Source: Octopus vulgaris
Lineage: Eukaryota
Length of the DNA: 64,000 bases
Assembly (NCBI GenBank): GCA_951406725.2
Contig: OX597836.1
Coordinates: 27,280,001 to 27,344,000 of the forward strand
Direction of reading: 5' to 3'
How positions within the stretch are numbered: position 1 is the first letter of the stretch; each line of letters starts with the position of its first letter. The notes below the pieces were generated by a model. The model saw only the letters and a program-made list of their open reading frames with translations, was not told the origin of the DNA and ran no database searches. The position numbers were made by a program, and so were the translations under genes. This document shows positions 1-64,000 of the stretch, piece after piece.

Positions 1-29
1 CTGAAACAAGTAAAAGAGAGTAACACGTT

Positions 30-690
30 TATACAGCTCTGTTGAACACCTGAAGGAATTCTGAAAGGATTAGAATTATTGCCCTAACAGTAAACTTTTG
101 CTCATATAGAGCTGTAATGTCCTCTAATTAGATTCAGCAGGTAATCCACTTGCAATCATGATATCTCAGTATAATGTGGTTGACAGAATTAATGGCAATT
201 GTGAAATCCTCAAAGACAATGAATTTTTGTTTTAGCTTCAATGCATCATCTGTCCTATGGAAACCAAACTGATTCAGTTATAGACATTGACTACACCATT
301 ATCATTTAACGTCTGTCTTCCAAGCTGGCATGGGTTGAGAAATCTGCTCAGCAGGATGATATCTTGGCTACAGTGTCTACCACATGGATGCCCCATTAAT
401 TACAGCATGAATGTTTATCACCCTTCTTAAAAGAAACTAAGAACTACATCCATCATTCCAGTCTTGTAGAAGAGATTCCATGTTCCAGAGCAAGTGATCA
501 CAAGGAGTAGCCATGGTGCCAAGATAAGAACAGGTTTGAAAACCTTGAAGTGTAGAACATTTTCATCTGGACCCTTCTTCAGATTGTGCATTGTCCCGTG
601 CACTTCCCTTATGGTTGGTGCATCTGTATTGCATATGTAAAAAATGGTATTTGTGGAGCTTATGCGTGGTCAGTTAGCAGGTGAGTCATT
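30..690 (-). mobile_element. Heavily decayed RTE-type LINE reverse transcriptase fragment
   Basis: Minus-strand frames give FKKGDKHSCCN*WGIHVVDTVAKI (cf. KKGD..C.NYRGI), QFGFHR and FIVFEDFTIAINSVNH (cf. FVDF.KAFDSV), with stops and frameshifts. Boundaries are approximate. Confidence 0.55.
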
Positions 691-1329
691 GCTGAGTAGG
701 ATCACCCGAGCTTGAAATAACTGCCCCCTGGTCGTTTCATTTGCAGTTTGAAAAACTGGCACAATTTTTGTGAGTTTCTGTAGGTGTATCTCCTAAGTTT
801 AGGGCAACAGTCGGCGTGCGTTAGAGCAATAGTCTGCTTATGTTCATTATGATTAAGTTTGTCTTGAGTGGTTGATAAGTGATAGCCGTGTTAATAGCGG
901 CCTTCTCAGCAAGTTGCCCTAATATCCAAACTTTTCAATTACACTTAGTAACTAAATCTTAAGTTTTCTGCTTCGATACCCATGACAGCTGGACCATGGA
1001 GTGGGGAAATTATAAGGGATTTTAGGTTATAACGCCATGTTCTTTCACACCCGGATCTATTTAGAGATGTCCGTTAAGTAAGAGGACGCACGGGAGGGAG
1101 TTCTTTGAGTAGCGGAACATGCCATATGGATCGACCATGCCAGAGGAAGGTCAACGTCAGCTGTCCAGTTCTGTAGATACCGATCATATATGCAAGGGTA
1201 CGCCGGAACTGGATGAAAGTTAACTTATATATATATAAATTACACATACACACACACATATGTATGTAAGTATACACACACACACATGTATGTATGTAAG
1301 TATACACACACACATGGCTAATATCTTTT

Positions 1330-1374
1330 GTCATCTGAAAGAACGCATAGACGCGGGAAACTCCGAGTAGCGAC
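1330..1374 (+). ncRNA. Degenerate minimal hammerhead ribozyme-like motif (Penelope-type)
   Basis: GTCAT-CTGAAAGA-ACGC ATAGAC GCGG-GAAAC-TCCGA-GTA-GCGAC. The core has one extra A and stem I has mismatches. Confidence 0.4.
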
Positions 1375-3121
1375 TTCGTCAATCACCAGCTTCCAGTGTC
1401 TATATATCATATATATTTATGGTATATATGTTGCAGTGTGGTCACATTTATAGAAATAACATCAATCTCTACCAGCAGGCATTCATCTACACCAATAAAT
1501 ACATAATGTAATAGAGAAACAGATCTATTTATTTATCTGTATCGGTGCACGCACATACACAAACACACATGCCTATATATATATATATATATATATATAC
1601 ACGCACGCACACATCTGTGCATACACATACACATGCGAGGAACTAAATATACAAACACGGTGTAGGAGGAAACTGTGTCACTGTACATATTTAGAACCGT
1701 CAGTGTCAGCAGCAACAGCAGTCCCCCACCCACCGTTTCCGAGACCATACACACACACACATACATACAATCATAGATTTCAGTATGTGTATGTGAGCGT
1801 GTGTAAACACACACATTCACATACAAATGCACACATATGTGTACAAGTATGCGCGTGTGTAAACATGTGTGTGTGTGTGTGTATGTATGTGTTGATGGAA
1901 GAGATCGTAAAAGAAAAAAAGGAAAAACATTATCATTATCATTACAAGCAGCAGTGGGATAACTTTTATGATGATTGTCAATAACAATAATAGTAAATTA
2001 GAAATATCGTTGAGGATTAGGTTGACGATATGGTGGTTACCTTGAAGAAGTGGAGGCGAGTTTAGAAGCCAATGGACGCGTGGATATACAGCTTGTGTGG
2101 GACATCGCCTTTAACCAAAATAATAAACCAAAAGGAAAACACGCACTAAGCCAGCCAACATTGGTGTGTTTGGGCCCCACGACCCACGAAACATCTGAGG
2201 TGAGTGTCAGATCTAAGCAGGGAGAAAGGGGTGAGAGACGTGGTTGGAGGAAAGAGGAAGAGAGAGAGAGAAAGAATAGAGAGGGAGACGAGAGAGGACA
2301 TATGTAGAAAGAAAGAGAGAGGACGTGTATATGTGTGTGTGTGTGTGTGTTTATTTATATATAGAGAGAGGGGGAGATATAAGGATTGTAATAGAGGATG
2401 AGTGAGAGGAGAAGCCATGATAAAGAGTGGTGCCCAACGTAGTCGAGGTAGCTCCTATATGGTAGATTCGTTTGCTAGAAATAGCATCCAAATGTCTTCA
2501 AATTTTAGACTTTATGTTAAAAAAGCAAGGACATTAGATAGTAACAGTCTTAAACATAATGTCTTATTAAAGAAAAATATTTACACACGCTTTTGATCCA
2601 AAGCCTAACGAAACAACACTACAACCCTCAGATCCAACGAAAGGAGGGGAGAGCCTAAACGTGATCGCACGATTCACTAGAAATAACAGCCAAATCTCTC
2701 TTAAATTACGGCACTGCCTTCTTTAAAGAAAGTCACATTGGCTAGTGTATTCTTAGTTGCACAAGGTCTGAATAAAAAAACAGGATGGTTATGGTTGGAA
2801 CGTCTTTGAGCATAGATATTATAGATCAGACCTGATATGGGGCGAAGTAACGACAATACACTATATAAATACGCGCCGCGTGTACACAGAATGCTGTGTG
2901 CCGCGTCATCAAAGATTGGGGCCTTGGAAATAGTTTGGTCTAGATTCCAGGCAAGTCGCGCCTGGTAATTCTACCTCGAGGTTCTCATTGTGATCGGCAG
3001 TGTGTAGAAGAAACATTCCTTCTTTTTTTTAAATTTTTAATGTTAGAATATGAAATCATGGCACCTGGAAGGTGTCAGCTGTTTCTACCGGCCTCAAGCT
3101 CGCGCGCACACACACTCACAA

Positions 3122-3292
3122 ATACATACATACATACATACATACATACATACATACATACATACATACATACATACATACATACATACATACATACATA
3201 CATACATACATACATACATACATACATACATACATACATACATACATACATACATACATACATACATACATACATACATACATACATACATA
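3122..3292. repeat. (CATA)n microsatellite
   Basis: Pure tetranucleotide tract seen directly. Confidence 0.97.
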
Positions 3293-4097
3293 GGCATACC
3301 TACACAAGTGTGCCCCGCCTGTCCAACTTCGCTCACAAGCTTTCAAAGAAATGGTTATTTTTTAATAAAATTCTCTACAAATATCTTTCAGATGGTGTAT
3401 ATTCTGATTACATCGGAATTTAATATAAATAATAATGATAATAATCGGTGGGCGCGTGCAAATACATACTAACGACACACGTCACATACATATCTACAAA
3501 ATGAAAATTGAAATTTTGAAAAAATTCATACGATGAGTGTGCACCCGCAATTTTTTATTATTATTATTGTTATTAATATTATTAGTATTATTATTAAATT
3601 CCGATATAATCATCATCTGAAAAATATATATAGAAAATTTAATCAAAAATTATTAATTTTTCTGCAAGTTATGAAACAAAATCAGTTGAATCACCCTAAG
3701 CTAAGTTCCTTAACATGGAAGAGATATTGACACAGTGTGGCCGCTACTGGTTTGGGTATGAGCAAAGAACAGGGAAAACTTGCTTGTAAAGAAGACTATT
3801 TTATTAACAGGTGGCTGGAGGTGGGAGAAATCGGAGTAGATTTCAGAGTGAGATACAAGGATGTGAGTAAAAATAACTTGAGACCCGCTGAGGGATCAGG
3901 GCAGCCCAAGACAGGGAAACTCAGGGAAGAGACCGATCCATCTATGATGGGAGAACTCGAGACCATACACGCGCACGCATACACACACATAAATAGATAG
4001 ATAGATAGATTGATAGATATAGATAGGCAGATAACGAGGTAGATAGATAAATAGATAGATATAGATAGATAGATAGATAGACAGACAGATGGCGAGG

Positions 4098-4133
<36 letters not shown>

Positions 4134-4134
4134 G

Positions 4135-4185
<51 letters not shown>

Positions 4186-5249
4186 AATTGTTCAATAGTA
4201 TATTTCTGGTTTTGGCATATAACAGGCCAGTCATATGCCATAACCAGCAAGACACTGCCGGACAATATAAAACTTTAATTATTCAAATTCTCCTTCAGTG
4301 TGTGTTTGTGTGTACAAATGCAAACGTACACATAATGTCACCGCTTAACCATTAATGTTTACTGAGCTATATATGGTCGCACATACTGTTAGTAATAGCT
4401 CAAAACCATACTATACCGTGCCGCCTTAGAGAAGGTCAGGTACGATAACGTGGTCCCAGATTTATCTGCACGGTTTCTTTCGTCATAAGTCGCCTTACTC
4501 AATTAAGATTAACCCGCGGCTAAACAACAACATTGCTAATTTGGCGGCATGCTTGTTAATCTTCGCATGGTTCTTATATCTTTCTCATGTAACACTATCA
4601 GCCTTACATTCGTCCAGTCACCATCTGCCAACCAGCCACTCACCCACCTGTACACTGTTCAGTGAGGTTTTATATTGCTTACGTTTACCTGCCGATCTTA
4701 ATAAACGGAGGTAGTTGAGGACGTGGCATCGTTCAAGATGTGTAAATAAAACGATAATTACAAATAAGAATGTTATATATTCTTTGTATTTCTTTGTAAT
4801 TTAAAAAGCACAGGTGGGTCTGGATCTATCGAACACAATCATTTGCGCATATCACGCTGTGGTCGCGAACCCGGAACCTCGTAATTGAGAAGCGAATAAC
4901 TTGAACATTCAGCCATACCGATTTATTATTATTTTTATTCATACGTTTACATACATGCATGCACACACACACACACACACATACAAAATGGTTGAAATAT
5001 GAGCTTGAAGGGAATCAGAAAAAAAGTGTAGCATCCATGTTAATGAATGTGGGAATCGTAGGCGAATGACCAATACATGTGGCATTGAATCAATCCTGAT
5101 GAAGTCCAACATTTTAGAACACCATGTGCCAGACATCTCAATGAGAAACAGGAGTATGCAAAGCAGCATGCAGCAACCAGTGTGTGTGTATAATATATTA
5201 ATATATATGTATGTGTGTGTGTGTGTGTGTAGATATATATATATATATA

Positions 5250-5650
5250 TCATCATCATCGTTTAACGTCCGCTTTCCATGCTAGCATGGGTTGGACGGT
5301 TCAACTGGGGTCTGGGAAGCCTGAAGGCTGCACCAGGCCAGTCAGATCTGGCAGTGTTTCTACAGCTGGATGCCCTTCCTAACGCCAACCACTCCGTGAG
5401 TGTAGTGGGTGCTTTTTATGTGCCACCGACACAGGTGCCAGACGAGGCTGGCGAACGGCCATGGTGATTTTTACGTGTCACTGGCATGGAGGCCAGGCAA
5501 GGCTGGCAACGGCCACGATCGGATGGTGTTTGTTAAGTGCCACCGGCATGGAGGCCAGTCGATGCGGTGCTGGCTACGGCCACGTTCGAATGGTTCTCTT
5601 ATGTGCCACCGGCACTGGTACCACAACTACAAATTCCATTGATGTTGATC
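5250..5650 (-). mobile_element. RTE LINE 3' UTR module ending in (GAT)n
   Basis: Reverse complement of the GGTGGCAC..AAAAAGCACC units + GGCGTTAGGAAGGGCATCCAGCTGTAGAAAC + GGACGTTAAACGATGATG module. This module is physically joined to RTE ORF ends at 37610-38300 and 39348-40180. Confidence 0.75.
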
Positions 5651-5695
5651 GATTTCGATATATATATATAATATATTAATACATGTGTGTGTGAG

Positions 5696-5920
5696 GGTGG
5701 TGAGCTGGCAGAATCATTAGCATATCGGGCGAAATGCTTAGCAGTATTTCGGCTGCCGTCATGAGTTCAAATTCTGCCACGGTCAACTTTGCTTTTCATC
5801 CTTTCGGGGTCGATTAAATAAGTACCAGTTACATACTGGTGTCGATGTAATCAACTTAATCCTTTTTGTCTGTCCTTGTTTGTCCCCTCTATGTTTAACC
5901 CCCTGTGGACAATAAATAAA
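5696..5920 (+). mobile_element. tRNA-derived SINE, family A
   Basis: GG(C/T)GAGCTGGCAGAA A-box, GTTCAAATTC B-box, and central TTTCATCCTTTCGGGGTCGAT..AAGTACCAG domain. Many copies in the window. Confidence 0.8.
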
Positions 5921-6564
5921 TATATATTCCCTTTTGTTCTTGGGAAAACAAAGCATCAGAAAGCAAAACCTGGTGCCAGTCCTGCTTCTCCTCAGTTCAA
6001 AAATTTGAGCAAAATCAACTCCAAAACTGAGATCAACTTCATGCAAGCATGAAGACACGCTGGCAAAATGCTGCTCCTCTAAATGAAAACCTTACCTGTC
6101 ATTGTGGTTTTGTGGCATGAAGCATAGCAGGCCTGGCCATTCACTCAAAAAAACACAGAGTAAATAATCCACAAACACTCAAACAAACTGAGTGCTCAAC
6201 TTGTTCCATTTGCCAAAAGGTTTGCAAGGAACCAGCAGGCCTCAAGAAACTCATTCATGTTCATTGAACAGGATCAATGCTTTTTTTACTCTCATTTATC
6301 GCCCATGACAAGAGAATCCAATATATATATATATATATATATATCTTTACTCTTTTACTTGTTTCAGTTATGTGACTGTGGCCATGCTGGAGCATCGCCT
6401 TCAGTCGAGCAAATCGACCCCAGAGTTTATTCTTTGTAAGCCTAGTACTTATTCTGCCGGTCCCTTTTGCTGAACCGCTAAGTTACGAGGACGTAAACAC
6501 ACCAGCATCGGTTGTCAAGCGATGTTGGGGGAACAAACACAGATACACAAACATATACACACAC

Positions 6565-6603
<39 letters not shown>

Positions 6604-6604
6604 C

Positions 6605-6710
6605 AAGCCTCATACAATCTGCCTTTCACCCAGAGTGCAAAGCCTTTCATTACAAACGGAGGTAATAATTTTCTGAACTTTCTCCAGCCAGTTCTTATCC
6701 TAGCAATTTC
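6605..6710 (-). mobile_element. RTE LINE ORF fragment
   Basis: EIARIRTGWRKFRKLLPPFVMKGFALWVKGRLYEAC, a typical post-RT segment of RTE elements. Confidence 0.7.
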
Positions 6711-6721
6711 CCACATATGTA

Positions 6722-6758
<37 letters not shown>

Positions 6759-6769
6759 CTATGCTAGGG

Positions 6770-7335
6770 GTGTAACCAGTCCACTTATGCATGCCTTTTC
6801 TTCATTGGACACTAAACTCTGCTTGCGAAGACCAGTTGAGGCAAGTGAAATCGAAATCAAAGTCAAAATCAAACTCGGTGACTGGCATCCGTTGCTAGTG
6901 GAGCACTAAGAGTACCATATGAGTGAGATCGTTGCCAGAGCAACAAGCTGGCCTTCATGCCAATGGCATGTTAAGCACACCATTCGAGCGTGATCGTTAC
7001 CGAGTTGCCTTACAAGCACTTGTGCTGGTGGCACGTGAAACATTTGAGTGAGGTCGTCACCAGTTCCACTGGACTGGCTCCTGTGCAGGTGGCACATAAA
7101 AAGCACCATTTGGGAGTGGCCATTGCCAGTACCACCAAACTGGCCCTCGTGCCGGTGGCATGTAAAAGGTTAAGGATATAAAAGCATCAACTACACTCTC
7201 GGAGTGGTTGGCATTAGGAAGAGTATCCAGCTGTAGAAACTCTGCCAGATCAGATTGGAGTTTGGTTCGCCAGACCTCAGTCAAATCGTCCAATCCATGC
7301 TAGCATGGAAAGTAGACATCAAATGATGATGATGA
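6770..7335 (+). mobile_element. RTE LINE 3' UTR module
   Basis: Matches the UTR that follows the RTE ORF at 39348-39990 (GAGGCAAGTGAAAT, GGTGGCAC units, (GAT)n tail). Confidence 0.7.
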
Positions 7336-7612
7336 TATATATATATATATATACATATATGTAAAAGCGCCTGTGCAATGCTGTGTAACAGTGCTTGTGT
7401 GATGCCATATAATAGTGCCCATGCAGTGGTATGTAAAAGCACCCAGCACATTCTGCAAAGTGGTTGGTGTTAGGAAGGGCATCCAGCCATAGAAATCATG
7501 CCCAAACAGACTGGGGTCTGGTGTAGCCTACCAGCTTGGTCAAACTGTTCAACCCATGCCAGCATGGACAACAGATGATGATGATGATGATACATATAAA
7601 ACACATATATAT

Positions 7613-7663
<51 letters not shown>

Positions 7664-7969
7664 TGCATAAATATATATTCATATATATGTACAAACGTAT
7701 TAGTTTCAAGTGTTTCTTTACCATCAGGCTAAGGAAATAAATAGGAAGGAGAAGGTTGTGAAATGACAGTAAAAGTAAAATGAAAGTGAGTAGAAGGACG
7801 AGGAGAATATGTGTCATACTTAACTGGAGTAGTATACAGGGAAAGAGTAAGAGAATTCAAATGAGAGTGAATTGGAGTGAGCAGTATGACAAGGAATAAC
7901 AGGTATATTGACAGAAAATCAGATAATAACTGTATCCCTAACCTTATATACACAGATATGCACATTCTT

Positions 7970-8440
7970 TTATTATTTTACTTGTTTCAGTCATCTTGAC
8001 TGCAGCCATGCTGGAGCACCACATTTAGTCGAACAAATCGACCCCAGAATTTATTCTTTGTAAGCCTAGCACTTATCCTATGGGTCTCTTTTGCTGAACC
8101 GCTAAGTTATGGGGACATAAACACACCAACATCGGTTGTTAAGCGATGGCGAGGGGACAAACACAGACACACACACATAAAGTAACAAACTGAGGAAAAG
8201 GAATCTTTCAAAGGGGTGTGTTAGACATCCAGTTCACTGGTACATCAGTTGGATACCATATAACTTTATACACACACACACATACATATATTTATACAAA
8301 GAGCTTCTCTCAGTTTCCGTCTACCAAATCCACTCACAAGGCTTTGGTTGGCCCGAGGCTATAGTAGAAGACATTTAACCAAAGTGCCACGCAGTGGCAC
8401 TGAACCTGGAACCATGTGGTTTGATAAGCAAGCTACTTAC
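7970..8440 (-). mobile_element. tRNA-derived SINE, family B
   Basis: Reverse complement of GTAAGTAGCTTGCTT...GGTTCAGT...GTGGATTTGGTAGACGGAAACTGA...TGCTCCAGCATGG...GACTGAAACAAGTAAAA. Confidence 0.75.
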
Positions 8441-9017
8441 CATACAATGCGTAGATATAAGGATATAATATATATATGTATATTTATATATAGACACATA
8501 CTACATATATACTGACATTTCTCTGTGATTATAAAGTTAGCGTCCCAACTACATGGTTGTGGGTTCAGTCCCACAGCAAAGCACCTTTGATGAGTGTCTT
8601 CTGCGATAGACTGGGGCCGATGAAAGGCCATGTGGGTAGATTTGGTAAAGCAGAATGATAAGAAACCCCCTTATACATGTACTCATATATGTGCACACAC
8701 ATACACATGTATATGTGTGTGTGTGTGTGTGTGTGTATAAATGTATGTATGTATGTAGTTCTCTTTCTCCTTTTTGATTAAGAATTACTTTTCACTGGTC
8801 ACCTACTCATTAGCAAGGGTGTGAAAGAAAGCATCTTGTTTTCTTAATCATCCTTTAAATCTTAAGAAGGTGTTGCAGACTTTTATAATCCCAGATATTT
8901 CTTACCATTTGTAGTGTATGAATTAAAGATTTGCATTCTCTCCCCCAAAACCTAAGTCCAGCCCTACGTTCCTCCAGACAGAGTTATAATAATAATAAAA
9001 ATAATAATAATGAAATT

Positions 9018-9393
9018 CATGCCGGTGGCACGTAAAAAGCACCATCCGTTCGTGGCCGTTGCCAGCCTCGCCTGGCCCCCGTGCCGGTGGCATGTAAAAA
9101 GCACCATCCATTGGTGGCTGTTGCAGGCCCCGCCTGGCCCCCGTGCCGGTGGCATGTAAAAAGCACCATCCGTCCGTGGCCGTTTGCCAGCCCCGTCTGG
9201 CACCTGGTGCGGGTGGCACGTAAAAAGCACCCACTACACTCACGGAGTGGTTGGTGTTAGGAAGGGCATCCAGCTGTAGAAACACTGCCAGATCAGACTG
9301 GGCCTGATGCAGCCTTCTGGCTTCCCAGACCCCAGTTGAACCGTCCAACCCATGCTAGCATGGAAAGCAGACGCTAAATGATGATGATGATGA
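9018..9393 (+). mobile_element. RTE LINE 3' UTR module with four tandem ~62-bp units
   Basis: Four (C/G)TGCNGGTGGCA(C/T)GTAAAAAGCACC units, then GGAAGGGCATCCAGCTGTAGAAAC and a (GAT)n tail. Confidence 0.8.
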
Positions 9394-9394
9394 T

Positions 9395-9647
9395 TGTATA
9401 CAGTGCTCAGGTGCACCACAACTTGTCAAAAGTGCATATAAAGCATATGCAGTAATGTACAAATGTCTGGGAAGTGAACAATGCATGAGTGAGATACATG
9501 CTTGCGTGTGTATGGAGGGGAGAAAAATCAGGTGTAGTGTTGGCGAATCTCAGGAAGCATGGAAGTTTTGAAGGATGCAGTGCTCCGACAACTAACAACT
9601 GATGCCGGCAGTTTGTTCCATACTTCAGCAACTCTTAGCATGAAAAA
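9395..9647 (-). mobile_element. CR1-type LINE 3' end
   Basis: FFMLRVAEVWNKLPASVVSCRSTASFKTSMLPEIRQHYT* matches the CR1/L2 C-terminal FF..RV...WN.LP..VV motif, followed by a 3' UTR. Confidence 0.75.
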
Positions 9648-10094
9648 TTGTTATAGGTTCATAAAACCTGAGCCATATGTTGATAAGGCTGTTTTCCAGA
9701 TTCCGTAGATCCATTTTCTGGATTTTGTGGTATATATTATATTCCACTCACATCACAAAATTATTCATTTTAGCCAGCAGAATGGACAAGGGGAATATGA
9801 AACAAAAGTATTTTGCTTAAGAATACAATACTTAGTTCTATCCAGAATTTGAAACAACAACCTTACAATCATCAGTGAAACACACTAACCTCTAAACCTC
9901 ACGCTTCCATATATAGTAAGATGGTGAGTCACATTTACCTCTGTCTGTAATCTTCCACTCTCAGACAATACTGAGTACGCAATAAAAAGAATTTCATACA
10001 ACCTTCCAAACTTTTTTTACAGACGAACTATAATTACTTCCATTAAATTGGTGACAAATGGTATAGGAATCAAATGATACTATTCAATAAATTA

Positions 10095-10128
<34 letters not shown>

Positions 10129-10896
10129 TAATGGTTTCAAATTTTGGCACAAGGCCAGGAATTTTTGGGGGTGGGGTGGGGGGTAGGAGTAAGTTGGTTA
10201 CATTGACCCCGGTGCTTGAAAGGTAAAGTTGACCTTGGTGGCATTTAAATTCGACATAAAGAGCTGGAAGAAATTCTGCTTAGCATTTGTTTCTGCCAAC
10301 TCATTGTTTTGATAATACAAATAATGGTTACAGATGTTGGCTGAAGGCCAGTGATTTGAGGGGAGGGGCAAGTTGATTACATCAACCCACAGTGTTCCAC
10401 TGGTACTTATTTTATTGGCCCTGAAAGGTCGAAAAGCAAAGTCGGCCCTGACAGAATTTGAACTGAGAAGAAATGGAAGAAATTGTGCAAAGTATTTTTT
10501 CCCAACGTGGTTGCGATTTAACCAGTTCCCTACCTTCATTGTAATAAACCTTTCTATTATTGGCGCAAGGCCTGAAATTTGGGGGAGGGGAATAGGTGTT
10601 TACATTGTCCCCCAGTATTCAACTGGTACTTAATTTATCAACCCTGAAAAGATAAAAAGTAAAGTTGACCTTGGTGGAATTTGAACTCAGAATGTAGCAA
10701 GAGGCAAAATACCACTAAGCATTTCGTCCAGCATGCTAACGACTCTGTCAATGCCCCTTACCTTGATTGTAATAATAGCAAAGGCAGTAAGCTGGCAGAA
10801 TCGTTAGCATGCTGGGCAAAATGCTGCCTTGACATTCTGAGTTCAAATTCTGCCAAAATCAACTTTGCCTTTCATACTTTCTGTGTCGATAAATTA

Positions 10897-11059
10897 CCAT
10901 ATTTTAAGATGTATAAGGAACCCTCTAATTTTTGGGGGCTTAAAATTTGGAAAAAAAGTTTTGTAAGGGATTATGATGCTATCCATGTATAAGAAACTCC
11001 CATAATTTTTAAACCTTATTTTTGACAAAAAAGGGTTCCTTATACACGTTAAAATACAG
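10897..11059. mobile_element. Tc1/mariner-superfamily MITE inserted in a family A SINE
   Basis: TIRs CCATATTTTAAGATGTATAAGGAACCCT / AGGGTTCCTTATACACGTTAAAATACAG. It splits the SINE motif GATAAATTA|AGTACCAG with a TA duplication. Confidence 0.8.
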
Positions 11060-11682
11060 TAAGTACCAGTGAAATACCGGGGTTGATGTAATTGATTAGT
11101 CCTCTCCCCTAAAATTTAAAGCCTTGTGCCTTTAGTAAAAAGGATTATTATTATTAAGGTGGTGAGCTGGTAGAATGGTTAGCAACATTTTGTCCATTGT
11201 AACATTCTGAGTTCAAATTCTGCCAGGGTTGACTTTGTCTTACATCCTTTTGGGGTTGATAAATTAAGTACCAATGAAATACTGGGGTCGATGTAATCAA
11301 CTAGTCCCCTTGCCCCATATTTCAGGCCTTGTGCTTTTTGTAGAAAGGATTATAATGATAACAATAAAAAGGAACAATAATGGTTTCAAAGTTAAGAACA
11401 AAGTTTGCAAATTTAGGGGGGAGGGTGCGAGTAAGTAAATTATACCAATCCCAGTATGTAACTGGTACTTTATTTTATAAACCCCAGAAAGATGAAAGAT
11501 CAAAGCTAACCTGAGCATGATTTGAACTCAGATCATAATGAACTGTAAGTAAATACCACCAGGTATTTTTTCTGATGTTTTATGATTCTGCCTACAATAA
11601 TCTTTTCTTTTATTGCATTGGATAAGATGACATTACAAGAGATAACCTACAAAAATAAAACAAACACACACACACATGTTGG

Positions 11683-11832
11683 TACAGGTGTAGCTGTGTG
11701 GTAAGAAGCTTGCTTCCCAACCACGTGGTTCTGGGTTCAGTCCCACTGTGTGACACCTTGGGCACATGTCTTCTACTATAGCCTTGGGCTATAATGGAGT
11801 TGGTAGACAGAAACTGAAAGAAGCCCGTCATG

Positions 11833-11863
<31 letters not shown>

Positions 11864-12030
11864 TTGACCGCCAACTGTCACTTGGCAACCATGTTTACAT
11901 CGCTGTAACTTAGTGATTCGGCAAAAGTAACCAATAGAATAAGTACTAGACTTACAAAGAATAAGTCCTGGGGTCGATTTGTTCAACTAAAAGTAGTGCT
12001 CCAGCATGGCCACAAAACACAAGTTCAAAA
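11683..12030 (+). mobile_element. SINE family B
   Basis: CAGGTGTAGCTGTGTGGTAAG...GGTTCAGTCCCACTG...CCTTGGGCA...GTGCTCCAGCATGGCC. Confidence 0.75.
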
Positions 12031-12169
12031 AACTAAAAAAAAAAAGTTTTAAATCCTCCAGTAATCAGATAAACAATCAAAAACAAAAAAAACATAATGC
12101 TTCCTTGTTTAACCCCAGGTCAACCCTAAATGAGCAGACCTTTGGTTACTGGTGTTTCTTATTTCTTCA

Positions 12170-12575
12170 TTGCCCACAAGGGGCTAAACATAGAGGAGAC
12201 GAACAAGGACAGACAAAGGGATTAAGTCGATTAGACCGACCCCAGTGCATAAGTGGTACTTAATTTATCGACCCCCGAAAGGATGAAAGGCAAAGTCAAC
12301 TTCGGTGGAATTTGAATTCAGAATGTAACAGCAGACGAAATACCTATTTCTTTACTACCCACAAGGGGCTAAACACAGAGAGGACAAACAAGGACAGACA
12401 AATGGATTAAGTCGATTACATCGACCCCAGTGCGTAACTGGTACTTAATTTATCAACCCTGGAAGGATGAAAGGCAAAGGCGACCTCGGCGGATTTTGAA
12501 TTCAGAATGTAGCGGCAGAGGAAATACCGCTAAGCATTTTGCCCGGTGTGCTAATGTTTCTGCCAGTTCGCCGCC
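12170..12575 (-). mobile_element. SINE family A, tandem dimer
   Basis: Two head-to-tail reverse-complement copies. Confidence 0.8.
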
Positions 12576-12782
12576 AGGTCACTGGTGTTTCTGTCATGAA
12601 CAGCAAGTTTTAATTCCTTTTTTTTCCTCTTTGTGGGCAATGGCTTTGTGGTAAGAAGTTTGCTTTCTAACAACCTGGTTTCAATTTCAATGCCACTGCA
12701 TCAGACCTTGAGCAAGTGTCTTCTATAATAGCCTTGCGCCAACCAAACCCTTTGCATGTGGATTTGGTGGAGAGAAACTAAA

Positions 12783-13200
12783 AGGTGGCGAGCTGGCAGA
12801 ATCGTTAGCACACCGTGCGAAATGCTTAGCGGTATTTTGTCTGTCGTTACGTTGTGAGTTCAAATTCCGCCGAGGTCGACTTTGCCTTTCATCCTTTCGG
12901 GGTCGATAAATTAAGTACAAGTTATGCACTGGGGTCGATGTAATCGACTTAATACCTATGTCTGTCCTTGTTTGTCCCCTCTATGTTTAGCCCCTTGTGG
13001 GTAATAAAGAAATAAGTATTTCAGCTGCCACTACATTCTGAGTTCAAATTCCACCGAGGTCGACTTTGCCTTTGATCCTTTCATGGTCGATTAAATAAGT
13101 ACCAGTTATGCACTGGGGTCGATATAATCGACTCAATCCGTTTGTCTGTCCTTGTTTGTCCCCTCTGTGTGTAGCCCATTGTGGGCAGTAAAGAAATAAG
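12783..13200 (+). mobile_element. SINE family A, tandem dimer
   Basis: Full copy plus a second copy lacking the A-box region. Confidence 0.8.
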
Positions 13201-13449
13201 AAACTAAAAGACGTCAAAATATACTTGTGTTGGTGCTATGTAGAGAAACGCCCATGCTGGTGCCACATAAAAAGCATCCAAGTTGGGTGGGTTGGCATGA
13301 GAAAAATCACCTGTGCTGGTGTCATGTACTGCTGGTGGTGTATGAAAAGCCCCCCATGCTGGTATCACGTACAAAGCACCCAGTACACTCTGTAAGGTGG
13401 TTGGCGTTAGTAAGGGCAAGCAGTTTTAGGAACCATTCCAAAACAGGAG

Positions 13450-13673
13450 TGTGGCCGTTCGCCAGCCTCGTCTGGCACCTGTGTCGGTGGCACATAAAAT
13501 CACCCACTACACTCTCGGAGTGGTTGGCGTTAGGAAGGGCATCCAGCTGTAGAAACACTGCCAGATCTGACTGGCCTGGTGCAGCCTTCGGGCTTGCCAG
13601 ACCCCAGTTGAACCGTTCAACCCATGCTAGCATGGAAAGCGGACGTTAAACGATGATGATGATGATGATGATG
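13450..13673 (+). mobile_element. RTE LINE 3' UTR module
   Basis: Same module as 9018-9393. Confidence 0.75.
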
Positions 13674-14084
13674 TATCTCTCTGGCTTGCAAGTTCCTGTC
13701 AAACCGTCCAACCCATGCCAGCATGGAAAATGGATGGATGTTAAATGGTGATGATGATGTTGATGATGACGATATGCATGTATGCGTGTGTGTATGTATG
13801 TATGTTTGTGTTTGTGTCCGTGCCCACACTGCTTGACGACTGGTGTTGGTTTGTTTATGTCCCCATAACTTAGCACTGCAGCAAAAGTGATCAACAGAAT
13901 ATGTACCAGACTTTTAAAAACAAAACAAAACAAAACCAACTGATCAAGAGAGAATATTAGAATATTTGCCGCGTTTCATAAAAAAATTTCGTAGTTTTTG
14001 TGTGTGGTGTGTGTGGTTTTGACGGTTGGTGTAAAAACCGGTGTGTTACACTGTAAACATAAACATCACATAATACACACACTA

Positions 14085-14125
<41 letters not shown>

Positions 14126-14283
14126 ATAGCACGAAATTATATTTTGAATAACATTTTAATGAAAACAGTTTATTCCTATAAAGTGTAACGTTAAAACCCT
14201 TTTACTTCAAACTGTTCGCCGTATTTCGAATATTCGATTAATTGTCAATTCGCTTATCTATTACTTCGATCAATTATTATAAC

Positions 14284-14326
<43 letters not shown>

Positions 14327-15236
14327 TTCGAGCAAATATTTTCGATCGATTGTATTTTGATCAACCGTTTTCGATAAATTGGCACCAAACAGCTGTTGAT
14401 TACCCTTATCTCAGTCCTGATTCGGTAAAACAATGATCAAAAGACATTCCAACCGAGACCATTCCGTTTTATAATTCAGTGTTTCAATCCAATATGTTCT
14501 ACTTTTCTCCACAGACGGTAGAGTGTGATTTAAGGGAGACAGTTAGCTGATATTTCTAACAATACATGCGACCGTAGAGAAACCATCATCACCACCACCA
14601 CCACCAGCATCACCGTCCGTCCTCGTTGGATCGCGATGGTTTATTACAGCTTCAAGTACAACCCCAGGATGAAGAAAATGAAAAATCAAGGGAACTGACA
14701 CAGAACCAGGAAAAAAACAGAGACTGGAATTACATAAAAGATAGCAAAAAATGCCAAAACATCGGTGTTGTGACGTCAATGTTTTGTTTAGTGTCGGCCT
14801 CTTCCACCCCATCAAGGACGTTTAAAAGATTCGAGCAAGAATCGAAACTAGGTCGAGCTTTTCATTTAGAAATACTTTAGCTCCTTAACACAGAAAATAA
14901 CATATGTATTTATGGAACACATTACAAGTGGTAAGATATTGAAGCTAGGCATGTTTTTTAAGTACGAAAACACCAATAAAATTAGACTTACCTTTTATAT
15001 GTATGTAGAGTTTTATATATATATATACATGGATGTAGATGTAATCAAAATATATGTATCGTTAAATTATTCCAAGAATCGTTGATATCTCTTGAAATAG
15101 CATTCCGTTGTGTCGATAGATCGAACCGATCGATCGATGAATGTAGATGACTAATTACTTAGTACGATGGGTAGATTACGATCTGTGATCATATAATTTT
15201 GTGCCCCTTGGCTGTGTTTGCGACCGGGCTTTCTTC

Positions 15237-15278
<42 letters not shown>

Positions 15279-16042
15279 GTGTGTGTATATATATATATAT
15301 GTATGTATGTGTAAGTGTGTGTATGGAAGTATGTATAAATGTGTATGTGTAGTGGAGGGATGGCAAGAAAAAATGATATGTCAGGGGTTGAAAAAAGTGG
15401 GAAAAATAATAATAATAATAATAATAATAAATGATAAAAATAAACGGTTATGAAGAAGGATTTCTTTAAAATATCTGTCAGGTTTATATAATTGAAAACC
15501 TAAACAGATGTATTACGTGTTCGATTAGCCATTTGAATATTTTAGATAGATGCAACGATGCAAGAAGATATTAAGTCTACGTATACATATGCATGTGTGT
15601 GTGTGTATATATATACATATATATATAAATATATATCTATATATAGACGTGTGCGTATATTTACATATATGCTATGGGTGTCTGCAAATTATTTTGTCAT
15701 CTTTTTTCCTCTTCTTCTTAAACGGGACTAAAATTACATAGCACTGAAGTAAAAACATCAATGTCCAACGAACGGTAGGGCAAGGTGCTTGTGGCTCTCA
15801 CTATCTCTCTCTCCCTCCCTCTGTTTCTCTGTCTTACTCTGACTCTCTTACCCTTTCTCTCTCTTTCTGCCTTTGTTCTGTCTGTCTATCTATTTCTGTC
15901 TCGACCTCTCCCCTCTCTCTTCACCCTTTCTGCATTGCTCTGCTCTGCTCTCTCCCTCCTACCTCTTCTTCTCTCTGTCTCTATCTTCTTGACTTTTAAC
16001 AAGAGTATTACTGTCTCTCAGTAGGAGCTTCATTCGGATATC

Positions 16043-16740
<698 letters not shown>

Positions 16741-16870
16741 TCAGCTTAGTAACAAAACTTGATATATTACAAAATACTTTTCCAGTACACCTAGAATGCA
16801 CACACACACACATACACACACACACATACACACACACACATTCTCTCTCCCTCTGACACAGACGTGTGTA

Positions 16871-16902
<32 letters not shown>

Positions 16903-17276
16903 CTAGCAGTATCGCCCGGCGTTGCTCAGGTTTGTAAGGAAATAACTATAAAGCATCTTTAGAGAGTTACAGCCCAAAAATAGCAAAAAATGGAAAAAAA
17001 ATTATGGTAAATTTTTTTTGAGAGTAAAATAAGGTTGAGTTGCGTCCCCTAGACAGTCTGTGGTTTGTTTTTTTTATTCTCGACCCCATGTCGAATTTAT
17101 CGATTTTTCAGAACTGGGGGAACTTTTCAAAATTTTCGCTGCGTTAGTTTTGAATTATGACATTGGGCTATGCGTGTGTCAAGTTTCATCAGAATCGGTT
17201 GAAAGCCGTGGTCAGGGTGAGGGTACGAGAAAACAGACACACAGAAACACGCACAGACAAACTGCCGTTTATATAT

Positions 17277-17281
<5 letters not shown>
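16903..17281 (-). mobile_element. Non-autonomous Helitron
   Basis: On - it starts TCTCTATATAT and ends with hairpin CC(T)GAGCAACGCCGGG followed by CTAG, inserted between A and T without a TSD. The same 3' end occurs at 26198-26224. Confidence 0.7.
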
Positions 17282-17327
<46 letters not shown>

Positions 17328-17475
17328 GAACCAAAAACTTTGAATTCACTACAGACAAGCTTTAATACATAAAAAAATAATACGGTACTCTACTACCTTC
17401 AAGTTGATGTTCAACTCTTTGTATATATTATGGGACTGAACCGGGATTCCGTGTGGCTGGGAAGCAAACTTCTTA

Positions 17476-17616
17476 AAGGGGCGGACCAAAGGAGAGGGGA
17501 ACTGCGGGGCACTTGCCCCCTCTTCTAAATGATGTTTTTACGCCCTTTTTCTCCTGGAATTGTATTCCTTTCTGCCATTGCGTCCTTCCTTCGAAGAATT
17601 CCTGGGATCGCGCCTG
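17476..17616. mobile_element. Small GC-rich TIR element (MITE) inside a SINE head
   Basis: Imperfect TIRs AGGGGCGGACC / GGATCGCGCCTG interrupt the SINE B motif AACTTCTT|ACCACACAGCC. Confidence 0.45.
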
Positions 17617-17629
17617 TCTTACCACACAG

Positions 17630-18138
17630 CCTATTTGTTTCAGCCATTTGACTGCGGCTTTGCTGGAGTACCTCCTTTAGTCGAACAGATCGACTCCAGG
17701 ATTTATTCTTTGAAAGCCTAGTACTTATTCTATTGGTCTCTTTTGCCGAACCGCTAGGTTACAGGGACGTAAACACACCAGCATCGGTTGTCAAGCGATG
17801 GTTGGGGACAAACACCGACACATAAACATACATGCATGCATACATACATGCATGCATGCATGCATACATACATACATACATACATACATACATACATACA
17901 TACATACATGCATGCATGCATACATACATACATACATACATACATACATACATACACACACACGCACATACATACATATGTATACGACAGGCTTCTTTCC
18001 GTTTCCATCAACCAAATCCACTCACAAGGCCCGAGGCTATAGTAGAAAACACTTGCCCAGGGTATCACGCAGTGGGATTGAACCCGGAGCCATGTGGCTG
18101 GTAAGCTAGCTACTTTCCACACAGCCACTCCTGCGCCT
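17630..18138 (-). mobile_element. SINE family B with expanded internal (CATA)n
   Basis: Full-length reverse-complement copy starting GGCGCAGGAGTGGCTGTGTGG. Confidence 0.8.
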
Positions 18139-18147
18139 AAATATCTA

Positions 18148-18276
<129 letters not shown>

Positions 18277-18783
18277 ATAGACAGAGAAAAAGATTGAATG
18301 AATAAATTTAATCAGGGTTATTAGGTTTATAGCTCTCTCTCTCTCCCTCTCTTACATAAGCTACAGTTAAACGCGATACGAAGTGTTCACGGGATCGAAT
18401 TTAGTCTACAGCTAGTATCTATAACAATCCCAGTCCAAAACCACTCGACAGAGGCCAGAGTTGTTGTTGCTGTTATTGTTTCATTCTAGTAATGTCACGA
18501 TTGAGCAAGTATACAAATTGTAGGCTTTCCAGCTACGACTACCCTGTCGTACTGCTATTGTTAGTAACGGTGATTGTACTAGTGGTGGTGGTGGTGGATG
18601 GTGGTGGCGGTGGAGGGTGATGTTGGCGATTTTGTTGTGATCATCATTAAGCTAATATAACTGTTTTAATGACGATATTCTTGCTCGTGATTTCATGGGT
18701 AGTTCCAAGATCGGATCTTTTCATTTTCGTCTCAGAAATCAGAAATAAGAAAGAAAAACTCGTCTTGACATTTTACCTATTGC

Positions 18784-18849
<66 letters not shown>

Positions 18850-19056
18850 TCTCTCTCTCTATTTATATGGGTGTATTATATACACACACAAACACATGTG
18901 TATTATATATGCGTGTATGCTTGTGTTTGTATGCATGCATGTATGTGTGAATGCATATATGTTTATATATACACATGTATGTCTGTGTAGGTGTGCACAT
19001 ACGTATGTATGTGTCTGTGTGTGTATATATAAATGTGTGTGTGTGTGTATATATAA

Positions 19057-19089
<33 letters not shown>

Positions 19090-19305
19090 TAGGCAACCGA
19101 TTTGTTTACATGTCTGTTAGCAATAGCATTATAGTTGTTATGCTTGCTGTTACCTTCTGCTAGTTTTCATGTTTTATTATATAAATTTCTTTACCATTCT
19201 TCCCTCCCTCTCTCTTTCTTTCTCTTTCTTTCTCTCTCTCTCTCTCTCACACACGAAAGTCAGGCACTATGCTACTACTTCGGTCGTTATTTACCATTGT
19301 TGTTT

Positions 19306-19326
19306 ACAACTACAACTACTACTACA

Positions 19327-19409
<83 letters not shown>

Positions 19410-19410
19410 C

Positions 19411-19450
<40 letters not shown>

Positions 19451-19455
19451 ATACC

Positions 19456-19507
<52 letters not shown>

Positions 19508-19515
19508 ATACCACC

Positions 19516-19609
<94 letters not shown>

Positions 19610-19625
19610 ATAATAATAATAATAA
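19306..19625. repeat. (CTA)n/(CCA)n trinucleotide array
   Basis: Seen directly. It explains the poly-T/L/Y/V/S ORFs. Confidence 0.95.
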
Positions 19626-20012
19626 ATAATAATGCAACTACCAACACTACCATAACCATCACCACCACCACCACCCCGCTGCTGCTGCTGTTGCTGTTTT
19701 TGTTATTGTTGTTCTATATTTAAGAAAAAAGTCCGGCAGAAAATGTAACAAGGAGGTGAGTCGTGGGGGGCGTGGATGGCGGTCTTCGTTAGCAAAGTAC
19801 GAAATCCAGGGGTTGGCATCAGCACCCGGCAGACAACCCGAGCTGGTGATTGCAGACGAAATAAAAAGCGACATATTCATGTCACTGGTTTGTGGTTAAT
19901 TGGGACAAAAACTGTACCAACAGTATTGCATCATCGAGATATAAGCTGTGTATATACATACATACATACATACATACATACATACATACATACATACATA
20001 CATACATACATG

Positions 20013-20074
<62 letters not shown>

Positions 20075-20080
<6 letters not shown>

Positions 20081-20239
20081 TTTCCATGTTTGTTTTTACG
20101 TTTTCGTTTCTCGTTGAGTTCTACGGCTATTTGTGGTGTCCTGTACTCACGTATATATATTTATATATGCATGTATATATACATGTAGATGTAGGTACGT
20201 ACATATATGTATGTATGTATGCATATATTTTATTTTTTA

Positions 20240-20283
<44 letters not shown>

Positions 20284-20705
20284 TAATAAATAAATAAAAC
20301 ATATGCATATATACATACATATATGTACGTACCTAACTCTACATGTATATAAACATGCATATATGGGTACAGGACACCAAAAAAACGTCGAACACAATGA
20401 GAAACGAAAACAAACACAAAACCAAGGAAATGGACACTTTTTTTAAACAACGAAAAAATAGAGTACAGGACATACAAAACAAGGAAAATCCCCCTTCTTC
20501 AGTCGCCTTAATTTCATCTACTCCATGTTTCGAAGGTCAAGGCGATACATGACTTCTTGAAATTTTCCTTCCCGCGAAAATCAAATTAAATAAAATTTGA
20601 GATTTTTTTGCGGAGGGGTAAAAATGGTAACAAAAACAGGACAGTAACCACAGTACAAAATATAAACAGTAAAAGACAGGACACGGAGAATAACTAACAC
20701 AAACA

Positions 20706-20710
<5 letters not shown>
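20075..20710. mobile_element. Two tail-to-tail copies of a Penelope-like 3' repeat around a (TA)n tract
   Basis: 20075-20235 is the reverse complement of 20290-20430. The same family occurs at 63255-63536. Confidence 0.55.
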
Positions 20711-20748
<38 letters not shown>

Positions 20749-20752
<4 letters not shown>

Positions 20753-20898
20753 GGCTCGAAACGTTAAAGACTTGTTTTATTTATATTTCCTGAGCGCCAT
20801 ACTAATACAATTGTTTGTTTGTATTCCACCTGCCTTCGTCTTTTGTTTATTTCCGTAAACCTGCCTTTGTCTTTTGTCTATTTTCATAAAGCTTCCCG

Positions 20899-20900
<2 letters not shown>
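20749..20900 (+). mobile_element. Penelope-like terminal repeat fragment, 5'-truncated within a hammerhead-like motif
   Basis: GTAGGCTC-GAAAC-GTT-AAAGAC..., between (TA)n tracts. It is the reverse-complement homolog of 49853-50050. Confidence 0.55.
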
Positions 20901-20983
<83 letters not shown>

Positions 20984-21074
20984 TATAAAGGATCGTGGGT
21001 AAGGCCAGAACAATGCGAAGTAAATGCAAGGTACATCGCAAGATTGCAAATATGTGAATTAATGTAGACTTATA

Positions 21075-21237
21075 GGCGCAGGAATGGCTGTGTGGTAAGT
21101 AGCCTGCTTACCAAGCACATGGTTCCGGGTTCAGTCCCACTGCGTGGCACCTTGGGCAAGTGTCTTCTACAATAGCCTCGGGGCAACCAAAGCCTTGTGA
21201 GTAAATTTTGTACACGGAAACTGAAAGAAGCTCGTCG

Positions 21238-21294
<57 letters not shown>

Positions 21295-21443
21295 GCAATC
21301 TCAAGATTAATCAGCCGAAATTGCGAAGATGATCTGGTTCTTGACTGATGACTGAGAGCTTCGAAAGTCCCGTCTGTGTGTGTTTTTTTGTCGTCTTCAA
21401 AATGTTTCACATTCTTGTCCCAGTTTGTGTTTTTTTTAACGTT

Positions 21444-21515
<72 letters not shown>

Positions 21516-21720
21516 TGATGTTTGTGTTTGTACCCCCAACATCACTTGACGACCGATGCTGGTGTGTTTACGTTCCCGTAACTTAGCGGTTCGGCATTAG
21601 AGACCGATAGAATAAGTACTAGGCTTACAAAGATTAAGTCCTGGGGTCGATTTGCTCGACTAAAGGTGGTGCTCCAGCATGGCCACAGTCAAATGACTGA
21701 AACAAGTAAAAGAATAAAGG
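21075..21720 (+). mobile_element. SINE family B with a nested insertion in its internal (TA)n
   Basis: Full SINE head and tail, with an unrelated segment at 21290-21445 inside the TA tract. Confidence 0.8.
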
Positions 21721-22329
21721 AATAAAACAGCGTTAATATAATAAATAGAATTATTGTTGTATCAGTGGTCCTTTGCTTTCTTCTTTCTTATTTGTGTGTC
21801 TCTCCTTACTAACCGTCAGCCATTTTGTATTTCTATTGTATGTGTCTTTCTATTGATGCGGTCACAGGAGTGTGACGAAAGAACTCTGGCCGAAATAAGA
21901 TTAAGATTAATGTAAAAAATAAATAACGTTGAAGCAAAGTAACGCCAAATATATAGTGCGTGTGTTTTTATTGGCTAAACTGGCAAAATGACCATTCCTA
22001 AATACAACAATATCTGCTTCAACGCACGATTTCACATAAAAAATATTGCAAAACAAATATATAAACGTAATAAATAAAATGATTACTGACTCGTTGTTAC
22101 TTTTGGAGATATAAGCGTAGGAGAGACAAGTCTGAAAAAGTCAGCATAGACTGGGAAACCATTATGACTTTTCAATTCCACATGACCATTCTGTCGTAAG
22201 CACAAAGACAAAAGTGATGAGACCGACAGTGCAGAACAAAAAGCCTAGCTATTATATATATTGATTTCTCAGATAAATTTGATATTTTCCCCCCGTTTAT
22301 TTTAATTCTTATTTTTCGTCAACAACTCT

Positions 22330-23440
22330 AACAAATCTGTCAGTGATATATTCCCCTCATTACTTACTTCATAACAAAGTTCCACCAGCTCATCAATACC
22401 TTGACGGAAGAAATCTTGGCTCAAAGAATTCGTTGAGTCACATTTTCAGCTCCATATCGTTGTTAAACGAAACACCTCACAGACTGTTGGAACGCAACCG
22501 AGAAAAGTATCAGGAGAATACGGTGGGTACGGTAGAACTTCCAAACTGAGCTCTTGAATACCATTTTCAGTTAAATTAGCGACATTGTGCTAGAGTCATC
22601 GGGTTGAAGAAGCCCCCTGTGTCATCGGTCGGGTTGTCTGAACGTTATCCATCGAGTAATATTGACAGGCTGCGGTATCAGGAGAGCATCTCATCTACAG
22701 GGCCCAATTCTTTTGCAGAGTGGTATTTTTTTCTTTTACTTGTTTCAGTCACTTGACTGCGGCCATGCTGGAGCACCGCCTTTAGTCGAGCAAATCGACC
22801 CCGGGACTTATTCTTTGTAAACCCAGTACTTATTCTACCGCTAAGTGACGGGGACGTAAACACACCAGCATCGGTTGTCAAGCAATGCTAGGGGGACAAA
22901 CACAGATACACAAACACACACATATATATATACATAATATACATATATATGACGGGCTTCTTTCAGTTTCCGTCTACCAAATCCACTCACAAGGCATTGG
23001 TCGGCCCGGGGCTATAGCAGAAGACACTTGCCCAAGATGCCACGCTGTGGGACTGAACCCGGAACCATGTGGTTGGTTAGCAAGCTACTCACCACACAGC
23101 CACTCCTGCGCCTATGAATCCTTGTGGATTAGATCGTTCAGTTGATCCTCATTAAACTGAACAAGTCGGCTGGGACGCGGAGGGTTTATGAAGTCGAGTT
23201 TCCCCTCCTTGAAGCGTGTAAACCGTTTTCGATCAGTTCTTTCAGCAACAGCCCCTTCTCCATACATATCACAAATGTCTCAAGCGGCTTTAGCAGCTCT
23301 GAAACATTGACTGAAAGCGAAGAGAAGCAGGTGTCGAAAAATCCCCATTTTCCCCACCAACTTAAGCACTTCACCGTTACGTCAGAAATCTTTATTCAAA
23401 TTTGAAAAAACGATAAACAAAAGTTGTAGATGAAGAATAA
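22330..23440 (-). pseudogene. Decayed mariner transposase, split by a SINE
   Basis: 23120-23340 on - reads FRHLLLFAFSQCFRAAKAA*DICDMYGEGAVAERTDRKRFTRFKEG (mariner N-terminal HTH). 22340-22545 reads EVLPYPPYSPD and DFFRQGIDELVE (mariner catalytic C-terminus). Confidence 0.85.
22730..23113 (-). mobile_element. SINE family B (young copy) inserted in mariner
   Basis: Full-length reverse-complement copy. Confidence 0.85.
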
Positions 23441-23452
23441 AACTACAATATA

Positions 23453-23850
23453 CAGGAGTGGCTGTGTGGTAAGTAGCTTGCTAACTAACCACATGGTTCC
23501 GGGTTCAGTCCCACTGCGTGGCATCTTGGGCAAGTGTCTTCTGCTATAGCCCCGGGCCGACCAATGCCTTGTGAGTGGATTTGGTAGACGGAAACTGAAA
23601 GAAGCCTGTCGTATATATGTATATATATATATATATATGTGTGTGTGTTTGTGTGTCTGTGTTTGTCCCCCTAGCATTGCTTGACAACCGATGCTGGTGT
23701 GTTTACGTCCCTGTCACTTAGCGGTTCCTGCAAAATAGACCGATAGAATAAGTACTGGGCTTACAAAGAATAAATCCTGGGGTTGATTTACTCGACTAAA
23801 AGCGGTGCTCTAGCATGGCCGCAGTCAAATGACTGAAACAAGTAAAAGAG
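23453..23850 (+). mobile_element. SINE family B (young copy)
   Basis: Full-length, highly similar and inverted relative to 22730-23113. Confidence 0.85.
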
Positions 23851-24439
23851 TATATAAATCCCTCAACAACAAAACACTACGATGAAAATATCTTTCGTGC
23901 AAATTCCTATAGAGTTGGAAATAATGGCTGGAAGTTGTAGACTCGTTCTTTGATGGAACCAAATCAAGAGACTTTGACGGGGGTATTTCAGAGATCTCCC
24001 GTGAAATATTCAGTATCTAGTGGGCGAGCAGAAACGTGAGGCGCGCTGATTTCACCTAACGAGTAAGTCCCTACCTGTATGTGGACGAATAACCCCGAAA
24101 TATTTTGCATGTTTCTATTACAAGCAAACTCGTACTAATGGTAGAAAGGGCTTTTACAAATAAATCATGTTTTAATAAGTGTTCTGTACGTTTTACTTAT
24201 GTTGTGTTTTATTTGATCAAATTTTTAATCCGTCTATTGTTCCTAGCCCTAGTCTTTATATAATTTTGCCGGCTTCCTCATGTATTGTGAATCCCTTGTT
24301 CTTTTTCTATTGTATTTTATGTATTTTCTTCGAGTTTTTGCGGATAATAAAGAAAATATTGTTGTTAGATGTAAACAGCGCTCCACATAAAAGATATCAT
24401 ATTTTATGGCATTGTTGCGGTAATTCGAAACCGAACCGC

Positions 24440-24839
24440 AGTTATAAGTTACCATGCACTTATAGACTACATTATCTAAATTACAATTATTATTAAATAT
24501 ACATGTAGTCTTATCACTACATGCACAATAAATAATATCTTGGTCTTTATTATTATTATTTGAATCAATATTTAATCTATCTTTGTAGAATTTATTTAAT
24601 TTAAATGTATTAAATGAAGAAATAATATTACCAACATTACTAGTAGTTGAATACCCAACTCCAAAATTATTAATAGAAAAAATGTTATAATATTTTCTAT
24701 TATCCCTAATGAATATTTCAATTATATTTAAAATCTCTTTAATAAGATTTGTTTTAACCTGAGCCCCAAAAGGAACGATTGACCATATTTTATTTTCATC
24801 TTTTGTATTATTATTATTATTATATATTTTTTGTAATAT
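24440..24839 (-). mobile_element. Penelope-like element fragment: RT C-terminus, Cys-rich linker and start of GIY-YIG endonuclease
   Basis: Stop-free frame without an upstream ATG: KIWSIVPFGAQVKTNLIKEILNIIE...YYNIFSINNFGVGYSTTSNVGNIISSFN...YCACSDKTTCIFNNNCNLDNVVYKCMV. This parallels the PLE pattern IIWFNPP...VKTN...IF...SYS...NI..II..N...CNCR...CPL.GNC....VVY. Confidence 0.75.
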
Positions 24840-24969
24840 TTATTTTATTTTTTATTCCAATATTAAATGTATTATTTACATCACCAAAATACCTATTATT
24901 ATTAGGACGATAGATTTCTAAATAAAATTTATCATAATTCAGATAATTAGGTTTATCATTATATATATG

Positions 24970-25034
<65 letters not shown>

Positions 25035-25036
<2 letters not shown>

Positions 25037-25880
25037 GCACTCCGACTCATCCGTCGCTCGGGCAATGCCTGCGGCAGTGGTTCTACCGCTGTTTTCTATA
25101 GAGGTTTTGTAGAGGCCGGTTGCGATGATACATTAGGGGAGACCCTAGGTTTCGACGATAATCAGCAGGCCAGACTGTTCCAACATACATTCGAGCCGAG
25201 GGCCCTGGATAATTTTCAGAAGTCCTTGGCATGGCAGTGTTACCGAGGTGCCTTACCTGTTCGGGATAAACTCTCAAGGCATGGTGGCCACGACACCCCG
25301 ATCTGTCCGAGATGTGGGCGAGACAGGGAAACCGTTTCGCACGCGATTGTGCAGCGTCCGGAGGTGTCAGACATGTGGGTTTGTGCCGAACAACTGCTGT
25401 CAGGTGGAGGAAGAGCACAGCTATCGACTGAATCCATAGTGAAAATTGACCCACCGGATTTCTTAACGAAAGAAGGTAAGAATTGTTTTCTCTCTGTGGT
25501 AGCAGTTGCGAAACAGGTAGTATGGAAGACAAGGATGAGAGGATTGATGTCAGGCAACTTCATCTCTGGTCCTGGTTTGGTGGAATTTTTTATATTCCAC
25601 CTAAAGAGACAAATACGGCTGGAGAGGAGGTGTGTGAGTAAGAAAGTGTTTGATGAAAGATGGAAGAATGTCGTGTATAAAAGGTCTCTTGTGGATGCGA
25701 GATAAGCCAAAAAACCGAGGTCAGTGAAGAGGCGGGGTTCATTGTTTAAAAAATGTCCATTGTGTTGTTTATATAAAATCATGTTAAATTATTAGCGAGC
25801 CCAAATTGCGCTTTATATGTAAAACCATGCGTGATTGTATCGTCCATTCTATGTATGCCCTTATGGATAATAAAAAAAAT
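25035..25880 (+). mobile_element. L1/Tx1-type LINE 3' fragment (zf-RVT region and 3' UTR)
   Basis: DNFQKSLAWQCYRGALPVRDKL...CPRCGRDRETVSHAIV...AKQVVWKTR: zinc-binding CxxC..ET..H domain. It ends in AATAAAAAAA. Confidence 0.8.
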
Positions 25881-25894
25881 CGAGGTTTGGTAGC

Positions 25895-26224
25895 CTTCAA
25901 CAAACAGTATCTCCTCCGAGACCCTGCGGCGCAAGTTGACCAAAATTGAAAGTATGATAGAAGAAGGCTTGCTCTTCCTTCCGTAGAAGAAAAAAATTCA
26001 AATCGAACCATGTTAACACTAAAGATTATTTACATCAAAGAGGTGCTCTTTTTTCTATGAAAATCCCTATTTTTTACGATCTTTTGACTGCTGTGTCGCC
26101 ATTTTTCGGAAAAATGTTCATTTAAAGAGAATAACAAGCTACATAATGCAAAATTTTTACTTTTCAAAAATTCCAATTCTAAAGGGTCGAAACAAACCCG
26201 AGCAACGCCGGGCGATACTGCTAG
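25895..26224 (+). mobile_element. Non-autonomous Helitron 3' part
   Basis: Ends CCCGAGCAACGCCGGG-CGATACTG-CTAG|T. The 5' boundary is uncertain. Confidence 0.6.
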
Positions 26225-28420
26225 TCATATTTAAAAGGTACCTGTACACGTCTAAAGTAGAGAATGTTTAATGTTAAACAATCCAAACTAGTTTTAATAC
26301 ACCGTATGTAAATTAACGAACTTCAAAACTAAGGTCTAGGGTACAGCATATTATAGCACAGTATTTCCGGATTTCTGGAAGCCGGATAAAACATCCGGTG
26401 TTGTATATGTTTCTTTTATTTACTATTTTTCCGTCTCTTGTTACATGACATAACTGTTTCACCAAATATAAAAAAAAATTGCGTTTTTTCACTGGAGAGA
26501 ACGTCAGCGAATACATTTGTCCACCCTAACGTCTACTGATGACAGAAGAGCCTCTGTTTTCATACGATATAGAACAATTAATTATAACAGAACTTTTAAT
26601 TAACGTCTTTGGCCATTAATTAACGTCAACCGTGGAAGCGAAATAGGAGGGGAGATAACTGTGTTATTCTGTTACTGCTATGACAAAACTAAAGTCTGTG
26701 ACGTGGCTAATAAGCGATGTAATAATAAACTATATTATATATCATAACCTAATTTATTTTTTAAAACCATCTAAAATTATTCACTTCCAAGAAAAAACCT
26801 AATTAAATAAAGACAATTAACCTATTTTCACTCTATCTATCTATGAAATATATGAAAGAAATTGTTGTATACAGGGCTCAGATGCACTCTATCTCTCTAT
26901 CCCTTTTTTCCTCTTTATCGTCTGTTTTTCTATCTATTATTTGTTTATATATTTTTTAATGTTATAGTATGTATTTGGTGAACAATAGCGTCGTTGGCTT
27001 TAGGTTTTCAACAGACTACTGAGTGGTTCAAGATATTTCATTTCTGCAAGACAGATAGACAGATAAATGGATAGATAAATAGATACAGAGACATAAAAAG
27101 AGAGGGAGGGGCTGATAAAGAAGTAGTCAGTGCAACAAGGGCGGAATATATAGCATAAGGTATTTTCATTCGAAAGCACCGTTTATCAGTTTTCTCATTG
27201 AGGTTTACAACTTTCGCTGTTGTGAAAAATTCTTACACGAAATATATATATATACACACACACATATATATATACACACATATATGTACGACGAACATTC
27301 ATCTATCAAATTTCACTCACGAGGCATTTGATTATAACTGGAGGCTATGTTTAAAAACAGTTCCCCAAGTTGACGTGCGGCGAGATCGATCTCGGAACCA
27401 GAAGAGCGATGATCAAATGCGTTCCAGCTATGACCATCCTAACTTTTACCCAGACATAGTGTATCTAAGAGAACGTTATATAATGTGTCTTCTCCTTTTC
27501 TGAGAAGGCATGGTGTGAATAGAGGAGATTCGGCTGCTATTTCTTGCGTATCGGGTGACCACGTATATAGTACCTCCTAAAACGGTAGGTAAAGAAACTG
27601 GTGCTAATGTTCGCATCCTTTGAAATGAACCAACATATTAATACACACGACTGCTGCGACCCATATTCGGTTCATCGTAGATGAAAAGGTAACAAGTTCT
27701 TTTTGGTTTGATGTTATCCTGGCTTCGCTCCAGGTGTAACAAAGATATCGGTGCAGTTGCACCATTTCTCTTTGGAATGGTTTTTTGTTGTTCTTCCTAA
27801 CCTACTTTTTCGTGTCTCTAATTTACTACTCTCTTTTCTCTTATTTCTTTCGTTGTTGATGTCTTCCTGGGCTGGGACGAAGCTTCTTCAGGGTGGTGGC
27901 AACATCACGAGAGATTTGTCTTGATAGGAAAAGAAAAAAGAAAGTTTCGAAAAATGTTAGATGATGCGATTAAAAAAAAGCGTCATATATATATATATAT
28001 AGATACATATATATATACATATATATATCGAGAGAGAGGGGGCGGGACAGATGGGTCGGGTACATAAATAGAATGCGGAAGGGATTTACATAGCAGAGTT
28101 GTGTGTGTAGTTACAGTAGTGGTGGTGGTATTGTGTGTCTCTATATAAGCAGGAAAACTTAAGATATTCTTGGCGTTACCTCTGTTTATGTAAAAGCCTG
28201 AGTACCTAGGACTATATTATTGTCTAAGACAACGAGTTCTTGTACCAGAATACAAACCAAGACACAATCGCTGCATCTGATGGGGAAACAATATTCGATT
28301 GTAAATACTCTTTTCTCTTTCTATATCACGCACTTTTTTTTTCTTTCCTTAAACACGCTCCTGACTTTTCCGTGTGTGCAAGAGGTGTATGGCGAACCTC
28401 TGTGTGTGTGTGCATATATT

Positions 28421-28650
28421 CGAGCTGGCAGAAACGTTAGCACGCCGGGCGAAATGCGTAGCCGTATTTCGTCTGCTGTTAAGTGTTCTGGGTTCAAATT
28501 CCGCCGAGGTCGACTTTGCCTTTCATCCTTTCGGGGTCGATAAATTAAGTACCAGTTACGCACTGGGGGGGGCGATGTAATCGACTTAATCCCTTTGTCT
28601 GTCCTTGTTTGTCCCCTCTGTGTTTAGCCCCTTGTGGGTAGTAAAGAAAT
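28421..28650 (+). mobile_element. SINE family A
   Basis: A/B boxes and central domain as in the other copies. Confidence 0.8.
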
Positions 28651-29749
28651 ATATATTCTTCTGTTCTTTTACTTGTTTCAGTCATTAGACTGCGGCCATG
28701 CTGGAGCATCGTCATAAACTTGCATGTTTTAGAAATATGTATGTGTCCTACAGTCGCTTCTGCGCTAGAGAGCTGTGTGTAAAGAGTACGAATGAAATAG
28801 TCTTATATGGGGTGGCCAGCAGTGTTCGCATGTGCCTACGCGTACGTGTTTTGTCATAGTAAGCACGCGCGTGAAAAACCTTCCATGTGTTTTTGGCATT
28901 TATGAAACTGTCTCTTTTCTATTTTAACATTGGCTCTCTAAATATGAAATATTCGAATGTATCTTTGTGTTTGGTCTGTATAACTTGTGTCCATCTCTGT
29001 TTTAATAACTACATATAGATTTACGGAGAGTGACTTGATCTGAGATCGTGTGCTGGAACGAAAACAATTGCAGCGTGGAAGGTGTTTATAAGCCATTTGT
29101 GTACATATAGATCATTGTTTCATAAATGTTTTAAATGCTCAACTGTACACACACACACACACACACGTCTATGGACGGACATCAGGAACAGTTGTTGGTT
29201 CAGATACAATACTTTATGGGAAAATAAAAGGGTAGTTTTTAAAGTCCTTTTTATGTTTTACTATTGCTGGGTTTTACAAAACGGAAATGAAATTAGATTG
29301 TTTCAGGGTGGAAAAAAAAAAATAAAGGAAAAAATAGAAGTTTTAATGTTTTAATATTTTTGCTCCTCACTTCTGGAACCAGGTGGTATAAGTCTTCGAG
29401 GACGTCTATTCTAAAACTCCGCAGACACACGCATGTGGAAACATACATACATGCATACATACATACATATATATGCGAGTGTATGTTTATAAATACTACA
29501 CCGCGACCAAAATAAAAAAACATTATTAATCTCTATCTGCCATGGCTTCGAATACTCCTTCTGACAAGCGGATGTATCTATGTGTAGACATAGACGGGTT
29601 AAACTAAAGCGTTAATGGTTTTATTCCCTAAAAAATAATATTTGAATAAAATAATTTAGGCGATCTTTCAGTATAGGTACTGTAAGTGGCTTTGTTTACA
29701 TTTCTGAAGATAACAGAAACCCTTTTCTCCCACCCCTAATCCTAACCCC

Positions 29750-29803
<54 letters not shown>

Positions 29804-30648
29804 CTTTCTTGAAATGTATCCGGTATCTATACCGAAGTTACGCCAAACCATTAAATTATGGCGATGCTTCGGTATAGGTACACACATGACTTTGTTTACC
29901 AGCGATATGTAGCAACATCTGATAGCCTGGTCGGTCACGTAATCATGTAATATATATATATATATATATATAGATAGATATGTCATAGTAACATGTAGAC
30001 TATTTGGTATTGTTAAACACTGCTAGTCACAGTGTGCTTCATGTTGTTTTAGCTTTTGAATGCCACCCTCCTGGCTAGGCAAGCAGGCTTGCTGACATTC
30101 CGTATGAATGTGATGTCAGTCCATCACAGGGTGACCCATTTATAGCTGAGTGCTCTGGGGCTATGTTAAATGAAGTGTTTTACCCAAGAACACAATGCGC
30201 TACCAGACTGGGAATTGAAATCACAATCTTGCATTCATGAGTGCAACAGCCTAACCACTAGACCATGTTGCTTTACTACATGCAATATATGTTGTTATAG
30301 TTTTTTTTTTTTTTTTTTTTATATATTTAGTATGTAAATGTTAATTTATTACTATTCCTTATCTTTACAGCTATTCAGAACTTTACCTGGTCTCACAACG
30401 ACAGTTTATCTGAAACCAGGAAGAAACAGATCTGCATGAGTACATATGTATATATATATATGTTTTTTTACTGTTCTCACAAGCAATTTTATGAAAACTT
30501 TCAAATATATTTATAAAACTTATATGTTGAGTGTAACAAAAGGAGTCTCCGGGCTCTCTTCGATGTGCATGTCAGCTGCAAAACCTCACAGCAACATCAA
30601 CTAAACACCAACCAATGCAACAAAACCAAATAACACATTAGTATCGGC

Positions 30649-30806
30649 ATGGAGTTTCAGTTTTCTGGAAACACAGGGAATAATACCCCACCTAAAATTT
30701 ACCACGAGACGCAAAGGCTGCAACTCTGTGGCCTTCATGCACTCAACAACTTGTTCCAAGATGGTAATGCCTTCACCAAAAAGGATCTGGATAATATCTG
30801 TACAAG
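30649..30806 (+). CDS. JOSD1: Josephin-domain deubiquitinase (JOSD1/2-like), coding exon 1
   Basis: [52 protein letters not shown](R) resembles human JOSD1 [27 protein letters not shown], including the catalytic Cys. There is an in-frame TAA upstream at 30631 and a donor AG|GTAAAT, phase 2. The symbol indicates family; it is probably a co-ortholog of JOSD1/2. Confidence 0.93.
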
Positions 30807-31039
30807 GTAAATATACAACACCTGTGTATGTATGTATGTATGCGTGAGTGTGTGTGTGTGTGTATGTATGTGTTTTACATTATATGTGTTAGAAAGGGCC
30901 TCCAGCTGTAGAAACTATACCAAAACAGATATGGGAGCACAATGTTGTCCTTGGCCCTGGCAGATCCTGTCAACCAAGTTGTCCAACACATGGAACATTG
31001 ATGATGATGATGGTGATGATGATGATGATGATGCCTGCA

Positions 31040-31420
31040 TACCTGTAGGTAAATATACAACCCATATACATATTTGTAGGTGTGGGTGCCTTTTACAATA
31101 CATGTTGCATGCCTGCAGGAGCTGAAACATGCTACGCATATATGAATGCATGCGGAGGTGTATCTTCTGCGAGGGGAGTTTGCACCTGTGGGAGCTAAGA
31201 TATGCAACACCTGTACGAATTTATATGAAATGTGTATCTTCTAGGAAGTGAGTTCACACCTGTCAGAGCTAAACTATACAACCCCTATATAAGTGTGTGT
31301 GTGTGTGCGAGAGGTACCTTTTGTGAGGTGAGTTTGCACCTGTAGGTGCTTAGATATACAAAACTGGTATGAATGTATGTTAGAGGTATCTTTTGAGAGG
31401 TGAGTTCACACCTGTGGGGA
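31040..31420 (+). repeat. Diverged ~75-80 bp minisatellite in JOSD intron 1
   Basis: Recurrent GGT(G)TATCTT..GAGGTGAGTT(T/C)(G/A)CACCTGT..GAGCTAA.ATA(T)(G/A)CAAC units, about 4-5 copies. Confidence 0.65.
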
Positions 31421-31626
31421 AACGAGATCTTGAGTGACCTATTCCTTGGGTTTTCTATTTCGATTCCTACTTCTAATTATTTCCCTTCCAGTCTGGATGC
31501 AACAAAACATTTGCTAGAAGAATGGAATTTGGTTCCACTGGATACTGTTTGGCGATTCACCTTAATATGAAGAATTTGTGTTTGCCCCACAAACACCGCT
31601 TGACAACTGGTATTGGTGTGTTTAGA

Positions 31627-31860
31627 AGGCGGCGAGCTGGCAGAAACGTTAGCACGCCGGGCGAAATGCTTAGCGGTATTTCGTCTGCCGTTACGTTGTG
31701 AGTTCAAATTCCGCCAAGGTTTACTTTGCCTTTCATCCTTTCGGGATCGATAAATTAAGTACCAGTTCCGTACTGGGGTCGATGTAATCGACTTAATACC
31801 TATGTCTGTCCTTGTTTGTCCCCTCTAAGTTTAGCCCCTTGTGGGTAATAAAGAAATAGG
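31627..31860 (+). mobile_element. SINE family A nested in a SINE family B tail
   Basis: A full family A copy interrupts the B motif GGTATTGGTGTGTTTA, which appears on both sides. Confidence 0.8.
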
Positions 31861-32535
31861 TATTGGTGTGTTTATGTCCCCATAGCTTAGTGGTTTGGCA
31901 AAAGAGACAGATAGAATAAAGTACTAGTCTCAAGAAATAAGTCCTGGTGTTGATTTGTTCGACTAAAACCCTCCAAGGCGGTGCTCCAGCATGACCGCAG
32001 TCAAATGACTGAAACAAGTTAAAGAAAGAAAGATTCTCAGTGTGAAATTCATATAACTAGTACGATGCCAGATGTATGTGCTACTGTTTCTTTGACCTCA
32101 TGTGACAGTTGTAAACAAATGTCCCTGTCACGCAAGTGGTGTCCTTCATTTCCACTGGTCACTCCAATTTATTTCTTTTAACACAATTTTTGCTTCAATT
32201 AAGCAAATTACCCTTGACCATAAATTTTCTCCACTCTGGTCATACATGTCTAAGCTCTTTATCTGAGGAGGGTGAGATAACCAGAAGAATCAAAGATTCC
32301 TTGCAACAGTCACTTTTTTCTGTTTTAAGGATTAAACGACAGCTGAGGACAGGTTCCTGCCTGAGTAGGCCTCATCAGCACATGTTTAAACTTCATACAA
32401 CATATTCTTGAATTTAGCAAACTGAGTTTCGAAATCATGTTATGGAAATGATGAGAATGATAATTATGATGATGCTGATAATAATAATAATAATAATAAT
32501 ACATTAATTAACATTAATTATTTCTTTATTCCCAG

Positions 32536-32661
32536 ATTATGCCCCAAAGAAATCTTTAATCCCTACCGCAGTACATTTGCAGTGGGAAACTATGATATAA
32601 ATGTCCTCATGGTAGCAGTGCAATCAAAAGGTTATGATATGCTCTGGTTTAACAAAACAAG
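32536..32661 (+). CDS. JOSD1: JOSD1/2-like, coding exon 2
   Basis: Acceptor TTTCTTTATTCCCAG|. Translation (R)LCPKEIFNPYRSTFAVGNYDINVLMVAVQSKGYDMLWFNKT(R), cf. JOSD GNYDVNVIMAALQ.KG...VWWDKRR. Donor AG|GTATGT; 126 bp, phase 2/2. Confidence 0.93.
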
Positions 32662-32703
32662 GTATGTATCTTTCTAGCCTTTACTCTTTCTGTGTCTCAT
32701 ATA

Positions 32704-32744
<41 letters not shown>

Positions 32745-32746
32745 AT

Positions 32747-32944
32747 AAAATTATAATTTAGAGTATCTACGAGATACCGCCATGCTGAAAATAGCAGCCA
32801 AGATTTATTTCGTCATTGTATTTACTGCAGTGATGTTTTAACCATATCGCAAAGGGAGTTATGAAGCGGGCATTTTAAACTGGTCATGTTGCATACGTGC
32901 ATATATATGTATGTATATGTTCGTATATGTAAGTATTCGTATGT

Positions 32945-32977
<33 letters not shown>

Positions 32978-33288
32978 ACTTACTCTGCGTATATTCCACT
33001 GATGAGGCAAAGCATTTCTAAATGCAAAGCCAGAAATCCCGGATCTGGAATTATCCAGTAATTTTTTGCTAGTTTTAATTTGTCTTTTTGTCTTCTCTCC
33101 TTGTGCTGTATGCTCATTTAGTGTGGTTTTAGAGTCAGATCTTGGCTGCTATTTTCAGCATGGTGGTATCTCTTAGCTACCCTAAATTATAATTTTAATA
33201 ATAATTATTACCTTTGAAGGTTTTTATTTCCATGCTGGCCACTTGATAAGATCGTTATTTAATTCTAATTAATGATCTCATCCTTATA
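32747..33288 (+). mobile_element. Penelope-like fold-back element with hammerhead
   Basis: 32747-32804 is inverted relative to 33138-33196. It lies between (TA)n tracts. A homolog is on - at 48510-48822. Confidence 0.65.
32993..33051 (+). ncRNA. Minimal type I hammerhead ribozyme candidate
   Basis: ATTCCA-CTGATGA-GGC(AAA GCATTT CT AAATGC AAA)GCC-A-GAAAT-CCCGG-ATC-TGGAAT: 6-bp stem I, intact core, near-palindromic stem III, AUC site. One extra A precedes GAAA. Confidence 0.65.
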
Positions 33289-33352
33289 TATATATATATA
33301 AATTTTAACAATGATAAATCTCAGAGCGAGTTATAAACAGTAGCGGTAACAC

Positions 33353-33719
33353 ATCGTGACGCATATTTGCCATTTGAATATGGCTAACCCATAAGGGTGG
33401 ATGCTACTGTAGTTTGTAGCCCCAGGAAGATATCTCCTCCAGCTGGCTATAGACACACTATCTGTGTCCTCTCAGTATTTGTGAAGGGGAGTCATCCTCC
33501 TCCCCGTCTTCAACACATGAAAGGTAAACACCTTGAAACTCGGGTACGTGTGTATCATGTGTTGAAGACGGGGAGGATGACTCCCCTTCACAAATACTGA
33601 GAGTACACAGATAGTGTGTCTATAGCCAGCTGGAGGAGATATCTTCTTGGGGCTACAAACTACAGTAGCATCCACCCTTATGGGTTAGCCATATTCAAAT
33701 GGCAAATATGCGTCACGAT
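33353..33719. repeat. Near-perfect inverted repeat (~165-bp arms, 34-nt loop)
   Basis: Arms 33353-33520 and 33555-33719 differ by two substitutions and a 3-nt indel. Confidence 0.97.
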
Positions 33720-34358
33720 ATAAATTTTAAGATTTAGGTAAAATCCTTATAAAATGCTATACTGTTACTGAATAGAGGTGTTAAAAAAAAAAAGTCACCT
33801 TCTTGGGTCATGCCAACTCATGAACGCCCATTATATTCTCTCACCTGGATGAGATGCTGGTCTGCTGTTGCAGGATTAGCTCATTTTTGCCAGCGGAGTG
33901 GACTGGAGCAATGTGAAATGAAGTGTCTTGCTCAAGAATATAAAGTGTCACCCAATCTAGGAATTGAAACCAGAACCATATGCTCATGAGTCCAACACCC
34001 TAACTACTAAGCCATGTGCCTCCACAAGAGTGGACATGTTGGGCAAACAGAGCTCAACCAGGGTACTTCGGAGGGAGATGGTGGTGGTGGGGGGTGGGGG
34101 TAATGGAAAGAACGAGGGAGAGGGATAAGATTACCTTTAATCTTTTACTTTGTTTCAGCCAGTGGACTGTGGCCATTCTGGGGCAATGCCTTGAAGGATT
34201 TTTAGTCCAACAAATCAGTATCTTTTTGGTGAACTGCTAAGTCACTGGGCTGTAAAGAAACCAACACCGTTGGTCAAGTGGTGTGAGGACAGACACAAAC
34301 ACAATGGTTCATGTCCATACTTACACACACACACACACACACAAACACAAGCACTCAT

Positions 34359-34399
<41 letters not shown>

Positions 34400-35486
34400 A
34401 TGGGCTTCTTTTAGTTTCCGTCTACCAAATCCATTCACAAGGCTTTGGTTGGTATGAAGCCATAGCAGAAGACCCTTGCCCAAGGTACCACACAGTGGGA
34501 CTGAACCTGGAACCATGTGGTTGGGAAGCAAACTTCTTACCCCACAAAAAACAAATAAATAAGATATAACTAATAAACATAAATAATTAACAATTCGTAT
34601 CTAATTTAGATACAAAGCCAGCAATTTTGATGGGAGGAGGAGAGTTAATTAATTAATTAATTAAACCCCCCCCCAATCAGGTACTCAACTGGTACTTTAT
34701 TTTATGAACCTCAGATGGATGAACGCAAAGTTAACCTGGGGTGGGATTTGATCTCAGATATCTCTGATATCTGTGCCACCATTTCTGTCACTATTGCCGC
34801 TCTTTTTATCTTACTCTCTAACTCACCCTCCTTTCTTTTTCACCTGGAATATTCATGTACCTATACTACAGCAAACCACCTCCCCCCTGTCCCGCTCTAT
34901 CTCTAATCTCTCATCAACAACTGGCACAAAGCCACTCCTTCTCCCTATTACTACTACTCCCTTTCCTCTCATCCTTTCGGGGTCGATAAATAAGGTACCA
35001 GTTTCGCACAGGGGTCGACGTAATCGACTTAATCCCTTTGTCTGTCCTTGTTTGTCCCCTCTGTGTTTAGCCCCTTGTGGGTAGTAAAGAAATATATTAC
35101 TACTACTCCCTCCTCCCTGCTGAGGGGGTTTATGTGTGGTTTGGTGTTAGGAGGGGCATCCGGCCAGAAAAGCCCTGCCGAAACAGACACGGAAGCTCGG
35201 CACAGTGCTCTGGCTTGCCAGCTCCTGTCAAACCGTCCAACCCATGCCAGCATGGAAATCAGACATTAGATGATGATGATGATGATGATGAAGTTACTTA
35301 GTGACCCTGTTAGTGATGGTGCACCTAAAAAGTACCCAGTACACTGTAAAGCAATTGGCATCAGGAAGGGCATCCAGCCATAGAAACCATGCCAAAACTG
35401 ACAATGGAGTCTGCTGTGGCTCCTCCTGGCCTTACCCATTCCTGTCAAACCATCCAACTCATGCCAGCATGGGAAACAGATGTTAA

Positions 35487-36016
35487 TTGACAATGATGAT
35501 GATGATGACGATGATGATGACGACGACGACGACGATGATGATGATGACGATAATGATGATGAAGATGATGATGATGATGATGACGACGATGACAATGATG
35601 ATGATGATGATGATGATGATGACGACGATGATGATGATGACGACGATGATGATGACGATGATGACGATGATGATGACGATGGTGATGATGATGACAATGG
35701 TGATGATGATGATGATGGTGACGATGATGACGATGATAACGATGATGATGACGACGATGATGATGACGATGACGATGATGACGACGACGACGATGATGAT
35801 AATAACGATGATGCTGATGACGATGACGATGGTGATGATGATGACGATGGTGATGATGATGACGATGGTGATGATGATGACGATGATAACGATGATGATG
35901 ACAATGACGATGACGATGATGATGATGATGGTGATGATGATGACGATGGTGATGATGATGACGATGATAACGATGATGATGACAATGACGATGACGATGA
36001 TGATGACGATGATGAT
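35487..36016. repeat. ~530-bp (GAT/GAC)n trinucleotide array
   Basis: Directly follows an RTE 3' UTR end (CCATGCCAGCATGG..GATGTTAA), so it is an expanded LINE tail in JOSD intron 2. Confidence 0.92.
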
Positions 36017-36428
36017 CCGACACAATAATCAGTAAAACCAACAACAACACCTGCAATTATTTGTACAAATTTAATTAACTTACCTTATCCTTCTCGATTT
36101 ATTCTAGCGCTAAGAGAAATAATGGGCAAGTCTGATTTATATCATCGTTCACTGTATTCCAGTGTCTTGTGTTAGATACAGCAGTAAACCTGTCAATGAA
36201 GAAGATGGAGGGAGAGAAAGAGAGAGAGAGAAAGGGAGAGAGAGAGAGAAAGGGAGAGAGAGAGAGAAAGGGAGAGAGAGAGAGAGAAAGGTGGGGAGAA
36301 AACGAACCAATGTCTTTTATTTGTGATCAACAAATCTTATCCCATCTCTTATGACATGTTCTCTCTCTTCTCTCTTTTCCCTTTTCTGTTTCTGTCTCCC
36401 TGTAAAAATTATATGTGTGTGCGTGTGC

Positions 36429-36605
<177 letters not shown>

Positions 36606-36680
36606 CGGTGCCCCAGCATGGCCACAGCTTGTGAGCTGAAACTAGATAAATAAAAAATAATAAAAATAATATATATATAC

Positions 36681-36730
<50 letters not shown>

Positions 36731-36919
36731 CGGACATAAATGATGATGATGATGATGATATATATATATACACACATATACATACATATATACATATATT
36801 CATGTGTGTGTGTGTGTTTGGCTGCAGAAATAAGAGAAAGAGTAGTGAAAGCATGTCCTACACTTTAGTCATTCGAAGATGATTCATTCATTGCTACAGA
36901 ACGAATACGTACACTGCTT

Positions 36920-36951
<32 letters not shown>

Positions 36952-37344
36952 TCTACTTACACTCATGCTCGCACACACTCACACACTGTCACATATATCA
37001 CATGCGCATACAGTCATCACACACATTCTTCCATATACATTCATCCACATGCACACACACACACATACGTCTACACACATCCTTCCACATATATGCACAC
37101 ACATCCTTGCAGCCACACATTCACATACACATCCAAGCACACATATACACACATACACACACATCCTTGTACACTCATCCTTGTGCACACACATCCTTGT
37201 ACACACACATCCTTGTGCACACATCCTTGTACACACACATCAACACACATCAATGCATACACACACATCCACCACACACACACACACAATGGAAACTATT
37301 AATTATCTTATTAACATAATACTGTTAAGCATTTTGCCCGGCAC

Positions 37345-37576
37345 TTTTCTCTTTTACTCGTTTGAGTCATTTGACTGTGGCCATGCTGGAGCACCACCTT
37401 TAGTCGAGCAAATCAACGCCAGGACTTATTCTTTGGAAGCTTTGTACTTATTCAATTGGTCACTTTTGCTGAACCGCTAAGTTATGAGGACGTAAACACA
37501 CCACCATCGGTTGTCAAGCAATGTTGTGGGGACAAACACAGACACACAAACATATACACTCACACACACGCACACA

Positions 37577-37611
<35 letters not shown>

Positions 37612-38468
37612 CACCCTGAGAGAAATGCTGGATATAAGAAGCATCAGATGTGGTGTGCAAGAGCGACGCTTGCGATGGTATGGTCATGTGCTGTGGATGG
37701 ATGAGGAGAGATGTGTGAAGAAGTGCCACTCCCAAACAGTTGAAGGTATCAGGGGGAGAGGTAGACCCAGGAAGACATGGGATGAGATAGTCAAGCATGA
37801 CCTCAGAGCGTTGGGCCTCACTGAGGCAATGGCGAAAGACCGAGATCTCTGGAGATATGCTGTGACTGCATATAAAAAGCACTATCCGAACGTGGCCGAT
37901 GCCAGCGCCGCCCTGACTGGCTTCTGTGCCGGTGGCACATAAAAAGCACCATCCGAACGTGGATGATGCCAGCGCCGCCCCAACTGGCTCCTGTGCCGGT
38001 GGCACATAAAAAGCACCATCCAAACGTTGCTAGCGCCGCCTTGGCTGGCTTCCGTGCTGCTGGCACGTTAAAAGCTCCAACCGATCGTGACCGATGCCGG
38101 ACCCACCCTGGCACCTGTGCAGATGGCACGTAAAAAGCACCCACTACACTCGCGGAGTGGTTGGCGTTAGGAAGGGCATCCAGCCGTAGAAACTCTGCCA
38201 GATCAGACTGGAGCCTGGAGCAGCCCCTGGCTTCCCAGACCCCGGTCGAACCGTCCAACCCGTGCTAGCGCGGAAAACGGACGTTTAAACAATGATGATG
38301 ACATATATACGACGGGCTTCTTTCAGTTTCCCTCTGCCAAATCCTCTCACAAGGCTTTGGTTGGCCCGAGGCTATAGTAGAAGACACTTCCGAAGGTGCC
38401 ATGCAGTGGGAATGAATCTAGAACTATGTGGTTGATAAGCAAGCTACTTACCACACCACCACTCCTGC
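37345..38468 (-). mobile_element. SINE family B split by an RTE insertion
   Basis: Tail at 37345-37570, head at 38305-38468. Confidence 0.75.
37610..38300 (+). mobile_element. 5'-truncated RTE LINE (ORF C-terminus + 3' UTR)
   Basis: VQERRLRWYGHVLWMDEERCVKKC...VEGIRGRGRPRKTWDEIVKHDL...DRDLWR, then tandem UTR units and (GAT)n. Confidence 0.9.
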
Positions 38469-38644
38469 TAACATTTCTACCACCAGAGCCATCAATTACG
38501 ACATTGAATGTTTTACTAAACTTTGTCATAATTCTGACCTTTTTAGTTTGTTTCTGTGAATATTTGATTTTCCCAATTGGTGACAATGTCGGAAAACGTA
38601 CATTATTAAAGTTACTAATTATAGTGATGAGGAATGTAAATATA

Positions 38645-38850
38645 TATTTCTTTACTACCCACAAGGGGCTAAACATAGAGAGGACAGACAAAGGGATTAA
38701 GTCGATTGCATCGCCCCCAGTGCGTAACTGGATAATAATTTATCGACCCCATGAAGGATGAAAGGCAAAGTCGACCTCGGCAGAATTTGAACTCACAATG
38801 AACGGCAGACAAAATACGGCTACCCCTTTCTGCCAGATCGCCGCCTTTGA
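38645..38850 (-). mobile_element. SINE family A
   Basis: Reverse-complement copy. Confidence 0.7.
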
Positions 38851-39304
38851 GGATGAGGATGTAAATATAAATAAAATTACAGGAAATAATGGTATCATAT
38901 TTTGGCTGAAGGCTAGCAATTACAGAGTGCGGAGTGGAGAAAGGATAGGTCGATTACATTGCCCCCCCCCCAGTAGTCAACTGGTATTTAATGTTATCAA
39001 TGCCAGAAATATGAGAGGCACAATTGATCTTGATGTAATTAGAACTTAGAAGGCAAATATGGGCAAAATGCAGTTAAAATTGAATACACAATACCTCTTG
39101 GCTGGTTGAGTATAAAAGTTAATAGAGGAATATATGAAGTAGAATACTTCGATTTTGGATTTGGTTTGCAAGATTCTTTATGTGAGTTTGTGTTTTGAAG
39201 CATATTTTATTGTGTCTGGGGAGAGTCATTCTCTTTTAGTGCCTTGTTATTTAACCCTTTCGTTACTGTATTTATTTTGAAATGCTCTGTGTTTCTTTCG
39301 ATTA

Positions 39305-39347
<43 letters not shown>

Positions 39348-39350
<3 letters not shown>

Positions 39351-40180
39351 TCATCATCATCATCGTTTAACGTCCGTTTTCCATGCTAGCATGAGTTGGA
39401 CGGTTCGACTAGGGATCTGGGAAGTCAGAAGGCTGCACCAGGCTCCAGTCTGATCTGGCAGTGTTTCTACAGCTGGATGCCCTTCCTAACGCCAACCACT
39501 CCATGAGTGTAGTGGGTGCTTTTTACGTACCAGGTGAGGCTGGCAACAGCCACGATTGGATTGGTGCTTTTTACGTGCCATCAGCACGGAAGCCAGTCAG
39601 GGTGGCGCTGGCATCGGTCATGTTCAGATGGTGCTTTTTATTTGCCACCAGCACAGGGATCACAACTGCAGTTTCCATTGATTTTTGATGTTGGTGTACT
39701 TGACTCAATGGATCTCCTCAAGCACAGGGTCGAAACGGTGTTTCTTTACTTGCCACCTGCTCAGGAGTCAGTCCAACGGCCCTGGCAACTGCCTGGTGCC
39801 AGTCATAGGATTGGTTCAATTTCGATTCCAATTTCACTTGCCTCAACAGGTCTTCACAAGCAGAGTTTAGTGTCCAATGAAGGGAGGTTGGCATGGGTGC
39901 CAGTTGTCGGATGAGGTTCGATTTCGACTTCGCTTGCCTCAACAGGTCTTTGCATGTCCAAAGGAAGGAAAGGCATGCATAGGTGGGCTGGCTACATCCC
40001 TGGCAAGGGACACGGGATGGACTCGTCCTGCCGGGTCTTCTCACGCACAACATATTTCCAAAGGTCTCGGTCACTAGTCATTGCCTCGGCGAGGCCTAAA
40101 GTTCGAAGGTCATGCTTCACCACCTCGTCCCAGGTTTTCCTGGGTCTACCTCTTCCACAGGTTCCCTCAACCACTAGGGA
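39348..40180 (-). mobile_element. 5'-truncated RTE LINE with long 3' UTR
   Basis: KKCQSLVVEGTCGRGRPRKTWDEVVKHDLRTLGLAEAMTSDRDLWKY, followed by a ~640-bp UTR ending GGACGTTAAACGATGATG. Confidence 0.9.
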
Positions 40181-40214
40181 TTGGCACTTTTTCACACACC
40201 TATATACATATACT

Positions 40215-40550
40215 CTTTTACTCTTTTACTTGTTTCAGTCATTTGACTGCGGCCATGCTGGAGCACCACCTTTAGTCGAGCAAATCGACCCCGGGACTTA
40301 TTCTTTGTAAGCCCAGTACTTATTCTATCAGTCTCTTTTGCCGAACCGCTAAGTGACGGGGACGTAAACACACCAGCATCGGTTGTCAAGCAATGCTAGG
40401 GAGACAAACACAGACACACACACATACATATATATATATATACACATATATACGACAGGCTTCTTTCATTTTCCGTCTACCAAATCCACTCACAAGGCAT
40501 TGGTCGGCCCGGGGCTATAGTAGAAGACACTTGCCCAAGGTGCCATGCAG
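40215..40550 (-). mobile_element. SINE family B, 5'-truncated
   Basis: Reverse-complement copy. Confidence 0.8.
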
Positions 40551-40892
40551 GACATTAATCTGATCCTCAGAAATGATGAACATGGAAACATTAATTGAGT
40601 GTTATGAGAGAAAGCAGACAGCAAAATGACTCCAGCCAGTAATGAGAGCTTTAAATAAGATGATGATGATGATTCTTCGTTGAATTCCTTTTTCTAAAGG
40701 TTTTGATGTTGTATGTATCTGTGTGTGTTTTTGCTGAAGTGTGTGTAATTATGGGCCTAATTGGCTCTACATGTTTTGCTTATGTATCAACGCTGACTCA
40801 GTCCAAACTTAATTCATGTTTCTCTTTTTCTTTTTTTTTTCTTCTTTTTCTTCTTTTTCATCCCATTCTTCTCCATGGCGCTGGCCACCAAG

Positions 40893-41304
40893 GAATTTGA
40901 AATGTTTAGTTTTGGAGAACATTGAAGGTTTTATACTGAACATTCCGTGTGGCAACATAATCATGAAACTCATTTCTCAGGGCAAGCACTGGATTACCAT
41001 CAGGAAAATCGGTAACGTCTACTACAGCTTGGACTCCAATAATAAGGCACCGGTCGAGATTGGTAACGATGACGAGCTTCTCGTCCATCTCTGTGAACAG
41101 TTGAATAACAATCATACGGAATTATTTCTTATAGTCACACCTGATGTTGATAAAAATAAAAGTTGGTTTAGACAGTTACCACCAGAAGAGGAATGGGGGA
41201 ATCCACTAACCAAACCTTTGGATCCTAAAAAAAAAAAATCCGAAACTGCTTGTGAATCTGAGGATTCTTCAGACACAACACAAAATGGTTGCAATCTGAT
41301 TTAA
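40893..41304 (+). CDS. JOSD1: JOSD1/2-like, coding exon 3 (catalytic His/Asp, C-terminal tail with CaaX)
   Basis: Long pyrimidine tract then CCAAG|G, phase 2. Translation NLKCLVLENIEGFILNIP...KHWITIRKIGNVYYSLDS...ELFLIV...SW...PKKKKSE...NGCNLI*. The exons total 158+126+412=696 nt, giving 231 aa. Confidence 0.92.
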
Positions 41305-41829
41305 ACTAGTTCCAACCAATCTCTCAAACCTTTGTTTGACTTTTTTTTCTTCTTTTTTTTTTTTTTTCATTTTGTTTTTGTTTGTGTGAAGAATTATTGA
41401 CTGCATGTGTGTGTTTGTATAATTATATATGTGCACATGCATTTATGTGTGCACGTGTGTGTGTGTGTGTGTGTGTGCATGTGCACATATATCACGTGGT
41501 CATGTGATTGCCCAGACTATTGCAAGTTGTTATACATCACTGGTCACAATGTGCTTTGCATTATTTTTGGCTCCCGAATGATGCCACTCCATTGGTTAGG
41601 TGAGCAGGCCAACGTTTCTCCTGGCCAGAAAGCCACTCCGTCACAGGGTTAACCATTGAGAGCTGAGCAGACTGGAGCAACGTGAAATGAAATGTTTTGC
41701 TCAAGAACACAATATATGGCTTGGTTCTGGAATTGAACCCACTATCTAGCAATTATGAATGCAACACCATGACCTGTAGGCCACATACCTTCATATAGAT
41801 TGATACATACATACATACATACATCTCTC

Positions 41830-42010
41830 TATCTGCTCAGTCGAAGTCGACTCTCGGTCACTCGTTGGATCAGTGTCCTCCAGTCAGTTCTATCCTGGGC
41901 TACTTCCTTCAGACTGGCCTTGTCCATTCCGGTATCACTCCTGGTCGGCCTCTTCCTCTCTTGCCACTGACCATTCCGAGCATGATGTCCTTCTCCAGGG
42001 ATTCTCTCCG
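41830..42010 (-). mobile_element. RTE LINE 3' fragment
   Basis: ...LKEVAQDRTDWRTLIQRVTESRLRL, preceded in another frame by LEKDIMLGMVSGKRKRPT. Confidence 0.65.
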
Positions 42011-42301
42011 CATAAATAAGTAACAACGATGTCCTGGTATCAGTGCATTACAACTGTTTCAAGTGACACCATTTAATCAATCAATGAAAACATTACACCA
42101 GTTTGAAAGAAACTGCTTTCTTCAGTTGTAGAATGCCATTTAGATTTCCAACATAGAAGGATAAACTGTTTATAACAACTTTATATCAGTACTAGAAACC
42201 AAAATAATTACACTGTTATATATATATAATAAAATGAATGGTTTACACATGGTATCTTACTGGTAAAGCACGGTCACTTTCAGAGTGATCGTTAGGTAAA
42301 T

Positions 42302-42438
42302 AACAAATGAAAGACAGACGATGGAATATACGAGAATATAGTATTAATCACAACAATTGTTTCGACACATCCAGCATCGACTCGAAACAATTGTGATTAA
42401 TGATATATTCTCGTATATTCCATCTTTTGTCTTTCATT

Positions 42439-42442
<4 letters not shown>
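42302..42442. repeat. Fold-back element next to (TA)n
   Basis: Arms 42302-42365 and 42382-42442. Contains TCGAAAC-AATT-GT. Confidence 0.85.
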
Positions 42443-42477
<35 letters not shown>

Positions 42478-42654
42478 TAGAAGGGCATCCAGCTGTAGAA
42501 ACCTTGCCAGGTCAGATAGGAACCTGGTGCAGTCTTCTGGCTCACCAGCCCTCAGTCAAACCATCCAACCCATGCCAGCACGGAAAGTAGATGTTAAACG
42601 ATGGTGATGATGATGACACACACACACACACCCATCCATATACACACGTACATA

Positions 42655-42711
42655 CAGGGTAAGCCAAAAGTCACACTTCAAAACAGTCAACATTTTAGTT
42701 ATGTTAAATTA

Positions 42712-42755
<44 letters not shown>

Positions 42756-42883
42756 TTTGTTCATGTGCAATTATTTGTGTATTTGTCATTATTTTATTCA
42801 ATTTTAGAAAAATTGAAGAATGTCTTTGACATTTCCAGAACATATTTGAACTTATTTTTGCATGTGACTTTTGACCCACCCTG
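42655..42883. mobile_element. Tc1/mariner MITE
   Basis: TIRs CAGGGTAAGCCAAAAGTCAC / GTGACTTTTGACCCACCCTG. Confidence 0.75.
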
Positions 42884-42899
42884 TGTGTGTGTGTGTATA

Positions 42900-43128
42900 T
42901 TCTTTTATTTGTTTCAGTCATTTTTACTGCGGCCATGCTGGAGCACTGCCTTAAAGGGTTTCAGTTGAAGAACTCGACCCCCCAGGACTTACTCTTTGTA
43001 AGCCTAGTATTTATTCTATCAGCCTCTTTTGCTGAACCGCTAAGTTATGGGATATAAACACATCATCATTGGTTGTCAATCAGTCGGGGGACAAACACAG
43101 AAACACAGACACATACACACACAGATAT

Positions 43129-43197
<69 letters not shown>

Positions 43198-43315
43198 ACA
43201 GCCTTCTTTCAATTTCCGTCTACCAAATTCACTCACAAGGCTTTGATTGGCCCAAGGCTATAGTAGAAGACACTTCCCCATGGTGCCTTGCAGTGGGACT
43301 GAACCCAGAACCATA
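42900..43315 (-). mobile_element. SINE family B
   Basis: Reverse-complement copy. Confidence 0.75.
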
Positions 43316-43443
43316 TATAAAATAACAAAGGCAGCTATAGACAATATGAAACTGAAAAGGAAAAATTCAATTGTCACTAACTACTTAAGGAATTCCACAG
43401 TGTTAATTGAGATAATAATTATGGATTAAGTAAATGGTAGACA

Positions 43444-43732
43444 GATTTGGTATTAATCTTTATTTTGTACAGTGATCATTTCAACCCATCTTGTTAACTT
43501 GAGTGGTCAAATAACAACAAGACCATTCCCTAATTCTAGTGGTCAAGGAACAACATGGCTGCCCAAACTCAAGCTCTTTAGCAAGACACCACTTTGTGTA
43601 AGAATGTATCTGATGTGGCCCAGGATGCAAAATGAATGCGACACAACATGATGCATAGAATCCCACCCCTAAGGGACAGAAAGAAGATTGGTTGAAACGA
43701 TCGTCGAACAAAATAAAGATTAATACCAAATC
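43444..43732. repeat. Diverged fold-back element
   Basis: Arms 43444-43492 and 43684-43732. The right arm has GAAAC-GATC-GTC. Confidence 0.75.
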
Positions 43733-43785
43733 CATATTTTTTTTTTTACTTAATCAGTGATAATTTTATATATATATATATATAT

Positions 43786-44181
43786 ATAATATTAATTAGA
43801 GACAAAACCACTATTATGCAAATCAAACAAAGAAAGACTTAATCCAATACATAAAAAATTTTATATAAATTAAATATAATTAAGATATCCACTACGATCG
43901 TTTCTTGTCACTTTATATCTTAAAAATATTGATTATATTTTAGGTCTTGAAACCACCTGATGAATGTCCATTGAAGTGACAAGAAACGATCGTAGTGGAT
44001 ATCTTAATTATATTTAATTTATATAAAATTTTTTATGTATTGGATTAAGTCTTTCTTTGTTTGATTTGCATAATAGTGGTTTTGTCTCTAATTAATATTA
44101 TATTATATTTTACTATAAAATTGGATTCAATCCTTAATCTGATTTTTCCCTGTAAATTTGGATTTATTCCCTAATATTTAT

Positions 44182-44190
<9 letters not shown>
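43786..44190 (+). mobile_element. Penelope-like fold-back element with hammerhead
   Basis: Essentially perfect arms 43786-43913 and 43974-44101, a unique 3' extension to 44190, and (TA)n on both sides. Confidence 0.75.
43953..43998 (+). ncRNA. Minimal type I hammerhead ribozyme candidate
   Basis: CCAC-CTGATGA-ATGTC CATTGAAGT GACAA-GAAAC-GATC-GTA-GTGG: intact core, palindromic stem III (ACGATCGT), GUA site. There is an A.A mismatch at the base of stem II. Confidence 0.7.
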
Positions 44191-44231
<41 letters not shown>

Positions 44232-44515
44232 ATGAGTAACAAAGAGTGGACATCTTCACTCAGCTGGGTCCAATTATTATCTGTATAAACTGCAAGAAAA
44301 TCATGTGGCCAGTACTTATGCAAGTCTGATATTTACTGAATATTGTTGAGGATACATGTAACTCAGACCTTGCAAGGTGCCTCAATTCAAGTACCTAACT
44401 CAACTGAACCCTAATTGTATATATACATATATATATATATACATATATATATACATATTTATGTCGTCATTTCATTAATATATATCATTCTCATTTTCCC
44501 TATTTTTTCCTATTT

Positions 44516-44554
44516 GTCTCTGCTGACGGAATATCCCATACTCGGCTGTAAGAC
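44516..44554 (+). ncRNA. Decayed hammerhead-like motif
   Basis: GTCT-CTGCTGA-CGGA ATA TCC-CATAC-TCGGCT-GTA-AGAC. The stems are present but both core boxes are mutated. Confidence 0.35.
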
Positions 44555-44900
44555 TTCAAATTTTTTCCAATAATAATATTGTATATAATTTGAGATGTTT
44601 GCCTTGCCTTAATGTTTGTTGTCCTCTTTTATAATTCTACATCCGCTGCATCAGAAATCTGCAATGGTTCCATAATTGCAGTCTCGGCTATAACCTTGGA
44701 GCCCCAGTAATCCATTACAGCACTTACCTGGCGTACCTAATCGTTTAGATCACCTGTTAATTAAACTTCCATACTTTGTATATATATTTATATAAAGACA
44801 ACCTTCAAGCGTGGTCGTTGCCAGTGCCGCTGGAATGGCCCTCGTGCTGATGGCATGTAAAAGCACCCACTACACTCTCATAGTTGTTGGTATTAGGAAG

Positions 44901-45130
44901 GGCGGCGAGCTGGCAGAAACGTTAGCACGCCGAAATGCTTAGCGGTATTTCGTCTGCCGTTACATTGTGAGTTCAAGTTCTGCCGAGGTCGACTTTGCCT
45001 TTCATCCTTTCGGGGTCGATAAATTAAGTACCAGTTACGCACTGGGGTCGATGTAATCGACTTAATACCTATGTCTGTCCTTGTTTATCTCCTCTGTGTT
45101 TGGCCCCTTGTGGGTAGTAAAGAAATAGGT
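44901..45130 (+). mobile_element. SINE family A nested in an RTE 3' UTR module
   Basis: GGTATTAGGAAGGGC occurs on both sides of the SINE (TSD-like). Confidence 0.8.
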
Positions 45131-45306
45131 ATTAGGAAGGGCATCCAGCTGTACAAACTTTGCCAGATCAGATTAGAGCCTGGTCCAGCCTTCTGGCTCA
45201 TCTGTCCTCAGTCAAACTGTTACCTTTACAGCAGCGAATCAGCCTCCCCATTTCTTTCAAATTTAAGAACTATAATAGTTCCCTTTAGTAACGCAACTAA
45301 GTGTCT

Positions 45307-45340
<34 letters not shown>

Positions 45341-45464
45341 GTCTTCTCGCCTAGCCAGTGGGTGGCATCATTAGGAAGTACATTGTGATCAGCAATGTAT
45401 AACAACATCTTATAGTCTGGTCGATGATGTGATATATATATATATGTGTGTGTGTGTATGTATG

Positions 45465-45499
<35 letters not shown>

Positions 45500-45614
45500 A
45501 AATATATATATATAAGTTCAGCAAAAATTTAGATTCAAATGAATATGGTACTTAATTTAGATGCACCAGAACTTTGTATGGTGTTATCCATAGAAATCTG
45601 TGGGGTGATTATAA

Positions 45615-45776
45615 TCAAAATAAGCAACAAGAATGACTCCGGTAATTTGGTACGATCGTTTCGTACTACATCATTTCATTAGATGTTGTAAGTAATACTT
45701 TACAACATTTAATAAAATGACGTAGTACGAAACGATCGTACCAAATTACCGGAGTCATTCTTGTTGCTTATTTTGA
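45615..45776. repeat. Fold-back element (~78-bp arms, very short loop) next to (TA)n
   Basis: Arms 45615-45692 and 45698-45776. Contains TAC-GAAAC-GATC-GTA. Confidence 0.9.
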
Positions 45777-46319
45777 GTATATATATATATATATGTTTAT
45801 GCATGCATAAATGCATGTGTTTATGCACGCGTATATATAACCCATGCTAGCATGGAAAACGGACGTTAAACGATGATGATGATGATATCTGCATGTTTAC
45901 ATGCTTATATGTATATATGTATGTCTCTAGTGTATGCGTATATCTATTGTTTTTATGTACCTGCATGTATTTCTAACAAAACACATTTTTTAAAATTTAT
46001 TTATTTTGTATCACAGTTTGAGAATGTTAACAGCATTAATTACTGGTATTTAAACGTGCCAATTACAAGTTCACCGTTTTTCTGATGGCAAGAATCGCAT
46101 GGGAGCGTCTGCAGCTTGGAATGACGTCTGCAATGCACACACACAAACAATGGGCTTCCATGCAGTTTAACTCTGCTACATTTAAATTACAAGGTATTGG
46201 TCAGTTTGAGACTGCCATCTAAGACACTCACCCAAAGTGCCATCCAATGGCATTGAAACCAAAACCATGGGGCTACGAAGCAATCTTCATAATGTAACCA
46301 CACAACCATGCCTGCGCCT

Positions 46320-46892
46320 ATATTTATATATTTGTGTGTGTGTATGTGTGTGTACGTATGTATGTACATATATGTATGTGTATGTATGTGTGTGTATATA
46401 TGTATGTGTGTATATATGTATGTGTGTATATATGTATGTGTATGTATGTTTGTATATATGTATGTGTATGTATGTGTGTATATATGTATGTGTGTATGTG
46501 TATGTATGTATGTACATATATATATGTGTGTATATATGTATGTGTATGTATGTGTGTGTATGTGTATGTGTATGTATGTGTGTGTATGTGTATGTATGTG
46601 TATGTATGTGTGTATATATGTATGTATATGCATGTGTAGATATGTGTGTGTATATGCATACATATTACCATATGTGTGTGTGTATGTCTGTTTATATGTA
46701 TGTCACACTCACTTTCTATCTGTATGTCTGTCTCTGTCTCACTGTATATATATTTGTGTATGTGTGTACATATATGTATGTGTGTGTGTATATATTTGTG
46801 TGTATATATGTGTGTGTGTATGTATATATGTCTGCATATATATATTTGTATATATACATGTATTTTAGGAATGTATCTCTCTCTTTCTCTCT

Positions 46893-46931
<39 letters not shown>

Positions 46932-46941
46932 CACATATGTA

Positions 46942-46977
<36 letters not shown>

Positions 46978-46990
46978 TGTATATACATAA
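46320..46990. repeat. Long compound (TG/TA/TATG)n low-complexity tract
   Basis: Seen directly. Confidence 0.9.
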
Positions 46991-47204
46991 ATACTTTTAA
47001 AGAACGGTGAGTCTTGAAGTAAATAAAGCTATAAGTAACAGTGTGTAAATTTGGGTTTAAAATGGCAGCCTTCAACTTTTTCTATTCAAACGGGTTTTTC
47101 GACCCAATATTTACATGTTATTATTTATAGCATTATGTGCCTCAAGGTCCACTTCTTCAAAAAACAATTACACACACACACACACATATATATATACATA
47201 CATA

Positions 47205-47437
47205 CAGCATTGGTCAAAAGTCACCTGGCAGTAAATCAAAACTGTTTAATTCCAAGATTTATTTATGTTTAACAAGTTAACAAGACTTCGCTAATAAATA
47301 GACAAATGTTGAAGAAAATGGTGATTTTAATTACCAGCATTCAATTAAACATTCATAATTGGAATGATTAAATAAAATTGAATATTAATTATTTATGGAA
47401 TTTTGATTTACTGTTGGGTGACTTTTGGCCAACCCTG
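47205..47437. mobile_element. Tc1/mariner MITE
   Basis: TIRs CAGCATTGGTCAAAAGTCACCTGGCAGTAAATCAAAA / TTTTGATTTACTGTTGGGTGACTTTTGGCCAACCCTG, flanked by TA. Confidence 0.8.
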
Positions 47438-47518
47438 TATATATATATATATATATATATATATTTAACCGTCCAGCCCGTGCTAGCGCAGAAAACGGAC
47501 GTTAAACGATGATGATGA

Positions 47519-47563
<45 letters not shown>

Positions 47564-47840
47564 CTTAAATCCTTAAAAATGTTTTAGCCCGAAGGCCACG
47601 GCCATGCTGGGGCACCACCGCTGTATATGAATGTATATATGTATATGAATGGTTGTTTTTATGTTTGGTTATACTAAAAACAATTTTACATTAATCAATT
47701 AATTTGATGGGTTACTCTATCCTTTATTATTCTTACACAAGAATTTTATTGGCAGTGACTCCAAAGTTTCGATCAGCTAAGCCTTTGTCGGACTGCAGTG
47801 AGACTGGCTTAGCTGGGCAACTATCAATAAGATTCTTGTT

Positions 47841-47871
<31 letters not shown>

Positions 47872-48217
47872 TCCTGATCAGGAATAGAACTGGAGTGAAG
47901 GACATTGTCGCAGAATACCACCGCACAGACATGTGATCGGCCTGTCACGTCGCAAGGTTCACAGACAGACGGTGAAGCTGTGCAGTTGCCAAGTGGTACC
48001 AGCGCAAATGGAAGAAATCACTTGGAAGATCTCCTATCAGTGAGGACGATGGCTTAAGAAAGGTGTTTGGAACAAGATGGAGAGGAGAAATGGTGAGAGC
48101 CTGAACACAATGGAGCAAATGCTGTGGCCAGCAGATCTGACTTGGCACCGGACAGCCTGGCCGACCCAGGCAATGTATATATACATACACATATATATAT
48201 ATATATACATATATATA

Positions 48218-48450
48218 CCGGAGTAAACACATAAATGTGAAACAAGGTGGAAAAAAGAGTACTCAAATACCAGTGGTAGAGTAATATACTTTATTTAAAG
48301 CAGCAGAAAATTGAACAAAACCTGTTACTCTGAGTTTCGCGTTCCCGTTTGTCGGACAGTTTTTGCTAGAAAAAACTGTCTGACGAACGGGAACGTGAAA
48401 CTCCGAGTAACAAGTTTTGTTGAATTTTCTGCTGCTTTAAATAAAGTATA
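48218..48450. mobile_element. Penelope-like fold-back element with a hammerhead in each arm
   Basis: Arms 48286-48364 and 48371-48450, flanked by TA. A homolog is at 51505-51792. Confidence 0.75.
48376..48413 (+). ncRNA. Minimal type I hammerhead ribozyme candidate
   Basis: CTGT-CTGACGA-ACG GGAA CGT-GAAAC-TCCGA-GTA-ACA(A)G: intact core, GNRA-capped stem II, GUA site. Confidence 0.7.
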
Positions 48451-48509
48451 TATATATACATATATATATATACTATATATATATATATATATATATATAA
48501 ATTTATAAA

Positions 48510-48818
48510 TAAGGATAATATTGATATTTAAATATCGATATTATCAAGTGGCCAGCATGGGAATAAATACCATACAAAGGTAATAATTTTTTACAACTAT
48601 AAATAAGGGTGTCTGAGAGACACCACCATGCCGAAATAGCAGTCAAACCCTGACTTTAAAAACCACCTAAAAAGTTCATATCGCACCATGAGATAAGACA
48701 GAGAGACAAAATATACTAGCAAAAAGATATTACTGGATAACTTTTTAGGTGGTTTTTAGAGTCAGGGTTTGACTGCTATTTCGGCATAGTGGTGCCTCTC
48801 AGATACCCCTATTTATAG

Positions 48819-48822
<4 letters not shown>
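48510..48822 (-). mobile_element. Fold-back element, same family as 32747-33288
   Basis: Arms 48595-48676 and 48740-48820. The minus strand matches 33050-33288. Confidence 0.7.
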
Positions 48823-48855
<33 letters not shown>

Positions 48856-48915
48856 ACTATATATATTATATATTATAGTTATATATGTATTATTGACTAT
48901 ATATATATATATATA

Positions 48916-49169
48916 TATCTGTAAATTAATATGTTACCATTATTCAATAGCCAAGATAAAACTCTGAGTTTCGGATGCCGAAGTGGAAATCCACAACACC
49001 ATGGCCAGATAACCAAGGAGATGGTGTTGTGGATTTCCACTTCGGCATCCGAAACTCAGAGTTTTATCTTGGCTATTGAATAATGGTAACATATTAATTT
49101 ACAGATAAATTTCCTCTGTTTACATAATATTGAGGTCGCTTTCTTTCTTTTGTTATCTTACCGTTTTTA

Positions 49170-49172
<3 letters not shown>
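48916..49172 (+). mobile_element. Penelope-like fold-back element with hammerhead-like motif
   Basis: Perfect arms 48916-49002 and 49021-49107. Motif AGATAA-CCAAGGA-GATG...CATCC-GAAAC-TCAGA-GTT-TTATCT at 49007-49069. Flanked by TA. Confidence 0.7.
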
Positions 49173-49207
<35 letters not shown>

Positions 49208-49514
49208 TATAAAAGAGAGAGAGAGAGTGAGGAACGTGTGTAGTGTTTGTTTAATAATTTATTGTTCTTTTTACAGTCTATGGCGTTTCCATGGTGACAA
49301 TTTGTTGACATTCTATTATTTCATTTTTTGACATTTTATAACATTCATAAAGACCCTATGAGCTTTACATTACATTCTACACCATTCTTTGAGGCGTTCT
49401 ATTACATTCTATGATATTCTGTGATATATCTTTCTATTACACCCTATGCTATTATATTACATTCTATGACAATCTATGGCGTTCTGTTATGTTCAATCAT
49501 GCCTTTACTATGTT

Positions 49515-49725
49515 CTCTTTTACGCTTTTACTTGTTTCAGTCATTTGACTGCGGCCATGCTGGAGCACCGCCTTTAGTCGAGCAAATCAACCTCAGGACT
49601 TATTCTTTGTAAGCCTAGTACTTATTCTATCGGTGTCTTTTGCCGAACTGCTAAGTTACGGGGACGTAGACACACCAGCATCAAGCGAGGATTGGGGGAC
49701 AAATACAGACACAGATACACACACG

Positions 49726-49786
<61 letters not shown>

Positions 49787-49822
49787 ACAAAGTGTACGTA
49801 CGCCGTTTGCATTCTTGTCCCA

Positions 49823-49854
<32 letters not shown>

Positions 49855-50241
49855 ACGAGAAGGTTTACGAAAATAAACAAAAGACGAAGGCAGGTGGAGT
49901 ACAAACAAACAAATGTATTAGTATGGCGCTCAAGAATAGAAATAGAACAAGTCTTTTACGTTTCGAGCCTACGCTCTTCGACAGAAAGATACACTGAAAA
50001 GAAACAAGGAGAGAAAAAAATGCATGCAGGAGCTAATGGTCTATCATGGCGTTATATATATATATACACACACACATACATATATGACGGGCTTCTTTCA
50101 GTTTCTGTCTACCAAATCCACTCACAAGGCTTTGGTTAGCCCAAGGCTATAGTAGAAGACACTTGCCCAAGGTGCCATGCAGTGGGACTGAACCTGGAAC
50201 CATGTGGTTGGTAAGCAAGCTACTTACCACACAGCCACTCC
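49515..50241 (-). mobile_element. SINE family B with nested insertions in internal (TA)n
   Basis: Tail 49515-49730, head 50080-50241. Confidence 0.75.
49853..50050 (-). mobile_element. Penelope-like terminal repeat with variant hammerhead-like motif
   Basis: On -: TCTTT-CTGTCGA-A-GAGC GTAG GCTC-GAAAC-GTA-AAAGA. Homolog of 20749-20900. Confidence 0.55.
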
Positions 50242-50689
50242 AATGCCTCGTAATTAACTGTACAGAAAGGAGCAGCTCAGTTGGTAAGGGGCCAAAATCT
50301 TTGTTATTTCCAGTTGACATTGCAGGAAAGAAATGTGCTTCCTTTCAGTCCAACCAGAATGTGAAATTGCGATTCGTGCTCACACACACACACACACAAA
50401 AGAGATATATTTTCATACCAGTAGGAATATAAGAAAGTTGATTAATGAGCTGAAAGTGCAGCTGACTCTTAAAATAAATGTTAGTTTTTTTTTTAAATAC
50501 TTTTTTTTGAAGATTCATTTGAACTAAAACACCAGTTTGAAACCTGTCTTATATTTAAGGAAAAAATCCAAAAATTTCAAAAACTTCAAATAAAACTCAG
50601 CTTCATTTGGAGACCCAGGTGTCTTTCCAGACCTTGAATCAATTCTCTTACATACATATATATATATATATATATATCAAATCACAGTC

Positions 50690-51128
50690 AAATGGAAATT
50701 GTAGTTGCGGTCCCAGTGCTGGTGGCATGTAAAAAGCACCATCTAAATGTGGCTGATGCCAGCCTCCTCGCCCTGATTGGCTTCTGTGCCAGTGGCACGT
50801 AGAAAGCACCATCAGAATGTAGCTGATGCTAGCAACGCTTTGACTGGCTCCCATGCCGGTGGCACGTAGAAAGCTCCATCCGATTGTGGTCGATGCCTGG
50901 CTCCTCTGCTGGTGGCACGTAAAAGCACCCACTACACTCCTGGAGTTGTTCGCATTAGGAAGGGCATCCAGCTGTAGAAACTCTGCCAAATCAGATTGGT
51001 GCAGCTGTAGAAACCTTGCCAAATCAGATTGGGGCCTGGTGCAGCCTGGTTTTCCAGACCCCAGTCGAACCGTCCAACCCATGCAGCATGGAAAACGGAC
51101 ATTAAACGATGATGATGATGATGATGAT
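50690..51128 (+). mobile_element. RTE LINE 3' UTR module
   Basis: Four GTGGCA(C/T)GTA.AAAGC units and a (GAT)n tail. Confidence 0.75.
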
Positions 51129-51224
51129 ACAACAAGAAATAATATTTGTCTCTTTTTACAGAGACAAAAAGGGTTTATAGGACTGCAAAAGAAAGGCTCA
51201 AATATAAATGAGACGAAGATAAAG

Positions 51225-51455
51225 AAGCATTGTTTATAGAGCAAACATTAAATTTGGGTCAACGACTTTACATAGAACCACCACCCCTCAAACATTTAAT
51301 CATATATAAAAATCACCATGGTTCCCATACACATAAATCAATATATGTATTATATTAATGTGTTTGGGAACCATGGTGATTTTTATATATGATTAAATGT
51401 TGTTCTATGTGAAGTTGTTGACCCAAATTTAATGTTTGTTCTATAACAAATGCTT

Positions 51456-51457
<2 letters not shown>
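51225..51457. repeat. Fold-back element next to (TA)n
   Basis: Arms ~51225-51334 and 51358-51457, with a ~13-nt indel. Confidence 0.85.
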
Positions 51458-51504
<47 letters not shown>

Positions 51505-51505
<1 letters not shown>

Positions 51506-51792
51506 TGGAGTAAACACATAAATGTGAAACAAGGTGGAAAAAAGAGTACTCAAATACCAGTGGTAGAGTAATATGCTTTATTTAAAGCAGCAGAAAATTC
51601 AACAAAACCTGTTACTCTGAGTTTCCCGTTGCCGTTCATCGGACAGTTTTTGCAAAAATTCAACAAAACCTGTTAATCTGAGTTTCCCGTTGCCGTTCAT
51701 CGTACAGTTTTTGCAAAAACTGTCCGATGAACGGCAACGGGAAACTCGAAGTAACAGGTTTTGTTGAATTTTCTGCTGCTTTAAATAAAGTA
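51505..51792. mobile_element. Penelope-like fold-back element with three hammerhead-like motifs
   Basis: Two tandem 61-bp units on - (51608-51646, 51669-51707) and one on + (51720-51758): CTGT-CCGATGA-ACGGCAACGG-GAAAC-TC(AG/GA)A-GTA-ACAGG. Confidence 0.75.
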
Positions 51793-52689
51793 TATATATA
51801 TGTATATGTGTGTGTGTTTGAATGATCAAGTATAATACTGACAGGGTTGTTGTGTGTCTTAGGGTACCTAAAGGTTGTGGTTTTAAATTTTCCCTCCATG
51901 AACCCTGTGTAGCAATTTGGTCTCTGTTCAGCCAGTGCCATAGTTTGCTGTTACATGTGCCTCATAAACAAAGGAGGATATATTATGCTGTTGGGGACAT
52001 TTAGATTTATCTTTGCATGTGTATCCATGGCTGTATTTTTTTAATGCGACGTCACCGGTGCCGAGCTGTATCAGCCCCTTTGCCTTTCCCTTGGATAACA
52101 TCAGTGGTGTGGAGAGGGGGAGGCTGGTATGTATGAGCGACTGCTGGTCTTCCATAAGCAATATTACCCGGACATGTGCCTTGGAAGGGAACTTTCTAGG
52201 TGTAATCCCCTTGGTCATTCATGACCAAAGGGGGTCTTTACCCTTTTGCCTTTTTGATAAGGGTACACCAGGCACATGCATCACAACCATATGTGCACGA
52301 CATGGTGATCTCATATCAAGATAAACAGCACATGACCTTGCAGGTGGGGGCCCAGTTAGAATTTTCTTCAATTTGAGTAACCCATCTCGCTCAAAAGGTC
52401 CCTGAATAAGGGTTGTTTAAGGATGTTGAACGAAACACCCATGTTTCCAGAGGTGAATTATTCAAACCCCAAAGAAACCCTCTCACAACATGGCTATGAT
52501 GCTTCCCCACTACTTCTGCTCGTGATCAGAGATGCACATATCATCAGCCACTAAGGGACATGCTCAACTGGTTAAAAAAAAGAACACACACGCGCACACA
52601 GAGACGCAGTAAAGGAACAGTAGATTGGGGGCATTAGCTTTGCTCTCAGGTAAAATGGAAGAAGTATTCTACGTGAGGAAAGAGGGATA

Positions 52690-53090
52690 TTTTCGGTTTG
52701 AACGGCAGTTTTTCCTAGCGGTGTCATATGAAATTGTCACCCATAATTATGACCCTAGTATCAATCAATTGCATTTCAATCTGTTTTAGGGTTAGGGCTA
52801 GGGGTGGGGGAAAAGGGTATATTTTTTTCTTAAGAAATGTAAATAAACCCAATCTGTTTCTTAAACGAGGGACATATTCATACGGCACAGAATGTTTTCA
52901 CCTCAATAGACGTCATTGATTGGTTGAAATTGCAGAAACTGAAGAAAAAAACAACAAATATCTTACAAACTATAGAATTTTCTCAATAAAGAAAAATATG
53001 TTTTATAAACACATTCTACCAGTATACGAAGTTTAAAAGTTTTTAGTTACGTGGAAATTATTTTTAAAAACTGCCGCTCAAACCGAAAAG
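52690..53090. mobile_element. MITE-like DNA element
   Basis: TIRs TTTTCGGTTTGAACGGCAGTTTTT / AAAAACTGCCGCTCAAACCGAAAA. Confidence 0.7.
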
Positions 53091-53429
53091 TAACTGATTT
53101 CCATATATAACAGTTATTATTATTATTATATTTATGATTAAAGGCCAGTTATTTCAGACTCACGATTTGTAGGTTAAATCAATTGTAGTACTCGACTAGT
53201 ATTGCTAAGATGACCTGGCTGTGATTTGAACTCAGAATGTAAAAACTTGAACAAATACCATAAGGTATTTACTTTTTCTTACTCTCTACCAAAAATGTCA
53301 ATCCATAAATATATAAAAATGTTCAGATCGTTTTAAAATACTTTTCTGGGTTTTAAAAGAGTGGTCTCCCCTGGCACTGAGTTATCTCCCTTGTCCTTGT
53401 TTTAGTATTCTCTGTTCTAGGCATAAGGC

Positions 53430-54010
53430 CCGACATTTTTGAGAAGGCGTCCAGTCGATTAGATCGACCTCACTTCGTAACTGGTACTTAATTTATCGAT
53501 CCTGAAAGGATGAAAGGCAAAGTCGACATCGGCGGAATTTGAACTCAGAACGTAAAGACAGACGAAATACTGCTAAGCATTTCGCCCGGCGTGCTAACGT
53601 TTCTTATTTCTTTATTGCCCACAAGGGGCTAAACACAGAGAGGACAAACAAGGACAGACAAACGGATTAAGTCGATTATATCGACCTCACTTCGTAACTG
53701 GTACTCATTCAATCGACCCCGAAAGGATGAAAGGCAAAGTCGACCTCGGCGGAATTTGAACTCAGACCGTAACGGCAGACGAAATACCGCTAAACATTTC
53801 GCCCAGCGTGCTAATGTTTCTTATTTCTTTATAATCCACAAAGGCAATAAATTCCATCGACTCCAGTGCGTAACTGGTACTTAATTTATCGACCACGAAA
53901 GGATGAAAGGCAAAGTCGACCTCGGCGGAATTTGAACTCAGAACGTAAAAACAGACGAAACCGCTAAGCATTTCACCCAGCGTGCTAACGTCTCTGCCAA
54001 CTTGCCGCCT
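53430..54010 (-). mobile_element. SINE family A, tandem trimer
   Basis: Three head-to-tail reverse-complement copies. Confidence 0.8.
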
Positions 54011-54186
54011 TTATTTGGTTAAATATTGAAGTTCTAATTTCAAATTCTGCTGGTGTTACCTTCGCATTCCATTCTTTCAGTAACGTCCAACTCAATACCA
54101 GTCATATTCTGAGGTCGATGCAATAGACTCTCGTTCCCCTCCGATTAAAATTATTATTATTATTTTATTATATAATTGTGTGTTAT

Positions 54187-54242
<56 letters not shown>

Positions 54243-54244
54243 TC

Positions 54245-54640
54245 TTTTACTCTTTTATTCTTTCATTTGTTTCATTCATTTGACTGCGGCCACGCTGGAG
54301 CACCGCCTGTAGTCGAACAAATCGACCCCAGGACTTATTCTTTGTAAGCCTAGTACTTATTCTATCGGTCTATTTTGCCGAGCCGCTATATTATAGAGAC
54401 GTAAACACACCAGCATCGGTTGTCAAACGATGGTTGGAGGACAAACGCAGACATACAAATACATACAAAGATATATACGACGGGCTTCTTTCAGTTTCCG
54501 CCTACACAATCCACTCACAAGGCTTTGGTCGGCCCGAGGCTATAGTAGAAGACACCTGCCCAAGATGCCATGCAGTGGGACTGAACCCAGGACCATGTGG
54601 TTGGTAAGCAAGCTACTTACCACACAGCCACTCCTGCACC
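54245..54640 (-). mobile_element. SINE family B
   Basis: Full-length reverse-complement copy. Confidence 0.8.
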
Positions 54641-54719
54641 CATACGTTCTTTTTCCTCTTTTTAAGTTTAGAATAAATTTTGAACAACCACCTATTTGGT
54701 AGAGAAGCTGCGAAGGAAA

Positions 54720-56075
54720 ATATCTTGTTTGAACCATCACTCTTTAAAGCCTTGCAGATTTTTATAGTTCCAGATATCGTGATCATTTGTAGCATTAAGG
54801 ATCTGCGTTCTCTCCCCAAGATCCCAAGTTTAGCCATACTTTGCTACAGAGGGGGTTGGTGTGTATCCTGTTGGTCCAGGATACATACAAACCCTGTATG
54901 AAGGTTAACTGTATCTTGGGTATTGGACTTGCAAACTCATTATCAATGGTCCATTATGTATGTATGTATGTATGTATGTGTGTGTGTCATTAAGATTGCT
55001 AACCAATAGCGAAAGAACCGGTTTCTAACCTAGATCCAAGACTCCATTAGAATATCAAAAACATCAACAGGGTATGTATCTATGTATGTATGTATGTGTG
55101 TGTGTGTGTGTGTGTATGTGTGTGTGTGTCTATACGTATGTGTGTATGACATTATTCAATTTTATTTCAAGATTTTTTGCTAATTGCGAAAGAGTCGGTT
55201 TCTAACCTAGATCCAAGGCTCCTTCGTTAGAATTTCAAAAACATCTACTGGGATGTATGTATGTATGTATGTATGTATGTATGTATGTATGTATGTATGT
55301 ATGTATGTATGTATGTATGTATGTATGTATGTATGTATGTCAATAAGATTGCTAGCCAATAGCGAAAGAGCCGGTTTCTAACCTAGATTCAAGACTCTAT
55401 TAGAATATCAAAAACATCAGCAGGGTATGTATGTATGTATGTATGTATGTGGGCAGATTTGCTTGTGCTATTTTATGTATGTCTCTTCATGCATATAATT
55501 GCATATCTAGACATGCTCATATATACTTAAATGATAAACTTCTGGAAAGTTTTACAGATTTTTACAGTTCCACTGATGGATTGGATTTGTAGTCTTCGAA
55601 TCAGCTTTCTCCTTTCTGGTTTTGCGGAGTCTAGTTTCTTAAGATTGGTGTCTTAGGTGTGTGTGTGTACATATAAATGGGTGCAAGCATTGAAATCATA
55701 CAAATCTTATTACATGGTAAACTTCGTTAATGTTTTATATGTTTTGACAATTCATATCTGTAATTTTCTCATTACCGTATTTTCCGGCCTGTATTTTCAA
55801 TGTAGCGTATAGTGCAAATATTTTCCCAAACCCCGCAGCATTTCACATGGAAGTTTTGGCCCTCTATGTCTTGGTGTATAAGTCAACCTACCTTGTTTAG
55901 CTGTAAATTTTGCTTTGAAAAATTCGGTTTGTTTTCCAGAAAATACGGTAGGTGTTTTCTTTCTGGTATTGTGAATCCCAACTTCTTACGCTTCATACTG
56001 ATGCCGTTAATCACGTAATTAAATGTCCCACTAATTAATGGTAGAAATCTAAGTTTATATTCAGGATGGAGTAAT
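54720..56075 (-). mobile_element. Cluster of R4/Dong-like (restriction-like endonuclease) LINE 3' fragments and UTR copies
   Basis: Minus frames: LLHPEYKLRFLPLISG (55990-56072), KPERRKLIRRLQIQSISGTVKICKTFQKFII* (55528-55650), RERRSLMLQMITISGTIKICK (54750-54815). Three ~100-bp UTR-like copies at 54985-55425 lie between (TATG)n tracts. Confidence 0.65.
55775..55948. mobile_element. Tc1/pogo-type MITE
   Basis: TA|CCGTATTTTCCGG ... CCAGAAAATACGG|TA. Confidence 0.7.
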
Positions 56076-56829
56076 CTTCATGTTTTGTGTTTGCAATAAT
56101 CGAGGCTGAATTTAATAAACTTGGTAAACAGCTGAACAATATTCTGATTTCATCAGCAGTGTAGGGAGCTTTTCTGTAGACTGACTATGTTAATAATATA
56201 TAATTCTTTTTTCTTTATACTATTGGCACAAAGACTGAAATTTTGGATGTAGGGGCTTTCCGATTACATCGACCCCAGTGCTTATCGACAAAAAAAAAAA
56301 AATGGAAGTCACAATCGATCCTGGCGGAATTTGAACTCAGAACGTGTAGTCGAAAAGAAATGCTACCAAACACTTTGTCCTGCATACTAGCGATTCCACC
56401 TACTCGCCACTTTCCCCAGGGAAATAATAACCTTTTCTATTATAGTTACAGGCCTGAAATTTCGCGGGAGGGAACAAGTCAAATTTATCTCCTGTATTCT
56501 AACACCTAACTCTTTCTCTAAATGCTAGAACTCTCCCCTCTTATAAATCTCAGTCACAGACTTCCAACAGATATCACTTCATCTCTCCAAAGTCCTGCAG
56601 TCCTTCATCCCAAATATCTCAGTTCTCTACTGTTTGCAGCACAAAACCTTTTCAGATTTGCACCAATTATATTAACGCTAAATTTTTGAGATTGTTTAGA
56701 AAAGTAGAAAGGTTTCATAGTCTTTCAGTACAGGTCACCAGTTGTCGAATGTTATTATGAACACAGAGACAGGCATAAAGAAAGCTTTTGAAAAGAATCA
56801 ATGAAGAATCTCTCTTAACATTACAGGAA

Positions 56830-57260
56830 TTAAAACGTTTATGATCATTAAGGTCAGGAAACTCCTGGCTATATTAACAACAACATCTAGGCTGAAGGGA
56901 GGATTATACCAGATTGCTTTTCTTTTGAATATTCTCTTAGAGCCTTGTTATATTGCAGATAAGTTGAAGATACTTCTATGATATCTGAGATTAGGTTTGT
57001 GATTACAGCTGGAGGGTGGTTGGAATGTTTATGAACGTAAAATTTCCCTCGTTCGGTTTTCTGTAGGGGCAGTACTTGTTTGTCTCGAGATCTAGAGTTA
57101 CATCTAAGAAGTTAATCTTTGTTATGTTGGCAGTGACCGTTAGATAAGCCAAATTCATTAAGGATGCTAATAAAGGTCCTGAATTTATCTATGTCGTGAC
57201 CGGTCATATGGCTTGAGATGGTCAGGCTATCGTCCTTGTATTGGGCCGAACAGTGGATTG
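56830..57260 (-). mobile_element. Decayed Penelope-like element reverse transcriptase
   Basis: Across frameshifts: YKDDSL (YRDDGL motif, 57229-57240), TANITKINFLDVTLDLETNKYCPYRKPN, YVHKHSNHPPAVITNL, RKAIWYNPPFSLDVVVNIARSFL. Confidence 0.9.
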
Positions 57261-57322
57261 GTGCAGTCATGGAGTCTAGAATAACATCCAGGTAGCTGAC
57301 CTATATGTCATAGATGACCTGC

Positions 57323-57356
<34 letters not shown>

Positions 57357-57364
57357 GTGTGTAT

Positions 57365-57798
57365 ACTCTTTACTCTTTATTCTTTCACTTGTTTCAGTCA
57401 TTTGACTGCAGCCATGCTGGAGCACCGCCTTTTTAGTCGAGGAAATCGACCCCAGGACTTATTCTTTGTAAGCCTAGTACTTTTTCTATTGATCTCTTTT
57501 GCCGAACCGCTAAGTTATGGGGACGCAAACACACCAGCATCGGTTGTCAAGCGATGTTGTGTGTGTGTGTGTGTGGGGGGGGGGGGGGCACACACTGACA
57601 CACAAACACACACACACATATATATATATATACATATATACGACGGGCTTCTTTCAGTTTCCGTCTACCAAATCCACTCACAAGGCTTTGGTCGGCCCGA
57701 GGCTATAGTAGAAGACATTTGCCCAAGGTGACACGCAGTGGGAATGAACCCGGAACCATGTGGTTGGTAAGCAAGCTACTTACCACACAGTCACTCCT
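57365..57798 (-). mobile_element. SINE family B
   Basis: Full-length reverse-complement copy. Confidence 0.8.
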
Positions 57799-57811
57799 AT
57801 ATATATATATA

Positions 57812-57842
<31 letters not shown>

Positions 57843-57911
57843 TTACATACATATGTACATACATACATACAGTATGTGTAAGCATATATGTGCTTGTCTA
57901 TGTATGTGTGT

Positions 57912-57948
<37 letters not shown>

Positions 57949-58270
57949 TACATACATAGATATGCACATATATGCTTCCATATACGTACACAAACGCACC
58001 CATAATACATACATACATACATACATACATACATACATACATACATACATACATACATACATAGAGTCCCCACTACACACACATGCATGCACTTACGTAT
58101 GTATTTACGCGCATACACGTAAATACGAACAGGGATGAAAACAGACATTAAAAACAGACACACAGACAGACAGAGAGGCAAGCGTTAATGATTTTTTTTG
58201 TGTTTTTTTTTTCCACATAAATCGAAAGGTAAAAGTAAAACAACGATTTCAGAATCTTGTTGAAACTAAT

Positions 58271-58733
58271 TTAAAGCAGATTGCAACCTTTTTGTGAATT
58301 TTCTGAAGAATTATCTGATTCATCATTGATATTTTGTGATAAGCCCGAAGACGTAGGTGGTATGTGCATAGTCTTTTGTGATTTGCGCAAAGGATGTCCC
58401 AATTTGTGTTCGATCCAATGTTTTCGGCGATTGTCACAGAAATGCGTCGTTCTCTCTTTGATTTTTAATTCCTTCATCCAAGAATCATCGTACACCGTGC
58501 CTTCATTCACAAGACAAAACAACATGGTGCGTTTGTTCTTTATTTCTTCAGCCAAATGAGTGAAAAGTGCTTCTTGGTCGCCGATTTTAATGACGTAGGG
58601 CAAAAGAGAATCGATCTTGTAGAAAGCGCGGCGAATTAAGGCAATGGTAAGCCAGTGGCCTCCTCTTCCACCCCTGCTGCAGGTGTGAATTACGAAACCT
58701 TTGATCTCCCTCATAGCCAAGCTTCTAATGTCT
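58271..58733 (-). CDS. Divergent Josephin-domain paralog, last coding exon
   Basis: Pyrimidine tract and CATCAG|A acceptor in the same phase as exon 3 of the + gene. Translation DIRSLAMREIKGFVIHT...GHWLTIALIRRAFYKIDS...IGDQEALFTHL...SW...QKGCNLL*, 153 aa with no stops. Upstream exons were not found in the window. Confidence 0.82.
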
Positions 58734-58858
58734 CTGATGGTAGTGGCGGTCACGGTAGGAAGTAAGAAGAAGAATAAAAAAAACAAAACAAAGTATACAA
58801 GTCACACTTGAGGTTTCAATCTTACAATAAGAAGTGTTTGGGGATTCGGGCCAAGAAT

Positions 58859-58861
<3 letters not shown>

Positions 58862-58941
<80 letters not shown>

Positions 58942-59078
58942 ACACACACACTTATACATGCATACACATATACACATACATTTATACATATATATATATA
59001 TATACATATAGACATGTATACATACATACATACACACACATATATATATATACATACAGTATATATATACATACATGC

Positions 59079-59111
<33 letters not shown>

Positions 59112-59173
59112 TATACACATACATAGTAATTATACATACATATATACATGCATACATGCGTACATTTATTCGA

Positions 59174-59217
<44 letters not shown>

Positions 59218-59287
59218 GTCTATCTATCTATATATGTGTATGTATATATATGTATGTATATGTATATATGTGTGTGTGTATATGTAC

Positions 59288-59338
<51 letters not shown>

Positions 59339-59520
59339 TATATATGTATATATATGTATATATATATATGTATATATATATATGTATATATATGTATATA
59401 TATATATATATGTATATACATGTATATATATATGTATATACATGTATATATATATGTATATATATATATATGTATATATATGTATGTATATGTATATACA
59501 TAGATACATATATATACACA
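58862..59520. repeat. Compound (CA)n/(TA)n/(TATC)n microsatellite block
   Basis: Seen directly. Confidence 0.92.
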
Positions 59521-61011
59521 TTAGTATATAGTAGTCGGTGATTTCAAACAACTGACGCCTTTTCCCACACTTCTCTGACTTGTCCGAAACCTATTCATTG
59601 AAGTAAGACAGACGAACTGAGTAGAAACGCAAGACAGATGGAGTGCATGTTTTTTGGGTTTTTTCTTCTTTGATGAGGGACGGTAGCCCTTTTTCTGTTT
59701 CCCAGTTTAACACCCCGCCCATCTTGCCTTTGGGTACCTTTTTTCAGAACGCACTCCGTTGCAAACATTCCAAATAAACCGGTAACCCGAGGGATCTCAA
59801 GTCTCATGCAATTTGACGCGTTGGTGTGTTCCTCCCTCTCTCATGCAGCAACTCACGTGATGTAGTTTCTTCTTCCCTTCAAAAACCATCGAGGTTGCTG
59901 CTGTCTTTGATTGAGCATTCAAAGACAGACGTCTGTTTGGTGAATTAGATCAGTGATGTGCCACAAGAAGATGCTAGGTGTGCCGCAGTGTTCCCCTATA
60001 CTGTTAGTTACGTATTTATTTCATGTCTGCCGCTGAAGTTTGAAAAGAATACAAGTGTACCGCGACTGAAGAAAGGTTGTGGAGCATTGAATTAGATAAA
60101 AAAACAAAAACTAAATCTCTTTAAGACACTGTAAATGAATTTACTAAAACCGACAATAATTATTAATCACCAAGATTTTCATTTAAAAATATTTTTAATA
60201 AATTTATTATATTTATCTCAGCATTTGCAGACACCACAAAATATAGCACGTGAATTAAGCGGTGGACATATTTTTTTCTCAAAGCATTGAATGTCAGGTT
60301 AGCTTCGTTGTAGTTAATATAAAAAATGATAAATAGACATAAAAAATGATAAATAAACATAAAAAATGACAAAACCTCCCCAAAAAATAACCTGGAATAA
60401 TTTTGCAGCCAGGAGAAAATCAATATTAGTCAACGTTATTTGTATTTGTTGAACACTTATCAGAGAAAACTGCTGGCGTGTTTCAGTTTTATTCTGATCT
60501 CATCAACGAAGTAGTCATCACTATATTTGTCAAAGTAGAGATGAATCACCCAATAAATGTAGGAAATTGTAAAAGAGAACGATTAAACAAAAGAGCAAAA
60601 ATATGCAAAAAAACCCCCAAAAAACAAACAAAAACAATAGTGACAAAGTTATAATAATAATAATTGTGTACAGTGCTCAGGTGCACTACAACGTAGAGAT
60701 GAATCACCCAATAAATGTTAATGAATGTCGCCGAGAAGAGTACAAGAAATTGACGTTTCGGATAATTTTCTTTTGTCAGGTATACCGGTAGAAAAAAGAC
60801 AAAATAATGTAAGAAGATTATAAAAAATGCGTGTTATGATTCTCTACGTACATACGTACATACATACATACACCTATACATAAATACATGCATACATATA
60901 TACATGCATGTATACATAAATACATGCATACATATGTACATGCATATATACAAGAAAACATGCATATATAATATATAATATATATATATATATATATATA
61001 CAATATATATT

Positions 61012-61097
<86 letters not shown>

Positions 61098-61108
61098 AAA
61101 AGTTTGAA

Positions 61109-61145
<37 letters not shown>

Positions 61146-61188
61146 TGTGTGTTCTGTGTGTGTGTGTGTGTTGTTTGTATGTTGTGTT

Positions 61189-61219
<31 letters not shown>

Positions 61220-61419
61220 TGTGTGTGTGTGTATATATATGTGTGTGACAACAGATGCTGCGACCAGAGGCACGACACATCTATTCACCCGCTATACCTC
61301 GATAACCCCAAAATCATCATAAGAGTATACCAATTGGCTACCGTTCTCTGTTCAGTGACAAAAAATATTTTGTGTCAAACGCTGTATATATATCCACCCA
61401 CCATGTTATGTATAAAACA

Positions 61420-61570
61420 TTTTTGAATTCATATCAATGTGACAATTATGTAACATTTTAATTCATATATCATGTACAATTATGTAAAAACTTTTGAAAT
61501 ATTCAATGTGAAATTATGTAAAACTTGAATTAATATTCAATGGACATTATTAAAAACTTTTGAACCATAT
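61420..61570. repeat. Diverged ~35-bp AT-rich tandem repeat
   Basis: Recurrent TTTTGAA..ATA(T)TCAATGTGA.AATTATGTAAAAC, about 4-5 copies. Confidence 0.55.
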
Positions 61571-61590
61571 TATTAATGTTTCCTTAAATG

Positions 61591-61643
<53 letters not shown>

Positions 61644-61645
<2 letters not shown>

Positions 61646-62183
61646 GAGTGGCCATAAAGTCACGCACCATCTGAAATATGTGAAATTGCTGACATTCTTT
61701 TTTTTTTTTTTTATCACTTTTCACAAGTGCCGATATTACTCCCAAACTAATCCTCATTGGATGGTGGCACATAATGAACAAGGAGGGGTCAAGGTAATGG
61801 TGTGGTGTGGGATTTGGCACGATCAGGTAATTGGACCATTTTATTTTGAGGGCCCTGTGACAGGTGATTCGTATCTGGACAAGCTTGGCAACAAAATGAT
61901 ATCTCACATGCATTTACTTGGAACGGGAAATCCTTCTATTCACTTGGCGGGGGGAAATCCTGAAGGACGGGAATCTGCCCCATTATACGTTACAGGTTTG
62001 TGATTTTCTGAATGAACATTTTCCAGAGAGATGGCTCGGGTTCATCGCAATTTCAAATTCCGCATGAACACTTGTTTTAAGCTACATGGCCAACACTTTG
62101 AACATTTTTTATGGATTACCTACTTCTTCGTTAGCAAAGCATACTTGATATCTCCCATGGTACGTGACTTTGTGGCCACCTTG
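61644..62183 (+). mobile_element. Internally deleted Tc1/mariner (IS630-Tc1-mariner) transposon
   Basis: TIRs CAGAGTGGCCATAAAGTCACGCACCA / TGGTACGTGACTTTGTGGCCACCTTG. Transposase remnant RYYSQTNPHW...KVMVWCGIWHDQVIGPFYFEGPVTGDSYL. Confidence 0.88.
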
Positions 62184-62212
62184 TGTATTTATATATATAA
62201 TGTATATATATG

Positions 62213-62245
<33 letters not shown>

Positions 62246-62364
62246 ATATGTATATATATATGTATGTATATGTATATGTATGTATATATATATGTATATG
62301 TATGTATATGTATATATATGGATATGTATACATATGTATATGCATATATAAATCTATCTATCTA

Positions 62365-62442
<78 letters not shown>

Positions 62443-63213
62443 TTCGTACATACGTATATACATTCGTTCATACATACACACACTCGCGCAAACAAACACA
62501 CACACACACACACACACATACACACACACATACACACATATATACGCTCCAACTTCTTTGAAACCCTATTTCTTTGCAAGACAAGCGTTCACTCTCCGGC
62601 CATTATATGAATGAATAGACACTATCACTTTTTGAAAGATTTATTTCTAGAAAACAAAATTATGACAATGGATGCATTTAAATTCTTAATCTAGACAAAG
62701 TTGTCCCAGGAGGAATTTGAACTCCAGATATAATATGCGATTGCAAATGCTGTTCCAGATATTCCCTTTCTCGATCAAGTGTGACCTTGTATCTGCGCCT
62801 GTATGCGCAGGCTTGCGCAAGGATGAGTTATATAAGATCGTCAGTGGCTCGAGCGTACGGTTTTCCAATTCCTGGTTGGTCATCAACGATGTTGTCTAAT
62901 GGAAGGGTGACGTTGATAAAGTGTGGCATCACTGTCATCGCAAGAGATGTGCTCAGAATGCGCAGAGTTAGAACGGGTAACGGTAAGGCATCACATTCCA
63001 CCGATAGTTCGGTGCTTTATTTTATCATTTTATTCAACTCCAAAAGGATGATTGCTAAAGTTCACCTAAGTAAAATTTATACACACACATACACACGCAA
63101 CATACATACATACATACATACATACATACATACATACATACATACATACATACATACATACATACATACATACATACATGCATACGTACATACATACATA
63201 ATACATACATACA

Positions 63214-63249
<36 letters not shown>

Positions 63250-63254
63250 TATAA

Positions 63255-63536
63255 TAACAATTTAATAAATAAAACATATGCATACATACATACATATATG
63301 TACATACCTACATCTATATGTATATATACATGCATATATGAGTACAGGACACCACAAATAAACGTAGAATACAACGAGAAACGAAAACATAAAATCAAAC
63401 AAGGAAACGGCCTTTTTTTTAACAACAAAAAAACAGAGTACAAGACTAACAACACAAGGAATATTCCTCTTCATCAGCTGCCCCTTTTTCGACTCAATGC
63501 GCGTTTCGAAGGTGCCTTTACCTTCGAAACACGCAT
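63255..63536 (-). mobile_element. Penelope-like terminal repeat with short terminal fold-back
   Basis: Homolog of 20285-20540. Ends in hairpin TGCGCGTTTCGAAGGT-GCCTTT-ACCTTCGAAACACGCA, with CTGATGA on - at 63471-63477. Confidence 0.55.
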
Positions 63537-63549
63537 ACACACACACACA

Positions 63550-63605
<56 letters not shown>

Positions 63606-64000
63606 CACATACATACATAGATATATACATTCATATATCATCGTTAGTCTTAACCCACGGCAACTGGGGGAGAGTCACTGATGAGGAATCATCAAATTTG
63701 AAATCATAGACGATATGGCTCAGTCTCGCTTGCGGTAGGAAGGTTGTCTCCCTTGTTAGTCATAAGATAAAGTACTTCCCGAAGCTAAGAGTTGTTCTGA
63801 AGACTTATTTCTAACAATGTTGGTGCTGACTAGACCTTAGTGACGTCTACACACATGCAAACGCACAGATATATTTTGGTTACAATGGAGCAGGCCCTTT
63901 GGGGAATGGCTGACGGTTTGGTCTGAATCTTTGCAACAGAGTGAACTCGTTCCGTTAAAGGTACCGAATGGCTTGTCCGTTGAGCTAACTGGTTGGCACA

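Follow-up and report, generated by a model that had tools for sequence, protein, structure and literature searches.

Yeast Miy1 is a deubiquitinase (DUB) that must be prenylated to localise to membranes (PMC11847538). Together with human MINDY1 it belongs to the MINDY family and carries a canonical CVIM motif, which is conserved from yeast to human. USP32 also has a C-terminal prenylation motif (PMC10485055) and UCH-L1 a C-terminal farnesylation motif whose role in membrane binding is disputed (PMC4276877), both being members of other DUB families.

Known counterparts of the gene presented here are the human Josephin proteins JOSD1 and JOSD2, which stem from one JOSD gene that split in jawed vertebrates (PMC10050893). 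JOSD2 (PDB 6PGV) is a protein of 188 aa with a single Josephin domain and a Cys/His/Asp triad, and it stops about four residues past its SW motif. JOSD1 is membrane-associated; a review citing the primary work (PMC7479174) places it at the plasma membrane and notes the lack of a hydrophobic targeting motif, but offers no explanation of how a protein with no lipid motif gets there. Among the matches listed for Josephin with CaaX or with octopus (titles and abstract openings, including few subscription papers) there was no report of a prenylated Josephin.

Our subject is a Josephin gene of Octopus vulgaris, here called gene A, which lies in a window of 64,000 nucleotides (contig OX597836.1, positions 27,280,001 to 27,344,000). 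Its product has the fold and triad of JOSD2 and adds a tail of 42 aa ending in CNLI. Unlike the motif of the MINDY proteins, this one belongs to a Josephin and is so far confined to Octopus. We describe the gene, its tail and a tandem paralogue, and weigh what the motif is likely to do.

Gene A and its transcripts

Gene A has three coding exons on the + strand with GT/AG ends and a product of 231 aa. Its features in the window are as follows.

30649..30806, + strand: coding exon 1, from the ATG to a GT donor, with the catalytic Cys27 at 30727-30729
32536..32661, + strand: coding exon 2, at the 3′ end of which all four transcript contigs have their loose end
40893..41304, + strand: coding exon 3, with His127 (40987-40989), Asp142 (41032-41034), the end of the Josephin domain, the tail and the stop
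41176..41301, + strand: tail of 42 aa, net acidic and predicted to be disordered (pLDDT below 50 for residues 202-205 and 207-231)
41227..41238, + strand: KKKK (K207-K210), its four codons forming a stretch of 12 A
41239..41289, + strand: linker from KKKK to the CaaX Cys, 17 aa with no basic residue, five acidic residues and one more Cys (C215)
41290..41304, + strand: CNLI and stop, a CaaX-type prenylation motif

Its sequence is identical throughout to P0064, the josephin-1-like protein in the annotations of O. vulgaris and O. sinensis, and gene A was already annotated as a gene before this analysis. The O. vulgaris annotation also contains an isoform, P0065 (192 aa), that apparently runs from an acceptor at window positions 30371-30405 into exon 2 and would be without the catalytic Cys.

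The initial annotation had read a tail of about 40 aa that follows SWFRQ, contains PKKKK and ends in GCNLI, and had proposed that the stop be confirmed from transcripts. Both the tail and the stop hold in the + strand frame 41161-41304. Contigs from four of four runs, each from a different study, cover 40889-41328 or more with 0 substitutions and 0 gaps and run unchanged through the TAA at 41302-41304; they represent spliced transcripts, since their loose 5′ ends coincide with the end of exon 2. The run of 12 A deserved particular care, as one base more or one base less would give a protein end without CaaX. The unchanged contigs of all four runs establish its length and the reading frame and rule out a homopolymer error. 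Splicing out ahead of the tail was considered and rejected: none of the four contigs has a joint or an inner loose end there, although rare isoforms drop out of such contigs and minor variants of gene A could escape.

With five K/R against nine D/E the tail is net acidic. CNLI would lie at a flexible, accessible end, to judge from a structure prediction made from a 12-row alignment, in which pLDDT stays below 50 over residues 207-231.

A Josephin of the JOSD1/2 type

Sequence comparison identifies gene A as the JOSD1/2-type Josephin gene of the octopus. Its protein matches the Pfam Josephin family (PF02099) with 92.4 bits and an E-value of 3.3e-26 (cut-off 26), and exon 3 matches human JOSD2 (E 6.5e-13) far better than ataxin-3 (E about 0.05). 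The predicted model has human JOSD2 (6PGV) as its best match (Foldseek E 3e-15). The oxyanion glutamine Q22 and the triad residues C27, H127 and D142 show no variation across the 10 rows of an alignment, which bears out the intact triad seen in the initial annotation. A separate ataxin-3-like gene, assigned by its motifs and with three exons matched, lies elsewhere (G000:C11:45263127-45269565). A search of the ESM Atlas returned Josephin clusters only, and a Pfam scan found no UIM in the protein. The product would be expected to cleave ubiquitin.

The loop before His127 (window positions 40936-40989) is without the hydrophobic/basic run of other Josephins, and a Cys stands in it in both octopus paralogues.

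How unusual the tail and the motif are

We retrieved 325 distinct non-octopus homologues, of which the 257 that align to residue 170 or beyond form the set for tail counts. Tails of at least 25 aa occur in 69 of these and tails of at most 12 aa in 146. A Cys at position -4 was found in just two, which is the level expected by chance given that Cys makes up 1.5% of tail residues, and in none of 30 distinct readable ends of metagenome Josephins (from 80 loci). A long tail is therefore ordinary for the family, and a CaaX end as a family trait is ruled out. Insect Josephin-like proteins, which are 44-49% identical to gene A, illustrate this: many have long acidic C-terminal tails, but in contrast to the octopus proteins these share no common CaaX ending. 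The Josephin of the moth Eumeta japonica (P0029) ends in CGAL and is a possible independent CaaX case; since its insect relatives are without this ending, it may be an annotation effect.

The O. bimaculoides orthologue keeps CNLI as well as KKKK, but with no more than 5 of its 231 residues changed (98% identical) it is uninformative on conservation. No squid, cuttlefish, nautilus or bivalve orthologue was named among the matches listed (best 120 of 314), and no other named mollusc appeared among the 19 of 149 representatives and P0003 whose names were looked up or among the 80 metagenome loci. On this sampling, the CaaX-bearing Josephin appears so far to be found in Octopus only.

A CNLL-ended tandem paralogue

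A search of the octopus genome uncovered a second Josephin gene, paralogue B, about 17 kb downstream of gene A and convergent with it, the two stops being 16,966 bases apart. This gene is an addition to what the initial annotation contained. Its features, and the block that it shares with gene A, are the following.

58271..58733, - strand: last exon of paralogue B (His108, Asp123), part of a 235-aa model
58271..58285, - strand: CNLL and stop of paralogue B
G000:C23:27350135-27350005 and 27347497-27347384, - strand: exons 1 and 2 of paralogue B, past the window, with Cys18
41254..41344, + strand: ungapped 91-nt block across the stop of gene A, against 58321-58231 of paralogue B; 72/91 identical (coding 42/51, UTR 30/40)

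The model has three exons with introns at the same positions as in gene A, encodes 235 aa with the triad kept (C18/H108/D123) and ends in CNLL. Over the last-exon domain the two proteins are only 30% identical; in B the loop before the His is shortened to a Gly-rich stretch, and there is neither a basic run nor an equivalent of C215. Counted over its final 15-25 residues, B has a net charge of -3. Paralogue B was missed by a genome-wide Pfam search, and neither the gene itself nor an orthologue of it was present among the database matches listed.

In a tree of 30 proteins B sits on a branch of 3.29 and has no placement with support of at least 80. Since the protein tree leaves it unplaced, its origin was argued from common non-coding DNA. 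The 5′ regions of A and B align with a score of 91.5, against -58.9 +/- 11.2 for shuffles, the first bases of intron 1 are identical at 32 of 36 positions (gene A 30807-30846 region) and the 3′ UTRs at 30 of 40. This shows A and B to be products of a gene duplication.

The 91-nt block is not evenly conserved. Of the nucleotides in the 11 codons that precede the motif 25/33 are identical, as are 17/18 of those for GCNLI and the stop and 30/40 of those in the UTR. Paralogue B thus keeps the Cys, the position of the stop and hydrophobic a2 and X residues, the sole change across the motif being I to L. In the 11 preceding codons replacement changes have been as free as silent ones (pN 0.25, pS 0.23). 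At the four-fold sites of the A/B domain 10 of 22 are identical; NG86 dS over this domain is saturated and unreliable. The probability that a CaaX-like end survives neutral drift is 13% at the UTR rate and 0.3-1.5% at the silent rate of the domain. Selection on the motif is suggested by these figures, and no more than suggested, because the DNA common to A and B continues into the 3′ UTR. Gene conversion may have produced the block. Patches of A and B that are non-coding or under weak constraint are 75-89% alike, against 45-49% for silent sites of the domain, and patchy gene conversion between the inverted copies is a possible reading of the pattern. A shared RNA structure in the block was rejected (z -1.9 in A and +0.8 in B, with differing folds and no credible Rfam match). 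Searched as a dispersed repeat, the block gave one match only, in a search weak enough to have missed B as well.

CNLI and CNLL in prenyltransferase reporters and screens

The initial annotation took the end of gene A for a CaaX prenylation signal. The Cys does lie at -4 of the true C-terminus, in the genome and in all four transcript contigs, and a2 Leu and X Ile fit the motif; a1 is Asn and not aliphatic. A comparable case is GBP2, which ends in CNIL with Asn at a1, is prenylated in cells and enters the membrane fraction in a motif-dependent manner (PMC2998424). The two differ in that a2 and X are swapped.

Published reporter work bears directly on CNLI. Placed on Ydj1, it is 95% prenylated (farnesylated) by yeast FTase (PMC10320760), and it is modified by both human FTase and human GGTase-I, being classed as non-canonical (PMC11152559). 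Leu or Ile at X favours GGTase-I (PMC13524398). A check with PrePS would mislead, since this predictor scores CNLI as negative (PMC10320760, PMC9231725) while the reporter is prenylated. Yeast FTase accepts the majority of CXXX sequences (PMC10320760), so that substrate status in itself says little about function.

Two yeast screens add information on processing. Ras recruitment, which requires farnesylation as well as cleavage and misses all -LL motifs, gave CNLI 0.13 (cut-off 3; 3 vs 9 counts, which is low) against 4.9 for CNIL (PMC4358939); the 0.12 of CNLL is uninformative because of the -LL blind spot. The GGTase-I screen showed enrichment of CNLI (3.84 at 42 C), which the authors take to mark motifs that are modified in part and left uncleaved. 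For CNLL it showed depletion (0.18 at 37 C, on few counts), below the 0.2 line of the paper, as with canonical substrates (PMC11304957). All of these values come from reporter proteins and yeast screens and not from octopus cells. We consider it quite probable that the gene A protein itself is prenylated.

The basic run

Proximity of a basic cluster to the motif had been proposed as a second membrane signal, and this part of the initial annotation is not supported. KKKK is separated from Cys228 by 17 residues with five acids and no bases, and the net charge is -4 over the 15 and -2 over the 20 residues before the Cys. The linker is negative in both paralogues, and B has no KKKK. In the polybasic signals described so far, the basic residues immediately precede the CaaX; GFP carrying nothing but a CaaX motif ends up at the Golgi, and an adjacent polybasic stretch is required for the plasma membrane (PMC2998424). 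In K-Ras4B-type proteins the basic cluster adjoins the prenylated Cys and the end is net positive, neither of which applies to gene A. On its position and surroundings, KKKK is poorly placed and probably no second membrane anchor, and K-Ras-like targeting of the gene A protein to the plasma membrane is unlikely.

Proposed function and alternatives

The reading that we favour, with a probability of about 0.5, is that gene A encodes an active Josephin DUB with an intact triad and a flexible acidic tail ending in CNLI, whose Cys228 would be prenylated by an enzyme of the FTase/GGTase-I type, as the reporters suggest for the native protein. Removal of -aaX would be poor and there would be no electrostatic second signal, so the prenyl group would bind the enzyme weakly and reversibly to internal membranes or to prenyl-binding partners and would not give K-Ras-like anchoring at the plasma membrane. 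Presumably the octopus or cephalopod lineage gained the motif, and duplication or a later gene conversion gave it to both genes. In this way the intact Josephin DUB with a CaaX end of the initial annotation is retained, and the role given to KKKK is not. The UCH-L1 precedent counts against our reading, its farnesylation motif having been reported as unneeded for membrane association.

The motif might instead be incidental, the end of a fast-changing stop-codon extension like those of insect Josephins, with prenylation unselected and B sharing it by duplication or conversion. The diversity of family tails, 69 of 257 long and without a common ending, fits this, as do the chance frequency of Cys at -4 and the 75% identity of the 91-nt block in its UTR part as well; more than 600 human ORFs have a Cys at -4 and about 200 have been shown to be prenylated (PMC4358939). 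The near-complete retention over GCNLI and the stop argues against it: the one change, I to L, stays within the preference of GGTase-I, and chance retention is only 0.3-1.5% at the four-fold-site divergence of the domain. We regard an incidental motif as unlikely, if still to be reckoned with. A far less probable idea is that prenyl group and KKKK form a two-signal plasma-membrane anchor as in K-Ras4B, which would replace the lipid-free targeting of vertebrate JOSD1. CNLI can be prenylated, KKKK is real and recurs in O. bimaculoides, and C215 is a possible palmitoylation or acylation site; moreover human JOSD1, which has no hydrophobic motif, is itself located at the plasma membrane (PMC7479174). 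The acidic linker, the net negative residues before the Cys, the lack of a basic run in B and the negative result of CNLI in Ras recruitment all weigh against such an anchor.

In appearance PKKKK resembles a classical monopartite nuclear localisation signal (NLS) as much as it does a membrane patch. Combined with a prenyl group it could route this 26-kDa DUB to the inner nuclear membrane, but KKKK is the product of a homopolymer run and paralogue B has no such stretch; this routing seems to us the least probable reading. The precedent is that of the lamins, which NLS and farnesyl direct to the nuclear envelope (PMC2120380, PMC2288919).

A more far-reaching version of the prenylated-DUB reading, which we put forward as doubtful, would make the two genes the first lipid-anchored Josephin DUBs, found in octopuses. 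A JOSD gene would have gained a CaaX motif that selection or conversion kept in two tandem paralogues, CNLI being prenylated, uncleaved and weakly bound, CNLL fully processed and geranylgeranylated, and the two occupying different membrane pools while the catalytic domain of B diverges fast.

A Josephin whose lipid anchor occurs naturally and can be switched would provide a one-residue handle (Cys to Ser) on membrane recruitment in this DUB family, and the octopus tail would exemplify the origin of a CaaX motif within a disordered stretch. Two things limit the impact: other DUB families already have prenylated members, and the case comprises one genus so far.

Other features of the window

A Pfam scan of the ORFs of the window (63 of the 84 filtered) picked out the paralogue B exon only. 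ORF fragments at 24950-25790, 37500-38270 and 39990-40230 lie among many short repeats and microsatellites, and those scanned have no Pfam match at E 0.001. In appearance these fragments resemble the remains of LINE retrotransposons.

What the first reader, a model, noticed from the sequence alone, without database searches (positions are those of the whole stretch)
58245..58760. Convergent, fast-diverged Josephin paralog that keeps the CaaX end
Seen: this minus-strand exon has the same splice phase as exon 3 of the + gene and keeps the catalytic HW and D-S. It has a shorter Gly-rich loop (TCSRGGRGG) before the His and a longer tail. The extreme end is conserved even at DNA level: ACAAAATGGTTGCAATCTGATTTAAACTAGTTCCAAC versus ACAAAAAGGTTGCAATCTGCTTTAAATTAGTTTCAAC. 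It ends CNLL, a typical geranylgeranylation-type box. Inference: a local inverted duplication created a small lineage-specific family under selection to keep the CaaX while the enzyme surface diverged.
Basis: partly seen in the sequence, partly recalled or inferred. Interest (0 to 1): 0.7.

Follow-up and report, generated by a model that had tools for sequence, protein, structure and literature searches.

The report
Octopus Josephin pair with lipid-anchor tails
This is the last exon of an intact, spliced, fast-evolving octopus copy of a ubiquitin-removing enzyme gene, and both it and its neighbouring twin end in a short signal that likely attaches a lipid anchor, which their relatives in other animals lack.

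Summary
Window 58733-58271 (-) is the last coding exon of a complete JOSD-type Josephin gene (gene B, 235 aa). Its two upstream coding exons lie 3-6 kb beyond the window and carry the catalytic Cys. Contigs of two relatives join exon 2 to exon 3. An O. bimaculoides ortholog exists (201/235 identical, against 226/231 for the + strand twin, gene A). B has evolved several times faster than A and lost 20 of 55 conserved family positions, yet keeps Gln-Cys-His-Asp and the predicted JOSD2 fold. Exon-3 dN/dS is about 0.45-0.6: lower in the domain, near 1 in the tail. These are the only two JOSD genes found in the genome. Both end in a CaaX box (CNLL, CNLI); only 1 of 217 other homologs has a comparable end. 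Published yeast screens fit geranylgeranylation of CNLL. Caveat: the shared end also covers silent sites and about 40 nt of 3'UTR, which CaaX selection cannot explain, so a nucleotide-level element or gene conversion is involved. Best reading: a likely prenyl-anchored deubiquitinase with remodelled loops. Lipid and activity are untested. New variant of a known kind.

The parts
58271..58733 (-). Gene B, last coding exon (phase 2): catalytic His and Asp, 68-residue tail, CNLL, TAA. Its two upstream coding exons lie beyond the window: G000:C23:27347384-27347497 (L006:3384-3497) and G000:C23:27350005-27350135 (L006:6005-6135, with Gln13 and catalytic Cys18), both on the minus strand
58655..58657 (-). 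Catalytic His108 codon
58610..58612 (-). Catalytic Asp123 codon; the family's conserved Lys two residues later is Leu
58274..58285 (-). CaaX box CNLL of gene B
58231..58322 (-). 92-nt stretch (end of coding region plus start of 3'UTR) 79% identical to gene A 41253-41344
58734..64000 (-). Part of gene B's last intron (it continues 3.4 kb beyond the window to the middle coding exon)
30649..30806 (+). Gene A first coding exon with catalytic Cys27
30807..30825 (+). First 19 intron bases, identical to those of gene B (L006:5986-6004, minus strand)
31125..31415 (+). About four degenerate copies of a donor-containing intron unit shared with gene B (L006:5925-6004, minus strand)
32536..32661 (+). Gene A middle coding exon
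40893..41304 (+). Gene A last coding exon, ending CNLI and TAA

Best explanation
Gene B is an intact, spliced, fast-evolving duplicate of the octopus JOSD gene whose protein is likely an active deubiquitinase, likely held on membranes by a geranylgeranyl group on its C-terminal CNLL. Shown: three coding exons with canonical splice sites, an open 235-codon frame, the Gln-Cys-His-Asp catalytic set, an exon 2-3 join in relatives, an ortholog in a second species, a CaaX end in both paralogs of both species. Predicted: JOSD2 fold, with a low-confidence tail of about 65 residues. Inferred from the established CaaX pathway: GGTase-I modifies Cys232, the last three residues are cut and the end methylated, and the tail works as a flexible tether; with no basic cluster or second Cys nearby, internal membranes are more likely than a plasma-membrane-specific address. 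Inferred: the box arose before or around the duplication and replaced the indirect membrane targeting described for vertebrate JOSD1; B then lost the NPH loop motif, 8 residues of the beta2-beta3 loop and the Lys proposed as activating ubiquitination site, which would change chain or substrate preference and regulation. Gene A is the conservative copy.
For: Gene structure and open frame. Splicing: contigs of X11 and X2 end at 58733 and continue with 29 and 28 letters that equal the end of exon 2. Ortholog P0005 keeps frame, catalytic residues and CNLL. Q13, C18, H108, D123 are among 13 invariant columns of 50 sequences. Model matches human JOSD2 6PGV at Z 21.8, rmsd 1.6 over 142 residues, ahead of ataxin-3-like 3O65 at 16.5. 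dN/dS 0.20 in a 50-codon domain piece (p 0.004) and 0.44-0.59 over exon 3 (one-sided p 0.02-0.09). Cys at -4 in 7 of 217 non-octopus homologs, and Cx[VIL][LFIMV] in 1 of 217, against all 4 octopus gene copies. In a yeast GGTase-I screen of 8000 motifs, CNLL scores 0.18 at 37 C, inside the class below 0.2 (137 motifs) that holds the canonical Rho/Ras boxes (PMC11304957). CNLI is a reporter substrate of human FTase and GGTase-I (PMC11152559). Rate asymmetry: relative-rate test p < 0.04 with 7 of 7 outgroups; 20 versus 9 of 55 conserved positions lost.
Against: No direct test of lipid, localisation or activity. The CNLL screen value rests on 42 and 8 reads, in yeast, on another protein. B lost more conserved positions than any of 47 other homologs (maximum 14). 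The shared end extends over silent sites and 3'UTR, so its conservation between paralogs is not independent evidence for the box. The 25 residues before the box hold 1 basic and 4 acidic residues. Silent divergence is uneven along the exon (10.5 of 32 sites in the domain piece, 1.5 of 30 in the last 45 codons), so the domain dN/dS may be biased low; no independent neutral rate was obtained. The run closest to the window (X1, 0 differences) crosses the splice site unspliced, and the exon 1-2 join was not tested with reads. All 5 differences to X11 are amino-acid changing.
Confidence: 0.55

Rival explanations
1. The CaaX-like end is partly a passenger: a nucleotide-level element around the stop codon (RNA-protein or microRNA site), or gene conversion between the inverted copies, keeps the two ends alike, and prenylation of B is weak or unimportant.
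For: 92 nt at 79% identity while silent sites in the domain are saturated (pS 0.71). Third positions of same-residue codons agree in 8 of 9 of the last 20 codons against 33 of 71 elsewhere. 29 of 39 3'UTR bases identical. Other non-coding stretches are shared as well: 19 of 19 intron bases, and 117 nt at 68% upstream of the first coding exon. B's 3'UTR differs from X2 at 1 listed base of 66 (at most 3) against 14 of 98 silent sites (p 0.005-0.07).
Against: It does not explain why the end reads Cys-x-Leu-[Leu/Ile], a type of end seen in 1 of 217 other homologs, nor why the last residue changes only between Leu and Ile. No shared RNA fold (z -1.87 and +0.99) and no Rfam match at gathering score. 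It is compatible with a working box as well.
Confidence: 0.2
2. B is lipid-anchored but has left ubiquitin-chain cleavage: it acts on another ubiquitin-like modifier or ester-linked substrate, or mainly as a decoy, helped by an isoform that lacks the catalytic Cys.
For: 20 of 55 conserved positions lost, including D60E, N62S, W77Q, the NPH motif and the Lys after Asp-Ser. Stem branch about 3.6-3.9 times that of gene A. RefSeq lists a Cys-less isoform of the ortholog (P0002) that starts from sequence ahead of an alternative donor also present here.
Against: The catalytic set and the first exon are well kept (26 of 38 residues identical to A). JOSD2 contacts ubiquitin through few residues, partly by backbone atoms, and ataxin-3, an active enzyme, also has a short beta2-beta3 loop (PMC7337049) and Leu after the triad Asn-Ser.
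Confidence: 0.15
3. B is a redundant duplicate under relaxed selection, drifting towards loss.
For: 34 of 235 residues differ between species against 5 of 231 for gene A (p 1e-6). Tail dN/dS 0.85. Whole-exon departure from neutrality is marginal in the worst case (p 0.09).
Against: The duplication is old (silent sites between paralogs saturated), yet the frame and the catalytic residues are intact in two species; the one coding indel seen is in frame (12 nt). Domain piece dN/dS 0.20.
Confidence: 0.08
4. Orphan pseudo-exon with no upstream exons.
For: The protein collection holds a 147-aa product of this window that starts at an internal Met of exon 3 and lacks the Cys (P0001).
Against: Both upstream exons were found with open frames and matching phases; spliced contigs exist; a full-length ortholog is annotated. 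P0001 is best read as a partial gene model.
Confidence: 0.02

Closest known systems
Human JOSD2 / JOSD1 (MJD-family deubiquitinases; PDB 6PGV)
   Same: Josephin domain as the only domain, Cys-His-Asp triad, predicted fold (Z 21.8, rmsd 1.6, 142 residues). JOSD1 is described as membrane-associated (PMC7479174, PMC5381560, passages).
   Different: JOSD1 is described as having no hydrophobic targeting motif; B has a 68-residue tail ending in CaaX. B lacks the NPH motif, 8 residues of the beta2-beta3 loop and the Lys equivalent to JOSD2 Lys142.
O. bimaculoides 'josephin-1' XP_014776700.1 (P0005) and XP_014776703.1 (P0003)
   Same: Orthologs of B (201/235) and A (226/231), both ending in the same boxes. 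The genes are already annotated by name.
   Different: The names give no hint of the CaaX, the rate asymmetry or the shared non-coding stretches.
USP32 (CaaX-bearing deubiquitinase)
   Same: A deubiquitinase with a C-terminal prenylation box linked to membrane association; a review calls it the only human DUB with one (PMC10485055, passages).
   Different: Unrelated catalytic family (USP), 1604 residues, multi-domain. A functional analogy only.
ATXN3L (primate duplicate of ataxin-3)
   Same: A lineage-restricted Josephin-domain duplicate with changed activity (PMC5381560, passages).
   Different: Retrogene of the ataxin-3 lineage; B keeps its introns, belongs to the JOSD lineage and sits tail-to-tail with its twin 17 kb away. 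Tissue pattern of B is unknown.

Membership tests
JOSD-type Josephin (MJD deubiquitinases) | Josephin domain (Pfam PF02099) | tested here: met
   All three exons hit PF02099; exon 1 scores 31 bits (cut-off 26), exons 2 and 3 alone score 16.6 and 19.8. Best PDB sequence hit JOSD2, E 7e-16.
JOSD-type Josephin (MJD deubiquitinases) | Cys-His-Asp triad (Asp, not the Asn of ataxin-3) and upstream Gln | tested here: met
   Q13, C18, H108, D123 invariant in 50 sequences; triad defined in PMC7337049.
JOSD-type Josephin (MJD deubiquitinases) | JOSD2-like fold | tested here: met
   Model pLDDT mostly above 90 over the domain; 6PGV ranks first. Predicted with a family alignment, so partly by construction.
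JOSD-type Josephin (MJD deubiquitinases) | No UIM or polyQ region | tested here: met
   Pfam finds only Josephin in exon 3; no polyQ in the sequence.
JOSD-type Josephin (MJD deubiquitinases) | Conserved (not defining) surface motifs: NPH loop, Lys after Asp-Ser | tested here: not met
   NPH deleted and Lys replaced by Leu in both B orthologs; gene A has NPY and Asn.
JOSD-type Josephin (MJD deubiquitinases) | Ubiquitin hydrolase activity | not testable with these tools
   Needs an assay.
CaaX-prenylated proteins (GGTase-I substrates) | Cys fourth from a true C-terminus | tested here: met
   CNLL then TAA in B, CNLI then TAA in A; same ends in the O. bimaculoides proteins.
CaaX-prenylated proteins (GGTase-I substrates) | Non-polar a2 and hydrophobic X | tested here: met
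   Fits Cxa[L/F/I/M/V] (PMC11304957 abstract); CNLL score 0.18 at 37 C on low counts.
CaaX-prenylated proteins (GGTase-I substrates) | Second membrane signal near the box (basic cluster or extra Cys; common, not obligatory - own knowledge) | tested here: not met
   B: 1 basic, 4 acidic, no Cys in the 25 residues before the box. A: 4 basic, 6 acidic, 1 Cys.
CaaX-prenylated proteins (GGTase-I substrates) | Lipid actually attached in the cell | not testable with these tools
   Needs labelling or mass spectrometry.
Ataxin-3 lineage | Cys-His-Asn triad, long helical hairpin, UIMs | tested here: not met
   B has Asp and no UIM; a separate Josephin gene on G000:C11 has the ataxin-3-like motifs.

The most novel reading that the evidence does not exclude
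Octopus has turned its whole JOSD lineage into lipid-anchored deubiquitinases, the first prenylated Josephins, and split it in two: gene A (CNLI) takes a farnesyl or mixed, possibly uncleaved anchor and keeps the ancestral job, while gene B (CNLL) takes a fully processed geranylgeranyl anchor and has a rebuilt substrate surface. A shared alternative splice donor makes anchored but Cys-less decoy forms, and a shared element at the stop codon co-regulates the two mRNAs.
Probability: 0.2. Interest if true: 0.7.

Novelty: new variant of a known kind. Interest (0 to 1): 0.45.

Why it matters
JOSD is generally single-copy in protostomes (PMC10050893, section 3.1) and vertebrate JOSD1 reaches membranes by an unexplained, indirect route. 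A natural Josephin with its own prenyl signal, plus a twin with a different box and a roughly sevenfold slower rate of protein change between species, is a ready-made comparison for how membrane targeting and loop length set a deubiquitinase's substrates. It also corrects a partial gene model. It does not reveal a new enzyme class, and both genes are already annotated by family name in a related species.

Tried and rejected
More JOSD copies or a CaaX-less canonical JOSD in the genome: searches with PF02099, exon 3, exon 1 and a snail JOSD found only A, B and the C11 gene; these searches score best candidates only and the family search missed B's exons, so this is a lower bound. Capture of the 3' end from a third gene or a repeat: the 24-nt pattern occurs only in A and B; the 101-nt DNA search found only itself and even missed A, so it is insensitive. 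Shared RNA structure or Rfam family in the conserved stretches: none; the 95 hits were all under their gathering scores and mostly microRNA models lying on microsatellites, judged by position. CpG decay as the cause of the high silent rate in the domain piece: 4 of 12 silent changes examined are at CpG, and CpG density is similar along the exon; not sufficient. Tissue of expression: no RNA holder listed on record, and runs with share 0.00 are no evidence. Read-level divergence of gene A exon 3, wanted as a neutral-rate control: not obtained, so gene A's slow rate rests on proteins only. ESM Atlas named only Josephin clusters. Earlier findings of this scan: three look-ups returned nothing. Literature: listings showed no paper on a CaaX-bearing Josephin or on an octopus JOSD pair; the library lacks most subscription journals, and Seki 2013 was not held. 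One search used a misplaced exon boundary and another; both were corrected.

Full report
Setting. The window is G000:C23:27280001-27344000 in a 2.8-Gb genome. The + strand gene (gene A) encodes a 231-aa protein identical to P0006, which its sources name josephin-1-like of Octopus vulgaris and O. sinensis. The organism is therefore an octopus.

The observation. The minus-strand exon runs from 58733 to the TAA at 58273-58271 and follows a pyrimidine tract and CAG. It holds His-Trp and Asp-Ser, a short Gly-rich loop, a 68-residue tail and CNLL. A 24-nt pattern made from them occurs at exactly these 2 places in the genome, with 0 control matches.

The gene is complete. In 244 kb (the window, 60 kb upstream and 120 kb downstream) two further exons lie at 67497-67384 and 70135-70005 in continued window numbering. 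Both introns are GT-AG, the phases are 2 and 2 as in gene A, and the frame is open for 235 codons. All three exons hit Pfam Josephin. Gln13, Cys18, His108 and Asp123 are among the 13 invariant columns of a 50-sequence alignment. The collection's own product for this window, P0001, starts at an internal Met of exon 3; I read it as a partial model.

It is spliced in relatives. Of 24 listed runs, 13 hold the exon or part of it, and none of them is on record as RNA. I laid 4. Contigs of X11 and X2 (two studies, organisms other than X1's) stop at 58733, and their loose ends of 29 and 28 letters equal the end of exon 2. X1, with no differences from the window, crosses the splice site unspliced, and no join is listed for X10. 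So splicing is shown for relatives only. The exon 1-2 join rests on splice signals and the RefSeq model P0005.

It is a fast duplicate. O. bimaculoides has orthologs of both genes, with consecutive accession numbers and the same longest contig, so they are probably neighbours there too. B differs at 34 of 235 residues, A at 5 of 231 (p 1e-6). A and B share 87 of 212 aligned residues and their silent sites in the domain are saturated (pS 0.71), so the duplication is old. In trees of 23 and 48 rows chosen from the hits, A and B lie on one side of a branch (93/88 and 89/92, not starred; the second bootstrap had not settled) and B's stem is 3.6-3.9 times A's. Relative-rate tests favour B as faster with 7 of 7 outgroups (p 0.00004-0.03). 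Of 55 positions conserved in at least 80% of 47 other homologs, B lost 20 and A lost 9; the worst other sequence lost 14. Four genome searches found no further JOSD gene, only an ataxin-3-like gene on C11 (lower bounds). A 747-species survey reports one JOSD gene in most protostomes (PMC10050893, section 3.1 and passages read, figure not seen). I looked up 10 of the 148 further representatives and 6 carried names; none was a cephalopod other than Octopus, so the range within cephalopods is open.

Selection. One search lists 39 of 46 changed places for X2, 38 of them coding. These give 24 replacement and 14 silent changes, dN/dS 0.44; allowing for the unlisted places, 0.48-0.59 (one-sided p 0.02-0.09). 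A 50-codon domain piece gives 0.20 (p 0.004), the tail 0.85. Silent change is uneven: 10.5 of 32 sites in the domain piece and 1.5 of 30 in the last 45 codons (p 0.02). No neutral-rate control was obtained, so the domain value could be biased low. All 5 differences to X11 change a residue (too few to test). Reading: purifying selection, much weaker than on A; positive selection neither shown nor excluded.

Structure. The model of P0005 has high confidence over residues 1-170 and about 50 over the tail. It matches human JOSD2 best (Foldseek E 2e-12; Z 21.8, rmsd 1.6, 142 residues). Gene A's model is alike, with the loop before the His partly helical. In JOSD2 the helix-2 loop and the beta2-beta3 loop flank bound ubiquitin, and Lys142 is proposed as an activating ubiquitination site (PMC7337049, parts 2 and 3 of 6 read). 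B has lost the NPH motif of the first loop, 8 residues of the second, and has Leu at the Lys position; A also lacks that Lys. Ataxin-3 has a short second loop and Leu at that place and is active, so these changes suggest altered preference rather than a dead enzyme. That is inference.

The CaaX box. All four octopus gene copies end Cys-Asn-Leu-Leu or -Ile. Among 217 non-octopus homologs, some of them fragments, 7 have Cys at -4 and 1 has Cx[VIL][LFIMV]; in a set of 207, Cys at the other nine terminal positions occurred 2-6 times each. Yeast GGTase-I prefers a non-polar a2 and hydrophobic X (PMC11304957, abstract). In that paper's screen the 137 most depleted motifs at 37 C (score below 0.2) include the Rho/Ras boxes (part of one section read); the supplement gives CNLL 0.18 (42 and 8 reads) and CNLI 1.46, rising to 3.84 at 42 C, the pattern the authors assign to modified but uncleaved motifs. 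CNLI is a reporter substrate of both human prenyltransferases (PMC11152559, three passages) and is listed as positive, value 95, in a yeast FTase table (PMC10320760, passage without column heads, plus supplement rows). So both ends can likely be prenylated, perhaps differently. B has no basic cluster or second Cys within 25 residues of the box. A review names USP32 as the only human deubiquitinase with a CaaX box (PMC10485055, passages); another says JOSD1 is at the plasma membrane without a hydrophobic motif (PMC7479174, passages). Five searches listed no paper on a CaaX Josephin or an octopus JOSD pair.

The shared end is 92 nt at 79% identity. It includes 29 of the first 39 bases of 3'UTR and 8 of 9 silent third positions in the last 20 codons, against 33 of 71 elsewhere, while 7 of the last 14 residues differ. 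Selection on four residues cannot produce this. The paralogs also share the first 19 bases of an intron (unique to these 2 places), an alternative donor unit in that intron and about 117 nt at 68% upstream of the first coding exon. Either these are constrained regulatory sequences, or gene conversion between the inverted copies refreshed them. The slow change of B's own 3' end between species leans towards constraint. No shared RNA fold or Rfam family was found. This stays unexplained, and it means the paralog match is not independent support for a working box.

Verdict. A real, old, fast-evolving JOSD duplicate; a member of the JOSD-type Josephins by domain, triad and predicted fold; most likely a prenyl-anchored deubiquitinase (0.55). 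The CaaX tail is the unusual part and belongs to both octopus genes. New variant of a known kind; interest 0.45.

Noticed in passing
L006:5925-6004 (-) and window 30807-31415 (+): Reading through the main donor after the first coding exon hits TAA at once in both genes. Gene B has a second GT donor 53 nt into the intron; RefSeq isoform X2 of the ortholog (P0002) fits its use and lacks the catalytic Cys, and its ten N-terminal residues are encoded unchanged here. Gene A carries about four degenerate copies of this unit. Possible poison or decoy splicing shared by both genes.
   Followed up: partly
window 30807-31506: The hexamer CACCTG occurs 6 times in the first 700 nt of gene A's intron against 0.27 per kb in the region. 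It is an E-box-like word (recalled); it may simply follow from the repeated unit.
   Followed up: no
window 30311-30421 (+) and L006 about 6356-6470 (-): Both genes share about 117 nt at 68% with a pyrimidine tract and AG upstream of the start codon, suggesting a further non-coding first exon. Annotated isoform P0007 of gene A uses sequence here and skips the Cys-coding part.
   Followed up: partly
window 58274-58714 (-): The 147-aa protein P0001 in the collection covers exon 3 only; the gene model for this locus appears to miss the two upstream exons.
   Followed up: yes
G000:C11:45263127-45269565 (L001, L002, L004): A third Josephin-domain gene with ataxin-3-like motifs (Asn in the triad position).
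   Followed up: partly
window 24947-25702 (+) and 24252-24839 (-): Two open frames of 252 and 196 codons that look like remnants of retroelements; identity from appearance only, not scanned.
   Followed up: no
window 58357, 58440, 58642, 58648: Four amino-acid changing differences are shared by X2, X10 and X11 against the window, so they are probably recent changes in this genome's lineage; no silent change accompanies them in X11.
   Followed up: partly
G000:C3:117301601-117304096 (L041-L043): Polyubiquitin gene with at least 11 tandem units in a 902-codon frame.
   Followed up: no
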